DNA from: an uncultured Pseudomonadota bacterium
Lineage (GTDB): Bacteria > Vulcanimicrobiota > Vulcanimicrobiia > Eremiobacterales > Eremiobacteraceae
DNA: 64,000 nt
Reading direction: 5' to 3'
NCBI GenBank assembly: GCA_963736005.1
Contig: CAVTNB010000001.1
Span: forward strand, 832,001 to 896,000
Part shown: in pieces, positions 1 through 64,000 of the stretch
Numbering within the stretch: the first letter of the stretch is position 1
Layout: the number at the start of each line of letters is the position of its first letter
Made by a program: the position numbers and the translations under genes
Notes under the pieces: model-generated
What the model was told of the DNA's origin: nothing
The model's database searches: none
What the model saw: the letters and a program-made list of their open reading frames with translations, nothing else

Positions 1-1
1 C

Positions 2-1552
2 TTAGCAGTCCTCCTGGCAAGTTGCTCTCAGCAGCAAAGCACGACGCCTGCAAGCTCGTCGCCGTCCGCAGGGGGCGCCGCAGCACAATGGTCCATGTAC
101 AATGGAACATACACCGGGGATCGATATTCGCAGCTCAGCGAAATCAATGTGTCCAACGTCGCGAGCTTGCGGCCAGTTTGCAAGTATCCGCTCGCCGAAG
201 AAGGTCCATTTCAAGCCGGGCCGATCATCGCAGGTAAGGTGGCATACGTCACCACGTGGCACGATACATATGCACTCGATGCCACGAACTGCAAGCTGAT
301 TTGGCGATCCACCTACGCGCCCTCGGGTCTTGAGCCGTTCAACACGAATCGCGGAGTTGCCATCGACGGCAATACCCTATTTCGTGGCACGCAGGATGGC
401 CATCTCCTAGCCCTCGACGCGAAGTCGGGCAAGATGCTTTGGAACGTCAAAGCCGCGAATTCTAGCGAAGGTTATTTCTTAAGCGCCGCGCCCATCATCT
501 GGGATGGCAAGGTGTACATGGGGACAGCGGGCGCCGATTGGGGAGCGCGCGGACGCATGATGGCGTTCGATGAGCACGATGGTCATCTAGTCTGGAGTTT
601 CGATCTCGTCCCCACGGGCAACGAAGCGGGTGCGAACACCTGGGGAAAGGCATCGACTGCGACGACAGGAGGCGGATCCACTTGGTCGACGTTTGCGCTT
701 GATACCCAAACCGGAGAACTCTTTGTGCCGGTCGGCAACCCAGCGCCGGATTTCTCCGGTGACTATCGACCCGGCAAGAACCTCTACACTGCCAGCTTAG
801 TCGTGCTCGACGCTCAGACGGGCACCTTAAGGTGGTTCTACCAAGCGGTGCCCCATGACGTACATGATTACGATGTCGGCGCGTCACCCGTGCTCATTTC
901 GACCAAGGCCGGGAAACGTCTCGTCGTTTTTGGTGGCAAGAATGGATATCTGTATGCGCTCGATCGGGCGACGCACGCAGTCGTCTACAAAGTTGCGGTT
1001 ACGACCATTCAGAATTCAGACCTCGCCCCAACCATCAAAGGTGTTCACGTGTGCCCTGGTTGGCTCGGCGGCGACGAATGGAACAGTCCGGTGTATGACC
1101 GGGCGAATAACGAACTTATTGTGGGCACGGTAGACTGGTGCGGCAACTACACGCTGAACCAAGCGCGTTTTGTCGCCGGCAAGTTCTTCCTTGGGGGCAC
1201 CTTTGTTCCAGACCCATACCAATCAGCACATGGCTGGGTGACAGCAATTGATGCCGACAGCGGTAAGATTGTTTGGCAGGATAAAACCACAGGTCCCGAT
1301 GTCGCCGCGATGGCGCCAACCGCCGGCGGCATTATTTTTAACGGCGACCTCGGCGGCACGTTTTACGCATTCGATGCACGTTCGGGAAAGGAGCTGTATA
1401 GGTATAAGACCGTGGGTGCCATGGCGGGCGGTGTCGTCGCGTACGACGAAAACGGGCGCCAATACGTCATCGCTGATTCTGGGAATGTCTCGCGCTCCAT
1501 TTGGCCCGGAGCCAGTGGCGGCCACCCAACAGTATATATCTTTAGCAGATGA
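2..1552 (+). CDS. PQQ-dependent dehydrogenase (alcohol dehydrogenase-like beta-propeller), lipoprotein; 5'-truncated by window edge
   Basis: The frame of ORF 95..1552 is open back to base 2 (LAVLLASCSQQQ, lipobox LASC). Motifs NRGVA, GNPAP, PHDVHDYD and Trp-docking repeats. Confidence 0.9.
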   Translation, partial: LAVLLASCSQQQSTTPASSSPSAGGAAAQWSMYNGTYTGDRYSQLSEINVSNVASLRPVCKYPLAEEGPFQAGPIIAGKVAYVTTWHDTYALDATNCKLIWRSTYAPSGLEPFNTNRGVAIDGNTLFRGTQDGHLLALDAKSGKMLWNVKAANSSEGYFLSAAPIIWDGKVYMGTAGADWGARGRMMAFDEHDGHLVWSFDLVPTGNEAGANTWGKASTATTGGGSTWSTFALDTQTGELFVPVGNPAPDFSGDYRPGKNLYTASLVVLDAQTGTLRWFYQAVPHDVHDYDVGASPVLISTKAGKRLVVFGGKNGYLYALDRATHAVVYKVAVTTIQNSDLAPTIKGVHVCPGWLGGDEWNSPVYDRANNELIVGTVDWCGNYTLNQARFVAGKFFLGGTFVPDPYQSAHGWVTAIDADSGKIVWQDKTTGPDVAAMAPTAGGIIFNGDLGGTFYAFDARSGKELYRYKTVGAMAGGVVAYDENGRQYVIADSGNVSRSIWPGASGGHPTVYIFSR

Positions 1553-2235
1553 CGCACATGCGGTGGTTGAGTTCGCCCCACCGCGCGGCTCTCGCCACTG
1601 TTGTAGCGGCGCTCATGGTTCTTTGGGTGCAGCCCGCGTCTGGGTTTGAGCCGGTCCTCCGCCCAGTCGAAAGACAGGCTGCGCTTGATGAGGGGAAGAG
1701 TGCCGCTCTTGCCCATCGAGGGTATTCGGTTACGAATTACACCGTCTATGCGGTTCCCGACGCGCTGGCGATTACGCCCGGCGAAGGAGCAATCGATGCG
1801 GTTGTGGTGGGCACCCCGTTCGAGCGCGTAAAATATGCAAGCTACCTGGCGCATTTTCAAGGTCAAGCGCCATCGCCCAAAGACGTCGAGGCAGCCGCCA
1901 CACCAAATGAGATCGAATTTGTGGTTTTTGCCCACAGTTCTGGAAAGCTGGACCCCGCTTTTCTCTCTCACTTTACCTCCGTGTCATTGTCCATCTCCGG
2001 CCGTACTCCACTCGCCCCGATCTCGAAGTCGACCTTTGGACCGACGGTTGACTTCTATAATGTCGTCGGCAAGGGTCGAGAGGAACGCTGGCTGGGCTAC
2101 GACACATTTGCGTTCGATCTGGGATCCCTCAAAGTGCAGGGGGTCGATATTGCACGTCTCGCTGGTACGTTCGCAGTCATCGATCCCAACGGTCACAAAT
2201 ATTCGTTGCCGTTCGATCTCTCCAAGTATCGTTAA
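1549..2235 (+). CDS. hypothetical exported protein, overlapping the PQQ dehydrogenase stop
   Basis: 228-aa ORF, N-terminal hydrophobic signal-like segment, 4-bp overlap with the upstream gene. Confidence 0.7.
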   Translation: MTHMRWLSSPHRAALATVVAALMVLWVQPASGFEPVLRPVERQAALDEGKSAALAHRGYSVTNYTVYAVPDALAITPGEGAIDAVVVGTPFERVKYASYLAHFQGQAPSPKDVEAAATPNEIEFVVFAHSSGKLDPAFLSHFTSVSLSISGRTPLAPISKSTFGPTVDFYNVVGKGREERWLGYDTFAFDLGSLKVQGVDIARLAGTFAVIDPNGHKYSLPFDLSKYR

Positions 2236-2344
2236 CAGACGTTAACATAAAAGAGCGACGCACTTTCAGCAATTGTTCATGTAGTGTGGGTAGGCTTGAA
2301 TCCTGAAAATCTATCTGGGCGCTTATCCATTGGGGAGGTAACAC

Positions 2345-3526
2345 ATGAAAGTTTTCCGCGTGGCCACCGCGCTTGGCGCAGTGGTGGTGGCGGTGTATGC
2401 CCTTACCGGCTGCTCGGGGGGAGGAACGGTGAACCCGCCAGCATCGCTCACGAACAACGCGATGGGCACTCAAACGGGTCAATCGGCCGTTGTCGATACC
2501 TCCAATAGTGCTGCCGACACCGACCTCGAGCACGACACCGGCACGTCAGATCTTCAGCAACTCGACGATATGAAGACGATTGGTTCAACCGTCGATCCAG
2601 TCAACGGCGATCAAAATCCGTACGGTCTGGACATCGCGAAAGCGACTTCAGGCAAGCTTGACTCAGGCGATCTCGTCGTTTGTAACTTCAACAATGCGGC
2701 AAACGTGCAGGGAACGGGAACCACAATTATCGCGCTCCATCCAAAAGTTGGATCGGCGCCGCGTCGCATTGCGCAAAGTGCCTCTCTGAACGGATGTGAC
2801 GCGCTCGCGCTTTCACCTATCTCGATCTGGGCCGCCGCGTTTGCAGCGAATGACAACCCAATCGTGTCCCCAGGGGGCATGGTGCTGACGACGTTGAGCA
2901 ACGGACCATTTCATGGTCCGTTCGGACAAGCGTTTGCTCCTCACGCCGGGCCTTTTGGTGTTGCGGCATTCTATGGGAGCAACGCAGGTGACGGCAGCAT
3001 CGTTCGCATCAACATACTGAAAAATGGAACATTCGATTTCGACGTCATCGCGACCGGCTTCCCCGTCAATCATGGAGTTCCGGGCGCCATTCTCGGTCCG
3101 TCCGGCTTACAGTACGATGCCGCGCATGACCGCCTCTACATCGTCGATGGCACAGACAACTCGCTCATCGCGTTTTGCGGCGTCTCGACGATCCCATCGC
3201 ACGGAATTACAGTGATCGGAAATAACTTTGGAGGTCCATTTGGTCATCGTGCACACCTCATCCGTGCTGGACCCCCACTGAACGGTCCAATCAGCTCGGC
3301 GCTACTGCCCGATGGGCACCTCGTTGTTGGCAACACGCTCGATCCCGCCGGCAAAAACCTCATGGTCGAGATTGCGCCTAGCGGTCACGTGCTCGATGTC
3401 AAGAACGTCGATACTGGAGCCGCGGGCGCCATCTTCGGCATGGTGGCATCGGGTCACGATATCAGCGATCTAAAACTCTACTTCAACGACGACAACGCCA
3501 ACGCGGTGGAAGTCCTTTCGAAGTAA
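2345..3526 (+). CDS. secreted lipoprotein, probable beta-propeller (NHL-like)
   Basis: GGAGG RBS, lipobox LTGC, motifs NPYGL and GPSGLQYD. Confidence 0.7.
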   Translation: MKVFRVATALGAVVVAVYALTGCSGGGTVNPPASLTNNAMGTQTGQSAVVDTSNSAADTDLEHDTGTSDLQQLDDMKTIGSTVDPVNGDQNPYGLDIAKATSGKLDSGDLVVCNFNNAANVQGTGTTIIALHPKVGSAPRRIAQSASLNGCDALALSPISIWAAAFAANDNPIVSPGGMVLTTLSNGPFHGPFGQAFAPHAGPFGVAAFYGSNAGDGSIVRINILKNGTFDFDVIATGFPVNHGVPGAILGPSGLQYDAAHDRLYIVDGTDNSLIAFCGVSTIPSHGITVIGNNFGGPFGHRAHLIRAGPPLNGPISSALLPDGHLVVGNTLDPAGKNLMVEIAPSGHVLDVKNVDTGAAGAIFGMVASGHDISDLKLYFNDDNANAVEVLSK

Positions 3527-3586
3527 GCGGACCTAAAGGTCCGCTGCTACATTGGACAGAGGGGCGATTTTCCAATCGCCCCCTAC
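3527..3586 (-). repeat. REP doublet (family B GTAGCAGCGGACCTTTAGGTCCGC + family A GTAGGGGGCGATTGGAAAATCGCCCC)
   Basis: Two GTAG-plus-hairpin units, at 3527-3550 and 3561-3586, between convergent genes; both recur elsewhere in the window. Confidence 0.85.
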
Positions 3587-5511
3587 CCCGCCAAGAAGGT
3601 GTGAACGGCGTCTAACGAGTGGACGCGGCGCGCAGGCGGCAACGCCTCGAGGATTCGCCGGCCATACCACATCGTTTCGAGCCGGCCATCGAGAATGCAC
3701 ATCAGACCCCGGTCGCTTGTGCTTCGGATGAGTCGACCAAGGCCTTGTTTGAGCTTGGTGATCGCGGCTGGGATCATCAAGTGCTCGAAGGGATCGCGGC
3801 CGCTCTCGAGGAGCAAACGCGAGCGAGTCGCGACGATGGGATCATCCGGGGGCGGGAACGGAAGGCGGTCGATGATGACGCACGACAAGGCGCTGCCGAT
3901 GACGTCAACACCTTCCCAGAAGGACGACGTCGCAAAGAGCACTGCGTGGGGTTCTTCCCGGAACCAACGCAGGAGTGCGCCTTTTGGCATCTGCCCTTGA
4001 ATCTTCCAAGGAAACTGGAGCTGCGGCCCCAGCTGCATTCCGACCGCTTGCATCACTGCGATGGAGGTAAACAGCACGAACGCGCGGCCCTGCGTTGCGT
4101 GGAGAATGTTCTCAACTACAGGCGCTGCCTCAGCGGCAAAGGTGGGGTTCTTTGGATTGAGCTGCTGCTCGGGTAAGAACAACATCGCTTGATTGGCAAA
4201 ATCAAATGGAGATTCCACAATCAGTTCATCGATGGGGGCGCTCTCCAATCCGACCTGGCGGCGCAGGTACGCAAAGTCGCCACCAGTAGAGATGGTTGCC
4301 GACGTCATGACGACGCTACGGCTCTTCTCAAAGAGCAGCTCGCGCAGCAAATCTGCAACCGACGCGGGCGCGCAATGCGCTGCGAAGTGCCCCGATCGAT
4401 CGTCGCTGCGCTCGACCCAACATATCCAGTCCTCACCCCCGAGACGGAGACGTTCGATGGTTTGCGTGTGCGCAACAATGAGCCGCAACACAAGGTCGCG
4501 GCGGCGCTTGAGTGCCTCTTCGGGCGCGCTCGGAAAGCGCGAGCCAGAAGCCCACTTCTCGGCAACCCAATTCTCGGCCCGATACAGGGCGCGCTGTAAG
4601 GGCTCGAGCTGCTCGATTGCTTGGGGATTCTCATGAAAGGGATAGCGCAGCAATGGACGACGTGACAGTCGCCCGCCCGATTCGAGCGCGTTGGCGAAAT
4701 CGCTGGCAGCTTGGCTAATCGCCGCACCGAGCAGTTCATCGAAGACATAGGCGCGAGCGAGCTTGTGCAGCAATCGCGCGATACCCGCGCGAGAAATGGT
4801 TGAAGAAAAGGCAGCGGTCGCCCATTCTTCGATCTGGTGCGCTTCATCGAGGACCACATAATCGTACGGCGGAATCACACCCCCGCCCATCGCGAGATCG
4901 CTAAAGAACAACGCATGGTTGACGACGACAATATCTGCGTGGCGAGCGGCGTCTCGCGCGTGCATTTGATGGCAGCGTTCTGGCCCAAAGAATTCACACG
5001 CTTCCATGAGACAGTCATCAGCATCGGCATCGACCTCGCGCCACAGAGCGTCCGGCGGGACGAAGTCAAGCTCGGCGCGATCTCCGGTGGCAGTGCGATC
5101 CGCCCATGCGAATAACGTTCGATCGTGCGAGCTTTGTGCAAGAACGAGCCGCGAGCGCAGTTGTTCGAGTTTGTCGCGGCACAAATAGTTGTTTCTTCCT
5201 TTGAGTTGGACGACGCGAGCATTGGAATCGAGGACCTCGAGCACGCGCGGGATGTCCTTTTGGAGCAGTTGTTCTTGCAGCGCGAGCGTCGCCGTGGAGA
5301 TAACGACTCGCTGCCCGGAGAGCACCGCAGGCACGAGATAGCCAAACGATTTGCCCGTGCCGGTTCCCGCTTCGACCATGACGTGAACGTGCTCGAGGAA
5401 ACCGCGGTTCACAAGCTTGCCCATAGCGATTTGCGCCGGGCGATACTCATAGCCGGCGAGCGAATCTGCCAGGGGGCCGCGGCGGCCCAAAACCTCATCT
5501 ATAGTGAGCAC
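3583..5511 (-). CDS. dinG: ATP-dependent DNA helicase, DinG/YoaA family
   Basis: EAGTGTGKS, KGRNNYLC, DEAH, FWEGVDV, KQGLGRLIR; Fe-S cysteines. Confidence 0.92.
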   Translation of the reverse strand: MLTIDEVLGRRGPLADSLAGYEYRPAQIAMGKLVNRGFLEHVHVMVEAGTGTGKSFGYLVPAVLSGQRVVISTATLALQEQLLQKDIPRVLEVLDSNARVVQLKGRNNYLCRDKLEQLRSRLVLAQSSHDRTLFAWADRTATGDRAELDFVPPDALWREVDADADDCLMEACEFFGPERCHQMHARDAARHADIVVVNHALFFSDLAMGGGVIPPYDYVVLDEAHQIEEWATAAFSSTISRAGIARLLHKLARAYVFDELLGAAISQAASDFANALESGGRLSRRPLLRYPFHENPQAIEQLEPLQRALYRAENWVAEKWASGSRFPSAPEEALKRRRDLVLRLIVAHTQTIERLRLGGEDWICWVERSDDRSGHFAAHCAPASVADLLRELLFEKSRSVVMTSATISTGGDFAYLRRQVGLESAPIDELIVESPFDFANQAMLFLPEQQLNPKNPTFAAEAAPVVENILHATQGRAFVLFTSIAVMQAVGMQLGPQLQFPWKIQGQMPKGALLRWFREEPHAVLFATSSFWEGVDVIGSALSCVIIDRLPFPPPDDPIVATRSRLLLESGRDPFEHLMIPAAITKLKQGLGRLIRSTSDRGLMCILDGRLETMWYGRRILEALPPARRVHSLDAVHTFLAG

Positions 5512-5587
5512 AAAATGCTTGAGCTCGATTCCGGTAGCGAACGGGTGTTCGAGCGCAAAGGATTCGCGCCCTTGGCGCCGGCACCTT

Positions 5588-5651
5588 GGGCGACTTGACA
5601 GTCGCCCACTACAAGCCCACTAGGAGGGGCGATTTTCCAATCGCCCCCTAC
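5588..5651 (-). repeat. REP doublet (family C GTAGTGGGCGACTGTCAAGTCGCCC + family A)
   Basis: Hairpins with GTAG foot at 5588-5612 and 5626-5651. Confidence 0.85.
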
Positions 5652-5842
5652 AAATGATCCCAGTCCCGGCGCTGGCGACGCTTGCGTTCGAGCTTGCGTT
5701 TCTTTTCGACCAGCGTTTCGCTCACGCGCGCCTGGGTATTGACGGGGAGCGTCGGTCGAAGCGCGCGGCGGCGCTGCGCTTCAATTTTCTCTTGCAATGC
5801 GCGGATGCGTGCTTTCACCTTAGGCTTTTTCTTGCGTGCCAT
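5648..5842 (-). CDS. small basic hypothetical protein (MARKKKPKVK..., 64 aa)
   Basis: GGAG RBS before ATG 5842; Lys/Arg-rich; stop lies inside a REP. Confidence 0.6.
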   Translation of the reverse strand: MARKKKPKVKARIRALQEKIEAQRRRALRPTLPVNTQARVSETLVEKKRKLERKRRQRRDWDHL

Positions 5843-5951
5843 TGCTCCCTCAAAGGTCCGCCGCCACAGGTCAGCGGAACTCGCCTCTGTGGCAATTGCG
5901 AAAGACAGACCGAAAGTCGAGCAGTCTCTTAAAGGAGCGCTGCCCACAACC

Positions 5952-6995
5952 ATGCGCGCGCTCGTGAAAGAGCGGCCCGGGCCAGGACTCGAACTCAAGC
6001 GAGTTCCCGTGCCGCAGATCGGCCCGACCGACGTGCTCGTTCGCGTCCACATGGCCGGTATCTGTGGAACCGATGGTCATATCTACAACTGGGATAAATG
6101 GTCGCAGAGCCGAGTGGTGCCGCCCCTCATCGTCGGTCACGAGTTCATGGGGACGGTGGCCGCGATAGGTGAGGCAGTTCGCAACGTGGCGGTTGGCGAT
6201 CGCGTGGCGGCCGAAGGACATATTTCGTGCGGCGCATGCCTGCTGTGCCGCACGGGACAAGAATACATATGCGAGCACGTGCGCATTCTCGGGATCGACC
6301 GCGATGGTGCGTTTGCCGATTACGTCTCGGTACCGGAGCACAATATTTGGAAACTCGATCCAGCGGTGCCCGATGCTTGGGCGGCAGTGTTCGATCCTCT
6401 CGGCAATGCCGTGCACACCGTTATGGCAGCCGGCGTCAGCGCAAAGAGTGTGATTATTACAGGGGTCGGCTCGATTGGCTTGATGGCGATACCGGTGGCC
6501 CGCGCAGCCGGTGCCTCCCGCGTCATCGCTATCGACATCAATCCACAAAAGCTTGCGCTCGCAAAATCGCTTGGGGCTGATGCGGTCTTTGACGGTCGCG
6601 ACGCAGATTTACGCGAGAAAATTATGGCCCTCACCGGTGGTCATGGCGCGGACGTGCTGCTTGAGATGAGCGGGAGCGGCGCGGCCATCAATTCAGGACT
6701 CAGCATGGTGCGCAACGGTGGTCGCGCGGCGCTCCTAGGACTTCCCTCGGACAACGTCAGCTTGAACCTCGCGGAGAATATCATCTTCAAGGGGCTCACA
6801 GTCCTTGGCATCAACGGACGGAAAATGTTCGAAACCTGGTACCAAATGCAGGCGATGGTGACGGCCCGCCGCATCGACCTGACATCGATCATCACGCACA
6901 TTTTACCACTCGAACGTTTTCAAGAAGCATTCGATCTTCTCAAAGAAGGCAAGGCCGTGAAAATCGTCATCGAAATCAACGCAAAGGCGCAATAA
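5952..6995 (+). CDS. tdh: L-threonine 3-dehydrogenase
   Basis: GICGTDGHIYNWDKW, GHEF, Zn cysteines, DPLGNAVHT, GINGRKMFETW; adjacent to kbl. Confidence 0.95.
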   Translation: MRALVKERPGPGLELKRVPVPQIGPTDVLVRVHMAGICGTDGHIYNWDKWSQSRVVPPLIVGHEFMGTVAAIGEAVRNVAVGDRVAAEGHISCGACLLCRTGQEYICEHVRILGIDRDGAFADYVSVPEHNIWKLDPAVPDAWAAVFDPLGNAVHTVMAAGVSAKSVIITGVGSIGLMAIPVARAAGASRVIAIDINPQKLALAKSLGADAVFDGRDADLREKIMALTGGHGADVLLEMSGSGAAINSGLSMVRNGGRAALLGLPSDNVSLNLAENIIFKGLTVLGINGRKMFETWYQMQAMVTARRIDLTSIITHILPLERFQEAFDLLKEGKAVKIVIEINAKAQ

Positions 6996-7001
6996 GAGTT
7001 T

Positions 7002-8207
7002 ATGAATCAAACCTACGACCGCAAGCTCAAAGGCGAGTTGGAAGCGCTGCGCGCCGCGGGCACCTACAAGACGCTGCGGCACCTGACGACACCGATGGCA
7101 GCCCAGGTCAACATGGAAGAGGCCGGCGACGTTATCGTGCTCTCGAGCAACAACTACCTTGGCCTCGCCGACAACCCGCGCGTCGTCGCCGCCGGCATCG
7201 AAGGCTTGCGCAAATATGGCGCCGGGACGTCAAGCGTGCGGTTCATCTGTGGAACCTTTGACATTCACCGCCAGATCGAAGAAAAAATCGCCCTCTTTTT
7301 AGGCACGCAAGCCGCCTTAACGTATGTGTCATGCTGGAATGCCAATGAGGGTCTTATCCCAACCGTCGCCGTTGCGGGAACCGCTATCGTCTCCGACGAG
7401 CTCAACCACGCATCGATCATTGACGGATGCCGCCTGGCCACGCAAGCGCAGCGACTGCGTTTCAAGCATTCGGACATGGCCGACCTTGAAGCAAAACTCG
7501 CATCGCTGCCACCCGACATGACCAAGTTCATCATCTCAGATGGTGTTTTCTCGATGGAAGGCGACCTCGTCAAGCTGCCGCAGATTGTTGCGCTCGCCAA
7601 GCGCTATAACGGCGTGACGATCATCGACGATAGTCACGGCACGGGCGTCATGGGCCCGACCGGACGCGGAACGATCGAACATTACGGGCTCGCGGGGCAG
7701 ATCGACATCATCACGGGCACGCTCGGCAAGGCGCTGGGCGGTGCAGCCGGCGGCTTCGTCGCCGGTTCTGCCAATCTTATTGACACGCTCATCCAAAAAT
7801 CGCGCACCCAATTGTTCTCGAATGCGCTACCGCCGACGGTCGCATGCAGCGCGCTCGCTGCCATGGAAGAACTTGAAGAGCATCCCGAGCTCTTAGTAAA
7901 ACAGCGCGAGAACATCGCGTACTTTCGCGCAGGCCTCAAGACGCTTGGGTACAAGCCCCTCGAAGGCGAGAGTGCAATCATTCCAATCATTGTCGGCGAA
8001 ACTTCGTTCGCAATCAAAATGAGCGCACTGTTGCTCAAAGAAGGAATTTTTGTAACCGGTTTCGGCTACCCCGTGGTGCCTGAAGGAACAGCGCGCATCC
8101 GGGTACAGATGAGCGCGGCCCTTGACCGGCAGCAACTCGACAAAGCTTTGACTGCCTTCGAGAATGTCGGGACGCAGCTTGGATTGCTGCCGGCAAAGGT
8201 CATCTGA
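7002..8207 (+). CDS. kbl: glycine C-acetyltransferase (2-amino-3-ketobutyrate CoA ligase)
   Basis: SNNYLGLA, SVRFICGT, LNHASIIDG, TLGKALGGA, ARIRVQMSA. Confidence 0.95.
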   Translation: MNQTYDRKLKGELEALRAAGTYKTLRHLTTPMAAQVNMEEAGDVIVLSSNNYLGLADNPRVVAAGIEGLRKYGAGTSSVRFICGTFDIHRQIEEKIALFLGTQAALTYVSCWNANEGLIPTVAVAGTAIVSDELNHASIIDGCRLATQAQRLRFKHSDMADLEAKLASLPPDMTKFIISDGVFSMEGDLVKLPQIVALAKRYNGVTIIDDSHGTGVMGPTGRGTIEHYGLAGQIDIITGTLGKALGGAAGGFVAGSANLIDTLIQKSRTQLFSNALPPTVACSALAAMEELEEHPELLVKQRENIAYFRAGLKTLGYKPLEGESAIIPIIVGETSFAIKMSALLLKEGIFVTGFGYPVVPEGTARIRVQMSAALDRQQLDKALTAFENVGTQLGLLPAKVI

Positions 8208-8231
8208 TTGCCGCATGCTTCCCTGCAACGG

Positions 8232-8576
8232 TTAGCTCTTGATCTGCTGACCTGTACTTAGGACGATGATCTTGTCAGCATGCCGCGCGCCGAGCGCCTT
8301 CTGATCGTAATACACTGTCACCCACATACCAGGCTTGATATTCGCCATCTGAAACGTGGTTGTACCGTCGTCTGAGAAGACTTGATCAAACTTGGGGACC
8401 AGAAGGAAGCTAATGGTCTGATCACCCTCGCTGTTGTATACTTTGATATTCTCCGCCGACACATGGACGACCTGACCCGTCCAGACGTTGTTGCCCGCCA
8501 AGGCACTCGAAGCTGAGAACGAGAGCACGCTTGCAATGAACGAAGCACACAATAGTAGCAAGATGTATTTGCTCAT
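8232..8576 (-). CDS. hypothetical secreted protein
   Basis: GGAGG RBS, signal peptide ending ALA; SigB-like promoter at 8601-8626. Confidence 0.7.
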   Translation of the reverse strand: MSKYILLLLCASFIASVLSFSASSALAGNNVWTGQVVHVSAENIKVYNSEGDQTISFLLVPKFDQVFSDDGTTTFQMANIKPGMWVTVYYDQKALGARHADKIIVLSTGQQIKS

Positions 8577-8770
8577 GTAACCCCCTCCGTTGCTGTGGAT
8601 ATTCCCAAGATTCTCAGAAACGTAACGGGTGCCATGCAGGTTGCGAGGCCGCTCGCGTTCCGCGCTTGGGAACATTTGGCAACACTGACTAAGAGCGAAA
8701 TGCTTGGGGTATAACGCGCGTTATCACATGTGCGGTGTATTGCAAAACTCTAAGGAGGGACTAACCCAAG

Positions 8771-9577
8771 ATGCTCCTCAAGAAGTTATGGCTTGCGGCA
8801 CCGATTGCCGCGCTCGCACTGGTGGCAACCGCTTGTACGAGCAGTTCCGTTGGCAACCTGATCAGCGGCGCAACAGGAGGCAAGGCGCAAGTCCGGGCCA
8901 TCGATGCCTCGCCGAGCGAGCCCGGGCCGCTTTCGCTGGTCGTCGCCAACACAACCATAAACAGCGGTCTGACGGCAGGCACGCCAACGGGCACGTACGC
9001 GCTCGTCGGCGCCGGCAATCAGAACTTCCAGATCGCACCAACGAGCATACCCGCGCTCTCCAAGAGCGTGGCGGCTTCTGTTTTCTATAGCCTCGCGATT
9101 GTCGGCGAACCGGGCCTCGCCGATTTCAACCTCTACATGTTCCAAGACACCAATTCCCAGGCAACCGCGAACACCGTTCGCTACAAAGTGAACGATGCGG
9201 CGCCCGCACCAGGGCCGATAGATGTTTACGTCTATCAAGGTGCAACACTGCCAACGCTTCCAACAGTCCCGGGACTCACGGTCGGCAATGACTCGGGTTC
9301 GATTGCGAACCCGCCCGGCAATTCGTACATCCCAACGCAGGGCTCGTCAACGATCCTCTCGAGCGGTACCTACGTCATCACAGTGACGCCGGCGGGAGTA
9401 CCGAGCACGATCCTGTTCAGCGGTTCGGCCAATCTTAGCGTTGGGAACTCGTACTCGTTCACAGTTGAGGACATCCCTGGCGGCAGCGCGACATCTGTCC
9501 AAGTGATTCTCGCGATCGATCAACCCGCGCAAACTTCAAATCAATCCAATCTCCTGAGCACAGCACGAAAACCATAA
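8771..9577 (+). CDS. DUF4397-like lipoprotein
   Basis: AAGGAGG RBS, lipobox ATAC, repeated VRAIDASP / VRYKVNDAAP..IDVYV modules. Confidence 0.75.
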   Translation: MLLKKLWLAAPIAALALVATACTSSSVGNLISGATGGKAQVRAIDASPSEPGPLSLVVANTTINSGLTAGTPTGTYALVGAGNQNFQIAPTSIPALSKSVAASVFYSLAIVGEPGLADFNLYMFQDTNSQATANTVRYKVNDAAPAPGPIDVYVYQGATLPTLPTVPGLTVGNDSGSIANPPGNSYIPTQGSSTILSSGTYVITVTPAGVPSTILFSGSANLSVGNSYSFTVEDIPGGSATSVQVILAIDQPAQTSNQSNLLSTARKP

Positions 9578-9582
9578 TGGAA

Positions 9583-9605
9583 GGGCGACGTAACCGTCGC
9601 CCTAC
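9583..9605 (-). repeat. REP-like palindrome GTAGGGCGACGGTTACGTCGCCC
   Basis: GTAG plus hairpin between convergent genes. Confidence 0.6.
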
Positions 9606-9630
9606 CTATGCGAGTTCGACATTCTAATTG

Positions 9631-9996
9631 CTAGGTAGTCGCGGGAGATTTTACCGAGGCAACAGCCTCGTCTGTCGTTTCGAACGTTGGAATGACGCGA
9701 GGCAACCCGGCGATGTCAAGGATGCGCGGGGCAAACCCCCCGGCAGGCGCAACAAGTGCGAGTCGCTGCCGGCGCGTACGAGCGTTTTGAGCAAAATCTG
9801 CCAACAACGCGATGGTCCGGCTGTCAAAATAGTCTGCCTTGGTCAGATCGACCACAATGCCTTGTGCCCGGGCTTCAGCGGCAGTTTCCAAGCAATGCTT
9901 CAGCTCTCCAACATTGGAGAGATCCACTTCACCGAAAACCGCGATCACGCTGACGCCATCGATCGCCCCTGTCGTAAAGCGCGCTTCGTTAGTCAT
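9631..9996 (-). CDS. STAS-domain anti-sigma factor antagonist (RsbV-like)
   Basis: GEVDLSN, VVDLTKADYFDS (phospho-Ser motif), ILDIAGL. Confidence 0.88.
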   Translation of the reverse strand: MTNEARFTTGAIDGVSVIAVFGEVDLSNVGELKHCLETAAEARAQGIVVDLTKADYFDSRTIALLADFAQNARTRRQRLALVAPAGGFAPRILDIAGLPRVIPTFETTDEAVASVKSPATT

Positions 9997-12340
9997 TGCT
10001 GCCTCCCAAGGGCTCGATAAACCGTATGGTTGTGCCCTTGCTTGACCTTTGAATGGTTACCTTCTTCGCGATTGCTCGAATCACGTTCAAACCATATCCT
10101 CCCCCATCGCCATGGGGAGCGCGCCATCGTCCGGAGTCGCTGACGTCGACCACGAGCTTTCCATGTTCAACTCTTCCCCAAACGCGCACCGTTCCTCCCT
10201 GAACTCCATACGCGTGCTGTATGCAGTTGGTAATCGCCTCGCCTAAGGCCACCTGAAACAGTTGAATGTTTTCCTCCGTCATTCCAGCAGCAACAAAGAG
10301 ACGGCGTAGCGACTGACGGAAGATGCGGCTACTCAGTGGCTTCGCCGGTAGCTCTAAATTCATTTCGCGCAGAGGTGCCGGGGCGCACGCGATCGTGAGA
10401 ACGGCAATGTCGTCTTTCGGCGCGGAGTCGGTGAGCATACTGACAATTTTTCCAGCGGCATTTGACTCGTGCGTCGCCAAAATCGATCGAATGGCTTCGA
10501 GAAGACGCTCCTCGCCATTCGGTATTGTGCTCCTGTTTTGCTCGACGAGCCCGTCGGTATAGAGCACAAGCAGCGACCCGTGTGACAACTCGAGGGATTG
10601 CTCCGGAAATTCTGCTTCGAGCGAGACACCAAGCGGGGGAGCCACTGGCTGACCGAAAGCAATCGAGCCGTCGGGATTAGCGACAATTGGCGGCGGATGA
10701 CCGGCACAGGCAAACGAGAACGTCATCTTCTCAAGGTCAACGACGCCAAACAATGCGGTAACCATCGATGGCCGGTCGTTGAGTAATAACAGATTCGCCC
10801 TCGCGAGAACGTTCGAGGGCGTGAGGTGCTCGAGAGCTGTCGCGCGGATGAGCAGCCGCACCGCGCTCATGGCGGCCGCAGCTTGCAGACCCTTCCCAGC
10901 GACATCGCCGATGGACACGCCAAGCCTGCCGTCTGGCAAGGTGAAGGCATCGTACCAATCGCCGCCTATCTCAGCTTCTTTTGCGCCCGGCACGTAGTGT
11001 GCGCGAAGGGTAATGCCGGGTAGCTCAGGCATCGACGTTGGCAGCGAAGCGCGCTGAAAGATGTCGGCCACGCGATGCTCGCGCTCGTAAAGCCTTGCAT
11101 TGTCATAGGCAAGCGCAACGCGGCGGGCGATGATCCCCGCAAAGTCCGCGTCTTCTTGGGAATACGCTTTCGCTGCACCGGTTGCAACAAGCGTCAGTGC
11201 CCCAAAGGTCTGTTGGCGCGCTATCAGGGGTACGGTCACTGCGTGACCGAGGCCAAAGCGTTTGAGCAACGTGCGTTGCTTGCGCGAGAGCGGGGAAGCG
11301 TCAATCTCTTCATCACCCACGGGCTCATGCAACTGGGGCCGCCCAGTTGCTATTGCTTGTTCAGCGCGGTGGCCGAAGCGAACCGCCTCGCCGGCGTCGA
11401 TCAAATCTTGCGCCTGCGCCGTCAATCCTGGGTCGCGATGAACCATAAGCGCTCTGCGTATTTCTCCCTCATCGGAAACGAGATCGATCGCGCACCAATC
11501 CGCCAGGCGTGGAACGAGCAGCTCAGCTGCGCGAGAGAGAGTCCTTTGTGGGTCGAGCGAAGTTGAAAGCACGCGGCCCAGTTGTGAAAGGAGCGCGACC
11601 TTCTCTTCAGATCGCTTTCTGCCCGTAATGTCTAAACTAAAGCCTGCCCACCCGGTCGTTACACCGTCGTTGTCTGTGAGCCGGACCCCGCGCGAAAGAA
11701 TTGAGTACATATTGCCATCGACGCCAAGCACCCGATATTCGTTTTCAAAAATAGCGTCCTCGGCCCGGTTGCGCCACGCCGCCATGAACCGCTCGTAATC
11801 ATCCGGCGGGACTCTGGAGCGAAAGCCGTTGTCGGCGATCCCCTCGACGCTCATGCCGAAGAGCCGGCAGTAGTTTTCGCTTGCATGGAGCAATTTCGAT
11901 CCGTCGGCGTTCGTCAACCACGTACCATATGGCAACATGTCACTGATTGCCGCATAGCGCTGTTGCATTTGATAGAGTGCTGACCGCGTTGCACGCAAAC
12001 CCGTCAGATGTTCGACCTGCTCTTTGGCGCGAGCCAAGTCAAACTGCGCGGCAGCTTCGGACTGAGTCCTCGTGCGAACGAGCTCAACAAGTATGACTGA
12101 CGCGACGACCGCAGCAAAAAAGAACAAAGCATTGATCCAAACAACCAGCGAGAGCGTTGAATAGCCGCTGGAGATGTCAAGAATGGTAAAGACGAGCGTT
12201 GCAAACGCGCCCAGAGCTAATCCCCAGCGGTAGCCTCCCAGGGCTGCGGCCGCGAGGAGCAGGACGTAGGCAATAGGCCGAAGTGTGACTTCCGGCCATA
12301 GATAACTGATAGAGCCGGCCGCAACCGTAAGCGCAAACAC
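9989..12340 (-). CDS. membrane PAS/GAF/PP2C (SpoIIE/RsbU-like) phosphatase with C-terminal HATPase domain; start uncertain
   Basis: N-terminal TM helices, PAS, ADWCAIDL GAF, IGGDWYD, GDVAGKG, AGHPPP, LYTDGL, DDIAVL, EAITNCIQH. Confidence 0.9.
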   Translation of the reverse strand: MFALTVAAGSISYLWPEVTLRPIAYVLLLAAAALGGYRWGLALGAFATLVFTILDISSGYSTLSLVVWINALFFFAAVVASVILVELVRTRTQSEAAAQFDLARAKEQVEHLTGLRATRSALYQMQQRYAAISDMLPYGTWLTNADGSKLLHASENYCRLFGMSVEGIADNGFRSRVPPDDYERFMAAWRNRAEDAIFENEYRVLGVDGNMYSILSRGVRLTDNDGVTTGWAGFSLDITGRKRSEEKVALLSQLGRVLSTSLDPQRTLSRAAELLVPRLADWCAIDLVSDEGEIRRALMVHRDPGLTAQAQDLIDAGEAVRFGHRAEQAIATGRPQLHEPVGDEEIDASPLSRKQRTLLKRFGLGHAVTVPLIARQQTFGALTLVATGAAKAYSQEDADFAGIIARRVALAYDNARLYEREHRVADIFQRASLPTSMPELPGITLRAHYVPGAKEAEIGGDWYDAFTLPDGRLGVSIGDVAGKGLQAAAAMSAVRLLIRATALEHLTPSNVLARANLLLLNDRPSMVTALFGVVDLEKMTFSFACAGHPPPIVANPDGSIAFGQPVAPPLGVSLEAEFPEQSLELSHGSLLVLYTDGLVEQNRSTIPNGEERLLEAIRSILATHESNAAGKIVSMLTDSAPKDDIAVLTIACAPAPLREMNLELPAKPLSSRIFRQSLRRLFVAAGMTEENIQLFQVALGEAITNCIQHAYGVQGGTVRVWGRVEHGKLVVDVSDSGRWRAPHGDGGGYGLNVIRAIAKKVTIQRSSKGTTIRFIEPLGGSND

Positions 12341-12436
12341 CGCAAAGAGACCAAGCGCCTGCGTTGTCTTTGAAATCCTTAGCGTAGGAAACGTGCCTCC
12401 GCCGCGTCACTCTTTCCGCGGACTGCCTTTGTTGCA

Positions 12437-12462
12437 TTACCCGAAGCTTGCTTGCTTGAAAC
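12437..12462 (-). promoter_or_regulatory. SigB-type promoter GTTTCA-N14-GGGTAA upstream of the phosphatase/STAS operon
   Basis: Matches the B. subtilis SigB consensus with correct spacing. Confidence 0.65.
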
Positions 12463-12623
12463 ATTTCTCGCCGGGGCAATGACGCAGTCGCTCCAGGATA
12501 AACTCCGGGAACCGACTGCCCGTAACACCTACCCGGTGTGGGCGACGGTCAAACTCTTTTTTTGGCGGCGTTCTCGGCTTAGTGGTTGGCGAAGCGGGTA
12601 CGAGGATGGCGGAGGCAGCTAAC

Positions 12624-12833
12624 ATGGCAAAACGCACCAAGCGAAAATATTCCCCAAAGGCAGGCAAAAAAGTCGAGCGAGTGATGCGCGAAATGAAGGA
12701 AGGCAAACTCCGTTCGGGCCGATCCGGCAGAAAGGTTACGAACCGAAAGCAGGCGATTGCCATCGGCCTTTCTGAGGCACGAGAATCCGGAGCGAAAGTG
12801 CCACCGAGTCCTCGCAAGCGTCGCCGCGCTTGA
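12624..12833 (+). CDS. DUF6496-like small basic protein (copy 1)
   Basis: KVERVMREMKEGKLRSGRSG..KQAIAIGLSEAR; GGAGG RBS. Confidence 0.85.
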   Translation: MAKRTKRKYSPKAGKKVERVMREMKEGKLRSGRSGRKVTNRKQAIAIGLSEARESGAKVPPSPRKRRRA

Positions 12834-13291
12834 GCGCGGTGATAATGTCTCACATTGACGTCTCGCAAGGTGCGACGGAACCGGCAAGCGGTTTGCCCGA
12901 GGGCCGAGTTAACCTCAACGTGCCCAAAGACCCCACCTTCATTGCAGCCGCCAGACTTACAGCGGCCGGGGTCGGACTACGCGCTGGCCTTTCGTTCGAG
13001 GTGATTGAAGATCTCAAGATCATCGTGGCCGAGGCATGCACCTTTTGCATTGTGGATGGAGGCACGGCGGGGCGCCTGCGAATTGCGTTTGAAGCTCGAC
13101 CAGATTGCTTTGTCGTTTTGGTAACAGACCCACATTTCAACATGGCTCGTCTTGGCGATGGCGGCGTTTCTTTGGTTGAGGACCGCATCGTCGATGAATT
13201 AGCCATTATCCGCGGCCTAACTGATGAGTTTGAGTGTCATGCTGCACTTGGCGGCGGCTTGCTCCTGCGGATGACCAAGAGAACCCGCTAA
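12830..13291 (+). CDS. RsbW-like anti-sigma factor with degenerate ATP-binding boxes
   Basis: ARLTAAGVG..IEDLKIIVAEACT; directly upstream of the sigma gene; alternative ATG at 12845. Confidence 0.75.
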   Translation: MSAVIMSHIDVSQGATEPASGLPEGRVNLNVPKDPTFIAAARLTAAGVGLRAGLSFEVIEDLKIIVAEACTFCIVDGGTAGRLRIAFEARPDCFVVLVTDPHFNMARLGDGGVSLVEDRIVDELAIIRGLTDEFECHAALGGGLLLRMTKRTR

Positions 13292-13292
13292 G

Positions 13293-14078
13293 ATGCAGCA
13301 ATCAGCCGCGCAGGAGCAACCAAAGGGCACGTCGCTAGACCGCGCCAAGCTCCGCCAATTACTGATCGAGTACGCGACGACGCGGTCAGCGGCCATTCGC
13401 GAAGAGCTCGTCCTCATGCATCTCAACGTAGTTCGGTACTTGGCAACGAAATTTGCGAATCGCGGGGAACCCCTTGAGGACCTCATCCAAGTAGGGTCGC
13501 TTGGATTACTCAAAGCGATTGATCGCTTCGATCCCAATCGGGGGGTCGAGTTCATCACCTACGCGATGCCCACGATCCTTGGTGAAATCAAACGCCATTT
13601 TCGAGATAAAGGCTGGGCCTTGCGCGTGCCGCGCCGGCTGCAGGAGCTAAGCCTTTCCGTCAATCGGGTGGCTGAGAGCATGTCGGTGGAGCTCGGACGA
13701 TCGGTGACGGTTGACGAGATCGCCCAGACGTTACACGCAAGCTCAGAGGAAATCATCGAAGCGCAAGAACTTGGTAGCTCGTATTGCACGCTGTCACTCA
13801 ACGCGCAAGTCACAGGCGATCGCCATTCCCGCACCAGCACACTTGCAGATCAGCTCGGCAGTGAGGATGCAGAATTTACTCTTTTGGAGCATAGAGTCTG
13901 CCTGAAGCAAGCGTGCAAGGTTCTGGAGCCGAAGGAACGTGCCGTGATCCTCCTGCGCTTCTTCGGGGAAGTCTCTCAAGCCGAAATCGCGCGACGCTTG
14001 GGTATTTCGCAAATGCAAGTTTCGCGATTGCAGCAGCGAGCCGTCGATAAGATACGGCTCACGATCCTCGGCGAATAG
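13293..14078 (+). CDS. RNA polymerase sigma factor, SigB/SigF/SigG family
   Basis: DLIQVGSLGLLKAIDRFD, GEIKRHFRDKGWALRVPRRLQE, SQAEIARRLGISQMQVSRL. Confidence 0.93.
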   Translation: MQQSAAQEQPKGTSLDRAKLRQLLIEYATTRSAAIREELVLMHLNVVRYLATKFANRGEPLEDLIQVGSLGLLKAIDRFDPNRGVEFITYAMPTILGEIKRHFRDKGWALRVPRRLQELSLSVNRVAESMSVELGRSVTVDEIAQTLHASSEEIIEAQELGSSYCTLSLNAQVTGDRHSRTSTLADQLGSEDAEFTLLEHRVCLKQACKVLEPKERAVILLRFFGEVSQAEIARRLGISQMQVSRLQQRAVDKIRLTILGE

Positions 14079-14104
14079 GCGCTGGCACCCAGGACCTTAC
14101 ACGC

Positions 14105-14473
14105 TCAGTCCTTGTCGTCCAAGAGCTCGATGCTGTACATTTGCCACCACCCAAGTTGGGCATGGGCAAAAGCGCTCGGCGCGGATAATGCGATGAGTTC
14201 CGCCACCTCGTAATCGAGGCCCTGACGCATCGAGACGACGCGCAAACCTTGAAGCTCGGCCAGCGCATCGTCGATGGCCTTGCTTTCCTCTCGAAGGGTT
14301 AGAGCCAAACTTACCCGATCGAATTCAACAAATCCGTCGTCCCAGCCCAGCACGTACAACATCTCTAGGAGCCGACGACTCAGGGGCCCAATCACGCCGG
14401 CTCGACAAAGCGCCTCCGTGTGGGAGAGCACGTCAGACACGGAATTCGGTATAGCGAGCACAACGCTTTTCAT
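14105..14473 (-). CDS. hypothetical protein
   Basis: 122-aa ORF with 4-bp overlap with the HAD gene. Confidence 0.6.
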   Translation of the reverse strand: MKSVVLAIPNSVSDVLSHTEALCRAGVIGPLSRRLLEMLYVLGWDDGFVEFDRVSLALTLREESKAIDDALAELQGLRVVSMRQGLDYEVAELIALSAPSAFAHAQLGWWQMYSIELLDDKD

Positions 14474-15195
14474 CGAACGGCTCGCACGTTCGAAATGTTC
14501 GCCTCGGCCTTCATCGTATGTCGTGACCCAACCGATTCAAAGAGCGCACCTTGAAGATCTGCCGGATCGTCAAAGATACCATCGGCCCCAGCGAGGTCGT
14601 TGACGCTCCAACCGCCGCAGCGCAAAGCGACAACAAAGACCTCAGCTTCGTGCGCTGCAGCGACGTCGTATGGGCTATCGCCGATGGAAAGTGCTTCATC
14701 CCTTCCAAGCGAGAGGCATTCCAACGCGAACAACAATGGGTCTGGCCACGGCTTCGAACGCGTCACGTCGTCCGCGCAGATGCGCACGGGGAGCACATCG
14801 CCGAGCTTTGCGACGTCCAACACGGCCGCAAGTTCTGTTTTCGATGCGGAACTGACCGCGACAATCTTCTTTCGATGGCGATGAAGCTCTTCGAGAAGCT
14901 CACGCGCGCCGCGAGTTGGCCGGAGGCGTGTCAAGTATTCGTTTGCGAAGATGCGACGGTGAGCTGCCATGACTTCCTCCCGCTCGTCTTTCCCCAATTT
15001 CGGTTTGAGGCTTTGAACGAGGTCCGACCCGGCGAGGCCGACGAGCGTGCGGATGCGCCAAGGAGGCGCATCGAAGATCCCACTCTCAGCAAAGGCGCGT
15101 GACCAGGCTAGCGCGTGAGCCGGATTGCTCTCGACGAGTGTGCCGTCAACGTCGAAGATAAAACCCCGCGCCTTCTCACTGAGCATCGCGTCCAT
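14470..15195 (-). CDS. HAD-IA family hydrolase
   Basis: FDVDGTLVES, KPWPD, IGDSPYD. Confidence 0.9.
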   Translation of the reverse strand: MDAMLSEKARGFIFDVDGTLVESNPAHALAWSRAFAESGIFDAPPWRIRTLVGLAGSDLVQSLKPKLGKDEREEVMAAHRRIFANEYLTRLRPTRGARELLEELHRHRKKIVAVSSASKTELAAVLDVAKLGDVLPVRICADDVTRSKPWPDPLLFALECLSLGRDEALSIGDSPYDVAAAHEAEVFVVALRCGGWSVNDLAGADGIFDDPADLQGALFESVGSRHTMKAEANISNVRAVR

Positions 15196-15354
15196 CTCGC
15201 GTCTCCGCTCCGATCAATGCACCCATGGCGACAAAAACGATACCAAGCAGTACCGAGGCCGAGAGGACTTCGGTTGAGGCGCTCAAGACCATGTCGTGCT
15301 CTCCCTTCGAGACCTGTCACGTGCTTGATTCCCGGTCTCAGCCTTTGTGAAACC

Positions 15355-15380
15355 GTTTGGTGTTTCGGCCGTTTGGGTAT
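15355..15380 (+). promoter_or_regulatory. SigB-type promoter GTTTGG-N14-GGGTAT
   Basis: Consensus match upstream of ORF 15415. Confidence 0.6.
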
Positions 15381-15414
15381 CAAAGCACACGGACAGAAAG
15401 CGAGGAAGTTGGAG

Positions 15415-15708
15415 ATGGTGAAACAATTCAACGAGTTTGTTGACAGTGCGCAAGATGCAACAGCGCGGGCTGCAAAGACTCCAGCTGGCAAGACGGCACG
15501 CGAGCTGACGGAGCGAGTTGAGCGCGTGGTCCGAGATCGTCCGACGAACGCCCTTCTGCGAGCAACGTTGCTGGGTGCGACTGGCTTGGCGATGCTGCTT
15601 TCCTTAGGCTTTGCGCTCGGCAACCGCAAGCACGAAGCGCTCTATGTCGGCCAGTGGGTGCCAACTCTTTTGCTGGTGGCGCTTTGGGGTCAAACCGTAA
15701 AGCGTTAG
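15415..15708 (+). CDS. small membrane protein
   Basis: C-terminal hydrophobic segments with ALYVGQWVPTLLLVALW. Confidence 0.7.
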   Translation: MVKQFNEFVDSAQDATARAAKTPAGKTARELTERVERVVRDRPTNALLRATLLGATGLAMLLSLGFALGNRKHEALYVGQWVPTLLLVALWGQTVKR

Positions 15709-15728
15709 CGGCGTTTGGGGTACCAACT

Positions 15729-15753
15729 GTTTAAGCCTCTTTGTCACGGGTAA
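15729..15753 (+). promoter_or_regulatory. SigB-type promoter GTTTAA-N13-GGGTAA
   Basis: Perfect consensus upstream of the 15796-16865 small-gene cluster. Confidence 0.75.
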
Positions 15754-15795
15754 CACAGCAAAAGAGTTCTTGCTACAACTCTCTAGGAGGAATAC

Positions 15796-15951
15796 ATGGG
15801 TGGCATACTGTGGACAATTATTGTAATCTTATTCGTCTTGTGGCTCATCGGTTTTCTGATGCATATCGGCGGCGGACTCATTCATCTACTTCTTGTCATC
15901 GCCGTTGTCGTCTTGGTGATCAATCTTCTCACCGGTCGCAAGACCGTCTGA
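15796..15951 (+). CDS. lmo0937/DUF5670-family small membrane protein (51 aa, missing from ORF track)
   Basis: AGGAGG RBS; MGGILWTIIVILFVLWLIGFLMHIGGGLIHLLLVIAVVVLVINLLTGRKTV. Confidence 0.9.
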   Translation: MGGILWTIIVILFVLWLIGFLMHIGGGLIHLLLVIAVVVLVINLLTGRKTV

Positions 15952-15975
15952 TTCCGTCTTGAGCGGGAGGTTACG

Positions 15976-16239
15976 ATGGATATATTGGCTTGGGTAGTCG
16001 TCGGCATTATTGCCGGGTTCTTGGCGAAAACTATGGTTCCAGGGGAAGGCCCCGGCGGCGTCTTGGGTGATCTTGTGGTGGGCGTTGTCGGGGCTCTCCT
16101 CGGAGGCTGGATTTTTAATAGCTTCGGGCACATGGGAGTCACCGGATTAAACCTCTGGAGCATTTTGGTTGCGTTTGTGGGCGGCGTCGTCTTGCTCCTC
16201 ATTATTCGATTGATCACGGGCAGCCGGGTGGTGGCATAG
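15976..16239 (+). CDS. GlsB/YeaQ/YmgE family stress-response membrane protein
   Basis: WVVVGIIAGFLAK..GVVGALLGGWIF..SILVAFVGGVVLL. Confidence 0.9.
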   Translation: MDILAWVVVGIIAGFLAKTMVPGEGPGGVLGDLVVGVVGALLGGWIFNSFGHMGVTGLNLWSILVAFVGGVVLLLIIRLITGSRVVA

Positions 16240-16446
16240 ATGGCCAAGCGAAAATCTGGCCATCGAAAGTACGGAAAGAAAGCCGGCGAGAAGGTCGAGC
16301 GCGCGATGCACGAACGAAAGCATGGTAAGCTCCGATCCGGTCGGTCCGGCAAGAAAGTTAAAAGTCGTAAACAAGCCATCGCCATTGCCCTTTCGGAAGC
16401 CAGAAAAAGCGGTGCAAAAGTTCCCAAGAAAAAGTCGTCACGCTAA
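16240..16446 (+). CDS. DUF6496-like small basic protein (copy 2)
   Basis: KVERAMHERKHGKLRSGRSG..KQAIAIALSEAR. Confidence 0.85.
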   Translation: MAKRKSGHRKYGKKAGEKVERAMHERKHGKLRSGRSGKKVKSRKQAIAIALSEARKSGAKVPKKKSSR

Positions 16447-16466
16447 CAAGAAAGGGGCTAATCGTA

Positions 16467-16865
16467 ATGCGCATCGGTGTCGCTATCGTCTGTCTTCTTA
16501 TGGTCCTTGCCATCAGCAGTCCAGGGCTGGCTGCTCATCCAGACGTCACGGTTCGAATGCTCAGTCAAAACCACTCCGGCGAAAATGGTTCTGCCACGCT
16601 CACCGATCTAAATGGGAGAACGAGAGTCGTCATTCATCTCTTGCACGAAAACACGACGGGTATTCAGCCGGCGCACATACATGCCGGCACGTGTGCCAAG
16701 CTCAACCCAGCGCCAAAATACCCGCTGAAGAATGTCGTTTTGGGAGATTCGAACACGATCGTTGACGTCCCCATAACCGCGCTCTTAGGTGGGCGTTATG
16801 CGATCAATGTCCACGAGTCTGCAAAGAATATCGCACAATACGTTTCATGCGGAAACATCCCATAA
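16467..16865 (+). CDS. secreted CHRD / Cu,Zn-SOD-like small protein
   Basis: Signal peptide; QPAHIHAGTC, YAINVHES, YVSCGNI. Confidence 0.65.
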   Translation: MRIGVAIVCLLMVLAISSPGLAAHPDVTVRMLSQNHSGENGSATLTDLNGRTRVVIHLLHENTTGIQPAHIHAGTCAKLNPAPKYPLKNVVLGDSNTIVDVPITALLGGRYAINVHESAKNIAQYVSCGNIP

Positions 16866-16966
16866 GCAAGCTCGAAAAAAGCGCACGAAAGATCGACATA
16901 CCCTGATTGCGGCGTTAGCGGGAGTAACCCACCCCGTTCACGCCGCAACGGCAAATGACGCAGCAG

Positions 16967-17542
16967 TCACTTCGGACGGTGTTTCTTGGCGAACACTTTC
17001 TGCGTCTTCTCGACGATTCGCAGAGCCCGCGTGGCGTTCACGGTACCCTTTATTTTGATGCGGTTACCTTGTTGCTCGGAATAACTCTTTAAGAAGTTTT
17101 TAATCTCAAGCAAGAGCGGTTCAGGAACGTCGGCGATGTCTTTGTAATCATCAGAAGGCTGCGGCGCCCCTTTACTCGGAAGCAACGTGCTGATCAACCG
17201 GTCATTCTCAATGCCGTTTTTTAACTCCCGAATAGCGCCAAGAACTCGCACGGTCACTAAACAGCCGGAAAAGAGCCCTTCTTGAGTGATGACTAAGATG
17301 TCAAGGGGGTCACCGTCTGGCGCCAACGTGCCGGGAATAAAGCCGTAGTCGTACGGCCAATGCATACCGTCTGGCAGGACCTCTTTGAGGGCGATAATGC
17401 CATATTTGTTCTTAAGGGCGTATTTGTGAGGACTGTTCTTGCACGTTTCTATAATCGCGTGAACGGTATTTTTCTTTCGTTTCTTTGGAAAAGTCGGCAG
17501 ATCTTCATAATGCGTCGCATTCACGCTCTTGCTCACTAGCAT
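16967..17542 (-). CDS. ppa: family I inorganic pyrophosphatase
   Basis: PYDYGFIPGTLAPDGDPLDIL; GGAGG RBS before ATG 17542. Confidence 0.88.
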   Translation of the reverse strand: MLVSKSVNATHYEDLPTFPKKRKKNTVHAIIETCKNSPHKYALKNKYGIIALKEVLPDGMHWPYDYGFIPGTLAPDGDPLDILVITQEGLFSGCLVTVRVLGAIRELKNGIENDRLISTLLPSKGAPQPSDDYKDIADVPEPLLLEIKNFLKSYSEQQGNRIKIKGTVNATRALRIVEKTQKVFAKKHRPK

Positions 17543-17655
17543 CAGCCTCCTTTGGCTTGTTTGTAGGATCTGCCACAGCGGCGCAGAGTAAAAGCGTAGG
17601 CTGTGGGTATAGGTCATCACCACTGAATCTCTGACCGAAAGGACCGGTATGACGA

Positions 17656-18204
17656 ATGAAAATTGAAACCTTGCGCGATCTTTGGATCGACGAACTTAAA
17701 GACCTGTACAACGCAGAAAAACAGATCCTCAGCGCGCTACCAAAGATGGCCAAAGCTGCAACGTCGGACGACTTGCAACAAGCGTTTGAGGAGCACCTCG
17801 AGCAAACTCGAGAGCACGTTGAACGGCTCGACCAAATTTTTGACTCGATCGACGAAGCGCCACGGGGCAAGAAGTGTAAAGGCGTCGAAGGCATCATCGC
17901 CGAGGGTAAAGATATGCTCGAGTTAGATCTGTCAGAAGCGGTCGGGGACGCGGCCCTCATCGCGGCGGGGCAGCGAGTCGAACACTATGAGATAGCCGCC
18001 TACGGTACAGCGCGGACCTACGCTGACTTGCTTGGCGAAACCAGGGCGGTGCAACTGCTGCAACAGACCTTAGACGAAGAAAAAGACACCGATCAACGAT
18101 TGACGACCATCGCGGAGCAAGTCAATCTGGAGGCACAAGAAGTCGACGAGGACGAGGCTCCTTCGGGCAATCACAAGCGTCAGCTGGCTGAGTCGCGACG
18201 ATAA
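17656..18204 (+). CDS. YciF/DUF892 ferritin-like protein
   Basis: ELKDLYNAEKQ, QRVEHYEIAAYGT, TLDEEKDTDQRLT. Confidence 0.92.
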   Translation: MKIETLRDLWIDELKDLYNAEKQILSALPKMAKAATSDDLQQAFEEHLEQTREHVERLDQIFDSIDEAPRGKKCKGVEGIIAEGKDMLELDLSEAVGDAALIAAGQRVEHYEIAAYGTARTYADLLGETRAVQLLQQTLDEEKDTDQRLTTIAEQVNLEAQEVDEDEAPSGNHKRQLAESRR

Positions 18205-18211
18205 GGGATTA

Positions 18212-18242
18212 AAGGCCGCACGACTAAGTCGTGCGGCCTTTC
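18212..18242 (+). terminator. probable intrinsic terminator
   Basis: AAGGCCGCACGAC-TAA-GTCGTGCGGCCTT perfect hairpin after the yciF-like gene. Confidence 0.7.
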
Positions 18243-18617
18243 CCCCAGACAGGCTCTTTCTTCATTGCTCTTACTGCAATCCTCAAGTCGCCGATAAATT
18301 TGGCCATTTGTTTGCGACGCGTCTTGTCGTCTGGAGCGCGCAAGATTGCCGATGGATGGAAGCTCGGTCCGAGTAGTGCTTGCGCCCGAGTCGCTGGGCT
18401 CCGAGTGTATTCTCCGCTTTCCGCGCCACACGTATTTGAAGTGCTTTACCGCATTGGTACGAAAGGGTGTCCGGTTTGGTCTTCGATATCGCCGGGCTGC
18501 TCGCCGACGAGCATGACCCTTGCGTGCGCGCGACCCTCACCAACTGCCGCCGCCGCCGCCCGGAGATTTGTCAGATTTTTCGCAGGAAGGTAGTCTGCGG
18601 CGCTAATTCTTTTTCAT
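18224..18617 (-). pseudogene. udgX: UdgX-family uracil-DNA binding protein pseudogene with multiple internal deletions
   Basis: Ordered fragments across frames: SAADYLP..LRAAAA, GEG..RVMLVGEQPGDIEDQTGHPF, TNAVKHFKYVWRGKRRIH, AQALLGPSF, HPSAILRAPD. Confidence 0.85.
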
Positions 18618-18672
18618 ATACCCAAGACTTGCCGGTAATTAACGCTCTCTGCCGGTTTCTTAACCTGAACTT

Positions 18673-18698
18673 GTTTTCGCGAACGCCAACGAGGGAAT
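18673..18698 (+). promoter_or_regulatory. SigB-type promoter GTTTTC-N14-GGGAAT
   Basis: Consensus match 9 nt before ATG 18708. Confidence 0.6.
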
Positions 18699-18707
18699 AA
18701 GCGAAAT

Positions 18708-19124
18708 ATGATCGCGATGTTCAACCGAGACTACCCACCAAGCGCGCAGTGGGTGCGCAACGCAAGGGACGATGTTACTCGTTTCGCCGAATACTGCGGA
18801 TTCGAACGCGAGGAACTCGCGGAAATAAGGCTGGCCGTTGGGGAAGCCTGCAACAACGCGGTCGAGCACGCCGGATCATTCGATAACTTCAATGTGTGGT
18901 GCGAGTTTGATGGCACGAGCGTCGTGGTCAGGGTTGAAGATAAGGGCATCGGTTTTCATCTGCCGGCAACACCGGTAGAACGCGACCAACTTCAACCGCG
19001 CGGTCTGGGGATATTTCTCATGAACCGCTTGATGGATAAGACTGACTACGCCACCAAACCCAATGACGGAACCATCTTGACGTTGGAGAAGCGCAAGAGA
19101 AGCGGAAGCCTAGTCGCGTTCTAA
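18708..19124 (+). CDS. RsbW/SpoIIAB-like anti-sigma Ser/Thr kinase (HATPase)
   Basis: LAVGEACNNAVEHA, VEDKGIGF, RGLGIFLMNRLMD. Confidence 0.88.
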   Translation: MIAMFNRDYPPSAQWVRNARDDVTRFAEYCGFEREELAEIRLAVGEACNNAVEHAGSFDNFNVWCEFDGTSVVVRVEDKGIGFHLPATPVERDQLQPRGLGIFLMNRLMDKTDYATKPNDGTILTLEKRKRSGSLVAF

Positions 19125-19136
19125 GCCGATCCCCCC

Positions 19137-19385
19137 TTACCGAACGATGGTTGTGGTATCTCGATTGCGATTGAGAACGACCGCGATAATGACGATGACC
19201 GCAACCACAATAACGCCGATGATGATCCAGGTGTTGGTGTCTGGAGTGGTCGTGTTTGTAACATTTGTCGTGGTCGTGGTCCCCGTTGTGTATACGGGTT
19301 CCGGGGTCGCGGTTTGCGTTTGGTCGGTTGGAGCAACAGTTGGCTGATCGGTGCTTTGTGCCACAATCAAGTTTCCATGTATCAT
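19137..19385 (-). CDS. small Thr-rich single-pass membrane protein
   Basis: Thr-rich stretch followed by WIIIGVIVVAVIVIIAVVL; SigB-like promoter at 19445-19470. Confidence 0.65.
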   Translation of the reverse strand: MIHGNLIVAQSTDQPTVAPTDQTQTATPEPVYTTGTTTTTNVTNTTTPDTNTWIIIGVIVVAVIVIIAVVLNRNRDTTTIVR

Positions 19386-19444
19386 TTTCTCATCCTCAAC
19401 TTTGCAAATGCGGAGTGCGATTAGTTGACCGGCCACGTCGAGGT

Positions 19445-19470
19445 TTACCCACGCTTCGTTGATCCAAAAC
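19445..19470 (-). promoter_or_regulatory. SigB-type promoter GTTTTG-N14-GGGTAA
   Basis: Consensus match. Confidence 0.65.
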
Positions 19471-19522
19471 TGGCTGCAAAGGCGCACGTTTAGCCCACCG
19501 CCACTTGCGGTACCAAAGAAAC

Positions 19523-20857
19523 GTGGCGTCACCGAAAGAGCACCCGTCTGGTAAAGTCGTGCCCGCGGTCGAGCTTGGCGTGCGCGAAGCTGCGCTTTCC
19601 AAAGAACGGCATCCAGTAAAGCGCTTTCTCAAGATCTTAGGTCCAGGTGTCATTGTCGGAGCATCTGATGACGATCCCTCGGGCATCGGCACGTATTCCA
19701 TCGCCGGTGCGACCCTTGGCTACGCAACCTTATGGACCACCATTGTGATGCTTCCCATGATGTTCGCGGTGCAGTTCATCTGTGCGAAGATTGGGCTCGT
19801 CACCGGCCGGGGGCTGGGGGAAGTTCTAGGCCGGAACTTTCCTAAGTACATTGCCTACCCCGCGGTCTTCGCGCTCGTGATCGCCAACTCGATCAACGCA
19901 GGCGCGGATATCGGAGCCATTGGCGCGGCGTTCAACTTGCTCGTACCGATCCCGATCGTCGCGCTTATCGTGCCGATCGCCGCGGTTCTCCTCGCATTGC
20001 AGATCTGGGGTTCGTATAAGATCATCTCGAGCATCTTCAAGTGGCTGACCCTCTCGCTTTTTGCGTACATCGCGGCATCTTTGTTTGCGCACCCCAACGT
20101 GCTGCACGTCCTTGAGGGAACGTTCATCCCGCGAATTCGGCTCGATGGTGCCTATCTCACCACGCTTGTCGCGCTACTGGGCACGACGATTTCTCCATAC
20201 ATGTTTTTCTGGCAAGCCATCCAAGAAGTCGAAGAAGACATCGCCTTGGGACGACGCTATTGCTGGCAGCGCAAAGGAACCACAGATGCCGAACTCACCT
20301 ATGCAGCGTGGGACGTTGGCGTCGGTATGGCTTTTTCTGAGCTCGTGGCATACTTCATCATCTTCGCGACGGCCGCGACGTTGTTTGTCAGCGGCCACAC
20401 GCATATTGCGACCGCCGCAGACGCGGCCCGGGCCCTCGAGCCTTTGGCCGGACGGTGGGCTGGCGTGCTCTTCGCGCTCGGGCTTATCGGAACGGGCTTT
20501 CTCGCGGTGCCGATACTGACGGGGTCGTCAGCTTACGCTCTCTCAACTCTGTTTGGGTGGAAGTTCGGGCTCAATGAACAGCCGGGCCGAGCGCCGCAGT
20601 TCTACGCCATCATTGCTCTTTCGACGTTGATCGGCATCGAGCTCAATTTCATAGGCATTGGCCCGCTAGCCGCGTTGTACTGGACCGCAGTCATCAATGG
20701 CTGCCTCGCACCCGTGCTGCTGGTATTGATCATGCTACTTGCCAACAATCGAAAAGTCATGGGCGAGCGGACCAACGGACTTGCTCTTAACCTGCTCGGT
20801 TGGTTTACCACCTTCGCCATGTTTGCTGCCGCGATCGGTGCCTTTGTGATCCATTAG
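19523..20857 (+). CDS. NRAMP-family divalent metal transporter
   Basis: LGPGVIVGASDDDPSGIGTYS, GTTISPYMFFWQ; start GTG 19523 (TTG 19505 possible). Confidence 0.9.
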   Translation: MASPKEHPSGKVVPAVELGVREAALSKERHPVKRFLKILGPGVIVGASDDDPSGIGTYSIAGATLGYATLWTTIVMLPMMFAVQFICAKIGLVTGRGLGEVLGRNFPKYIAYPAVFALVIANSINAGADIGAIGAAFNLLVPIPIVALIVPIAAVLLALQIWGSYKIISSIFKWLTLSLFAYIAASLFAHPNVLHVLEGTFIPRIRLDGAYLTTLVALLGTTISPYMFFWQAIQEVEEDIALGRRYCWQRKGTTDAELTYAAWDVGVGMAFSELVAYFIIFATAATLFVSGHTHIATAADAARALEPLAGRWAGVLFALGLIGTGFLAVPILTGSSAYALSTLFGWKFGLNEQPGRAPQFYAIIALSTLIGIELNFIGIGPLAALYWTAVINGCLAPVLLVLIMLLANNRKVMGERTNGLALNLLGWFTTFAMFAAAIGAFVIH

Positions 20858-21345
20858 GTCTTCGGCCAGGCTGGTCTTTTGGTAACCAGCCGCTCAAGCC
20901 AGCGCAGAAGCCGCATCCAAAAGTCACGGCGTACGACCAGCGGGTCTGTAAGAATCGAACGCATTCCGAGGAGTCGAGCTCCAAGGAAATCCGTAAAAAC
21001 CTGATCCCCTATCACAGCGGTGGCGTGCCTGTGGGTGCCAAGCAAGGCGAGCGCGCGCTGGAAGCCGATAGGGAACGGTTTGAGAGCTTTGTGCACGAAG
21101 CGAATCTTGAAGCGATCCGCCACATTTTCTACCCACGCTCTCTCGTTGTTTGAGACGATGACGAGTTTGAAGCCCTGCTGGATAGCCTCCGCCACCCAAG
21201 CCGCATCTTGTTCGTCGGGATGGAGCAGCCCGTAGCCGATAAGCGTGTCATCGAGATCGACAATCAACCCCGCAACCCCAGCTTCTCGAAGCTCATCGAA
21301 AGATATCGCAGAGATGCGCGCCGCAAAGGAATACGGACGAAACAC
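20854..21345 (-). CDS. YqeG-family HAD-IIIA phosphatase
   Basis: VDLDDTL, IVSNN, KP, VIGDQVFTDFLGA. Confidence 0.88.
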   Translation of the reverse strand: MFRPYSFAARISAISFDELREAGVAGLIVDLDDTLIGYGLLHPDEQDAAWVAEAIQQGFKLVIVSNNERAWVENVADRFKIRFVHKALKPFPIGFQRALALLGTHRHATAVIGDQVFTDFLGARLLGMRSILTDPLVVRRDFWMRLLRWLERLVTKRPAWPKT

Positions 21346-21348
21346 TCG

Positions 21349-22221
21349 TTATCTGCGCATATTCGGCGCCGCAAAGATAGCAAGCGCGGATGGCACCAAC
21401 TCGAAAAGAGCAGGTGTGGCGGTTGAAAGCTCACCATCGGTGTAAATGGCCTTCGGACGTGCGGTGTGGATTTCGATCTGCCGTCCGCGTTCCAACCGCA
21501 CCCCAGGAACGCCCGCGTACCGTGCTTGCACGAGCGCGGGGATAAGACGTACAAGATCAGGGAACCGACAAACCTCAAGAGCGTACAGTTCAAAGCGATG
21601 ATCGCTGATATCGGCTTCTGGGGATTTTATCAATCCTCCGAAGCGCTCCCCATTGCCCACGGTTATTTGTAACGCTGACAAGTCTTCTGTCGTGTCGTCC
21701 CAGCGCACTCGGGCACGAAATCGCCGAGCTCGTGTGAGAGCCCGCGCCGCATTGCCTATGGCTGCCCCAACCCCAAAAAATTTCTTTGTGGTTGGGTTAA
21801 GATCCCGAACGATGCTATTGCTGAGGCCCATACTGGCTTCGTTGACGAAGTATCTGTCATTGACACGGCCGAGATCTATGTGACGTATCCTGCCCACGGC
21901 AATCGTTCGACAAGCTTCACGGAGATCGCTCGATATTCCGAGGGTGGCGGCAAGGTCGTTGGCTGTTCCGAGGGGGATAAGGCCAACCGGCAGTTTGAGT
22001 TGCACAAGAGCCCCGAGAAGCTGGTTGATCGTGCCGTCGCCGCCCCCCACGATGACGTAGTCTATTTTGCCCTGCTCGCGAACAACAGATGCGAATCTTC
22101 CTGGCGGCGTATGGGAAACGTCAACGACCTCGATGTTAAGTTCAGCAAGACGGGTCATTGCTTTTAGCTTAAGAGCAGCACCGCTTCGGGATCGTGGGTT
22201 GACGTAGAGCGCAGCACGCAT
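21349..22221 (-). CDS. diacylglycerol/lipid kinase family (YegS-like)
   Basis: VNPRS, GGGDGTI, PLGTANDLA, TDGE. Confidence 0.9.
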   Translation of the reverse strand: MRAALYVNPRSRSGAALKLKAMTRLAELNIEVVDVSHTPPGRFASVVREQGKIDYVIVGGGDGTINQLLGALVQLKLPVGLIPLGTANDLAATLGISSDLREACRTIAVGRIRHIDLGRVNDRYFVNEASMGLSNSIVRDLNPTTKKFFGVGAAIGNAARALTRARRFRARVRWDDTTEDLSALQITVGNGERFGGLIKSPEADISDHRFELYALEVCRFPDLVRLIPALVQARYAGVPGVRLERGRQIEIHTARPKAIYTDGELSTATPALFELVPSALAIFAAPNMRR

Positions 22222-22292
22222 TGTGGTTTTCGTTGCGATTCCGTCCGACGAGTTGGAGCGAAGCGCCGGATTGGTACCCGGCGCTTTTTGCT

Positions 22293-22424
22293 CTACACGC
22301 AGTCCGAATGACCGCAGGCGCACTTGTCGCCGTTCATCTTGCCCTGTTTGCAAGAATCGCTGCAGTAGCCCGCGTTCGAACTTTCATTACATTGGCACGG
22401 GGCCTGTCCGCACTTACCAGCCAT
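22293..22424 (-). CDS. bacterial metallothionein-like peptide (43 aa, missing from ORF track)
   Basis: GGAGG RBS; MAGKCGQAPCQCNESSNAGYCSDSCKQGKMNGDKCACGHSDCV, 8 Cys + 1 His. Confidence 0.85.
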   Translation of the reverse strand: MAGKCGQAPCQCNESSNAGYCSDSCKQGKMNGDKCACGHSDCV

Positions 22425-22480
22425 ACAATCACCTCCGCTGCGACGGGAGCAATTAAAGCCGGCCCCCGATGAGCAGGGTT

Positions 22481-22505
22481 ATTCCCAAATCTATCTCACA
22501 AAAAC
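22481..22505 (-). promoter_or_regulatory. SigB-type promoter GTTTTT-N13-GGGAAT upstream of the metallothionein-like ORF
   Basis: Consensus match. Confidence 0.55.
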
Positions 22506-22539
22506 GCGTCGAACTTTTCTGATGTGTGCAGCGCCTTGC

Positions 22540-22725
22540 TCAGCGCCGGCGCAGGGTTGGCGGTTCGCGCTTGCCTTTCTGTCCGACACCACGTGCGAGA
22601 ATCGCCACCAGGACCGCCACGATCGCGATAAAGACAACAATCCACAACCACCATTCGGGCGATCCAAATGTTGGTTTGGTCGTGCCAAGCGGTGTCGGCT
22701 CGGCAATCACCGTCTGCATCAGCAT
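22540..22725 (-). CDS. small single-pass membrane protein
   Basis: WWLWIVVFIAIVAVLVAILA TM segment with a basic tail. Confidence 0.6.
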   Translation of the reverse strand: MLMQTVIAEPTPLGTTKPTFGSPEWWLWIVVFIAIVAVLVAILARGVGQKGKREPPTLRRR

Positions 22726-22776
22726 TACATCACTTCTTACCCAAAGCCGGCCCTTGTTTATCGCTTTATAGCGACG

Positions 22777-22802
22777 GTTTGTGCGTTCTTCGATGTGGGT
22801 AA
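22777..22802 (+). promoter_or_regulatory. SigB-type promoter GTTTGT-N14-GGGTAA
   Basis: Consensus match 9 nt before ATG 22812. Confidence 0.65.
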
Positions 22803-22811
22803 AAACAACTC

Positions 22812-23423
22812 ATGAGGATTGCTTCTACTATGCCGATCAGAATCTGTCATAAACCTATGTGGTTGGCCATGCTGGTCGCGATCGGGGTTGTTGGTTGTAC
22901 GCATCAAGACGTAGCCTCAGGGTTGCAGGCCCAAGCGCAACCGTTCGTGCAGGCGCGCGCTCAGGCGGTGGCGATCGTTGCAAACGCAAAACAGCAAGTA
23001 GACCCAGGCAGCATCAACTATGTCAACGTGAAATACTCGGCGCTGCAGGAGCAGGCGAATAACTACGTTGGTTTGCTCGTTGAGGCGCTGGATATCGCAT
23101 CCTTTGACAGTGGGAAAAGTCAAATTGATGCGGCCGAGTTGACAAAGGCGATTGATGGGTTTAACGGCTCCATACAGCCGCTAGTAAAGCCAAAGACATC
23201 GGCCATAACGCAAGGCGGCTCAAGTGGCCCTTCGCCTCTCCCCGATCAATGGGTTGAAAGTTTCCGAGCAAGCCTCGACGCGTATTGGTCTCAAAACCGG
23301 GCGCGTATAGCCAAGATGACTCCAGACCAACGAACGGCGCTTGGCGAGCAAATCAAAGCGCAACTTGCCTGGCCAAACTTTCAAGACATAGCGCGAGAAA
23401 AGCTTCAATCTCCTGCATCTTAG
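22812..23423 (+). CDS. hypothetical lipoprotein
   Basis: Lipobox VVGC; helical-looking body. Confidence 0.7.
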   Translation: MRIASTMPIRICHKPMWLAMLVAIGVVGCTHQDVASGLQAQAQPFVQARAQAVAIVANAKQQVDPGSINYVNVKYSALQEQANNYVGLLVEALDIASFDSGKSQIDAAELTKAIDGFNGSIQPLVKPKTSAITQGGSSGPSPLPDQWVESFRASLDAYWSQNRARIAKMTPDQRTALGEQIKAQLAWPNFQDIAREKLQSPAS

Positions 23424-23473
23424 ACCGTTGGTAAACAATCGGTATCTCTGATTTTGGACGGAGGGTCAAGACC

Positions 23474-24523
23474 GTGAAGACTTGTGGATTCTCTTCTAGC
23501 ATCAAACGGAGGCCATTGGGCGTTTTTTGCGGTGTGGCCCTTGGATTGGTCGTGCTCTGCGCCGCGGGGTCCGCGGCGGCCACCATTCCCGTCATTGTCA
23601 ACGGTCAACAGGTGCAGTTCGATACGCCGCCGATCGAGCGATCGGGACGTGTTTTTGTGCCCCTGCGAGGAGTTTTTGAGAAGTTAGGCGCCAGCGTCGT
23701 TTATGACAATGGGCTCATCAATGCAACAGGAGACGGGCGCAGCATCCAGTTGAGGATTGGATCGACAACTGCTACGGTGGATGGAAACACACAGCAGTTG
23801 GAGGTCGCACCCTTCCTCGTGGGGCCGCGGACGTACGTGCCCTTGCGTTTCATCTCTGAAGCGCTTGGCGCGACAGTCGATTGGAATGACAACACGCAGA
23901 CCGTCAGCATTTTCTCCGGGAGCCAATCGTCCGCTGGGGTGCAACTGCTTGAGGTGACGCCTGCGTCGGGTTCTGTGGTTGCAGCACAAAGCCCAGCGGT
24001 TTCAGCCACTTTTTCTTCAGCGGTCGATCCCAACTCGGTGCACATCACGCTAGACGGACGTGATGTGTCAACCACCACAGACATTTCCGGCACCAACTTT
24101 CTGTTCACTCCGCCCTACGCCCTGACAGCGCAACAACACACGGTACGGGTTAGCGGCACCTCAACCAGTGGCACGTCGTTCGTTCAAAGCTGGTCATTTA
24201 CGTCCGGCACGAGCGTCGTCGGAAACTATCTGAGGAATTTGAGTCCCAGCAATGGCTCAACTGTAGGCAGCACGTTTACCATTTCCGGACGCACGATCCC
24301 TAACTCTGCGGTTCACCTTGTGGTCATCCCGACAGCCGTCTTTGGCGGCGTCTTCGCGGTCACATCAGGGACGTATGTGGCCGACGTAACCGCCGACAGT
24401 AACGGGCTATTCTCGCAGGTGGTTAACGTTCAGACGGTCGCGGGAGGCAAGGTAGGCGTTCGCATTACTTCTGTCGCTCCAAGCAAGGAAAGCGCGACGG
24501 TGAGCCTCAGCCTGAACAGTTAG
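23474..24523 (+). CDS. copper amine oxidase N-terminal (stalk) domain protein with Ig-like domains
   Basis: GRVFVPLRGVFEKLGA and RTYVPLRFISEALGATVDW. Confidence 0.85.
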   Translation: MKTCGFSSSIKRRPLGVFCGVALGLVVLCAAGSAAATIPVIVNGQQVQFDTPPIERSGRVFVPLRGVFEKLGASVVYDNGLINATGDGRSIQLRIGSTTATVDGNTQQLEVAPFLVGPRTYVPLRFISEALGATVDWNDNTQTVSIFSGSQSSAGVQLLEVTPASGSVVAAQSPAVSATFSSAVDPNSVHITLDGRDVSTTTDISGTNFLFTPPYALTAQQHTVRVSGTSTSGTSFVQSWSFTSGTSVVGNYLRNLSPSNGSTVGSTFTISGRTIPNSAVHLVVIPTAVFGGVFAVTSGTYVADVTADSNGLFSQVVNVQTVAGGKVGVRITSVAPSKESATVSLSLNS

Positions 24524-24604
24524 ACGTCCAGAATTCGGCAACGAACGGGGGCGCGGGCCGGTGAAGGACCGTGCCCCACGCCATCTAGCGTTGCCGTTTT
24601 TGTT

Positions 24605-24859
24605 TCACTTTCGCTTGTTTAGCCGATCACGCAGCTGGCGCTTCGTCTTGTCAATCGCAGCGGCACCGCGGTGACTAGCTTCCTTCACCGCCGACCCGGC
24701 TTTTTCACGGGTGGTCATGGCATCGCCGGCAACATCGCGCTTCGCGCGTTCGCCTGCCGCGCCCACTCGATGCTTTATCTCGCTGATGCTGTCTTTGAGA
24801 TCGGACGCAAGAACGCGTCCGTCCTTTTTTGCACGTGCTACCTGTCGGTTGGTTTTCAT
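24605..24859 (-). CDS. small hydrophilic protein (stress-protein-like)
   Basis: AAGGAG RBS; promoter GTTTAG-N14-GGGCAA at 24925-24950 (-). Confidence 0.65.
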   Translation of the reverse strand: MKTNRQVARAKKDGRVLASDLKDSISEIKHRVGAAGERAKRDVAGDAMTTREKAGSAVKEASHRGAAAIDKTKRQLRDRLNKRK

Positions 24860-24987
24860 GGGTCTCCTTTCAATGCCTAGCCACTTGCTGTCGGCCTCCT
24901 GCTGCCGGTCTTGGCCCATCATCATTGCCCAAATCCGGTGCCTGCTAAACGGGGTCGTTGACGCCAACTTGGGTAGAAGTTTTGTCT

Positions 24988-25716
24988 ATGGCGCGTAGCG
25001 GCAACAGGGATGCTCATTCCAACGAATTTTCACGAGGGGTTGCGGAATTCACCGGGACCTTCTTTCTCACTTTGGTCGCCGCGGGCGCGGACGTCGTTGA
25101 AACGGCAAGCCACGGCGAACTTGGACATACGTCGCACTATTTGGCGCCCGGTTTTGTGGTTGCCGCAATGATCTGGAGCATAAGCGGGGTTTCTGGTGCT
25201 CACCTCAATCCCGCAGTAACCTTTGCTTTTGTTCTTCGAAAGACGTTCCCCTTAAGCCGCGCAGTTGTCTATTGGGTCGTTCAGTTTGCGGGTGCTCTAG
25301 CAGCGGCAGCCACGTTGCGCGGCTTCTTCGGAGACTTGATACGCGCCGGTGCGAGCGCACCCGGCGCGGGTATTGCGGATTGGGCTGCGGTCGCGTGGGA
25401 AGCGATCCTCACGCTGCTGTTGCTGTTGGTCATCTTGGGCACGGCGGAAAATGAGGCGGTGGTCGGTAAGAATGCGGCACTCGCCGTTGGCTTAACGGTC
25501 GCGCTTTGCGGCCTTTTCTCAAGTCCGATCTCTGGGGCGTCCATGAATCCAGCACGGTCTCTTGGACCGCAACTCGTGGCTGGAGTGACAGACCACTGCT
25601 GGATCTATCTGCTCGGCCCGTTACTCGGTGTTTTTGCTTCGCTCGGGCTAGGGTGGGTGCTCTTTGGACCCCCTAGGCTGTCGGAGCGAGAAGCGGCACA
25701 CGGAAAGCATCCTTGA
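24988..25716 (+). CDS. MIP/aquaporin family channel
   Basis: AEFTGTF, SGAHLNPAVT, GASMNPARSLGP. Confidence 0.93.
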   Translation: MARSGNRDAHSNEFSRGVAEFTGTFFLTLVAAGADVVETASHGELGHTSHYLAPGFVVAAMIWSISGVSGAHLNPAVTFAFVLRKTFPLSRAVVYWVVQFAGALAAAATLRGFFGDLIRAGASAPGAGIADWAAVAWEAILTLLLLLVILGTAENEAVVGKNAALAVGLTVALCGLFSSPISGASMNPARSLGPQLVAGVTDHCWIYLLGPLLGVFASLGLGWVLFGPPRLSEREAAHGKHP

Positions 25717-25747
25717 ACAGATTCTGAGAGGCGGACCCCCAAACTGG

Positions 25748-27172
25748 CTAGCCCGACATGATCATATTCAGCGACTGATAGATCGCGGCCGCGGCATTGA
25801 GGGCTTCCAAGTCTGTCGTGATGCGCGGCGGCGTATAAGCCGCGGGATAGAGCTCAGGAAGACTGGGGCTCGTTGGGGGTGTGGCGGACAAGCCTGCAAC
25901 GCAACGAAAGATAAGTTCCGCGTACAGCGCATTCGCCCACCCAAATTCACTTCGCGTGAAGTGCCACGGCTCGTCTGGGTCAATGCTCTCGTAGAACAGA
26001 CCGCGCGCGCCATCCAGGGCTCGCAGCTCGGCAATGGGCTCATCGACTTCTCCCGGGGTTGCGGCGGTTAGCGCCTGGCCAATCAGTCCGAGCGGCCATA
26101 CCCAGCCCGTGCGTGTGTGCGGGCTGCCGAGGCCTGCGCCGTAGGTTCCGCGATACCAGTATGGATTGTCTTGTGAGAGAGAAAAGCGGCGCGTGTTTGT
26201 GTAGATGGGATCGAAGCGCAAGACGAGCCCTAAGAGCGGCATGGTCAGGAGGTTTGGAATATTGGCATCGTCCATGAGAATGAAATTCCCAAGCCCGTCA
26301 ACCTCATACGGATACATCCACCCGTAACGGAAATCGTAGACGATCCCGTAGGTTGCAACCCCAAATTGGATCTCTTCCGCCAACGAGGTCGCGCGCCCGG
26401 CGAGTTTGGAATCTCCATACCCGATCACAGCAAGTCGCGCCAAATCTTGCAGCTCGTAAGCGGCGAACAGCTCCTGCGGGATGTTATAAGAGTACCGCAC
26501 GGGATCGTCCGAGGGACGAAACGCGCACCAAATCATTCCCGTATAGGCGAAGTCTTGCCCGCGGCCATGGTTCCCAAGGAAGGGCGAACGGTAGCTCGAG
26601 CATGTGCTGTGATGCTGCTCGCATTCATAGGTTGAGACAATGTGTTCGAGTGCCCAATGCAACTGCAAGGTGAAGATGGAGCGATCTCTGGTCCTGCGCC
26701 AATACACAGAATCGAGCAATACTGGATAGCTCAGCGAATCGACCTCCCACTTCTCCTCCCAGAGCTTGTAACTGCGCGTGAAGGCGTTCGCATACGCAGA
26801 GGTGAGTATGTTTCTTGCGTTGCGCTGGATAACACCGCGAACGATCGTCTGAAGCTCCGGGTATGCGGGGACGAAACGGACGTAGGGCAGCGTTTGCGAG
26901 GAGGAGTCGCGCAACCACATCGCGGGGATGTCTCCCGTCTCGACGTAGATGGTCCCATCGTCTTCCAATGAAAAGTCCGAGAACAAAGTGTGAAAGAGCG
27001 TCTCGGCGTCAACATCGATCGTGCGCTGTCGCATGCCGGGCAGCGACAAGGGAATCGTCGTACTGACATTGCTCGTCCCAATTGCTGCGGAAGGGCGGGG
27101 GGTGATGACGCATAGGAGAGAGGCAAAGCACGCCGCGAGGACGATGATGAGTGAAGGGCGTGCGAGCGTCAC
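25748..27172 (-). CDS. secreted glycoside hydrolase family 125 (exo-alpha-1,6-mannosidase-like)
   Basis: TGDIPAMWLRDSS, EKWEVDSL, FRPSDD, MDDANIPNLL, GSPHT, FGWANALYAE. Confidence 0.9.
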   Translation of the reverse strand: MTLARPSLIIVLAACFASLLCVITPRPSAAIGTSNVSTTIPLSLPGMRQRTIDVDAETLFHTLFSDFSLEDDGTIYVETGDIPAMWLRDSSSQTLPYVRFVPAYPELQTIVRGVIQRNARNILTSAYANAFTRSYKLWEEKWEVDSLSYPVLLDSVYWRRTRDRSIFTLQLHWALEHIVSTYECEQHHSTCSSYRSPFLGNHGRGQDFAYTGMIWCAFRPSDDPVRYSYNIPQELFAAYELQDLARLAVIGYGDSKLAGRATSLAEEIQFGVATYGIVYDFRYGWMYPYEVDGLGNFILMDDANIPNLLTMPLLGLVLRFDPIYTNTRRFSLSQDNPYWYRGTYGAGLGSPHTRTGWVWPLGLIGQALTAATPGEVDEPIAELRALDGARGLFYESIDPDEPWHFTRSEFGWANALYAELIFRCVAGLSATPPTSPSLPELYPAAYTPPRITTDLEALNAAAAIYQSLNMIMSG

Positions 27173-27269
27173 GGAAGTCGCTCTTAGGGAAAATGCGATG
27201 CAGACCTTCCCTGCAAAAGCGAAGAGGCGGCCATGGCCGCCCCTCCGATCGCTCTTCGCGAAGTCGCTT

Positions 27270-27572
27270 TTACGACGCCCGCTGCCGGAGCGGCGGGAAG
27301 AGAAGGTCGATGTCCTTGTTGCCGTCGATTACCTGTAACGGCTGTGGCTGAGGCGTCGATGCCTGCGCCTTCTGCTCTCCAATTTTCATCGCCACGAGCA
27401 ACGCCAACGAGCTGGCTGCCGTGAGCACGAGAGCAACGATCGGTCCTTGCATGTAGAACACGGCCCCTATGGTGGCCACGCTCGCGATAATTCCACTCCA
27501 CATCATGAATCGCCTCAATATCTCGATAAAGTATAGCGCCCGCCTGGGCTGCCAGTAAGACCAACACCTCAT
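27270..27572 (-). CDS. hypothetical membrane protein
   Basis: Two hydrophobic helices; start uncertain. Confidence 0.5.
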   Translation of the reverse strand: MRCWSYWQPRRALYFIEILRRFMMWSGIIASVATIGAVFYMQGPIVALVLTAASSLALLVAMKIGEQKAQASTPQPQPLQVIDGNKDIDLLFPPLRQRAS

Positions 27573-27679
27573 TTCGCTGTTACGTAAAGAACCGCGCAAA
27601 CGGCCGTCGGGCAATGGTTTGTGACCTCGCTCATCGGCAAGGTGTGCGCCGCAGGCACTGCCAAGTCATATGATCGCGC

Positions 27680-28867
27680 ATGTTTTCTCGCATTTTGCCC
27701 ATCTTGGGCGTTACCTTTATCGACATTTTGGGCTTCAGCATTCTCTTGCCGATCCTGCCCTATTTCGTCAAGAGTTTCGGCGCATCAGACGTTGTCGTGG
27801 GCTTGCTGTTTTCGACCTTTGCGGCGTGCCAATTTCTTTCTGGCCCAGTCTGGGGCAACATCAGCGATCGCATTGGTCGCAAGAAAGTGTTGATCGTCAG
27901 CCAGATAGGCGCAAGCATCGGTTGGTACATGCTCGCATATTCACATACGATCGGCATGGTTTTTTTTGCGCGCATCGTCGAAGGCATTTCGGGTGGCAAT
28001 ATCAGCGTCACGCAGGCGTACGTCGCCGATCTCGTGGAGCCGAAGCAACGCGGGCGCGCGTTCTCTTACGTGGGAGCATCCTTCAGTGCGGGCATCGTTT
28101 TTGGCCCCGTCCTCGGCGGAGTGCTGCTCGAACGCTATGGCTTTGCGGCCCCCTTTTTAGCCGCGGCGACCTTGCAAGTGATCACGCTAATCGTCACGAT
28201 TTTGATGCTGCCCGAATCACGCAGCGCCCGCGACAGCCAGGCGGCGTCGTTTGGTCAGATTCGAGCATCCCTTGTCGATCCGCGCGTAGGACCGGTCTTG
28301 GTGCAGATGTGGGCTTTCTCGCTCGCCCTGTATGCGTGGTTCGGCGTCTTCGCCCTTCTGATTAAAGCGGCCCTTGGGTTTACCGCAAGCCAGACGAGCT
28401 TCTTTTTTGCGGCATTCGGCGTGGTGAGCGTGTTTTTGCAACTTGGGCCCGGTCCGCGTCTCATCGACAGGTCTGGCGACAGGCTGAGCAGCAACATCGG
28501 CATCGGCGCCGCGCTGCTTGCATTCTTGCTCGTGCCATTCATTCACAACCTGGCGACGTTGCTGCCTACCTTCTTGCTCTTCGCGGTGGGCATGGCAATA
28601 GCTCGTCCAGCGCTCTCGTCAATCTTGACTGCGGGAGTCCCTGAGAATCAGCGAGGCACTATCCTCGGCGTGAATTCTGCCCTTGATAACTTGTCAGGGG
28701 TCACCATGCCTCCCCTGTCAACCGGTCTGCTCGGCGGCCTGGGAACGCCGTGGGCGGGCGCGACCTCAAGCCTTTTTGCCTTCATCGCTTTGGTCATGGG
28801 TATCGCTGCTCAACGCAAGGGAGCGCACGTTCTGGCGGAAACGCCGGTCGAAGCAACAGCAAGATAA
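27680..28867 (+). CDS. MFS transporter, TetA/DHA1 family
   Basis: FIDILGFSILLPILP, GNISDRIGRKKV, ARIVEGISGGNISVTQAYVAD. Confidence 0.92.
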   Translation: MFSRILPILGVTFIDILGFSILLPILPYFVKSFGASDVVVGLLFSTFAACQFLSGPVWGNISDRIGRKKVLIVSQIGASIGWYMLAYSHTIGMVFFARIVEGISGGNISVTQAYVADLVEPKQRGRAFSYVGASFSAGIVFGPVLGGVLLERYGFAAPFLAAATLQVITLIVTILMLPESRSARDSQAASFGQIRASLVDPRVGPVLVQMWAFSLALYAWFGVFALLIKAALGFTASQTSFFFAAFGVVSVFLQLGPGPRLIDRSGDRLSSNIGIGAALLAFLLVPFIHNLATLLPTFLLFAVGMAIARPALSSILTAGVPENQRGTILGVNSALDNLSGVTMPPLSTGLLGGLGTPWAGATSSLFAFIALVMGIAAQRKGAHVLAETPVEATAR

Positions 28868-28875
28868 CGTTGGAC

Positions 28876-30840
28876 TTAGAGACCGCCCCCGGCACCTAGG
28901 GCAGAATTGGTTTTTTCGGGGACCTCGATGTAGTCTTCGTAGACCAGACCTTCTGCAATCTCCATTGATTCTCCGAAGAGATTCTGCTGGAGGGCAATAT
29001 CTGCGCACGAAAAGCCGTTGGCTCGCTCTTGAGCCAGCAGCGCTGTGACACTCTGCTTGGTCTCGTAGCCGATCCACGCGTCGCAGCCAAGTTCGCCCGA
29101 AAGAGTGTTAGAATTCAATACCGTTTGATAATCGGGCAAGGCAACCCCGGGGAAGCGGAATGCCAAGGCCTTACGATACGCATCGTAGCGCGCGCTCGAG
29201 GAGAACAGATCCAGGAGGGAGATGTTTGCCGAGAGGGTGGTCGTCTGCGCTGAATACACGAGGTTGGACGCGCGCTGCGCCATCACGAGGGCGGCATCCC
29301 ATGCAGTTGTAGCAGCATCCAGCGATGCCTGCACCTTCGGCAAGTCTTTCGGCGCGATATCGCCGCTCGTGGTGTCGATGGAATTGAGCGCCGCGAGGAA
29401 GGCAGCGAGCAGTTTGACCGAGTCATTGCCCATGGAGATTGCCGCTCGCGCGTCGTCGACACCGTTCACGAACTGCTCGCCGCTCTCTGAGAGGTTCGCA
29501 GCAAATTGAGGATAGTGCGGAAGCAAGGCTCGGGTCTTGCCTGATGGCGGCCCGCTGCTAATGGAATCAGCCATGTCCTTCAACGGTTCCAGGTTCTGCG
29601 CGGCCAAGTCTGGGGCGCTGCTCAAGGCGTCCGCACTCATCCCGAGCGTTCCATTGATATCGCGCGTCAAGTGGTTAATTCCGGCGATCACCTTGCCGAG
29701 ACTGTTGTCCTTTTTCTTGGGCGAACCAAGGTTGGGAGTGGCGTTGGTCTGACCCTCGAGGGCATTCCCCAACATTTCGATATCCGTGCGAGACCCGCGC
29801 GCGCGCTCGGCCGCGAGCTGCGCGTCTGCTTTCGCGACGGCCTGAGCGCGAGCTATGCGCATCGCGAGGTCGCTAATGCTGAGCGAGTCGAGTTCGAGTG
29901 CATTTGCGACGGACTGATCGGTGGACGCCTTGGGTACTCCGGGCTTTTCGAGCGCGATGTCTATATCGCTATACTTGAGTGCGACCGCCACTTCGCCCAG
30001 ATGCTGGAGTGCGAGAGGATTGCCGGGAGACTTCTTGAGCCCTTCCTCAAGACGGACTTGAGCGTACGAGTACCGCCCTTCTTCCTGATCATGAATCGCA
30101 GTGGCGATGATGGAACTCGCACTGGGGTTATCCAATTCAGGATAGCCTTCCAAGTGCGCGATGCGATCTTTGGGCTCCGGGTGACTTTCCATCCACACGT
30201 CGCTCTTGCTCTCCTGCGGCCCGCCCGCCCCGAGCTTGCCCAAATGCGCCATGAGGTCCACCATTGCTTGTGGATCGTAGCCCGCTCTCGTCATGAGCAA
30301 CAATCCGTACTGGTCCGCTTGCAACTCGTCTTCCCGCGAGAACTTGTTCGCCGCGAGGTCGCCGCCGTAGCCGCCCAGCGCGTACGCGATCGGCGAGAAG
30401 ATGGAAATGACGCCAATCAAGACCGCCAGGACCGTATCCTTTATGCCAAGCGTGATGACATGGCGCCGCTCGATGTGGCCCGTTTCGTGTCCGAGCACCC
30501 CCGCGAGTTCATCGTCCGAACCCACAAAATTGAGCAAGCCCATCTCTGCGTGCACAAAGCCGCCAGGCAGCGCAAACGCGTTGATATCATTGTCATCGAG
30601 TATCTCATAGCGGTAGGTGATGTCGGTGCGATAGCGATTCGCAGCCAGTTTTGAGCCGATTCCATTCACCCAGTTGGCCAAGAAGGGATCGGTGATGATG
30701 ATGTTTTCGTCGTCGATTTGCTGGCTTTCGCTCTGACCGATCGCGACTTCTTTTGCGGTCGTCATGGCCGACGCCGGAAGCACGGGCATGAAGAAGCCTG
30801 ACACCAGGGTGGCTGCCAAAAGGAGGGCGATGAAACGCAT
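28876..30840 (-). CDS. secreted M48 family metallopeptidase with long helical C-terminal extension
   Basis: INAFALPGG, GHETGH, FSREDELQAD, SHP..RI. Confidence 0.85.
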   Translation of the reverse strand: MRFIALLLAATLVSGFFMPVLPASAMTTAKEVAIGQSESQQIDDENIIITDPFLANWVNGIGSKLAANRYRTDITYRYEILDDNDINAFALPGGFVHAEMGLLNFVGSDDELAGVLGHETGHIERRHVITLGIKDTVLAVLIGVISIFSPIAYALGGYGGDLAANKFSREDELQADQYGLLLMTRAGYDPQAMVDLMAHLGKLGAGGPQESKSDVWMESHPEPKDRIAHLEGYPELDNPSASSIIATAIHDQEEGRYSYAQVRLEEGLKKSPGNPLALQHLGEVAVALKYSDIDIALEKPGVPKASTDQSVANALELDSLSISDLAMRIARAQAVAKADAQLAAERARGSRTDIEMLGNALEGQTNATPNLGSPKKKDNSLGKVIAGINHLTRDINGTLGMSADALSSAPDLAAQNLEPLKDMADSISSGPPSGKTRALLPHYPQFAANLSESGEQFVNGVDDARAAISMGNDSVKLLAAFLAALNSIDTTSGDIAPKDLPKVQASLDAATTAWDAALVMAQRASNLVYSAQTTTLSANISLLDLFSSSARYDAYRKALAFRFPGVALPDYQTVLNSNTLSGELGCDAWIGYETKQSVTALLAQERANGFSCADIALQQNLFGESMEIAEGLVYEDYIEVPEKTNSALGAGGGL

Positions 30841-30892
30841 GGGAGAGATCCTTGTTCGATGGGCAGACCTCAAGGTCCGCTAGCGGGGAGAT

Positions 30893-31639
30893 TTACCAGG
30901 GAATAATTTGTTGATCCCGCCAGAAGAGGCCTGTCTGAGAAGACGGCGGACGCGCTGCTAAAAACAACGCCGTTTTCGCGGCATTTTCAGGTTCGATTGG
31001 TGCGCCGCTCCCACCCATATCCGTCTTCACCCACCCGGGATCGAATGCATCGACCATGATCTGACGATCGCGCACGTCCGCGGCCAGCAGCTGCGTGTAC
31101 ATGTTCAAGCCTACTTTACTCATGCAATACGCCGGCCCGTACCCATCTGATTCTCCCGCCAATTGTCCCATGGACGATGACACGTTGATGATGCGGCCGC
31201 CTGCGCGCAACAGCGGCACGAACGCGTTGCACATGCTGATGGGTCCCAGCAGATTGACGTTGAGGGTGCGCGCTAGAACCAAGGGATCGATCTGCGAAGG
31301 GCGCATGGCTCTGTCTTCATCGAGGAAGATGCCGGCATTGTTGACGAGCACGTCGATGACGGGATGCCGCTGCACGAGATCGAGAACGAGCATGGATATC
31401 TGGGCGGGCTCGGTGACATCGGCAACGCCGAAGTCCGCCTGGTAGCCGGCTTTGGAGAGCTCGCTTGCGATCTGTTCGCCCACTGCTCGGTCGCGAACAA
31501 CGAGTACGCTGCACGCGCCGGCCTTTGCAAAAACGGTGGCAATTGCTTTGCCGATACCGCGCCCGGCGCCGGTGATGACTGCGGTCTTGCCGCGGAGTGC
31601 ATCGGGATCGATGTGCGCATTCGCTGCGATGGTCTTCAT
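30893..31639 (-). CDS. SDR family oxidoreductase
   Basis: TGAGRGIG, NNAG, YCMSK, PGWVKTDMG. Confidence 0.9.
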   Translation of the reverse strand: MKTIAANAHIDPDALRGKTAVITGAGRGIGKAIATVFAKAGACSVLVVRDRAVGEQIASELSKAGYQADFGVADVTEPAQISMLVLDLVQRHPVIDVLVNNAGIFLDEDRAMRPSQIDPLVLARTLNVNLLGPISMCNAFVPLLRAGGRIINVSSSMGQLAGESDGYGPAYCMSKVGLNMYTQLLAADVRDRQIMVDAFDPGWVKTDMGGSGAPIEPENAAKTALFLAARPPSSQTGLFWRDQQIIPW

Positions 31640-31681
31640 GGGCGCAAGAATTCGTGCCGGCGCAGCGAATGACCCGCGCGT

Positions 31682-33655
31682 ATGAGCGAAGACAAACAGG
31701 CGATTGAGGCTCTTTTTGCCGAGCACCGCACGTTTCCGCCGAGCGAGGAATTTGCGCGCCACGCCAGACTGAGAGATCCGCAGATTTACGCGCGGGCGGC
31801 TGCCGACTTCGAAAAATTCTGGGAGGGCGAAGCGGAGTGTCTCGATTGGTTCGAGCGCTGGCGCAAAGTTTTGGTCTGGGATGATAAGTCTAAAGTCGCT
31901 CGTTGGTTTGATGGTGGCAAGATCAACGTTTCGTATAATTGCTTGGACCGTCATGTCGCTGCCGGTCACGGCAAGCAAGTCGCATACTATTGGGAAGGCG
32001 AGCCGGGCGACAGCCTCGTCCTAACGTACGAGGATCTGCTGCGCGAAACGTGCCGACTCTCAAACGCGCTCAAGGAGTTGGGGATCAAGCGAGGCGACCG
32101 GGTCGCGATTTACATGGGCATGGTGCCGCAATTGCCGGCCGCGCTGCTCGCGTGCTCGCGCCTTGGCGCTATCCATTCAGTCGTGTTCGGAGGTTTTTCG
32201 GCGGAGAGCTTGCGCGACCGGATCAACGACGGCGAGTGCAAGGTGCTGATCACGCAGGACCAGTCCTGGCGCCGTGGCGGGAAGGTTCTTCTAAAGAACA
32301 TCGCTGACGAGGCGTTACGAGGCGCGGAGTGCGTCGAAAAAGTCATTGTGCTGCGGCGCGTCGGCGACCCGGTGGATTGGCAGCCGGAACGAGACGTTTG
32401 GTACCACGACATTGTCGCTCGCCAAAGCGACCAGTGCGAACCGGAGCGCATGGATGCTGAGGACGTGCTCTACATTTTATATTCGAGCGGCACGACGGCC
32501 AAGCCTAAAGGGATCGTGCACACGACCGGCGGTTACTTGACCGGCGTCGCATCCACCCATCGCAACATCTTCGATATTAAAGAAGATTCCGACATCTTTT
32601 GGTGCACGGCGGATATCGGATGGGTGACCGGCCATTCCTACATTGTCTACGCACCGCTTGCGAACAGGACGACAAGCGTCATCTACGAGGGCACCCCAGA
32701 TTTTCCAGACAAAGATCGCTTCTGGGCCGTTGTCGAAAAATATAAGGTGACGATCCTGTACACGGCGCCAACGGCGATTCGGACATTCATGAAATGGGGC
32801 ACCGAGTATCCTGCGCGCCACGACATGTCATCGTTGCGTTTGCTGGGCAGCGTGGGCGAGCCCATCAATCCCGAGGCATGGATTTGGTACCAGCAACACA
32901 TCGGCGGAGGCCGCTGCCCCGTGGTGGATACATGGTGGCAGACGGAGACGGGCATGATCTTGATTTCACCTCTGCCGGGAATCACCGCCACAAAACCGGG
33001 GTCTGCAACATTTCCCTATCCTGGTGTTTTCGCGGACGTCGTGAACGGCGACGGTCAGCCCGTGCCGCTTGGCGGCGGCGGCTTCGTCGTCATCACCAAA
33101 CCTTGGCCGGCCATGCTGCGTACCCTGTGGAAGTCGCACGACCGCTACTTGCAAACCTACTGGAGCCGGTTTCCAAAGCAAGGCTATTATTTTCCAGCCG
33201 ACGGTTGCAAGCGTGATGAGGACGGATACTACTGGCTCCTTGGCCGCGTTGACGACGTCATGAACGTTTCCGGCCATCGCATCTCGACCACAGAAGTCGA
33301 GAGCGCCTTTGTCGATCACCCAAAAGTTGCCGAAGCCGCGGTCGTTTCAAAGAAAGACGACATCACGGGTGAAGCGATTGCAGCGTTCGTCACCCTCAAG
33401 GGCGGCGGCATTGGCTCGCAAACCGATGCCGACGAACTGCGCAAGCATGTTGCTTCGAAGATCGGCGGATTCGCGCGACCCAAATTTGTCACGTTTACCC
33501 CAGAGCTCCCCAAGACCAGATCGGGGAAGATCATGCGGCGCCTCCTGCGAGATGTCATGGAAAACCGGCCGCTCGGCGATACGACCACGCTCGCCGACGC
33601 AACGGTCGTCAAGAATCTCGCCGAAGCCGCACAATCATCGAAGGCGGAGGAGTAG
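31682..33655 (+). CDS. acs: acetyl-CoA synthetase
   Basis: YSSGTTAKPKG, DIGWVTGHSY, VDTWWQTETG, LPKTRSGKIMRR. Confidence 0.96.
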   Translation: MSEDKQAIEALFAEHRTFPPSEEFARHARLRDPQIYARAAADFEKFWEGEAECLDWFERWRKVLVWDDKSKVARWFDGGKINVSYNCLDRHVAAGHGKQVAYYWEGEPGDSLVLTYEDLLRETCRLSNALKELGIKRGDRVAIYMGMVPQLPAALLACSRLGAIHSVVFGGFSAESLRDRINDGECKVLITQDQSWRRGGKVLLKNIADEALRGAECVEKVIVLRRVGDPVDWQPERDVWYHDIVARQSDQCEPERMDAEDVLYILYSSGTTAKPKGIVHTTGGYLTGVASTHRNIFDIKEDSDIFWCTADIGWVTGHSYIVYAPLANRTTSVIYEGTPDFPDKDRFWAVVEKYKVTILYTAPTAIRTFMKWGTEYPARHDMSSLRLLGSVGEPINPEAWIWYQQHIGGGRCPVVDTWWQTETGMILISPLPGITATKPGSATFPYPGVFADVVNGDGQPVPLGGGGFVVITKPWPAMLRTLWKSHDRYLQTYWSRFPKQGYYFPADGCKRDEDGYYWLLGRVDDVMNVSGHRISTTEVESAFVDHPKVAEAAVVSKKDDITGEAIAAFVTLKGGGIGSQTDADELRKHVASKIGGFARPKFVTFTPELPKTRSGKIMRRLLRDVMENRPLGDTTTLADATVVKNLAEAAQSSKAEE

Positions 33656-33659
33656 GAAG

Positions 33660-35555
33660 TTAGGCGCCGGCGGCGCTGAGGATGAGATCGGTGCCAAGCC
33701 CAGCTGCAAACCCAAGGAATATCCCAACCGTGGCGAGTTCTCGGAACCCAAACCTTGCCCCGACTTTCGTCATCTCTGAAATCACGTAAATGATTGCTCC
33801 AGCCGCGAGCGTTAAGAAGAGCACGGACAGCACTGGCGACACGAAGTGGTAGCCGATGACCGTTCCCAAAAACGTCGGGCCGCCGCCAATGAGACCAAGC
33901 CGGACGATCGTTGAGACCTTCGCGCCCCCCGAACCCGCCAGCGGCGCCGCGATCCCAAAACCTTCTGTCATGTTGTGCAGCCCAAACCCGATGATAAGCA
34001 GCAACGCGAGCTGAATGGCTCCTGTGGCTGCGGATTGGCCGATTGCCAATCCTTCACTGAAGTTATGCAAGCCAATGCCGGAGGCGATCATCGTTGCCAG
34101 GCCCAGGGGACTTAAGTTACCGAGCGAGGTCTTTGCAAGAAACGACCTCGAGAAAAAGACAAGGCTGAGCAAACCGACGGCAAGACCGCCGAGATAGACA
34201 AACAACAACCCCAAGAATTGCGCTCTGGGTGCACCGAGCGCGATGTTGCGGAGGGCGCTCTCGACCGGATCGCTCGCCTGGCGCAAGATGTCGAACAGTA
34301 AGAAGAACAAGATCCCAATTGCGATCGCGTTGAGAAACGCAATGCCTTTGGTTGAGAGATTCTTCATCGTCGCGAACGGCAAGCCGAAAAAGATGGTCAA
34401 GCCAGCGATCGCGCCAAGAATGTAAACGGCAATCGGCGCAAGTGGAGGGCCACCTCCCCCTGAGCCGCCTTCACCACCGCCCCCGGCCGGCGCCATCACC
34501 ATGACATCCTGGGTCGCCATGTCCTTCAATCTGTTTGGTGCGTTCTCGTATTGAATCGCCGTGACGAGACCGCCCGGACCGACCGCGCCATTCATCATGT
34601 GATCGAGCACGTGGCAATGCACCATCCACGTACCCGGCTTTGCATTTGCAACGAACGCAATGTCGCGCGTCTCTCCCGGACCGATGCTCAAAGTGACCAT
34701 CAATTGTCTGTTGGCGGGCGCCACGGTCTGACCGTCTATCGCCACCACCGCAAATCTGTGGCCGTGCAAGTGCATGGTGTGAAACTCGGTACCGCTGATG
34801 TTGATCTCGCGGATGCGCACGTGTTGGCCGCTGCGAACCATGAATGGTTTGGTGAGCGGATAACTCTTGCCGTTGATGCTAAAGTAGTTTTCTGCGTCGG
34901 ACACGATGCGCCAGGACGACAAAAGCATGAGGTAGTCGTGGTCGTAGCGTTCTTTTGGTTTCGCTTCGTCAACGACAACGGCGCCATAGAGACCGCGATC
35001 GAGCTGGTTGAGATCATCGTAGTGGGTGTGATAGATGTATGTGCCCGGGGTACTCGCCGTAAAGTTGTACACGAATGACTGGCCAGGGCCGACCGCGTTT
35101 TGGCTCATGCCGGGAACGCCATCCATGTCTGCGTCGACGGGCAGCCCATGCCAGTGAATTGTCGTTGGCTCAGGCAAGTTGTTGACCAGCACGACCTGGA
35201 CGCGGTCGCCTTCGCGAACATGAATTGTCGGGCCAGGGACGGTTCCGTCAAAAGTCCAGGCCTGTTGAACGACTCCAGGAGCGACTTCCCATGGCGCCAC
35301 CTCCGCGTACAGGCAAAATGTTTTCACCTTCGCCTGAGAAACTGGCGGTAGCGAGGGAAGCAGATCGAAATCGGCTTTCGCTTGAGCCTCGGCGCTCTCC
35401 CGAACCGACGGTTGCTGCAGACAACGCGCGCTTGCGCTGTCTGACCCGGTGGCATGGGAAGGTTGCATCGGCATCGAGAGCGCCGCGGCACGCAAGGTCA
35501 CAAGGAATGCCAACGCGAGCGGGAGGACCATTAAACGAAGAGCATTGATTCTCAC
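33660..35555 (-). CDS. fusion of secreted two-domain multicopper oxidase and ZIP-family metal transporter
   Basis: Signal peptide; HWHG, YHTH, HTMHLHGH, HCHVLDH; Gly linker; ZIP motifs GLHNFSEG and GLHNMTEG in one open frame. Confidence 0.9.
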   Translation of the reverse strand: MRINALRLMVLPLALAFLVTLRAAALSMPMQPSHATGSDSASARCLQQPSVRESAEAQAKADFDLLPSLPPVSQAKVKTFCLYAEVAPWEVAPGVVQQAWTFDGTVPGPTIHVREGDRVQVVLVNNLPEPTTIHWHGLPVDADMDGVPGMSQNAVGPGQSFVYNFTASTPGTYIYHTHYDDLNQLDRGLYGAVVVDEAKPKERYDHDYLMLLSSWRIVSDAENYFSINGKSYPLTKPFMVRSGQHVRIREINISGTEFHTMHLHGHRFAVVAIDGQTVAPANRQLMVTLSIGPGETRDIAFVANAKPGTWMVHCHVLDHMMNGAVGPGGLVTAIQYENAPNRLKDMATQDVMVMAPAGGGGEGGSGGGGPPLAPIAVYILGAIAGLTIFFGLPFATMKNLSTKGIAFLNAIAIGILFFLLFDILRQASDPVESALRNIALGAPRAQFLGLLFVYLGGLAVGLLSLVFFSRSFLAKTSLGNLSPLGLATMIASGIGLHNFSEGLAIGQSAATGAIQLALLLIIGFGLHNMTEGFGIAAPLAGSGGAKVSTIVRLGLIGGGPTFLGTVIGYHFVSPVLSVLFLTLAAGAIIYVISEMTKVGARFGFRELATVGIFLGFAAGLGTDLILSAAGA

Positions 35556-36301
35556 TTCACCGACCGCATCTTGGCGTGCTCGGCCTCAGACTTCTTGACC
35601 GGCGCGACGAGAATGTCACTCGCCAGCTGCGAGCTGATCGTGTGTTCTTCACCGCCCACACAAATGGTCAACAACCCCGCTGCGCGCTCACGCCGCGCGA
35701 CGCGTAGTCTCACCCCCGGCCGCAATCCAACATCCGACAGAAATCTCAAGAGCTCTGGGATGTCGTGCTTCACTTCGAGGATAGACGCTTCCGTGTTGAG
35801 CGGCAGATCGAAAAGATCGACGGCCTCTTCGTGATGCCAAAGCGTGCCGTCAGCATGCGGAATCGGATGCCCGTGTGGGCAGGTGGCGGGGTGGTTGAGA
35901 AACTTTGCCAAGTGCTCTTCGACTGCTGGAGAAATTGCATGCTCGAGTCGGCACGCCTCATTGCCCGCAACTTCCCACGACATGCCAAGACAATCCACGA
36001 GCAGCCGTTCGGCTAACCGTTGCCGCCGGAGAATAACGGCGCCGATTCGCGCGCCCTTGGGAGTGGGCACGACGCCGTGGCGTCCTTCATGCATGACATA
36101 GCCGTCGGCGTCAAGCCGCTTGAGCATCGCCGAAACTGACGCTGGAGAAATCGCCAACTCCTGAGCAACAGCCGATGTCGAAACAGGTTCCTCACCCTCG
36201 TACAAACGCACGATGGATTTAAGGTACATCTCGACGTTTGGGCTGATCTCAGGTTCGTCGGCTTCGGGAGACGGCGGAAACTTCAGGGCGGAATTGTTCA
36301 T
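35552..36301 (-). CDS. DtxR/MntR/IdeR-family metal-dependent repressor with FeoA-like SH3 domain
   Basis: EMYLKSI, ISPASVSAMLKRL, EACRLEHAIS, CPHGHPIP, GLRPG; 4-bp overlap with the fusion gene. Confidence 0.92.
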   Translation of the reverse strand: MNNSALKFPPSPEADEPEISPNVEMYLKSIVRLYEGEEPVSTSAVAQELAISPASVSAMLKRLDADGYVMHEGRHGVVPTPKGARIGAVILRRQRLAERLLVDCLGMSWEVAGNEACRLEHAISPAVEEHLAKFLNHPATCPHGHPIPHADGTLWHHEEAVDLFDLPLNTEASILEVKHDIPELLRFLSDVGLRPGVRLRVARRERAAGLLTICVGGEEHTISSQLASDILVAPVKKSEAEHAKMRSVK

Positions 36302-36323
36302 CGACGGCAGCTCCGACGGGTGT

Positions 36324-36341
36324 AATTAGGCTTGCCTTATT
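36324..36341. promoter_or_regulatory. putative DtxR/MntR-family operator AATTAGGC-TT-GCCTTATT
   Basis: Near-perfect palindrome containing TTAGG, 22 bp upstream of the repressor ATG; second TTAGGC at 36348. Confidence 0.6.
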
Positions 36342-36517
36342 CTTCACTTAGGCACGTCAATTCTTCTAAATCAGGGCTGCCACAACGTTGCGGGTTGAGG
36401 GCGCAGATTCAGGATCGAGCCGTTGACGCGGGTCACATTGCGGGACGCAGGTTAGCGAGGCGCAACTCGGGCAATAAGTGGGTCGTTGAACTAATGCGGA
36501 GGTAACCACGCATTTAG

Positions 36518-36988
36518 ATGAAGCTAAAGATTATTGCCGGCGTGCTAGTCGCGCTGCTGTTTGTGTCGATGACACCGGGGCCGCGGGCTTTAGCCGATGG
36601 GGCAGCGAGCACGCGAAACATTCTGCTCGGGATTGGCGCGGCGGCAGGCACGCTCCTTATCATTAATCACAACAAGCAGGTGCACGCCAAATATGCCCAA
36701 GATGCCGCGGCGCAGGCTGCGCTCGCCAATCAACGCAACGATGCCGAAGCCGCCTATCAGTCAGAGGTTCGTGCGTACAAACATCAAGTTGCCGTTAGCG
36801 ACAATCTCCAGAAAGAGGTTGCACTCCAGGACGCTACTATCCAGCAGCAAAAAAAGCAGCTAGCGGAGGTAGGGGTATCCGTGCAGCCAGTTGCGCAAGC
36901 ACCGGTCATCCATGCCGGAAGCTCGCACTCAGCGCCGGCGAAGATGGCGATGAGTCAGATGGTTTCGTACGGTTGGGGAACGCTCTAG
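36518..36988 (+). CDS. hypothetical secreted coiled-coil protein
   Basis: GGAGG upstream, signal peptide ending ALA, Gln/Ala-rich helix. Confidence 0.7.
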   Translation: MKLKIIAGVLVALLFVSMTPGPRALADGAASTRNILLGIGAAAGTLLIINHNKQVHAKYAQDAAAQAALANQRNDAEAAYQSEVRAYKHQVAVSDNLQKEVALQDATIQQQKKQLAEVGVSVQPVAQAPVIHAGSSHSAPAKMAMSQMVSYGWGTL

Positions 36989-37068
36989 AGGCATTACGGA
37001 AAACAACGGTGAGAGCGCTGCCTTTGTGAGGCGGCGCCTCATCACGTGAACATGACGATGAAAGGCGG

Positions 37069-37467
37069 ATGGGGATGAAAAGAGTATGGGGTGCCGCCTG
37101 TGCGGTACTGCTTCTCGGTGTTTTTAGTTTGTCGGGATGCGGCAGCAAGGGCGGGGCGGCCAACACGGAAACGAACCTTACAGATCAGGTTACCCGTGCG
37201 GTGTACAATAACGACATGGCCGGAGTAACTTCAAACTTCAACAGCGATCTGGCTCCTCAGGTCACGCGAGCGAGTGTCGGTACGCTTTCCGACAAGATGC
37301 ACGCGCTTGGTAACTACCAAGGCCTTACTGAGGCGGCGACGGACGTCCCATCGCGACGCTATACGTTCGATGCGAAGTTCGATAACGGTGATATGACCGT
37401 CCTCGTCCGCCTTGACACAAATGGGAAGATCGCGGCATATCGCATAGTCCCAGGCGCGCCTCACTAA
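37069..37467 (+). CDS. hypothetical lipoprotein
   Basis: Lipobox LSGC. Confidence 0.7.
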   Translation: MGMKRVWGAACAVLLLGVFSLSGCGSKGGAANTETNLTDQVTRAVYNNDMAGVTSNFNSDLAPQVTRASVGTLSDKMHALGNYQGLTEAATDVPSRRYTFDAKFDNGDMTVLVRLDTNGKIAAYRIVPGAPH

Positions 37468-37470
37468 AAT

Positions 37471-37615
37471 GTAGGGGGCGATTGGAAAATCGCCCCTTCG
37501 TCTTGTGTAGCGGCGACTGTAAAGTCACCCTTTCTTTTGCGTAGCGGGCGACTGTCAAGCGCCATGTAGGGGGCGATTGGAAAATCGCCCCTTAGCAGCG
37601 GACCTTTAGGTCCGC
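37471..37615 (+). repeat. mosaic REP cluster A-C-C-A-B
   Basis: Family A at 37471-37496 and 37566-37591; family C at 37507-37530 and 37541-37563; family B at 37593-37615. Confidence 0.88.
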
Positions 37616-38616
37616 TCAGCGACGAACGCCTCGAGTTCCTTCACCCAGCCCTGCTTCTGCTCATCGGCGGCAAACGACATTCGCAAACTATTGCGCGCGA
37701 GATTTATGACATCTTCGCGCGCAAGGCCGAGGGCCATGGCCTGTTCGAACTCATCGAGAATTGTAGAACCGAAAAACGCTGGATCATCGCTGCTCAGCGT
37801 CGCAGAGATGCCCCGCGCCAGGAAAGCTTTCAAGGGATGCTCGGCCTCTTGATTCCAAACACCTGTGACACGATTGCTCGCAAGACAGCAATCGATGCCA
37901 ACTTGGCGCTGGGCGATCAATCGCATAACAGCATCCTCTTCCGCCGCCGCGACGCCATGGCCAATGCGCTCCGCACCTAAAATCTCGATTGCATCCGAAA
38001 CGCTTTGGGGTCCGGCCGCTTCACCGGCGTGTGCGGTTCTTCGCAAACCGAGTTTCCCCGCGCGATCAAAAGACTTGAAGAAGTCGCGCGCCGGAAAATT
38101 CCGTTCGTCTCCACCTAGCCCCACTCCGACTACGCCGTAGGCCATGCATTGTTGTGCGAGGTCGACGTCAGCCAAGGCCGCGTCATCACCAAGGTTGCGG
38201 ACCATGTCGAAGATGAGCAGGCTTGACACCCCGTGGATTGCCTTCGCTTGCTCGGCAGCTGCATATATGGCCTGAACGATGCCGGGAAGATCTGCGTGCT
38301 CATGAAAATGGCGAATGGTTGCGGGTGAGAAGAAAAATTCCACGTGACGCACGCCGTGTTGCGCGCTCTTGCCCAGATACTCTTGGGTAATGTCCGCAAA
38401 GTCTTCCGGCTCGCGCATCGTTTTGGCCACGCCAAGAAACGCGTGCAGAAACGATTCGAAGTCAGCGCATTGGAATAAAGAGGCAATGTCCGAGGGTAGA
38501 GTGACACCGTTGCGCTGCGCGATACGCTCGTAAGCTTGCGGCGAAACCGTTCCTTCTAAATGAACGTGAAGCTCAGCTTTGGGAAGGTCGCGTAGCCAAG
38601 GACGAAGATCCCTCAC
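37606..38616 (-). CDS. add: adenosine/adenine deaminase
   Basis: PKAELHVHLEG, AHAGE, ERIGHG, SSDDPAFF. Confidence 0.9.
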   Translation of the reverse strand: MRDLRPWLRDLPKAELHVHLEGTVSPQAYERIAQRNGVTLPSDIASLFQCADFESFLHAFLGVAKTMREPEDFADITQEYLGKSAQHGVRHVEFFFSPATIRHFHEHADLPGIVQAIYAAAEQAKAIHGVSSLLIFDMVRNLGDDAALADVDLAQQCMAYGVVGVGLGGDERNFPARDFFKSFDRAGKLGLRRTAHAGEAAGPQSVSDAIEILGAERIGHGVAAAEEDAVMRLIAQRQVGIDCCLASNRVTGVWNQEAEHPLKAFLARGISATLSSDDPAFFGSTILDEFEQAMALGLAREDVINLARNSLRMSFAADEQKQGWVKELEAFVAERT

Positions 38617-39473
38617 GTACGCTTATACCCGCGTAAGTAGGCGAGCGTCTGCTGATCGATTGTGCCGTCGCTGCGTACGCGATCTTCAAGATTTTCGCGA
38701 TGCATGAAATTGACCAGCGCTGCCGCGGCGCCAGCATCGTAGGTTGATCCCGCCTGCAACTCGCCCGCTTGGACAAGCAAACCGCAAATTTCGGATCCCA
38801 GAGCGGGAGTTATCAGCAATATCTCTTCAGGTGCCGGTTTAAAGAAATAGAGTTTGTGCAGCTCGAGAATGCGGGCGAGCTCTTCTATTGGTTCGGGGTG
38901 ATCGTCCACACGCAAGTCGACATATCGATCGTTGAAGCCGCTGTAGCCACCCCCCGGTTTTGTGATGTAGAGTGCGGCGGATTGCTTGCCCCGTCGATCG
39001 CCACCGGCAGCCTGTCCGGCTCGAAGCGCGGCAATCAGTCGGTCCGCCAAGTGGCCTCTCGAGCCGAGTAATGCGTCGGCCATTTCTCTCACGACAGCTG
39101 GGCCAGCGAGAATGTTCCCTTGCGCGGCGAAGTTGTGCTGCGAGATGCCGCCTGCCCAATCCATGCAGCCGCTGCCTGTGTACGTTGCGGATCGCCCCTG
39201 CGCGTCTACGATGCCGACCTGGCGCTGGGCCGCTTCAGCATCGCTTGATGTCAGAATGTCAATGACGTCTTGAGGATCGTGACCGCCTTGCAAGAGTTCC
39301 AAGCCACGAGGTCCGTAGCTCGTATTTGCCCACGCCTGCGTTGCGATCGCCCCAACACCACCTATTGCCCAAGGCACGGCGGAACCAACGGCAAGAAATT
39401 TAGATTGCACGGCAACGCCGAGTTCGTCTGATGCATCGTCAAACGCGACAATGGAAAATGTCGAAGCCCCCAC
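38613..39473 (-). CDS. DUF1028 family Ntn-hydrolase-like protein
   Basis: TFSIVA, GVAVQSKFLAVG, GGDRRGKQSAAL, DLRVDDHPEPIEEL. Confidence 0.9.
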   Translation of the reverse strand: MGASTFSIVAFDDASDELGVAVQSKFLAVGSAVPWAIGGVGAIATQAWANTSYGPRGLELLQGGHDPQDVIDILTSSDAEAAQRQVGIVDAQGRSATYTGSGCMDWAGGISQHNFAAQGNILAGPAVVREMADALLGSRGHLADRLIAALRAGQAAGGDRRGKQSAALYITKPGGGYSGFNDRYVDLRVDDHPEPIEELARILELHKLYFFKPAPEEILLITPALGSEICGLLVQAGELQAGSTYDAGAAAALVNFMHRENLEDRVRSDGTIDQQTLAYLRGYKRT

Positions 39474-39518
39474 AGTATCAGTGGAGGTACGGTATGACGG
39501 CCCCGCTAACCTAGCACG

Positions 39519-39573
<55 letters not shown>

Positions 39574-39592
<19 letters not shown>

Positions 39593-39981
39593 TTCCCACT
39601 ACGCCCGACCTTAACCACAGCCTCCGCGCTTCGCCGTATCGGTAGTATGTAGGCCACCTTCGCTTTCCGCTGTTTCGAATCCAAGGATATCTCGGCGACG
39701 AAAGCGTGAATTGCCGTTCGCAGTTCAACGCGGTCAACGCTGTGCGATTGGTCTGCGAGTGTCTTTAGGCGTTCCTTCAGTTCATCAACGTTGTGTGGGA
39801 TCTGACTCGCTCGTGACAACTCCAGCGTCGCTAAGGCCTTGCTATCCGAGGCGACCTGCTGTTCCAACTCCTCGTAGCGTGCATTTATGGACTTCGGCAT
39901 GGCTCCATCCTCGAAATTAAGGCGCAGGTTTTGCTGCTTGCGCATATTGTCGTTTATGCTATCGCGTAATGTGTGAAGCAT
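39574..39981 (-). pseudogene. C-terminal remnant of a large serine recombinase, ending inside the tRNA att core
   Basis: Coiled coil (NLRLNFEDG..RYEELEQQ) and ELRTAIHAFVAEISLD..KVAYILP; no catalytic domain; stop within the tRNA T-arm. Confidence 0.7.
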
Positions 39982-40381
39982 TGGAATTGATTTTAGCCTC
40001 GCTGACGCCGAAGCAAAGCGTCAGAATTTACGGCAAGCCGACATCATCACCAGCACAAAGCACGTGTGCCTGGGCGTTAGGCTCCAGGAGAAATGGCGCG
40101 ATCTAGCCGATTTTCTGAGTTGCCACGGCGCGAAGGCGCGAAAGGAATAGTCCGACTTGGGCAATACTTTCAGAGTCCGATGATGATGGATGTCCGTCCA
40201 CGGTACTTGGACGTTTTGCTTCGGATCGTAACCACAGAACGTTGAGCCGCATAGTGTAATCGCTGGGGGCACCTTTCGTAGTCTGCTCGGGTCAAGTTGG
40301 AAGTGGTTTCAATGCAACGGCGTCTTGCATGTTGGAACCCACCAGACCCAGAAGTCTCCCAACGCCAGAGGAAAGCCAACC

Positions 40382-40912
40382 ATGTCACTTGCGCTATGGA
40401 GCGTTATTCTTGCGTTGTTCACGCTCGTTGTTATTTCCGTCACAGCAGTGGCGGCGCTCATCCACATGCACCATGCCAGGCAAAGCAACCAGATAGCAGC
40501 GCTCATGCAATACAGAAATCTACAGGAAGAACCCAATGTTCGAGCGGCGTTCGCCTTTGTCTATCAACACCTATCAGATCAATTGCATGACCCGAGTTTC
40601 CGCGCTGCGCTAGAGGATGGAAACTTTACAACCCCTGCATTGGCACAGTTTGTGCGGATAGGCCTCTTGTTTGAGGATATGGGGGCGCTCGTGAAATACG
40701 ATATCCTTGATGCGACACTCGTATGCGATTTGTGGTCAAAGCGCATCGACCGGTGCTGGACGATCATGAGACCGGCGATTGAAATTTCTCGAATCAAACA
40801 TGGCCCTGCACTGCTAGAGAACTTCGAATATTTAACTGTGCTTGCTCGCAAATGGATAGCTAACCATCCGCATGGGGTCTTCCCGAAGAACGTACCGCGG
40901 TTGCACGAGTAG
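40382..40912 (+). CDS. DUF4760-like membrane-anchored protein
   Basis: N-terminal TM; LFEDMGALVK..LD..LENFEYL. Confidence 0.65.
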   Translation: MSLALWSVILALFTLVVISVTAVAALIHMHHARQSNQIAALMQYRNLQEEPNVRAAFAFVYQHLSDQLHDPSFRAALEDGNFTTPALAQFVRIGLLFEDMGALVKYDILDATLVCDLWSKRIDRCWTIMRPAIEISRIKHGPALLENFEYLTVLARKWIANHPHGVFPKNVPRLHE

Positions 40913-41103
40913 CGGGTGCTGATGCCGCGCAACCACGAAGACCCGCCAGCGCGATTATCGAGATCGCGTTGCTTGAGTTGCTGAACTGGCGGGAACTGGC
41001 CGATGTTCTGCGCCGCCACGGCGCGAAGGCGCGTGGAGACTACCCGGAAAAATATGCCAACTTCGGATCCGAAGCACACTTGGGGATTACCTACAAAAAG
41101 CGA

Positions 41104-41364
41104 TTAGAATGAAATGGCGACGTTATCGGGTGCAAATTCTTTCAGCCCATCTAACAAACGGCCTAAGTGACGCGTACTCAAGAATGCGTTATATACTGCA
41201 AAAATTAAGAAAAAGACGCCACCATATCTATAGAATAAGATTCGCCCACGCGTGCTGAAAAGTCGTCCACGCGCGAGCATCCGTTCAGGTATAAAAAGCC
41301 ATAAAGTGCCAACAGTGGCTTCCACTACTGCAATGAGTAAGAAGCTAAAGTGATACTGCACCAC
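41104..41364 (-). CDS. small AT-rich membrane protein
   Basis: Two hydrophobic segments; visibly lower GC than flanks. Confidence 0.45.
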   Translation of the reverse strand: MVQYHFSFLLIAVVEATVGTLWLFIPERMLARGRLFSTRGRILFYRYGGVFFLIFAVYNAFLSTRHLGRLLDGLKEFAPDNVAISF

Positions 41365-41522
41365 AATACTTTAGGAAGCCCCGCCCCGCCGTAGTGGCCC
41401 TGTGGCTAAGGTCAGTTCGTTAGGGAATTGCGGGGGATGGGAGTTTCCGTTAGGACCGACCGAACCAGGAGGAGTCACAGCGCTAATCCCCATCGCGTTT
41501 TGACCAACCGAGCAAGCACCAA

Positions 41523-41630
41523 GCGCCGTATCGGTAGAACATAGGCGACTTTCGCCTTGCGCACTCTTGAGTCCAGAGAAATCTCGGCAACAAAGGCATG
41601 AATTGCCGCTCTCAGTTCCTTACGATCCGA
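41523..41630 (-). pseudogene. second recombinase C-terminal remnant
   Basis: SDRKELRAAIHAFVAEISLDSRVRKAKVAYVLPIRR, homologous to remnant 1. Confidence 0.75.
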
Positions 41631-41696
41631 AGTGCCGCGACCGTGATCCTTTCCTGCTTGCGTTCCTCAGGGGGCCCGACTTCCGTTGCAGGACCG

Positions 41697-41729
41697 CCTT
41701 AACGACCCCTTAACTATTCCTTAACTATT
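41697..41729 (+). promoter_or_regulatory. three CCTTAAC repeats at 11-bp period (PHO-box / OmpR-PhoB-type site)
   Basis: CCTTAAC at 41697, 41708 and 41719, upstream of the TonB-dependent receptor. Confidence 0.65.
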
Positions 41730-41803
41730 ACCACGGGTTCGGCTCCGGGGGCGCCCGAGTCGATGCGCCCAAACCTCATTTCAAGGTAACTAAGGAGACT
41801 TGG

Positions 41804-44800
41804 ATGAGATACTATATTGCATGCAGGATGCGAAAGATCGTTCTTATGATCGCCGCAGCCTCTTTTGTTTTGCTTATCACCGTTGTTTCTGACTCGAAGG
41901 TGTTCGCCAGCTCCACTGGCGTCATCAGCGGGACAGCAACTGATATGACGACGGGTGTCCCCATTGCAGACGTAGCCGTTTCTGCGGTATCCGGATCCGG
42001 AACCTACAAGGGGATTACGAACGCCCACGGTTTCTACTCAATGGCGGGCGTGTACGCCGATACGTACGCGGTCACGTTTTCTTCAGCAGGCTTCGAAGTT
42101 TACGTTGAAACCGGTGTTACGGTCTTCGCCGATCAAGTGGTGACGGTTGACGTCAAACTGAGGAAAGCGCCCACGCTGCTGAGTCGTATCGTCATTCGCG
42201 CCGCAGCGAGCGCATTCCAACCGTCACAGACGACCACCACGACCACCGTGAGCGCCGCGCAGGTCCAGAACTTTCAGGGTTCGGCGTTCAACATAAGTGA
42301 AACGAACCTCATCACCTCGCTGCCCGGCGCAATGGCCGACTCGTCCGGCTACCCGGTGATCCACGGTGGCCGCGAGTATGAGGAAGACTTCGAGTTCGAA
42401 GGCATTCCATATGTGGACGCTTACTCGAACCAGTTCACCAACTCTCTCGCGATTCCGACCGGTGGTGTCCAACTCTTGCAATTGACAACTGGTGCGGGTG
42501 ACGCGAGCCAAGCCGGTGGCGGAACCGGTGCCTTCAACGTAGTCGCCAAGCGCGGTACCTATCCAAGCTACGCACAGGTCGCCGTTGCCGCGGGTGGCCC
42601 CGGCTTCGACCATCGGCTCAACCTCGACGTTAGTTGGGCCACCCCAGACGGGCGCGTGTCGGATTACTTGTCGTTCGCGGGCGCCAACACCACTTTCCAG
42701 TATGGCAATGGAACCACGCCGGTCGTACAGCTCGGCAGCTACTTTTCATCCAACAACGAATTCGACCGCGAACTTCTCAACAACTTCAACTACCGTTTCG
42801 GCAACAACAACTCGCAGTCGCTGCAATTCTTCATCGACGTCGCGGACCACAACTTCTACCAGGGCGCGGGTGGTTTGACCGGACTGTGCTTTGCCAGCTG
42901 CGACCCGGTCTACGACTCGACTTGGGGTGGCATCTTTGGGTTCTCGACATCGCAAATACAGGGCTTGTCGGCGATGTATCCGGGGCAAACGACGCCCAAT
43001 GAGCTGCTCGCGTCAGCATTTGGCCGCTATCCGGCCACTTATTTCCAACCAAACTCGGCGATGAAACTCGAGTACACCCGCAACCTCGATTCATCCACGT
43101 ACTTCTCCGCGAAAGTCTACCAACAGATTTCGGTGGTGACATTCGACTTCCCCAGCACGGAAGGAAGCTTCGCCGGGGATGCCTATAATCGTCAGGGTGG
43201 TGAAACAACGGGCTTCACGCTCTCGTTGCAGAAGCAGCTGAACGACCGGAACCTGTTTACTTTTGGTGCCGACTATGGTTTGGTGCATCCAATCGACCAG
43301 TACCTTTCAACTTCCTACGGCCTCTACGGCGCCTTAATCAGTCCTTTGGATATCGCTGGGACCGTGTATGGCTTCATCCCCCCGAGCGACCCGAGCTGCC
43401 CGCTCGGTCCGGGAGGTTGCGGGTACGCCTACAATTTCCCAAACGCGCCGGCGCAACTAACCTACCCACAATTCGACCAGGTTTCGACGATCAATCGCCA
43501 AGACTACTCGGTTTACGCCAACGACAAGACGGACATCGGCAGCAAGCTCAAGGCCGAGATCGGCTTGCGCCTCGACATGGCGACCTATCGCTTGCCGGCG
43601 CCAGGCGTCGATCCGAACTACTGCACCACGGCGTACCAACCGGCGACGTGGACGGCTAATCCCGCATACAATAGCAGCGCTCCGCTTGGCAACGGCAATT
43701 GCCCGTTCAATGCGACCTACAACTTCACGAGCGAGGAAACCAGACCGAAGGTGCTTCAACCGCGCATCGGCCTGTCCTACGAAGTTACACCGACCACGGC
43801 CGTGCGTGTCACTTACGACCGCGGCGTCGCGTTCGTGCCGATCGCGTCGGTCGGTTTCGGCCAGGTCGACCCTGGCTATTACATCAACACACCATACGGT
43901 TCGTTGCCGGCTGTCAATCTATTCGGCGGCACGCAAACCAACTGCGGAATTTCACCGAATTATCTTGTACCGTGCAAAACCTTCGGCGAGCAGCTCTACT
44001 GGGCGTCTCAAAACTTCGACGGGATTCCATTTCAGCCGGCTCTTCCGATGACCGCGGACAACTACCAAATCAATTTGCAGACTCAGTTCACTGGGGGCAT
44101 CCTCAACGGCGTCGGGGTGAGCATCGCTCCGTGGCACCGCTTCCAGCACAACACGACTGCGAATGAAGCCTCGCCGGTTCTCGGACCCAACGGACTCCCG
44201 TTGGTCGTGAATGGAGCGGTCCAGTTCCTCCCGCCCGTTCTCAACAATCTGGGTAAGGAGTTCGCCACGGGCATAGACCTTAACATCACCCGCGAGAATG
44301 CCTACGGGCTCAGCGGACAGTTCACGGCCTCGTACATCAATGAGTTCTCGAGTGTCATTCCGACCAGTAGTTCGGAGGACTTCTATCCCAACATCGTCCC
44401 CGCATCGCTGCTCGTTGGTAACATCTATCGCGTCGGCTTCGTGTCGCCGCTCCAAACGACACTCGGGCTCACGTACAAGACGCACAGCGGCTGGCGCATC
44501 AATCCGCGTTTCTCCTACAACATCGGCTATCCGACTGGTCTTGGCACACTGTCGGCCGCCCTCGTCAACGGCACGGCGTTTAACCTGGCCAACACCAACG
44601 CACTCATCGGCAGCGCCCCCAACGGGCCGGCGTGTTTCGTCGACCCGGAAAATCCCGGCTCGGTCTTAAATCCGAACCTCGCGGCCTGCCGCGGTAACGC
44701 GGAAACTTCGTCTGCGGGTGGAGAACTCACACCGCCTAACTCGGTTGCCTCAATCACAATCGAATACGCGGCGCATCACTCGCCAATCACCTATGGTGTC

Positions 44801-45040
44801 GACGTGGAAAACATCTTCAACGAGACCTTCAACGGGCCGCTTTTCAACGCTCGCTATCAACCGATCGCGACCGGCATCACCGGACCGTTGACCGGTTTCT
44901 CGACAGATCCCACCAACTACACGAACTACCCCTCGGCCTGGCCGCAGTACCAGAATTACATTGGAGGCAAGCAAACTTACATTAATATCCCCGCGAATCC
45001 GGGAACCTCGTTCTATTTCTACGTCCAAGCGAGGACGTGA
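41804..45040 (+). CDS. TonB-dependent receptor with N-terminal carboxypeptidase-regulatory-like domain
   Basis: Signal peptide, GVISGTATD, plug LITSLPG..IHGG, GLRLD, QPRIGLSY, ENIFN, C-terminal FYFYVQART. Confidence 0.85.
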   Translation: MRYYIACRMRKIVLMIAAASFVLLITVVSDSKVFASSTGVISGTATDMTTGVPIADVAVSAVSGSGTYKGITNAHGFYSMAGVYADTYAVTFSSAGFEVYVETGVTVFADQVVTVDVKLRKAPTLLSRIVIRAAASAFQPSQTTTTTTVSAAQVQNFQGSAFNISETNLITSLPGAMADSSGYPVIHGGREYEEDFEFEGIPYVDAYSNQFTNSLAIPTGGVQLLQLTTGAGDASQAGGGTGAFNVVAKRGTYPSYAQVAVAAGGPGFDHRLNLDVSWATPDGRVSDYLSFAGANTTFQYGNGTTPVVQLGSYFSSNNEFDRELLNNFNYRFGNNNSQSLQFFIDVADHNFYQGAGGLTGLCFASCDPVYDSTWGGIFGFSTSQIQGLSAMYPGQTTPNELLASAFGRYPATYFQPNSAMKLEYTRNLDSSTYFSAKVYQQISVVTFDFPSTEGSFAGDAYNRQGGETTGFTLSLQKQLNDRNLFTFGADYGLVHPIDQYLSTSYGLYGALISPLDIAGTVYGFIPPSDPSCPLGPGGCGYAYNFPNAPAQLTYPQFDQVSTINRQDYSVYANDKTDIGSKLKAEIGLRLDMATYRLPAPGVDPNYCTTAYQPATWTANPAYNSSAPLGNGNCPFNATYNFTSEETRPKVLQPRIGLSYEVTPTTAVRVTYDRGVAFVPIASVGFGQVDPGYYINTPYGSLPAVNLFGGTQTNCGISPNYLVPCKTFGEQLYWASQNFDGIPFQPALPMTADNYQINLQTQFTGGILNGVGVSIAPWHRFQHNTTANEASPVLGPNGLPLVVNGAVQFLPPVLNNLGKEFATGIDLNITRENAYGLSGQFTASYINEFSSVIPTSSSEDFYPNIVPASLLVGNIYRVGFVSPLQTTLGLTYKTHSGWRINPRFSYNIGYPTGLGTLSAALVNGTAFNLANTNALIGSAPNGPACFVDPENPGSVLNPNLAACRGNAETSSAGGELTPPNSVASITIEYAAHHSPITYGVDVENIFNETFNGPLFNARYQPIATGITGPLTGFSTDPTNYTNYPSAWPQYQNYIGGKQTYINIPANPGTSFYFYVQART

Positions 45041-45041
45041 C

Positions 45042-46244
45042 ATGCGCATCATGAAAGCACTCAATAGGACGTTTGGTCTCGCGGTCGCGGCGGCACTGCT
45101 GGTAGCGTGTGCGACCAATGGCGTCGCAAAAGTCCCGAGCACAAATCAGGCGAACCTCGCATCCAATAAGCTGCAATTTGCCGTTGGTACCGCGAGAATC
45201 GGACAGGACAGTGCTGTGGGGGTGAACTTCGTGGCGACATTGCGCCAGCCTAACGGTCTAACCGGCGTACTCGCGAGCACTCCGGCGATCACTGGGCCGG
45301 CTGGCTTCGTGGTCCCGGCTGGCGCAACCGGTGCGTACACTAATGCAGGTCCGAACCTCGACGCGGGCACCAACCACATCAGCAGCTCACCGCAGGTCCC
45401 TCTCAACAACGCCGGGCTCGTCAATACCACACTCGGCACGTTTAGCGGTGTCTACACGTACGGCCTGGGGCCGTTCAACTCGGACCAAAGCACGGTTAGC
45501 GGTGGATACTATCCCGGTAGTCCGAATGCCACCGCAGGGAATGGATTCACATCGTCGACCTACAACGGCACGTCGCTGGTCGCCCTCGCGATCGGTAGCG
45601 GGGATGCGATCCAGCCATTGCCGTACTTTTCAGCGGATCCGATGGCGTATATCACGGGTCCGCCAGCGGTGCCGTTCTTTAACGACGGAACATTTCCGAC
45701 GAACTTTGCAGGATACTCTCCTGGTTTTACGCCGGTGGAAATTGCACCGGTTTCAGGATCGTACACCATGAAGGTAAGAGTAGTTGCACAGAATGCGGCT
45801 CCGTTCACCTACTCGGCGACCGCGACGCTCACCTCGGCTGCGCCGTTGCCGGCCATGCCGGCGCCGACGTTCACCGGTGACGGCGCTGGAGGTGGAACTG
45901 GCACGGTGAATGTACCAGCTGGCGTCACGGAGACGATGGTGTACATCGTCGACGCAAATGCCGGCCCGCTGTTCTACGCCGTCGGGCCGATCAACGGCGC
46001 CGGCACGCAGCCGTTCGCATTGCCCGATCATCTCGGCAAGTGCATTGGCACGGGATGCCAAAACGGTGCCGGTGCAAGCAACTCGCTGAATACAGGGGAC
46101 ATCTACTTCATCTCGGCGGTCGGATATGACTATCCGGCCTTCGAAGCCGGGCCTCCAGGAAACAGACAACAAAGGCCCACCATCACTGGAGCGAATGGAC
46201 AAGCGGACATCACCATGTCCCCAGTGGTGCAAGGAACCTACTAG
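45042..46244 (+). CDS. lipoprotein directly downstream of the TonB-dependent receptor
   Basis: Lipobox LVAC; ATG 1 nt after the receptor stop; Gly/Pro/Thr-rich. Confidence 0.8.
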   Translation: MRIMKALNRTFGLAVAAALLVACATNGVAKVPSTNQANLASNKLQFAVGTARIGQDSAVGVNFVATLRQPNGLTGVLASTPAITGPAGFVVPAGATGAYTNAGPNLDAGTNHISSSPQVPLNNAGLVNTTLGTFSGVYTYGLGPFNSDQSTVSGGYYPGSPNATAGNGFTSSTYNGTSLVALAIGSGDAIQPLPYFSADPMAYITGPPAVPFFNDGTFPTNFAGYSPGFTPVEIAPVSGSYTMKVRVVAQNAAPFTYSATATLTSAAPLPAMPAPTFTGDGAGGGTGTVNVPAGVTETMVYIVDANAGPLFYAVGPINGAGTQPFALPDHLGKCIGTGCQNGAGASNSLNTGDIYFISAVGYDYPAFEAGPPGNRQQRPTITGANGQADITMSPVVQGTY

Positions 46245-46266
46245 TCCTAGGCGACTAGCGGTAGGA

Positions 46267-46298
46267 AAGGGGGTGCGGTTTTGACTTCGCCCCTTTTG
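46267..46298 (+). terminator. probable intrinsic terminator
   Basis: AAAGGGG...CCCCTTTTG hairpin after the lipoprotein gene. Confidence 0.5.
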
Positions 46299-46390
46299 TC
46301 TAGTCATAGTCCGATCAGAAAGGGCTAGGCGAGTTCGCTGATCGGCGTCCGCTGAAACAACGGATTGAGAAACTAAAGCCACGGCCCCCC

Positions 46391-46906
46391 TTGAGTATTG
46401 CGGCCGCACCGCGAATTGAGGATTTGGTTATGCTCGCGCGCCCAACAAAAGGAGTCACGCAGCCACTCGGTCTGGTCATCGTAATTCATATCAACGGTAC
46501 AATCGATGTCGCGTCAAAGTTACCCGTTGTCGAACGACTGGTCGACGACGTCAAGAAGCAATTCACAAACATTGATGCAGACCGACGATTTCTCGTCTTT
46601 GGTGATCTGCTAATCGATCGGGAGCTCCAAGAGGTGACTCGCGGGTCGCGCCCAGTTCATCTCGAGCCAATGGAATACTCTCTACTAGAATGTCTCGTGC
46701 TCAACCACGACCGTGTTGTTTCCAAAAGTCATCTGAACTCTACCGTTTTTAAGAATTCAAATTTCAGAAATTCGAAAGCTAAGCCGTTCAATTTGCTTTG
46801 TGTGTGCGTTAACCAGTTGCGCAAGAAGATCGATAGGGGTCGGAGCGCCCGCCTGATACACACGCGCCGCGGTTTTGGCTATTACCTGCGAACGCCGTCG
46901 GGGTAG
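46391..46906 (+). CDS. OmpR/PhoB-type winged-helix protein lacking a receiver domain
   Basis: FGDLLID..VTRG..LEPMEYSLLECL..LRKKID..IHTRRGFGY; start uncertain. Confidence 0.75.
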   Translation: MSIAAAPRIEDLVMLARPTKGVTQPLGLVIVIHINGTIDVASKLPVVERLVDDVKKQFTNIDADRRFLVFGDLLIDRELQEVTRGSRPVHLEPMEYSLLECLVLNHDRVVSKSHLNSTVFKNSNFRNSKAKPFNLLCVCVNQLRKKIDRGRSARLIHTRRGFGYYLRTPSG

Positions 46907-47429
46907 CAGCACCTCCGTTCATGCCAGAGACATTTACAGGCGATAAGACCCAATTTACTTGATAAGACTGGTGGATCGATCGAGACCTTAGATGCAAGTC
47001 GGCGCCTCAACGACCAATCCACTCTCGGCGCTTCCCAATTCAGTCGATCAATTGCAAATCCACACTTAAAGTATCACTTGTATCACGCAACAAACGCGAG
47101 GACGCGATGGATATCGAGGTCGGTGAGCGCCATTATTTCGAGCATGCGTGGGCTAGCGGAGTAAACAGCCCTTCAACTCGGGTCTGACCTCTGACGCGTT
47201 GTTATCGGCCTGGGCCGCTAAAGACGCTTTATGAAGCCTTTAATTTTTCTTACCACCACCCGGAATTTACGCGGAAGAGTTAGCAAGGATGCGTGCCTCG
47301 ACAATTCTGTGACCACGAGCGAAAGCGCGTGTCAGGGTTAGGCGGATGTATGGAGAATCGCCTGAGGGGCCTTACCATCTTTGCTATGCTGATGATTCTT
47401 TCTGGGAGTGACAGAGATGGTGACGGGCT

Positions 47430-48215
47430 TCACGCACCACTTCCTGATAAGTATAGCGCATGAGCGGCATCGTAGACGCCATGACCGATTATGACAATCC
47501 ATAGGTTTCGCCCACCAAACACAAAGATCAAACCGAAGAACAGGCCGATCGCACCGGTCAGGATCATTCCATAGAGTTGTTGATATCCATGCGAAAGCCC
47601 GAACAGCGCCGCCTGAACTATGATGGCGAGAATCCACGCGGGGTTTGACCGTCCAAAAATATATGCGAGGCGGGTCAGAATAAATCCGCGGAAAATAAAT
47701 TCTTCGACAAAACCAACAATCAACAGACTGATAGCAATACGCTGCGCCACCAGCCACGGGTTCCCCCTTAGTTCGGTTCCAATATCTCCCAGCCGATTCG
47801 TTCCATGATCGAGATGTTCCAGAATCACAACCACAGCAAACACGATTGCTGCCGTAAGCAGACCCAGAAGGATCGTGCGAACGACGCTGCTCGGCCTCCC
47901 GAGACCGATTGCTGAAAGCCCTTCACCATTTAGCTTCAGCAGGAGCGCCGCAAAGAGCACCCACAGAATAAAAAGTATGCTCGACGCGACAATACGATTG
48001 GTACCGCCCACATTGAAGCCATGCTGGATCATCAGCTTCTCCGCCAATGGCGGAACGATTACGACGAAGGCGAGGATCAAAACGATTTCGAGCAAATCGC
48101 GAATGGCAAGCGCGACCTGCCACTTTTGGCTATTCACAGGCGTCCTCCACCTAACGAGAATTGAACCGAAATCACCCCAGATGGCCGAGGGTTTTCGACT
48201 CCAAATTGCCGTCAT
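47430..48215 (-). CDS. CPBP/Abi family intramembrane metalloprotease (true start probably ~48138)
   Basis: EEFIFRG, FGLSHGYQ, IGHGVYD. Confidence 0.88.
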   Translation of the reverse strand: MTAIWSRKPSAIWGDFGSILVRWRTPVNSQKWQVALAIRDLLEIVLILAFVVIVPPLAEKLMIQHGFNVGGTNRIVASSILFILWVLFAALLLKLNGEGLSAIGLGRPSSVVRTILLGLLTAAIVFAVVVILEHLDHGTNRLGDIGTELRGNPWLVAQRIAISLLIVGFVEEFIFRGFILTRLAYIFGRSNPAWILAIIVQAALFGLSHGYQQLYGMILTGAIGLFFGLIFVFGGRNLWIVIIGHGVYDAAHALYLSGSGA

Positions 48216-48400
48216 CCGGCAAGATCCCTAAAATCAGGGGAAAGGCGTCGGCATTGGAAAACCTTGCGCGTCCCCGTGTCGCCCAACTCCGGGACTCAGT
48301 CAAAATGCGATCGGGATCAGCATTGCGACGCCTCCTCGTTCGGTCGGTTCAAAACGGGAACTTCCATCCCCCGCAATTCCCTAACGAACAAGACTCTATC

Positions 48401-48454
48401 AGCGGAGCGCCGTATCGGTAGGATATAGGCGACCTTTGGTTTGCGCACTCTTGC
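48401..48454 (-). pseudogene. third recombinase C-terminal remnant
   Basis: ARVRKPKVAYILPIRRSA next to the att core at 48364-48381. Confidence 0.7.
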
Positions 48455-48473
48455 TCATGATTGAAGTAGCACT

Positions 48474-49220
48474 ATGAAGAGCATTTTTTACATTGCCCTG
48501 GTTTTCGCATTTGGTAGCGCCGCCGCCGCTGGCAACACCATTTCGACAAGCGCCATTGCAGATGCGAAGAGGCCCGCCGTTGCGATCATCTGTAATGGGG
48601 CAACTGGTATTGCCGGAACGGGGTTCCTGATAAGAAGCGATGGTTACTTCGTAACCGCATCTCATGTGGTCCGAAAACTGGCTGCCATAAGTGGAAAATC
48701 TGGTTGCCAACCGATGGTCGAAATAGAAAGAGGTGGGTGGGGATCTCAAAACGGCCCACAAATAATCCTTGAAGTATTCCCGTTCGACCTCACCAAATGC
48801 GCGAGCGATGCGACAGTGGATGCTGCCGCGTGCCTCACGACCAGCAATCCATTCTTTGATGAGTACACTAAGAGGTACGTCCGCTCGGTTGTTTTTGATC
48901 GCGGTGATACCCAACTGGCAGACGGCACGGAAACCATTTTCGTCGGGTTTCCCTTCAATCACCAACCTCCAATAACTATGAGAGGTTGGATCGCCGCCTA
49001 TGACTACGACCTGCCCACCAATGAACCCGAACTCATTATCGGCGTTAATTGTTGGCCAGGAAGCAGCGGTAGTCCAGTTTTTAGTGACGGAAAGATCGTG
49101 GGCATGGTTGTTGGAACGAGGGCGAATGAACCGGGATTGTGCTATGCTCGACCGGCAAGAGAAATTATTCAATTCTTGCACGCGCAGAATATCCCGGTGA
49201 TCGTCAAAGGGGCTCATTGA
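48474..49220 (+). CDS. secreted trypsin-like serine protease
   Basis: GTGFLI, VTASHV, DAA, PGSSGSPV. Confidence 0.85.
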   Translation: MKSIFYIALVFAFGSAAAAGNTISTSAIADAKRPAVAIICNGATGIAGTGFLIRSDGYFVTASHVVRKLAAISGKSGCQPMVEIERGGWGSQNGPQIILEVFPFDLTKCASDATVDAAACLTTSNPFFDEYTKRYVRSVVFDRGDTQLADGTETIFVGFPFNHQPPITMRGWIAAYDYDLPTNEPELIIGVNCWPGSSGSPVFSDGKIVGMVVGTRANEPGLCYARPAREIIQFLHAQNIPVIVKGAH

Positions 49221-49241
49221 CTCTCGTCCAAGGCTCCCGCC

Positions 49242-49922
49242 ATGCAAAGTTCGCAACCGATTGGCTTTCTCTTTGACCTTGACGGCACGCTCATCGATAG
49301 CGTGTACTTGCAGGTGCTAGCCTGGCACAAAGCACTTGGCAACGCCGGCGTATGGTTGTCCATCTGGCGCATCCACCGGCGCATCGGTATGAGCGGCGGC
49401 CTTATGATCAACGCCCTTGCGCGCGAAGTGGGGCGCGACTTTTCCAAAGCTGAGATCGAGCAGCTGCAAAACGATCACGAGTCCGAATACACGAAGATGC
49501 TCGCCTACGTTCGTCCTCTACCGGGCTCCAATGAGCTCCTGGCCGTGCTCTCGGCGGCTGGTATACCACTTGCAATCGCGACCAGCGGCCGAGCGACAAA
49601 GGCGCATCAGTCATTAAGCGTGCTCAAAGTTCCAGCCGACGTTCCGATAATCACTCGCGACGATGTCGCGCACGCAAAACCTGACCCCGATCTCTTTCTC
49701 GCCGCTGCCGCGCGTCTCTCGTTGGCGCCCGAGAACTGTTTAGTGGTCGGCGACAGCGTTTGGGACATCCTAGCCGCGCGTAGAGCGCGTGCGTTAGGTG
49801 TTGGATTGCTTTCTGGCGGATATGGTCGCGAAGAGCTTGTGCAAGCAGGCGCATATCGAGTGTACGATGACCCCGCGGATCTTCTCGCTCATCTTGATGA
49901 GGTCGGAGTCCGCAGCCTCTGA
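49242..49922 (+). CDS. HAD-IA family hydrolase
   Basis: FDLDGTLIDS, IHRRIGMSGG, AKPDPD, VGDSVWD. Confidence 0.92.
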   Translation: MQSSQPIGFLFDLDGTLIDSVYLQVLAWHKALGNAGVWLSIWRIHRRIGMSGGLMINALAREVGRDFSKAEIEQLQNDHESEYTKMLAYVRPLPGSNELLAVLSAAGIPLAIATSGRATKAHQSLSVLKVPADVPIITRDDVAHAKPDPDLFLAAAARLSLAPENCLVVGDSVWDILAARRARALGVGLLSGGYGREELVQAGAYRVYDDPADLLAHLDEVGVRSL

Positions 49923-50015
49923 TTTTACGGGCGCGAATGGCCCTTCCAGCTCGCATCATATGCATCTAAACTCGAGGGGGGCCCTTGGACACACCTCAGC
50001 GTCGGCCGATAGTTA

Positions 50016-51743
50016 ATGAAAGACCGTCTGCGCCCGGAAAGCTGGATGGAAAGCCAAGAACGCGACGTCGTCCTCGAGATCCTTCAGGCAGGTGATAGCT
50101 CGGCATGGCAACTTCTGCCAGACAAACCTGCCGGGTATCCGATTGTCATCCGCAACGGAACATCAGAGAGCCACGATGTTGAGATAAACGTTGTCGACCG
50201 CATCGATTGGGCGACAGTCAACCCGGCACGCTTGGCTTTGCGACCGGGAAGGGAAGCCACCACCCAACTTCTCTTGGCTGCCGGTACAGAAACAAGTGCT
50301 CCCGCTGGGGAATATCCCCTCACCCTGGAGCTACATGACTTCGAGGGCACGTGCTTAGGACAGCTCTCGGCGAGCGTGTACATCGTTCCCTACTATCGTC
50401 TGGAGATGTCTATTCGGGTGCGCGGTCCGCTCTTGCGGCGCAGCCTCGTGGAGGGTTTTGTTCTCCATTGCAAGATCGTCAACCGGGGCAATGCCGAGTG
50501 CGCCGTACAACCGCAGTCCGATGATGACTCCTGCATCATTCTTACCTCTCCAACAGTCCGCATCCCGGTCAGAGGCGAGGTCTCATTCGATATCGAGGCA
50601 CGATGGCAATCCAATCCAATGCGATCGTATCCAGCGGCGGTAAGAGTGCGCACGAGATATCCGCACGGGGAAGTCGTCGCTGAAATGCCATGGGACGATG
50701 TAGTTGCGAGTCTGGGTTCGCTGATCCCACCTCTGCAAGAGGATGAAGGATTTCCCGAGATCATCACGTTGAAATCCATCGCTCGACACGATCCAACGCT
50801 CTTCGAGCCAATGATGCTCGAATCCGAAAGCCCGCAACGCGCGCTCCTCCCCGCGGAGCCACCCGTCAATCCCCCGCCGCGAACGGATCTGCCTTTTCAC
50901 TCGGATAGCTCATCGACACCCATGCGCGTCGAGATCTCACCGACAAGACGAATGAAATACACGTATGGTCGGAGATTGAATCCATGGTGGCCGCCGGCGG
51001 AATGTTTTGGTGGACGCTGGCGCGTCAAAGCACTGCCTATCGTGGCTGTAGCCTTAATATGTTGCGGATTGTTCGTGGCGACAAGGTTGGAAGGCGAGCG
51101 CACACGTGTCCAGACGACTGCGGCGAGTCGCACCAACGCCTTCGCAGTACACGCGCGACGACCAGCTAGGGTTTTTGCAAGCCATCGCGTCGTCGCGCGA
51201 CGAACGCACGGTGAGCCCCCCCGTCTAGTGGTCGAAAAGCGCAAAAGGGTAGTCCTTGCACGACCTGCCTTCGCGTCTCCGGCCCCGCTTCACAGGTCGA
51301 CCCCAAATGAACCCTCAATCCGTAGTGCCGCCGTTTTGACACATCCGGCAGCCGCCGCGGCCAGCGGCAAGGCGCTCACAGGAGTCCGTCAACTTCTCCC
51401 ATGCAACACTGGGACTCAGCAGGCGCTCGCAAATCCGACGTCTGGAAGCGACGGTGTGTCAACGAAGGTGCGTCAGATAAGAATCGTGGCTTCCGGAAAC
51501 AATAACAACCTCTTTAGTACCCACAATGAGTGGATTCTCACGCTCAGCGATAACACTGGCGTGGTATTGACAGGGGGCAGCTTAAGTTTGGTGTCGGATC
51601 CGACGGGGCCGCATCCCTATCCATCGGATTTTTACTATAGTTCGAACATTCCGATGCTTACTGCGGGTCGCAGATACCAAGCTTTCCTCAGTAAACCGAG
51701 CGGCGCATGCGCACCGCAATCGCTGGGCTCGTTCTCAACGTAG
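50016..51743 (+). CDS. hypothetical single-pass membrane protein (N-terminal beta-sandwich-like domains, Pro-rich linker)
   Basis: 575-aa ORF with central TM LPIVAVALICCGLFVA. Confidence 0.6.
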   Translation: MKDRLRPESWMESQERDVVLEILQAGDSSAWQLLPDKPAGYPIVIRNGTSESHDVEINVVDRIDWATVNPARLALRPGREATTQLLLAAGTETSAPAGEYPLTLELHDFEGTCLGQLSASVYIVPYYRLEMSIRVRGPLLRRSLVEGFVLHCKIVNRGNAECAVQPQSDDDSCIILTSPTVRIPVRGEVSFDIEARWQSNPMRSYPAAVRVRTRYPHGEVVAEMPWDDVVASLGSLIPPLQEDEGFPEIITLKSIARHDPTLFEPMMLESESPQRALLPAEPPVNPPPRTDLPFHSDSSSTPMRVEISPTRRMKYTYGRRLNPWWPPAECFGGRWRVKALPIVAVALICCGLFVATRLEGERTRVQTTAASRTNAFAVHARRPARVFASHRVVARRTHGEPPRLVVEKRKRVVLARPAFASPAPLHRSTPNEPSIRSAAVLTHPAAAAASGKALTGVRQLLPCNTGTQQALANPTSGSDGVSTKVRQIRIVASGNNNNLFSTHNEWILTLSDNTGVVLTGGSLSLVSDPTGPHPYPSDFYYSSNIPMLTAGRRYQAFLSKPSGACAPQSLGSFST

Positions 51744-51920
51744 TTATTGCAAGCGGGGCTTGGGCCGGTATTCCAAGTCCTCAGGTTGGAAGCGGTGCTC
51801 GATCAACTCGCCATCGTTCTTCTTGTAGCGAACCACGATCGTGCGCGTGTCCACTTCGATGACTTGCCCTTCGACGCTAAGGTTCTTGATAAACACGTGA
51901 TCGCCGTGTCGTAGTTCCAT
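51744..51920 (-). CDS. small SH3/KOW-like hypothetical protein
   Basis: MELRHGDHVFIKNLSVEGQVIEV...; 58 aa. Confidence 0.6.
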   Translation of the reverse strand: MELRHGDHVFIKNLSVEGQVIEVDTRTIVVRYKKNDGELIEHRFQPEDLEYRPKPRLQ

Positions 51921-51927
51921 CCAGATT

Positions 51928-52446
51928 CTAAGGCGACCAGCCCTGGAAGCCGCCACACGGACCTGACATCGGGTTTAGGTAGGCGTACGAGTTTGGCCAC
52001 CATGCCGCTTGGTCACCGCTGTAACCGTACAATGACAGGAGATCGGGACCGCTGAGGATACCCTGCACCCCGCTATTCCGCCAAGAAAATAGGCCAGCTT
52101 GACTTCCAATTGATAAACCTGACACTGGATCGTAAAAAAGTGAATACGGATCCGCGCCGCACGCTTGCATGCTTGGAAACAATTGACGGGCGTCCCAATA
52201 TGGTGGGTTTGCAAACCGATTGGGTTGCGGAGTGGTCGATCTGGGCAGCCCAGCATTCATAGGATCGGGTTGCCAGGTATTCGATCTTGGAAACCCGGCA
52301 CTTGTCGGATGCGGGCCCTCTTGCGTAGTAGGTCGCTCTTGGGCTGCCGCCCGCTGTGGGAGCGCTAACACCGACAAACTCAACCCCAGCGCCGCAACCA
52401 TCGCCAGCCACAACCCAGACCTCCGAAGCGCAACATTCACGTCCAT
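51928..52446 (-). CDS. hypothetical secreted protein
   Basis: GGAGG RBS; signal peptide ending AAA. Confidence 0.55.
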   Translation of the reverse strand: MDVNVALRRSGLWLAMVAALGLSLSVLALPQRAAAQERPTTQEGPHPTSAGFPRSNTWQPDPMNAGLPRSTTPQPNRFANPPYWDARQLFPSMQACGADPYSLFYDPVSGLSIGSQAGLFSWRNSGVQGILSGPDLLSLYGYSGDQAAWWPNSYAYLNPMSGPCGGFQGWSP

Positions 52447-52688
52447 AACTAGTTTCCTCCGCTCGAGCCCTGTATCAACTCCCATTATACCACTTTTGGC
52501 GTTTTCACGTGTGTTAATAGCGCGAAGGGGAACGACGCAGTGCAGTTCTTTCATTTTACACCGGAACGGAACGGTAGGTTTCCAACGTGACACCGTCAGC
52601 ACCGGCACCATGAGACTTGCATAAGGTTTGGTCCCATCAAACTCGTGAAATAAGAAAGGTAGGCAAAAGCTACGGAGGATCGCCTGCA

Positions 52689-53135
52689 ATGGACCTTACC
52701 AAGACCTATCCACGCAGCCCGAAGGACAAGATGTTGGGGCTCGTTTCGCTCAAGCGCGCTATCGACAAGGCCAAGGCCTACAACGAGGGGCACTTGGGCG
52801 AATATGATTATGATTGCCCCCACGACAAACCGCTTTTCGAGTTTCTCGGTACCAACGGCGAAGAATTCGCTCGCAAGGTAAAAGAACTCGACTCCGATGA
52901 AAAAATCGGCGAGTGGGCTAAACAATTACTGAAGGATAAGACACCTGACGACATCGAGCGTTTCAACAAATCGCGGTTTGCATGGCACCCAGAACCTGGA
53001 AGCCACAGTTACGAGTATTTTGTAAATCAGCGCGACAAGATCGCCCCCGGTCGCGACGACGTCACAACCTGGTTTGATCTGCTCGATCTCGATGAAAAAC
53101 GTCCGGTGCCAAGAGCCACGGTACTGACGCATTAG
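52689..53135 (+). CDS. DUF5069 domain protein
   Basis: MDLTKTYPRSP..LKRAIDKAKA..YDCPHD..FLG..WFDLLDLDE; GGAGG RBS. Confidence 0.85.
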   Translation: MDLTKTYPRSPKDKMLGLVSLKRAIDKAKAYNEGHLGEYDYDCPHDKPLFEFLGTNGEEFARKVKELDSDEKIGEWAKQLLKDKTPDDIERFNKSRFAWHPEPGSHSYEYFVNQRDKIAPGRDDVTTWFDLLDLDEKRPVPRATVLTH

Positions 53136-53138
53136 AAG

Positions 53139-53170
53139 AAAGCCGGTCCGATGACCGGCTTTTCTCTTTA
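53139..53170 (+). terminator. intrinsic terminator
   Basis: AAGCCGGTC-CGAT-GACCGGCTT followed by a T-rich tail. Confidence 0.75.
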
Positions 53171-53196
53171 GTGATTACATCCGCAGATGCCGAGCA

Positions 53197-53601
53197 TCAC
53201 GGGTCGTTGACAGCTAGTCGGTCTGTTATTTCACCAAGCAGTTCAGCCTGATATTGCACAAGTGGATCCGCATTGAGCCAACCGATGACCGTGCGCGCAT
53301 ATCCATAGTCTGTTTCCGCATTTTGTGTTTCGCCAAGCGCCTTCGCAAGGTTCCCAACGGCCACATACTCGCCCGCAAGCATGATCTGACTGTCGTAGAG
53401 GTCGGAACCCGACAGCCCGTTATCGCAAGCAAGCCGGTTGGTAATGGCTGCGTTGAACGTGGTCAAGGCTGCTGAGTTTTCCCCGGCGTCTCGCTGCGAC
53501 TCAGCGGTCTTGTCGGCTGAGTCCGCATCCGAGCACACCGTATCAGCCTTGACAATGGTTGAACTGAGGCAAAGGAGCGCGATGATGATAAGGTATTTCA
53601 T
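53197..53601 (-). CDS. hypothetical secreted helical protein
   Basis: Signal peptide MKYLIIIALLCLSSTIVKA. Confidence 0.65.
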   Translation of the reverse strand: MKYLIIIALLCLSSTIVKADTVCSDADSADKTAESQRDAGENSAALTTFNAAITNRLACDNGLSGSDLYDSQIMLAGEYVAVGNLAKALGETQNAETDYGYARTVIGWLNADPLVQYQAELLGEITDRLAVNDP

Positions 53602-53699
53602 GTGAGCCCTTCCAAAGGAATGCCGGTACGCACATATGACGCGGCAAGCCGCACCAGCATAAAGTACCTAGCTCACACTTCACTTGAGTAGGATTCAGA

Positions 53700-54120
53700 T
53701 CACACGGAGCCGCCGCCCAAAGGCTTGCCGATTTCCCAATGGTGTCCGAACGGGTCGACAATGCGTCCCAAGCGCCAACCGTACTCGTTGCTGACCGGCC
53801 AAACGACGGTGGCTCCCGCCATGACGGCCCGTTCGAACGCGGCATCCGGATCGTCCACGGTCATCACCACGCACCGATCCACCGCCAAGGGATTCGGGGC
53901 TGAAATTTGAGTGCTCGGGCGACTCATCTGCAACCCAAAACTCGGCTTCCCCCACGGACAAGCGAGCGACCACGGCTCCGCTCTCATCCTCGATGCGGAA
54001 CACTTCGCCGGCTCCGAACGCCGCTTTATAAAACTCAACTGCCTTCGCCCCGTTTCGAACCGAGAGCATGGGGGCGATACTCGTTTTCTGATCTTTGGTG
54101 CTCGCTGCCACGTCGCTCAC
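53700..54120 (-). pseudogene. VOC/PhnB-like protein, frameshifted near 53870
   Basis: N-half (APMLSV..AVEFYKAAFGA..SPESLGG) in one frame; C-half (VDDPDAAF..YGWRLGRIVDPFGHHWEIG) in another. Confidence 0.8.
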
Positions 54121-54135
54121 TGGAGGACTTCCTTT

Positions 54136-54576
54136 TTACTTTAGCTTCTGCAAAACATACTGCGCAACATCGTGAAGATCTTGTTGCGACAATTTCCAGC
54201 GCGGCATCATGGGGTTGAGCTTTTGACCTTCGTTGTCGACCCCGGTTGCAATGGCCCGCTCGAGCAGCGGTAGCGTGTACGGGTGCTTCTGCTCGACGAC
54301 GAGAGCCCGATGCCGCAAGTCTGCGCTCACCACAGCGTTGGGTAAGCGCATGCCTCCTGAGCCGTCTGCCCTATGGCATGCCGAACACTTATTGAAGAGC
54401 GGGCGGCTTTGCGCGACAATCTGCACGCCACGCAGATCCTTGCCCGTTTGAAAGATCGCGCGGCCATTGGCAATGGAATCCCAGGGCGTCGCCGCGGCAG
54501 AGGATGTCAGGGTGACTGGTTGCTGCGAGCACCCGACCAAGGCGCATGCTACGGCGATGATTATTTTATTGCGCAT
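54136..54576 (-). CDS. monoheme cytochrome c lipoprotein
   Basis: Lipobox LVGC, CSACH, distal MPRW. Confidence 0.85.
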   Translation of the reverse strand: MRNKIIIAVACALVGCSQQPVTLTSSAAATPWDSIANGRAIFQTGKDLRGVQIVAQSRPLFNKCSACHRADGSGGMRLPNAVVSADLRHRALVVEQKHPYTLPLLERAIATGVDNEGQKLNPMMPRWKLSQQDLHDVAQYVLQKLK

Positions 54577-54626
54577 TTTACTCCACCCGCTGTTGAACGT
54601 CACTATTGACTTTCCCGCTCAGGACT

Positions 54627-54651
54627 GAGGCGATTTTCCAATCGCCTCTAC
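54627..54651 (-). repeat. REP family A variant
   Basis: GAGGCGATTTTCCAATCGCCTCTAC with a compensatory stem change. Confidence 0.8.
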
Positions 54652-54671
54652 AACGGCGTCAATCGATGACA

Positions 54672-55565
54672 TTATTTCCAGGGATCGCCGGTGCGGCGCA
54701 ACAGCGCCGGAACGTTACCAATGTTCCAGCGCGCAAAATAGGCGGCGGTGTCCAGCTCCTTTGAACGCTGCAGCCGCTCAACGTCTTTCCACTGCAACGG
54801 CATCGATACGGGAGCTTTTTCGCGCGCGCGAACGGTGAATGGCATGACGACGGTTTTCCCTCGGCCCACCTGCGCCCAATCCATGTACACCTTGCCGCGT
54901 CCTCGCTTGGCAATCATGCGCTCGAGTGTCACGAACTTAGGGAGCTCCGCCTGCACCGCTAGCGCAATTTCATTGGTCAGCTTGCGGCCCCGCTCATAGC
55001 TCAGGCCACGCGTCCACACAAAAATGTGCAGCCCCGATCCGCCAGTCGATTTTACCATCGGGCGCAGACCTTTCGCGTGCAGCGCTGCTGCAACCGTGAC
55101 TGCCACGGTCGCGAGCGTACCAAGGGTGCACCCGTCGCCGCGGTCGAGGTCGAACAGGACAAAATCCGGTTGATCGAGAGACCCGGTCCGCGACATCCAC
55201 ACATGCAACGCGATGGAGGCGAGATTGGCAACATACGCGAGCGTCGCTTCATCGTTGCAGAGAATGTAGCGGACTTGCTCTCGCTTGCCGCTACTCTTCA
55301 GCGCGACGGTTTTCACCCATGGCGGCAAGCTGGCGGGCGCATTTTTTTCAAAGAATCCCGGCTTGCGGATGCCATTTGGATAGCGCTCCAAGCTCAAAGG
55401 CCGGTCTTTCAAATACGGAAGAATCCATTTGGCGACCCCTCGGTAATAATCGATGAGGTCACCTTTGGTGTAGCCATCTGCAGGCCACAACACTTTGTCC
55501 GGATTGGAAAGCGAAACGGCGTTGCCGCTGATGCGAATACTGGTCGAGACGGACGCTGGCGACAT
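54672..55565 (-). CDS. stand-alone LigD polymerase (primase-polymerase) domain
   Basis: SNPDKVLWP, TKGDLIDYY, RYPNG, FFEKN, LFDLD, KSTGGSGLHI. Confidence 0.88.
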   Translation of the reverse strand: MSPASVSTSIRISGNAVSLSNPDKVLWPADGYTKGDLIDYYRGVAKWILPYLKDRPLSLERYPNGIRKPGFFEKNAPASLPPWVKTVALKSSGKREQVRYILCNDEATLAYVANLASIALHVWMSRTGSLDQPDFVLFDLDRGDGCTLGTLATVAVTVAAALHAKGLRPMVKSTGGSGLHIFVWTRGLSYERGRKLTNEIALAVQAELPKFVTLERMIAKRGRGKVYMDWAQVGRGKTVVMPFTVRAREKAPVSMPLQWKDVERLQRSKELDTAAYFARWNIGNVPALLRRTGDPWK

Positions 55566-55572
55566 GAGGCTT

Positions 55573-56328
55573 CTACGGTTCTTGCAGCATAGTTTGTTGA
55601 GCTTGTTCGAGCGGCAACAAATTCACGCGAATGAGCCCGGCTTGCGGGCTGTCCAAATCAATGATCGCATATGTGAGTGCCACCAGCAACAAACAGAACG
55701 TAACAGAAACAAGCCAGTGGTGAGACTGGCTATGTCCAAACCCAAGCCCAATCATAAACGCCGCAACGCCACGCAGGCGGAAGCCCAATGCAGCTCGCTG
55801 ATCTGCGCCGACGTCGAACATCGCGTTCACGGACTGCGTAATCAGCGAGGTTGCCGGTACTGGACGGCTCGAGAGTTCGCTCGCGGTTATGGACCAGATC
55901 TGCTGTTCCAAGGTGCGGACCTTTTGGTAGTCGAGCTGCTCAAGCGCTGGATCACTCCCATAGCGATAGTAGTCTATCTTCGTTGCGATATATGCCCGCA
56001 TGGCCGACCGAGCTGCTCCGCGGTCTTTCGGCTGGAGTTCTCCCATCCGCAGATAGGTCGTGGAAATCGCATCGGCTTCCGCGACGACAAGATGCCAACG
56101 CTCTTCATAGCGATTGACGGCAAAGGAAAACGAGAAACTCAAAATGAGGCCCACGATGACAAAGATGGAAGCAAGCGCAGTGTTGAGCGCGGCAGCTTGC
56201 AGATCGTTCTTGGGTGGCCCGAGGCGTTTGCCAATAACAAAGCCCAGGCCCGTGAAGCCGAGGGTAATGAGAAAGGCAATAACGAGAAAGGCGTACGGTC
56301 CTAAGCTGAACGCAAAATCGCCGCTCAA
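55573..56328 (-). CDS. DUF4239/bestrophin-like membrane protein
   Basis: GLILSFSFSFAVNRYEER..EADAISTTYLR..IIDLDSP..GLIRV. Confidence 0.7.
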   Translation of the reverse strand: MSGDFAFSLGPYAFLVIAFLITLGFTGLGFVIGKRLGPPKNDLQAAALNTALASIFVIVGLILSFSFSFAVNRYEERWHLVVAEADAISTTYLRMGELQPKDRGAARSAMRAYIATKIDYYRYGSDPALEQLDYQKVRTLEQQIWSITASELSSRPVPATSLITQSVNAMFDVGADQRAALGFRLRGVAAFMIGLGFGHSQSHHWLVSVTFCLLLVALTYAIIDLDSPQAGLIRVNLLPLEQAQQTMLQEP

Positions 56329-56338
56329 AATGTTTGTC

Positions 56339-57322
56339 CTACACGTTCACGCTGCTCATATCAGCATAGCGGGGTCCCTGGAACGCACCCGCGCCGGCAA
56401 CTTTGCCGATCCGATCTAGGTCACCCGCAGAGAGTGTGACGTCCACCGCGGCGCAATTCTCCTCGAGCCGATTGCGGTGACGAGTGCCTGGGATAGGCAC
56501 GATATCGTCGCCTTGGTAGAGCAACCACGCCAGCGCGAGCTGGGCCGGTGTGATGCCCTTGTCTCGCGCGATGGCGCTCAGTTCGTTGACGATCTTGAGA
56601 TTGGCGGTCAAGTTCTCGCTGGCAAAACGTGGATGGCGCGTGCGGCGACTGTCGTCTTGCGCCAAGTCTTGCGGTCCTGCAATTGCTGCCGTGAGCAGCC
56701 CACGCCCCAAGGGGCTATAGGCCACGAATCCGACCCCAAGCTCGCGGCATGTGGGAAGTATTTCGCTCTCAACGAAGCGCGCAAAGAGAGAGTACTCGGT
56801 TTGGAGCGCCGTGATTGGATGCACCGAATGTGCGCGGCGCAGCGTACTTGCGGATGCCTCGCTCAACCCGATATAGTGAACCTTGCCTGCTTTGACTAGC
56901 TCGCTCATTGCCCCGACCGTTTCTTCAATGGGCACCGTTTTGTCCACGCGATGCTGGTAGTACAGATCGATGTGGCTCACTCCCAAGCGCTGCAAGGATG
57001 CCTCACACGCCTTGCGGACATAGTCGGGTTTGCCGTTGATCCCAATCCACTGTCCGTCTTCGCTTCGCTCGTTGCCAAATTTTGTGGCGAGAAAGACCTG
57101 ATCGCGTCTGTCCGCGATCGCGCGGCCCACCAGGCGCTCGTTCGTGAAGGGACCGTACATGTCGGCGGTGTCAAGAAAGTTGCAGCCCAGTTCGAGCGCT
57201 CGATGAATAGTTGCGATGGATTCCGCGTCGTCGCTCGGGCCGTAGAACTCTGACATCCCCATACAACCGAGGCCGATGCTTGAGACGACCGGACCCTTCG
57301 CGCCGAGCCTTCGTTGTTTCAT
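56339..57322 (-). CDS. aldo/keto reductase
   Basis: [38 protein letters not shown]. Confidence 0.93.
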
Positions 57323-57380
57323 AAGGTACCCCGATATTGGAGCGGGCGATTCTTCAATGCCCGCTCCGTGCGGATTGCGT

Positions 57381-57890
57381 TTAGGATTGAGCTGCGGGCT
57401 TTTGTACCGGTCGACGCGCGACAATATTGAGCAGCGCCAAGATGGCGGCCGCTGCTAGCGCTAACCAGGGCGCATTTGACGGCCAAGCCGAACTGATGCC
57501 AAGTAGCGCATCCAACGAAAAAACTCCTGGCCCAGCAAACGCGAGCACAAGGGCTCCGCTAATGTAGGTCAACGGCAACTCCGCTCCGTTTTTGCTGGTC
57601 AGAAAGCCGTGTCCGAGATGGACCGTGACGATCGCAACGAGCATGACCATCACCACGAGCGCGGGACCGATGGGGCCCCCCAAGCCAAGCGCGGTGAGTA
57701 CGCCGCCGCCGAACTCCCCGAGCCCCGCACCGAGGGCAAAGAGAGCGCCGGGTCGGAAACCTAGACCCTCCATGAACCCACCCGTTCCTTTGATTCCATA
57801 TCCGCCGTACCAACCGAAGAGCTTCTGGGCGCCGTGCACGGCCATGCCCAAACCCAGGATAATTCTTGCGATGAGGAGCGCGATTTCCAT
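57381..57890 (-). CDS. DoxX family membrane protein
   Basis: [32 protein letters not shown]. Confidence 0.9.
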
Positions 57891-57931
57891 ACCTATAACC
57901 CCTTATATGCGTCTTTGATTACTTAGTGATA

Positions 57932-57950
57932 GTTACTTATGTTTAGTAAC
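57932..57950. promoter_or_regulatory. putative HxlR/DUF24-family operator GTTACT-N7-AGTAAC
   Basis: Perfect inverted repeat between divergent doxX and hxlR-like genes. Confidence 0.7.
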
Positions 57951-58001
57951 CTATGGAGGAAAGGTTAGCACTAACCCGAAGGGGCTGTCAAGAGGTCTCT
58001 T

Positions 58002-58370
58002 GTGCCGCATACCCGAGAACGAGCCGCCTTAAGCGGTTTTTGCCCGCGCTTCCACACCGCCGCCGAGCTCATCGGGCGGCGCTGGACGAGTGCGATTATT
58101 CGCGCGCTCATGGCGGGACGAAGCAGATTTAGCGAGATTGCGGCCGAGGTTCCCGGGGTCTCCGACCGGTTGCTGTGCGAACGTCTACGCGAGCTCGAAG
58201 AAACGCGAATCGTCAAGCGATTGGTCGACCCAGGACCGCCGATTCGCGTCGACTACGTGCTGACGAAGTCCGGGACGGAGTTAGACTCGACGATCCGAGC
58301 GCTAGCCGAATGGGCCGAGCGCTGGATGCCGCTGCCGGAGCACAATGGCGCGCGGCGCAAGCGGAGGTGA
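58002..58370 (+). CDS. HxlR/DUF24 family transcriptional regulator
   Basis: FCP..LIGRRW..RFSEI..SDRLLCERLRELE..RVDYVLT. Confidence 0.9.
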   Translation: MPHTRERAALSGFCPRFHTAAELIGRRWTSAIIRALMAGRSRFSEIAAEVPGVSDRLLCERLRELEETRIVKRLVDPGPPIRVDYVLTKSGTELDSTIRALAEWAERWMPLPEHNGARRKRR

Positions 58371-58399
58371 GCAGGGAACCGTTAGCATAGGACCACCTC

Positions 58400-59080
58400 A
58401 TGTTTTTTAGTACCCAATACTTGCTCTTCGCGATTCCCGGCCTGCTTCTGGCCCTGTGGGCTCAGGCGCTGGTCCGCGGCACGTTTGCGCGCTTCGCGCG
58501 AGTGCCCACATCTACAGGGATCACGGGCGCACAGGTAGCCCAACTCTTGATGGAGCGCACCGGTTTGCGCCTGGCAGTCAACAACATCCCGGGTATGCTG
58601 ACTGATTTCTACAACCCCACCAACAAATCGATCAACCTCTCGCAGAGTTCGGTTCAGAATTCGGTCGCGTCAGTTGCCGTCGTTGCGCACGAGATCGGCC
58701 ACGCAGTTCAGGATGCGCAGGGATACGTGCCCATGCGCTTGCGGGGTGCCATGGTGCCCGCGGTGAAACTGGGGTCGTGGGTCGGGCCGTTGCTCTTCAT
58801 CGTCGGCTTCATGTTGGCGAATCTGAATCTCGTGTGGGCCGGCATTATTTTCTTCGGTGCCTCAGTCGTCTTTGCAATCCTCACGCTTCCTGTGGAGCTC
58901 AATGCGAGCAGCCGCGCGATGCAGCTGCTAACGACAACTGGCGTCCTCGCGAATTCACAAGAGGTGGATGGCGCTCGCAAAGTGCTCAACGCCGCGGCAT
59001 TCACCTACGTGGCAGCCGCGGCACAATCGCTGCTCACCCTCCTGTACTACGTCAGTCTCGTCAGCGGTCGGCGCCGATAA
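58400..59080 (+). CDS. YugP-like membrane zinc metallopeptidase
   Basis: LTDFYNP, AHEIGHAVQ, TLPVELNASSRA, AAAFTYVA. Confidence 0.9.
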   Translation: MFFSTQYLLFAIPGLLLALWAQALVRGTFARFARVPTSTGITGAQVAQLLMERTGLRLAVNNIPGMLTDFYNPTNKSINLSQSSVQNSVASVAVVAHEIGHAVQDAQGYVPMRLRGAMVPAVKLGSWVGPLLFIVGFMLANLNLVWAGIIFFGASVVFAILTLPVELNASSRAMQLLTTTGVLANSQEVDGARKVLNAAAFTYVAAAAQSLLTLLYYVSLVSGRRR

Positions 59081-59093
59081 ACTGACGTTCTTT

Positions 59094-59119
59094 GGGGCGA
59101 TTTTCCAATCGCCCCCTAC
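59094..59119 (-). repeat. REP family A
   Basis: GGGGCGATTTTCCAATCGCCCCCTAC, identical to 3561-3586. Confidence 0.85.
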
Positions 59120-59131
59120 AAAGGAGAGACC

Positions 59132-59674
59132 ATGCTTGCGCAATTAAAGCAAAACTGGTGGATACTTGCATTGCGCGGCGTACTGGCTGTTTTATTTGCC
59201 ATCCTCGCCTTCTTATGGCCAGTCGCCACTGCATTCGCATTCGTCTTCATTCTCGCTGCTTTCGCGTTCGTCGAAGGCATCTTTGCCCTTGCTGGTGCAT
59301 TCGGGTGGGGGCTGCCCGCCGGACAACGGCTCGTTCTCGTCCTCATAGGAGTGCTGGGACTTGCGGTTGGCATCCTCGCCGTGCTGTATCCGGGCATCAC
59401 TGCGGTAACACTCGTTTTCTTCGTGGCATGGTGGGCAATCGTCACGGGCATCCTTCAGCTAGTCGTGGCTGTCGAAATGCGCAAGTCAATCCCCAATGAT
59501 TGGCTGCTCGTTTTGAGTGGTCTCATCTCAGTAGCATTTGGCGTGCTGCTCATTTGGCGACCGCTGGCAGGCGTGCTTACCCTGGCGTATCTCTTCGGCT
59601 TTTACGCGTTGATTTATGGCTTCATGCTGCTGGGCCTGAGCTTCCGAGTCAAGCGATTGGGTGAAGCGCTCTAA
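59132..59674 (+). CDS. HdeD/DUF308 family membrane protein
   Basis: NWWILALRGVLAVLF..WAIVTGILQL..SGLISVAFG. Confidence 0.88.
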   Translation: MLAQLKQNWWILALRGVLAVLFAILAFLWPVATAFAFVFILAAFAFVEGIFALAGAFGWGLPAGQRLVLVLIGVLGLAVGILAVLYPGITAVTLVFFVAWWAIVTGILQLVVAVEMRKSIPNDWLLVLSGLISVAFGVLLIWRPLAGVLTLAYLFGFYALIYGFMLLGLSFRVKRLGEAL

Positions 59675-59718
59675 AAGGATTTCGGTCGGGAATAAATTGT
59701 TCTCACCGTGACCTACAA

Positions 59719-59742
59719 GCGAGCCTAAAGGTCCGCTGCTAC
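59719..59742 (-). repeat. REP family B (slightly degenerate)
   Basis: GCGAGCCTAAAGGTCCGCTGCTAC. Confidence 0.7.
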
Positions 59743-59764
59743 ATGGCGGCAGAACTGGACACTC

Positions 59765-60907
59765 GTGAGGTCTGCCCTCGAACCAACGCTGCAACGGGAG
59801 TTCTATTTCTCACCTGAGATCTTCGCGCGCGAGCGCGAGCACATCTTTTACGGCGAGTGGTTTTACGCGGGCCGCGAGGAACAGCTGCCTAATCCCGGCG
59901 ATTACCTTGTCCTTGACGTCGCCGGTGAGGAAGTGCTTGTCGTCCGCGCAAAAGATGGCGGCCTGCAGGCGCACTACAACGTGTGCCGACACCGTGGTTG
60001 CAGGCTTGTGCTCCAGGCCGGCGACGCGGAGGAGGCTGGGCCGCACGGCAATTTTGCAGGCGCGATTCGTTGCCCGTACCATTCGTGGACGTACACGCTC
60101 GAAGGCGCCCTGCGCACCGCCCCATATCTTCACGAAGGCGACCACTTTCACAAAGAAGAGTTCTCGCTGCACGAAGTTGGACTCCAAAGTTGGGGCGGCT
60201 TCTTCTTCCTCAATCTCCTGCCGCAAGAGGCACGGGCTCGAAAGCACTCGCTGCCGGTACAGCTCGGATCGATTCCCGAGCGACTGGTGCGCTACCCGTT
60301 GGCCGATTTGCGCATCGCGCGACGGATTATCTATGACGTGTCCGCAAACTGGAAAGTTCTCTTGGAGAACTACAACGAGTGCTATCATTGCGGTGGCGTG
60401 CATCCCGAGCTGTGTGAGATCGTGCCCGCTTTCAAGAAAAACGGCGGCGGCGACTTGGATTGGGAGCGAGGGATTCCTCACAAAGACGGCGCTTTCACGT
60501 TTACGCTGAGCGGCAAAACCAACCGCGCACCATTCCCAGGGCTCGACGAGGACGAGAAGACTCGGCATAAAGGTGAACTCATCTATCCGAACTTCATGCT
60601 CAGTCTCGCCGCCGACCACGTGGCCGCATTTTCTCTGTGGCCGCGCTCGCCCGAACAGACCACGATCGTCTGCGATTTTTTGTTCCATCCCGCCGAGATG
60701 GGCAAGCCGGATTTCGATCCCTCGGACGCAATCGATTTCTGGGACTTGGTCAATCGTCAAGACTGGCGCATCTGCGAGGGCGTACAGCAAGGCATGCGGT
60801 CGAGGAAGTTCCGATCTGGCTTCTACGCGCCGATGGAAAGCCTGAGCCTCGACATACGGCGTTACGTTCGCGAGCGTTTGGGCACGCTCGACCCGCAGCA
60901 GCTCTGA
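59765..60907 (+). CDS. Rieske non-heme iron oxygenase alpha subunit (betaine/choline oxygenase-like)
   Basis: NVCRHRG, CPYHSWTY, NWKVLLENYNECYHC..HP, QDWRICEGVQQG. Confidence 0.9.
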   Translation: MRSALEPTLQREFYFSPEIFAREREHIFYGEWFYAGREEQLPNPGDYLVLDVAGEEVLVVRAKDGGLQAHYNVCRHRGCRLVLQAGDAEEAGPHGNFAGAIRCPYHSWTYTLEGALRTAPYLHEGDHFHKEEFSLHEVGLQSWGGFFFLNLLPQEARARKHSLPVQLGSIPERLVRYPLADLRIARRIIYDVSANWKVLLENYNECYHCGGVHPELCEIVPAFKKNGGGDLDWERGIPHKDGAFTFTLSGKTNRAPFPGLDEDEKTRHKGELIYPNFMLSLAADHVAAFSLWPRSPEQTTIVCDFLFHPAEMGKPDFDPSDAIDFWDLVNRQDWRICEGVQQGMRSRKFRSGFYAPMESLSLDIRRYVRERLGTLDPQQL

Positions 60908-60917
60908 GGCCAAACGT

Positions 60918-62084
60918 TTGCGAACGGATTTCGAGTACGTTGTCTTGGGGTTGGGCGGCATTGGCAGCGCTGCTGCCTATTGGCTTTCGAGGCGCGCGGG
61001 CGAGGACGTGCTGGGCTTGGAACAATTCGAACTGGGTCACGTGCGCGGAGAATCGCAGGATCATTCGCGCATTATTCGACTGTCCTATCATCGGCCCGAC
61101 TACGTCGAACTTGCCAAGCGAGCCTACCTGGCATGGGCGCAAGTCGAGGCCGATTCAGGCGAGCAGCTGATCCTTCGGACCGGAGGCCTCGATCTCGGTC
61201 CGCGCGAGAGTGCGATTCCCCTTGAGACATACATGGCGAGCATGGACTCATGCGACGTGCCCTACGAGCACCTTGATGCGGCAGAAATCATGCGCCGTTG
61301 GCCACCCTTTCGACTCGGTGATGAGATTCATGCCGTGTATCAAGCGCAGGGCGGTATCGCGATGGCTGCACGCGCGAATGCTACGCATCAGAAGATGGCA
61401 CGCCAGCATGGTGCGACCTTGCGCGAGCGAGCCGGAGTAACGTACGTGCGATGGGTGGACGGTGAGTTTGAGGTGCTGTCCGGTGAAACACCATATCGCT
61501 GCCGCAAGCTTGTCATTGCGGCGGGCCCGTGGTCGAATGAAGCGCTCTCGCATTTCGATCTGCGCTTGCCGCTTGAAGTAACCAAAGAACAAGTTACGTA
61601 TTTCGCGCCGCCGGATTTGGCACCGTTTGATCCACGGCGGTTTCCGGTTTGGATTTGGATGGACGACCCGAGTTTTTACGGCTTTCCCGTGTTTGGCGAG
61701 CCCGGAATCAAGGTCGCACAGGATGCCGGTGGCAAGCCAGTGGATCCGGACACGCGCACGTTTGAGCAAGACGACGAGAACTTTCAGCGGGTCCGTGCAT
61801 TCTTGGAGCGATACCTTCCCTCGGCGCTCGGCAAGATCGTTTATACAAAGACGTGCCTGTACACGTTGCCGCCGGATCGCGATTTCATCATCGACTCGCT
61901 TGCGACCTATCCTCAAGCGGCGATTGCGATTGGCGCCGGCCACGCGTTTAAATTCGCTTCGGTCATCGGCAAGATTCTGTCGGAGCTTGCAGTCGACGGC
62001 AAGACCGATGCGGATATTTCCGGCTTCACTCTGACTCGTCCGATACTCCGCGAGGCCAATCCGTCAAAGACGTATATGGTATGA
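60918..62084 (+). CDS. solA: monomeric sarcosine oxidase / N-methyl-L-tryptophan oxidase
   Basis: GLGGIGS, SRIIRLSY, CLYTLPPDRDFIID (flavinylation Cys), GHAFKF. Confidence 0.88.
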   Translation: MRTDFEYVVLGLGGIGSAAAYWLSRRAGEDVLGLEQFELGHVRGESQDHSRIIRLSYHRPDYVELAKRAYLAWAQVEADSGEQLILRTGGLDLGPRESAIPLETYMASMDSCDVPYEHLDAAEIMRRWPPFRLGDEIHAVYQAQGGIAMAARANATHQKMARQHGATLRERAGVTYVRWVDGEFEVLSGETPYRCRKLVIAAGPWSNEALSHFDLRLPLEVTKEQVTYFAPPDLAPFDPRRFPVWIWMDDPSFYGFPVFGEPGIKVAQDAGGKPVDPDTRTFEQDDENFQRVRAFLERYLPSALGKIVYTKTCLYTLPPDRDFIIDSLATYPQAAIAIGAGHAFKFASVIGKILSELAVDGKTDADISGFTLTRPILREANPSKTYMV

Positions 62085-62090
62085 CGGGCC

Positions 62091-63509
62091 ATGAGTAAAG
62101 AGCCAGCTTTGCGCCGCACTCTTGGACTTGCGGATGTGACGTTGTTCTTTGTCGTCGCCGGTTCGAATCTGCAGTGGGTAGCAGCGGCCGCTTCAACAGG
62201 ACCAAGCTCCTTGGTCATTTGGCTCTTGGGCGGTGCCTGCATGTTCGTACCTCTGTCGATCGTCGTGGTGTTCTTGGCCGCGCGTTATCCTGACGAGGGT
62301 GGATTGTACGTTTGGAGCAAGCGCGCATTCGGACCGTTTGCCGGGTTTATCTCCGGCTGGACCTACTGGACTTCAAATCTTCCATACTTTCCCGCGTTGC
62401 TCTATTTCATGGCGGGCAGCGTTTTGTATTTCTATGGCGGAAGCGCCGGGTGGCTCTCGGGTTCGCCTTTGTACTTTATCAGCGTTGCTCTCGCCGGCCT
62501 CGTCTTGACCACGGTTCTCAATATTCTTGGATTCGACATAGAAAAGTGGCTGAATAATGTTGGCGCTGCCAGCCGCTGGGGCGTCACGATGCTCCTGATC
62601 GTGCTTGGCGTCGTCGCGTGGCGGAAGTTTGGTTTTGCCACGCCAGTGAACCTCGCGACCCTACGGCCAGGCTTGCACGTCACGGACCTCGTGTTTTGGT
62701 CGACCATCGCGTTTGCCTGGACGGGTCCCGAAGCGATACCTTTGATGAGCGGTGAGATCAGACAGCCACGGCGCACCATTCCTCTCGCGTTGGCACTCGC
62801 AGCACCCGCAATCGCTGTGATTTATATCTTTGGCACGGCGGCCGTGCTTGCAACCCTCAAGCCCAATGACACAAACGCTCTCTACGGCGTCATGCAGGCG
62901 ATCAGCGAGGCGAGCACGCGGTTTGGCTGGACGATGATTACTCCGGTGGCTGCGGCGTTCGTGATGGTGAGTTGCCTGGCAAGCGCAGGTGCTTGGCTTG
63001 GCGCCGTGGCGCGCCTTCCGTTTGTCGCGGGATTAGATCAATACCTACCCAAGGGGTTCGGCCGCATGCACCCGCGCTTTGGGTCCCCCGTGGTTGCACT
63101 CGTGACGCAGTCTGCAATCGCAGCAATTTTTATTTTCCTGGGCCAGGGCGGCACCTCGGTGCGGGGGGCGTACAATGTCCTCGTCAGCACGACAGTCATC
63201 AGCACGTTGTTGCCGTTTTTGCTGTTGTTCGCGTCTGGATTCACACTGAGCGCAGGTCCGACTCGCGAGGGGGATATTCGAATACCCGGAGGGAGATTCT
63301 CGATCGCGACGGCGAGCATGATTGGCTTTTTGACCACCTTGGGCGCAGTCGTGCTCACACTTGTGCCGCCGTCCAACGAGCCGAACAAGCCCCTGGCGGT
63401 GGCGAAGATCCTTGGCTTGACGGCGGTTATGCTTGGAAGTGGCATCGTGTTTTATGTCGTCGCTGCGCGCCGCAAGCGGCGCCTCGAAGCTGCTGGGCTC
63501 GTATCGTGA
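62091..63509 (+). CDS. APC family amino acid permease
   Basis: YPDEGGLYVWSKRAFG, multiple TM helices. Confidence 0.9.
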   Translation: MSKEPALRRTLGLADVTLFFVVAGSNLQWVAAAASTGPSSLVIWLLGGACMFVPLSIVVVFLAARYPDEGGLYVWSKRAFGPFAGFISGWTYWTSNLPYFPALLYFMAGSVLYFYGGSAGWLSGSPLYFISVALAGLVLTTVLNILGFDIEKWLNNVGAASRWGVTMLLIVLGVVAWRKFGFATPVNLATLRPGLHVTDLVFWSTIAFAWTGPEAIPLMSGEIRQPRRTIPLALALAAPAIAVIYIFGTAAVLATLKPNDTNALYGVMQAISEASTRFGWTMITPVAAAFVMVSCLASAGAWLGAVARLPFVAGLDQYLPKGFGRMHPRFGSPVVALVTQSAIAAIFIFLGQGGTSVRGAYNVLVSTTVISTLLPFLLLFASGFTLSAGPTREGDIRIPGGRFSIATASMIGFLTTLGAVVLTLVPPSNEPNKPLAVAKILGLTAVMLGSGIVFYVVAARRKRRLEAAGLVS

Positions 63510-64000
63510 CCGGCCGAGCGACAGCCCACGACGGCGCAACGCAGATGCAATCCGCCATGTTCTTGCTGGCGTTTTTGCTGCTGCCGCTCTGGGCATGTAC
63601 TCGGGTAAGCACGAGCGGTCATCCCAGCGTGCAGTCCGCAACCGTTCACGGCGTCGTCCGCTACGCAATTCCCAACGACCTCAACACGCTGAATCCCGTC
63701 CTTGGAGGTCTCGCCTACGAAAACGCCATCGAGGAAGCGATTTTCAACGGGCTTGTCAAGCTCGACGATCAACAGCGACTGATCCCCGATCTTGCGACTG
63801 TGGTGCCCTCGCGCGCAAACGGTGGAATCAGTGCGGACCGCAGAACCATCACGTATCACCTGCGCCACGGCGTCACCTGGCAAGATGGCGCACCATTCAC
63901 CTCCGCCGACGTGTCGTTCACCTTCTCCAAGATTATGGATCCAAACGTCAACGCGTCAAGTAGCGCGCCGTATACGCACATCGCAAGCCTGACAACGCCC
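63506..64000 (+). CDS. peptide/oligopeptide ABC transporter substrate-binding lipoprotein (3'-truncated; missing from ORF track)
   Basis: GTG 63506 overlaps the permease stop; lipobox LWAC; NTLNP, LIPDLATVVP, YHLRHGVTWQDGAPFTSADV. Confidence 0.88.
   Translation, partial: MTGRATAHDGATQMQSAMFLLAFLLLPLWACTRVSTSGHPSVQSATVHGVVRYAIPNDLNTLNPVLGGLAYENAIEEAIFNGLVKLDDQQRLIPDLATVVPSRANGGISADRRTITYHLRHGVTWQDGAPFTSADVSFTFSKIMDPNVNASSSAPYTHIASLTTP

Follow-up and report, generated by a model that had tools for sequence, protein, structure and literature searches.

The window, the whole 64,000-nt stretch of DNA analysed here, carries on its minus strand two overlapping genes, for a DtxR/IdeR-family regulator and for a fusion protein whose chain runs from a signal peptide through a two-domain multicopper oxidase (MCO) and a Gly-rich linker to a ZIP permease; the genes meet at GTGA, where the regulator's TGA overlaps the GTG of the fusion by 4 nt. 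A palindromic predicted operator precedes them. The features, in order of reading, are:

36344..36357, minus strand: candidate second, weaker half-site GCCTAA, noted on visual inspection upstream of many loci (e.g. GCCTAA-N9-TAAGG)
36322..36343, minus strand: predicted operator, imperfectly palindromic (family consensus CGAATTAGGCAAGCCTAATTCG), with the regulator ATG about 25-40 nt downstream
35552..36301, minus strand: regulator gene, DtxR/IdeR family, 249 aa
33660..35555, minus strand: MCO-ZIP fusion gene, 631 aa plus stop, a single unbroken ORF with a GTG start
35475..35555, minus strand: predicted signal peptide, about aa 1-27, read from its basic n-region, hydrophobic core and AAA-LS
34521..35342, minus strand: two-domain MCO, aa 72-345, from Pfam, ligands, fold match and trimer model
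34440..34520, minus strand: flexible linker, aa 346-372, rich in Gly, Ala, Ser and Pro
33663..34439, minus strand: ZIP permease domain, aa 373-631, about 8 TM helices

A preliminary description of this DNA had noticed the uninterrupted 631-aa frame with its signal peptide, two cupredoxin domains, linker and ZIP domain, as well as the DtxR-family gene overlapping its start and a TTAGG palindrome upstream, and all of these are present in the sequence. The architecture was also said there to be unfamiliar: the literature searched yielded no paper describing an MCO-ZIP fusion or characterising the fusion protein, and this single-chain arrangement is conserved across the lineage and, in that literature, undescribed.

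Conservation of the fusion and its mirror image

The fusion is genuine and no artefact. A 24.6-kb contig assembled independently from run X1 spans positions 33600-36394, where it shows 98 substitutions and is gap-free, and the linker region (34400-34560), singled out in the preliminary description as the place where reads might reveal a stop or a frameshift, has neither and is free of indels. Within the gene, 37 of the 39 listed differences (counted by hand) fall at third codon positions; these differences from a related strain are of the synonymous type, and we take them as conservation and selection. Of the 401 genomes sampled from the phylum Eremiobacterota/Vulcanimicrobiota, 208 gave a full-length match at E <= 1e-100 (28/29 in family f1, 177/297 in f2, 2/5 in f3 and 0/69 in other families). 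Homologues are not split into two genes, a possibility raised in the preliminary description; the gap-free contig and these matches together exclude an assembly artefact or a linker frameshift. The two-frame copy in genome G173 was considered as a natural split and rejected: its break lies inside MCO domain 2, away from the linker, as in a pseudogene or a sequencing error. A second two-piece match, in G352, has 1 TAA. Two weaker-match genomes that were checked, G011 and G232, have the MCO alone, and in runs X2 and X3 the stretch is covered by short pieces only.

A second family carries the same modules in the reverse order, ZIP-MCO (P0122, P0126, P0298 and P0278-P0297). It was not found in 5 genomes of the phylum's other classes, which gave MCO-only matches, nor in 201 genomes of the phylum to which locus L110 belongs (Dormiibacterota), and these searches did not find its host lineage; a search of the ESM Atlas returned only a Vulcanimicrobiota MCO cluster. 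Stand-alone ZIPs of Chloroflexota, Actinomycetota and other groups share 44-67% identity with the ZIP domain of the fusion, and 0 of 75 such loci have an MCO beside the ZIP. The joining of MCO and ZIP in a single chain, in either of two independent orders, and its retention across most of the class are strong genomic evidence that they work together, pointing to a functional linkage of the two modules.

The oxidase and permease modules

The signal peptide looks Sec-type, with an approximate cleavage position. An AF2 model places a helix at residues 2-25, and 105 of the 114 homologues have a hydrophobic stretch at the N-terminus; a loose RR pattern, present in 26 of the 114 N-termini, is too unspecific for a choice between Sec and Tat. 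Pfam places Cu-oxidase_3 at aa 89-198 (2.3e-40) and Cu-oxidase_2 at aa 222-325 (5e-30). Domain 1 has the motifs H134-W-H136 and H176-T-H178 and lacks Cys, and domain 2 has H259-T-M-H262-L-H264 and H313-C314-H315-V-L-D-H319; four HxH motifs supply the trinuclear-cluster (TNC) histidines (134, 136, 176, 178, 262, 264, 313 and 315), while the T1 ligands His259, Cys314 and His319 all lie in domain 2. All 11 Cu ligands are kept in 113-114 of 114 homologues, and Thr177, within the Cys-less HTH of domain 1, in 114 of 114. Two-domain MCOs are named types A, B and C, and by its motifs the oxidase is of type B, with a T1 Cys in domain 2 only; the preliminary description had correctly made this call from HCH in domain 2 and HTH without Cys in domain 1. 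In fold it is matched best by two-domain enzymes, namely 2zwn (rmsd 1.7 A, target TM 0.79), 3g5w and 3gdc; 1zpu also matched.

The canonical axial T1 Met/Leu/Phe, expected 5 residues after the last T1 His, is absent: residue 324 varies among the 114 homologues (Gly 30, Asn 21, Asp 19, Pro 13, Ser 12 and Ala 10). Met321, conserved in 105 of 114 homologues, might replace it. The T1 His ligands are flanked by Glu257 (112/114) and Asp318 (114/114), both shared by the closest stand-alone MCOs, and they may be comparable with the acidic Fe2+-binding residues near T1 of Fet3p.

Structure prediction, which the preliminary description had proposed along with a likeness to trimeric enzymes, gave a trimer with an ipSAE of 0.96 in three runs, against 0.01 for the best control, and a partner pLDDT of 94, the calibration mark for this score being reached by 20 of 30 same-chain-pair structures and 1 of 23 single-chain ones and applying roughly here (own alignment, three copies). 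The runs agree in at least 98% of contacts, and H134/H136 of one copy contact H262/H264 of the next. The model speaks for a trimer, though the pass may reflect model memory, since two-domain MCO trimers have already been solved.

The linker (GGGGEGGSGGGG) has a pLDDT below 50 over aa 354-368 in the AF2 model; among the 114 homologues its sequence is unconserved and its length runs from 25 to 43 aa. Beyond it, the permease carries HNFSEG (aa 497-502) and HNMTEG (aa 527-532), and the ZIP metal-site residues H497, N498, E501, H527, N528, E531 and E594 are present in 113-114 of 114 homologues. Pfam Zip (PF02535) matches aa 487-616 at 27.9 bits (E 1.7e-6; 29.5 bits in the genome search), under the 35.1-bit cut-off that relatives of the same subfamily pass (e.g. 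at 38 and 39.9 bits), and the NCBIfam ZupT match over aa 378-617 (E 5.3e-10) falls far short of its cut-off. PDB chains of BbZIP match the domain at E 2e-7, their TM4/TM5 aligning with the HNxxEG motifs, and AF2 places eight to nine helices within aa 374-628. ZIPs carry divalent ions, and those that have been solved are dimers. The feasibility of both fusion orders suggests a topology with both ends outside.

Regulator, operator and a model of metal uptake

The regulator matches PF01325 Fe_dep_repress (65.1 bits), PF02742 Fe_dep_repr_C (96.5) and PF04023 FeoA/SH3-like (41.4), all above cut-off, giving it wHTH, metal-binding/dimerisation and SH3-like (FeoA) domains. Alignment to 1fx7 equates its primary-site residues Met25, Cys117, Glu120 and His121 with M10, C102, E105 and H106 of IdeR; the Met is kept in 24/24 and the Cys, Glu and His in 25/25 same-family orthologues. 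Guedon and Helmann are said to have linked these residues to iron selectivity in 2003, and we read the Met/Cys/Glu/His site as probably Fe(II)-type. The ancillary site is incomplete: Gln94 stands for H79 of IdeR and Gly113 (Gly, Ser, Tyr, Ala or Asn in orthologues) for H98, with Glu98 present at the position of Glu83. Lacking two of the IdeR ancillary ligands, the regulator has a metal response that cannot be read confidently.

This gene lies directly upstream of the fusion in 25/25 same-family loci. The core of the predicted operator, T[AT]AGG-N4-CCT[AT]A at 36326-36339 (plus strand TTAGGCTTGCCTTA), lies upstream of the regulator gene in 22/24 same-family loci, and the candidate GCCTAA half-site about two helical turns further upstream. 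In the 2.84-Mb genome of this bacterium the operator is the only high-scoring site (31 vs 17.8 for the next locus); the predicted regulon appears to be this single operon, and a lone target fits a local sensor and is silent on which metal is sensed. In the sister family a regulator gene was not found within 6 kb of the fusion (0/20 loci; 0/4 at 1.5 kb), yet in 22/24 loci the fusion's 5' end carries this core with no more than 1 mismatch, and only about 3 stray sites of this type occur in about 270 kb of flanks. The predicted operator tracks the fusion gene even where the regulator gene is not adjacent, and this supports the metal regulation suggested in the preliminary description. The best regulator homologues in the sister family are unlinked, 3 of the 5 sampled having Glu, not Met, at the first position; conserved neighbours and metal genes were not found there among 63 flanking ORFs (19 of 20 fetched loci). 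At the reverse-order loci the TTAGG-type operator was not found; Fur-box-like 7-1-7 sites, with 1 and 2 mismatches, lie upstream in 2/2 complete loci (two related metagenome contigs), and 0 such sites occur in 410 kb of Eremiobacterial loci.

Elsewhere in the genome of this bacterium are two other DtxR paralogues, with Asp/Glu at the Met/Cys positions and each preceding an Nramp gene, and a sole Fur-family gene, which is probably a Zur because it lies downstream of an ABC-3 permease gene. The fusion is the only ZIP, and neither the FeoB Gate domain nor FTR1 (PF03239) was found in this 84%-complete genome. Among 121 genomes of the class (this one and 120 others with a completeness of 90% or more), FeoB_C occurs in 2 and above-cut-off FTR1 in 2, the identical two genomes of genus g18, and the fusion in 0/2 of them; this complementarity rests on one genus and is a single evolutionary event.

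We propose, and would give about an even chance to, an iron-repressed, oxidase-coupled ZIP uptake machine encoded by a two-gene, self-repressed operon, most likely serving iron. With metal plentiful, the DtxR/IdeR-type repressor would bind the TTAGG-N4-CCTAA palindrome(s) and silence its own gene and the fusion; with metal scarce, the cell would produce the MCO-ZIP chain. The signal peptide would carry the N-terminus across the inner membrane and the MCO would fold outside, where it would have to homotrimerise because each trinuclear cluster combines domain 1 of one chain with domain 2 of the next. The flexible linker of 25-43 aa would tether each oxidase to the 8-TM ZIP domain, whose natural N-terminus would be outside, so that the topology of the fusion fits. 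The ZIP domain would bring metal into the cell and, as an analogy with Fet3p/Ftr1p suggests, the tethered oxidase would do redox work on metal or ligands at the mouth of the transporter, perhaps as a ferroxidase with hand-over or by ligand oxidation. Alongside the observed architecture and its conservation, the linkage of operator to genes, the regulator's residue pattern and the in-silico trimer, we infer repression, a role for iron as signal as well as cargo, and any catalysis by the oxidase.

The preliminary description had left the metal open between Fe, Mn and Cu; the Met/Cys regulator, the Fur-like boxes and the scarcity of FeoB and FTR1 narrow it towards Fe, short of proof. Iron rather than Mn or Zn is suggested by the regulator's Met/Cys as against the Asp/Glu of the Nramp-linked paralogues, by the probable Zur, and by the finding that 0 of the 13 regulators beside stand-alone ZIPs have Met or Cys at the selectivity positions. 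Against iron stand the Mn-type neighbours of those ZIPs, the Glu of the sister-family homologues, and the paradox that the preliminary description raised and that persists: oxidation of Fe2+ would destroy a ZIP substrate, a ferroxidase yielding Fe3+, which to our knowledge no ZIP transports. A bolder form of our model would be an obligate redox-transport machine of undescribed kind, with the ZIP taking Fe3+ from a T1-proximal site or the oxidase generating the ZIP's Fe2+ in situ through phenolic/hydroquinone ligand radicals that reduce Fe3+; the trimeric oxidase would force three ZIP domains into one complex, and the fusion could be the class's main iron route, since most of the class lacks FeoB or FTR1. 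We consider this rather unlikely; if true, Fe3+ hand-over would provide the first trivalent ZIP cargo.

The system could instead import manganese, the ZIP taking Mn2+ and the oxidase being an accessory that, for example, removes competing Fe2+ or handles Mn redox. Some 30 of the 75 stand-alone ZIP loci have the same kind of palindrome upstream and 13 have a DtxR-family neighbour with Mn-type residues, Glu/His and Asp/Glu at the selectivity positions, so the ancestral ZIP cargo may be Mn2+; ZIPs are able to import Mn (PMC9334652), and MntR of C. glutamicum represses a ZIP gene (Baumgart and Frunzke 2015, cited in PMC11933003). Met/Cys in 24-25 of 25 orthologues of the linked regulator, the two Mn-type regulator-Nramp pairs that the genome already has, and the Fur-type boxes of the reverse-order family nevertheless make manganese unlikely. 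Copper acquisition, by oxidation of Cu+ to Cu2+ and import through the ZIP, is what has been proposed for ammonia-oxidising archaea: in Nitrososphaera viennensis the gene for a two-domain MCO1 adjoins a ZIP gene and both are mildly up under Cu limitation, the mechanism being one that the authors propose, unvalidated (PMC7785015). Cu2+ being divalent, the redox paradox would vanish. Regulators of the DtxR and Fur kinds, which we do not know as copper sensors, the lack of copper chaperone or Cop genes nearby (63 ORFs, 19 sister-family loci), and the four Cu needed per chain, awkward in a copper-starvation system, render it distinctly unlikely.

The oxidase might also stand guard, oxidising Cu+ or excess Fe2+ and so blocking toxic co-import while the ZIP takes up Zn, Mn or Fe2+; bacterial ZIPs are broad in their substrates (Grass 2005, cited in PMC9334652), and related two-domain MCO modules are joined to many other envelope anchors (SLH, Cu_amine_oxidN1, DUF4396, DsbD_TM and OEP), suggesting a general surface-oxidase role. 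A specific partnership is favoured by the use of the same ZIP subfamily in two independent orders and by strict co-regulation through one predicted operator, and we hold such a filter to be very unlikely. Just as improbable to us is a laccase-like enzyme that oxidises phenolic/hydroquinone metal ligands of peat and soil, freeing the metal or yielding semiquinones that reduce Fe3+ to Fe2+ at the ZIP mouth. Wood-decay fungi do drive Fe3+ reduction through semiquinones by laccase, and laccase-type T1 sites also lack an axial Met, the position that is variable, and not Met, among the 114 homologues; the paradox would be solved with ZIP cargo unchanged, but the fit of such substrates to the pocket is a conjecture.

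Comparison with known systems

Fet3p/Ftr1p of yeast is an oxidase-coupled metal uptake system induced by lack of iron. It and the EfeUOB/FTR1-type systems share with the fusion an extracytoplasmic MCO coupled to a permease, and 1zpu matches the oxidase fold. The permease there is FTR1 with RExxE, whereas the fusion has a ZIP without RExxE, FTR1 not being found in the genome; the Fet3p oxidase has three domains and is monomeric, whereas that of the fusion has two and is predicted to be trimeric; and parts that are separate in Fet3p/Ftr1p are covalently joined here. By analogy the fusion may work like Fet3p/Ftr1p, yet it is not a member of that system.

The oxidase has the same fold and copper ligands as mgLAC (2zwn), the N. 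europaea blue copper oxidase (3g5w) and SLAC-type laccases, and going by the in-silico model it would form trimers with inter-subunit trinuclear clusters as two-domain MCOs do. Its T1 placement is SLAC-type (type B), opposite in alignment to 2zwn and 3g5w, the closest solved two-domain MCOs, whose Cys lies in domain 1; no transporter is attached to any of the enzymes compared here, and the axial T1 position is variable in the fusion. The regulator belongs to the family of DtxR/IdeR and MntR, whose ancillary site is complete in IdeR and incomplete here, and its predicted target is an oxidase-ZIP. The DtxR/IdeR iron box is 19 bp long, unlike the predicted operator with its 4-nt spacing between TTAGG and CCTAA. 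Both are nonetheless of the TTAGG/CCTAA inverted-repeat type, and control of a ZIP is precedented in the MntR-controlled mntT (cg1623) of C. glutamicum (PMC11933003).

The only published analogue found is archaeal: the N. viennensis MCO1 gene adjoining a ZIP permease gene (NVIE_000600/000590; Reyes et al. 2020, PMC7785015), which shares the pairing of a two-domain MCO with a ZIP and a proposed Fet3/Ftr1-like coupling. There the modules are two genes, with a mild response and a putative link to copper limitation; here they form one chain, in two gene orders, under predicted DtxR- or Fur-type control. The two associations are probably independent, since the ZIP domain's best 80 reference-genome relatives contain none from archaea. 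Coupling in the archaeal pair is so far only guessed, whereas that of the Fet3p/Ftr1p type is known. With one gene and one operator, a compact predicted sensor-operator pair whose apparent regulon is a single operon, the fusion offers an experimental handle on what a copper oxidase does for a divalent-ion importer, and on the iron supply, without Feo or FTR1, of Eremiobacteria, which abound in acid soils, peat and polar deserts.

The fused gene and its conservation

The operon comprises, in window coordinates:

33660-35555, minus strand: MCO-ZIP fusion ORF, 631 aa, uninterrupted, GTG start
35552-36301, minus strand: DtxR-family regulator ORF, 249 aa, whose stop overlaps the fusion GTG as GTGA
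36322-36343, upstream of the regulator: operator, the window's copy of the palindrome

The preliminary description proposed a single-frame fusion of a multicopper oxidase (MCO) to a ZIP permease with a DtxR-family gene overlapping its start; the ORFs, the Pfam matches and the support for the ZIP part bear this out, and every motif that it quoted is found in the sequence. Pfam places Cu-oxidase_3 at aa 89-198 (2.3e-40) and Cu-oxidase_2 at aa 222-325 (5e-30); its Zip match at aa 487-616 is weak (27.9 bits, under the 35.1 cut-off), and we assign the C-terminal part to ZIP because NCBIfam ZupT (aa 378-617, 5.3e-10), PDB chains of BbZIP (E 2e-7, with the metal motifs of TM4 and TM5 aligned) and the eight to nine helices of the structure model agree. 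The full-length model has a pLDDT of 86.6 (oxidase about 97, ZIP about 86), the linker at aa 354-368 being disordered. A helical segment at aa 38-70 (window about 35346-35444), after the signal peptide, is modelled with high confidence and is partly conserved as AEAQA..DF.LLP.LPP.

The fusion is genuine and has been conserved. A 24.6-kb contig assembled independently from a related strain (sequencing run X1) spans 33600-36394; it shows 98 substitutions but no gaps, and it passes through the linker region without an indel. By our own arithmetic 37 of the 39 listed differences in the fusion gene fall at third codon positions. At least 120 clusters, 52-90% identical, came back from a word-indexed search; most are full-length, with the oxidase families present and Zip too in most, and among their names are 'multicopper oxidase domain-containing protein [Candidatus Eremiobacteraeota]' and 'zinc transporter ZupT'. 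At E <= 1e-100 the fusion is matched in 208 of 401 genomes of the phylum, one per species (141/247 among those at least 90% complete), tallies that take in up to 12 genomes flagged unpublished; by family it occurs in 28/29 genomes of the window genome's own family, 177/297 of the sister family, 2/5 of a third and 0/69 of all others. Of 114 aligned homologues, 113-114 keep each of the 11 copper ligands and each of the ZIP residues H497, N498, E501, H527, N528, E531 and E594, variation lying in the N-terminal 70 residues and in the linker (25-43 aa, rich in Gly, Ala, Ser and Pro).

Three copies look broken: that of genome G173 (L162, C2:1762952-1766611) by a frame shift inside MCO domain 2, that of genome G352 (C14:34618-36488) by an internal TAA, and that of genome G279 (L031), where regulator and fusion each match in two pieces.

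Oxidase type and relatives of the two halves

The nearest solved structures to the oxidase, by sequence and fold, are the two-domain enzymes 2zwn, 3g5w and 3gdc (rmsd 1.7 A and target TM 0.79 for 2zwn). Aligned with the oxidase, 2zwn shows HCH in its first domain and HDH in its second, whereas the window protein has HTH and then HCH, which places the T1 copper in domain 2 only, the arrangement called type B; the earlier assignment to that type thus holds. The canonical axial T1 position, 324, is variable; Met321 is kept in 105/114 homologues. Trimerization, which the preliminary description named as a trait of type B enzymes such as SLAC, was modelled with three copies of aa 72-345, and the model scored 0.96 in 3/3 runs (best control 0.01; partner pLDDT 94; at least 98% of contacts shared between runs), with H134/H136 of one copy facing H262/H264 of its neighbour. 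Such a mark was reached by 20/30 same-chain pairs and 1/23 single-chain proteins in a calibration that used two copies and other alignments, so that these counts are only a rough guide to three copies. As trimers of this MCO family have already been solved, the pass may reflect model memory, and the predicted assembly is a likeness, not binding.

Clustering at 50% leaves just two representatives with the MCO-ZIP order. ZIPs 44-67% identical to that of the fusion stand alone in many lineages:

Chloroflexota, including Ktedonobacter racemifer
Actinomycetota: Amycolatopsis, Nocardia, Rhodococcus, Acidimicrobiia
Peribacteria, Dormiibacterota and others

No MCO adjoins the ZIP at any of 75 such loci; a DtxR-family neighbour is present at 13, and a palindrome of the operator kind lies upstream at about 30. 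The nearest stand-alone oxidases are C-terminal modules of surface-anchored proteins, and the anchors on related modules include SLH, Cu_amine_oxidN1, DUF4396, DsbD_TM and OEP. Proteins P0204, P0185, P0200, P0131, P0127, P0128 and P0163 join related two-domain MCO modules to other envelope parts (DUF4396 membrane domain, DsbD_TM, outer-membrane efflux domain, SLH repeats, Cu_amine_oxidN1, beta-propeller).

A further family has the reverse order, ZIP first and two-domain MCO last, in about 600-670 aa (proteins P0122, P0126, P0298 and P0278-P0297); since both ends of ZIP face outwards, the two orders share the same topology. ZIP motifs are complete in the three sequences inspected, and copper motifs in P0122 and P0298, P0126 having Gln for one cluster His. 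Its complete metagenome loci are:

L164:524-2332
L165:3846-5672

One carries a Fur-box-like 7-1-7 site, TGATAATGATTTTCA, 67 nt ahead of the ATG, and the other carries TGATAATGGTTTTCA, 164 nt ahead; the two loci are related to each other. With up to 2 mismatches allowed, Eremiobacterial loci totalling 410 kb contain no such site, and the window's own genome contains 3.

Regulator, operator and candidate metal

The DtxR-family identity of the upstream ORF is confirmed, all three family domains scoring above the Pfam cut-off. The gene lies directly upstream of the fusion on the same strand in 25/25 own-family loci, one of them cut by a contig end and one with both genes in two pieces (22/22 without three loci from unpublished genomes). 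Upstream of the regulator a 22-nt imperfect palindrome, consensus CGAATTAGGCAAGCCTAATTCG, is found in 22/24 own-family regions, 15-75 nt from the ATG, and one-mismatch variants in the other two. A position-weight model of the operator gives 31 at the window site and 17.8 at the next best locus of the 2.84-Mb, 84% complete genome, in which the bare core is found 4 times where chance predicts 6.5; from this sole high-scoring site, the regulator appears to act on no operon but its own. Sister-family fusions have no DtxR gene within 6 kb (0/20 loci) or, at four more loci, within 1.5 kb, and their neighbours are unrelated to one another and none is metal-related; the core palindrome, at one mismatch or fewer, nevertheless lies within about 40 nt of the fusion start in 22/24 loci (one from an unpublished genome; one of the two loci lacking it has hardly any DNA upstream), against about three stray cores in about 270 kb elsewhere at these loci. 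The operator is therefore a feature of the fused gene rather than of the gene for the regulator.

Small predicted secreted or lipoprotein-like ORFs diverge from the operon, and ordinary genes flank it:

36518-36988, plus strand: ORF with no family match
37069-37467, plus strand: ORF with a weak DUF3887 match (21 bits, under cut-off)
30893-33655 and 37606-39473: short-chain dehydrogenase, acetyl-CoA synthetase (convergent with the fusion), adenosine deaminase, DUF1028 with peptidoglycan-binding domain

As to the metal, Met25, Cys117, Glu120 and His121 of the regulator align with M10, C102, E105 and H106 of IdeR (1fx7), Gln and Gly standing where IdeR has H79 and H98; Mn-dependent SloR, aligned alongside, carries Asp and Glu at the first two of these sites. 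The Met is kept in 24/24 orthologues and the Cys, Glu and His in 25/25. Met/Cys is an established mark of iron selectivity, reportedly through work by Guedon and Helmann from 2003. Three genes of the DtxR family and one of the Fur family are present in the own genome; at the seven aligned positions both remaining DtxR paralogues read Asp, His, Glu, His, Glu, Glu and His. The pairings of these sensors are:

C1:435990-438116 (L140): Mn-type DtxR regulator, then Nramp gene
C1:66600-68535 (L141): Mn-type DtxR regulator, then Nramp gene
C3:467424-470771 (L136): the sole Fur-family gene, directly after an ABC-3 (ZnuB/MntB-type) permease gene

The last placement is typical of Zur, which the Fur-family gene probably encodes. 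Manganese and zinc thus each seem to own a sensor-transporter pair, and the Met/Cys regulator with MCO-ZIP is the pair that remains. The fused ZIP is the only ZIP of this genome, where neither a FeoB Gate domain nor FTR1 occurs. Of 121 class genomes (120 with a completeness of 90% or more, and the own genome at 84%), FeoB_C occurs in two and FTR1 above cut-off in the same two, G045 and G126 of sister-family genus g18, neither of which has the fusion; this complementarity is one evolutionary event, and MCO-ZIP, FeoB and FTR1 are all missing from many class genomes. The DtxR homologue of G045 and G126 has Glu/Cys at the selectivity positions.

Proposed mechanism and known systems

We propose that the metal-loaded repressor would occupy the palindrome, and that on starvation the cell would make a trimeric periplasmic oxidase, each chain tethered to a ZIP importing the metal. 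That MCO-ZIP is an iron-repressed uptake machine we hold to be evenly balanced between right and wrong; iron is suggested by the residues of the regulator, by how the genome's sensors divide their tasks, by the Fur boxes in the reverse-order family and by how seldom Feo and FTR1 occur. What speaks most against iron comes from the stand-alone ZIPs: none of the 13 regulators beside them carries Met or Cys at either selectivity position, which fits an ancestral Mn-regulated ZIP. As a parallel, C. glutamicum MntR is cited in PMC11933003 as repressing a ZIP gene, mntT. Manganese as the cargo is one rival, set against the two Mn-type regulators already paired with Nramp genes; copper as the cargo and a guard function are the others. 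With iron as the cargo, the oxidase might act as a ferroxidase like Fet3p, handing iron to the ZIP, or might act on organic ligands, freeing or reducing iron at the ZIP entrance.

Full-text literature searches turned up no article describing an MCO-ZIP fusion, nor any on the gene in Eremiobacterota. As proposed, MCO-ZIP would work similarly to Fet3p/Ftr1p, of which it is not a member because it uses a ZIP as permease. Among published ideas the closest concerns the archaeal MCO1-ZIP gene pair, for which a putative role in copper uptake was proposed (PMC7785015).
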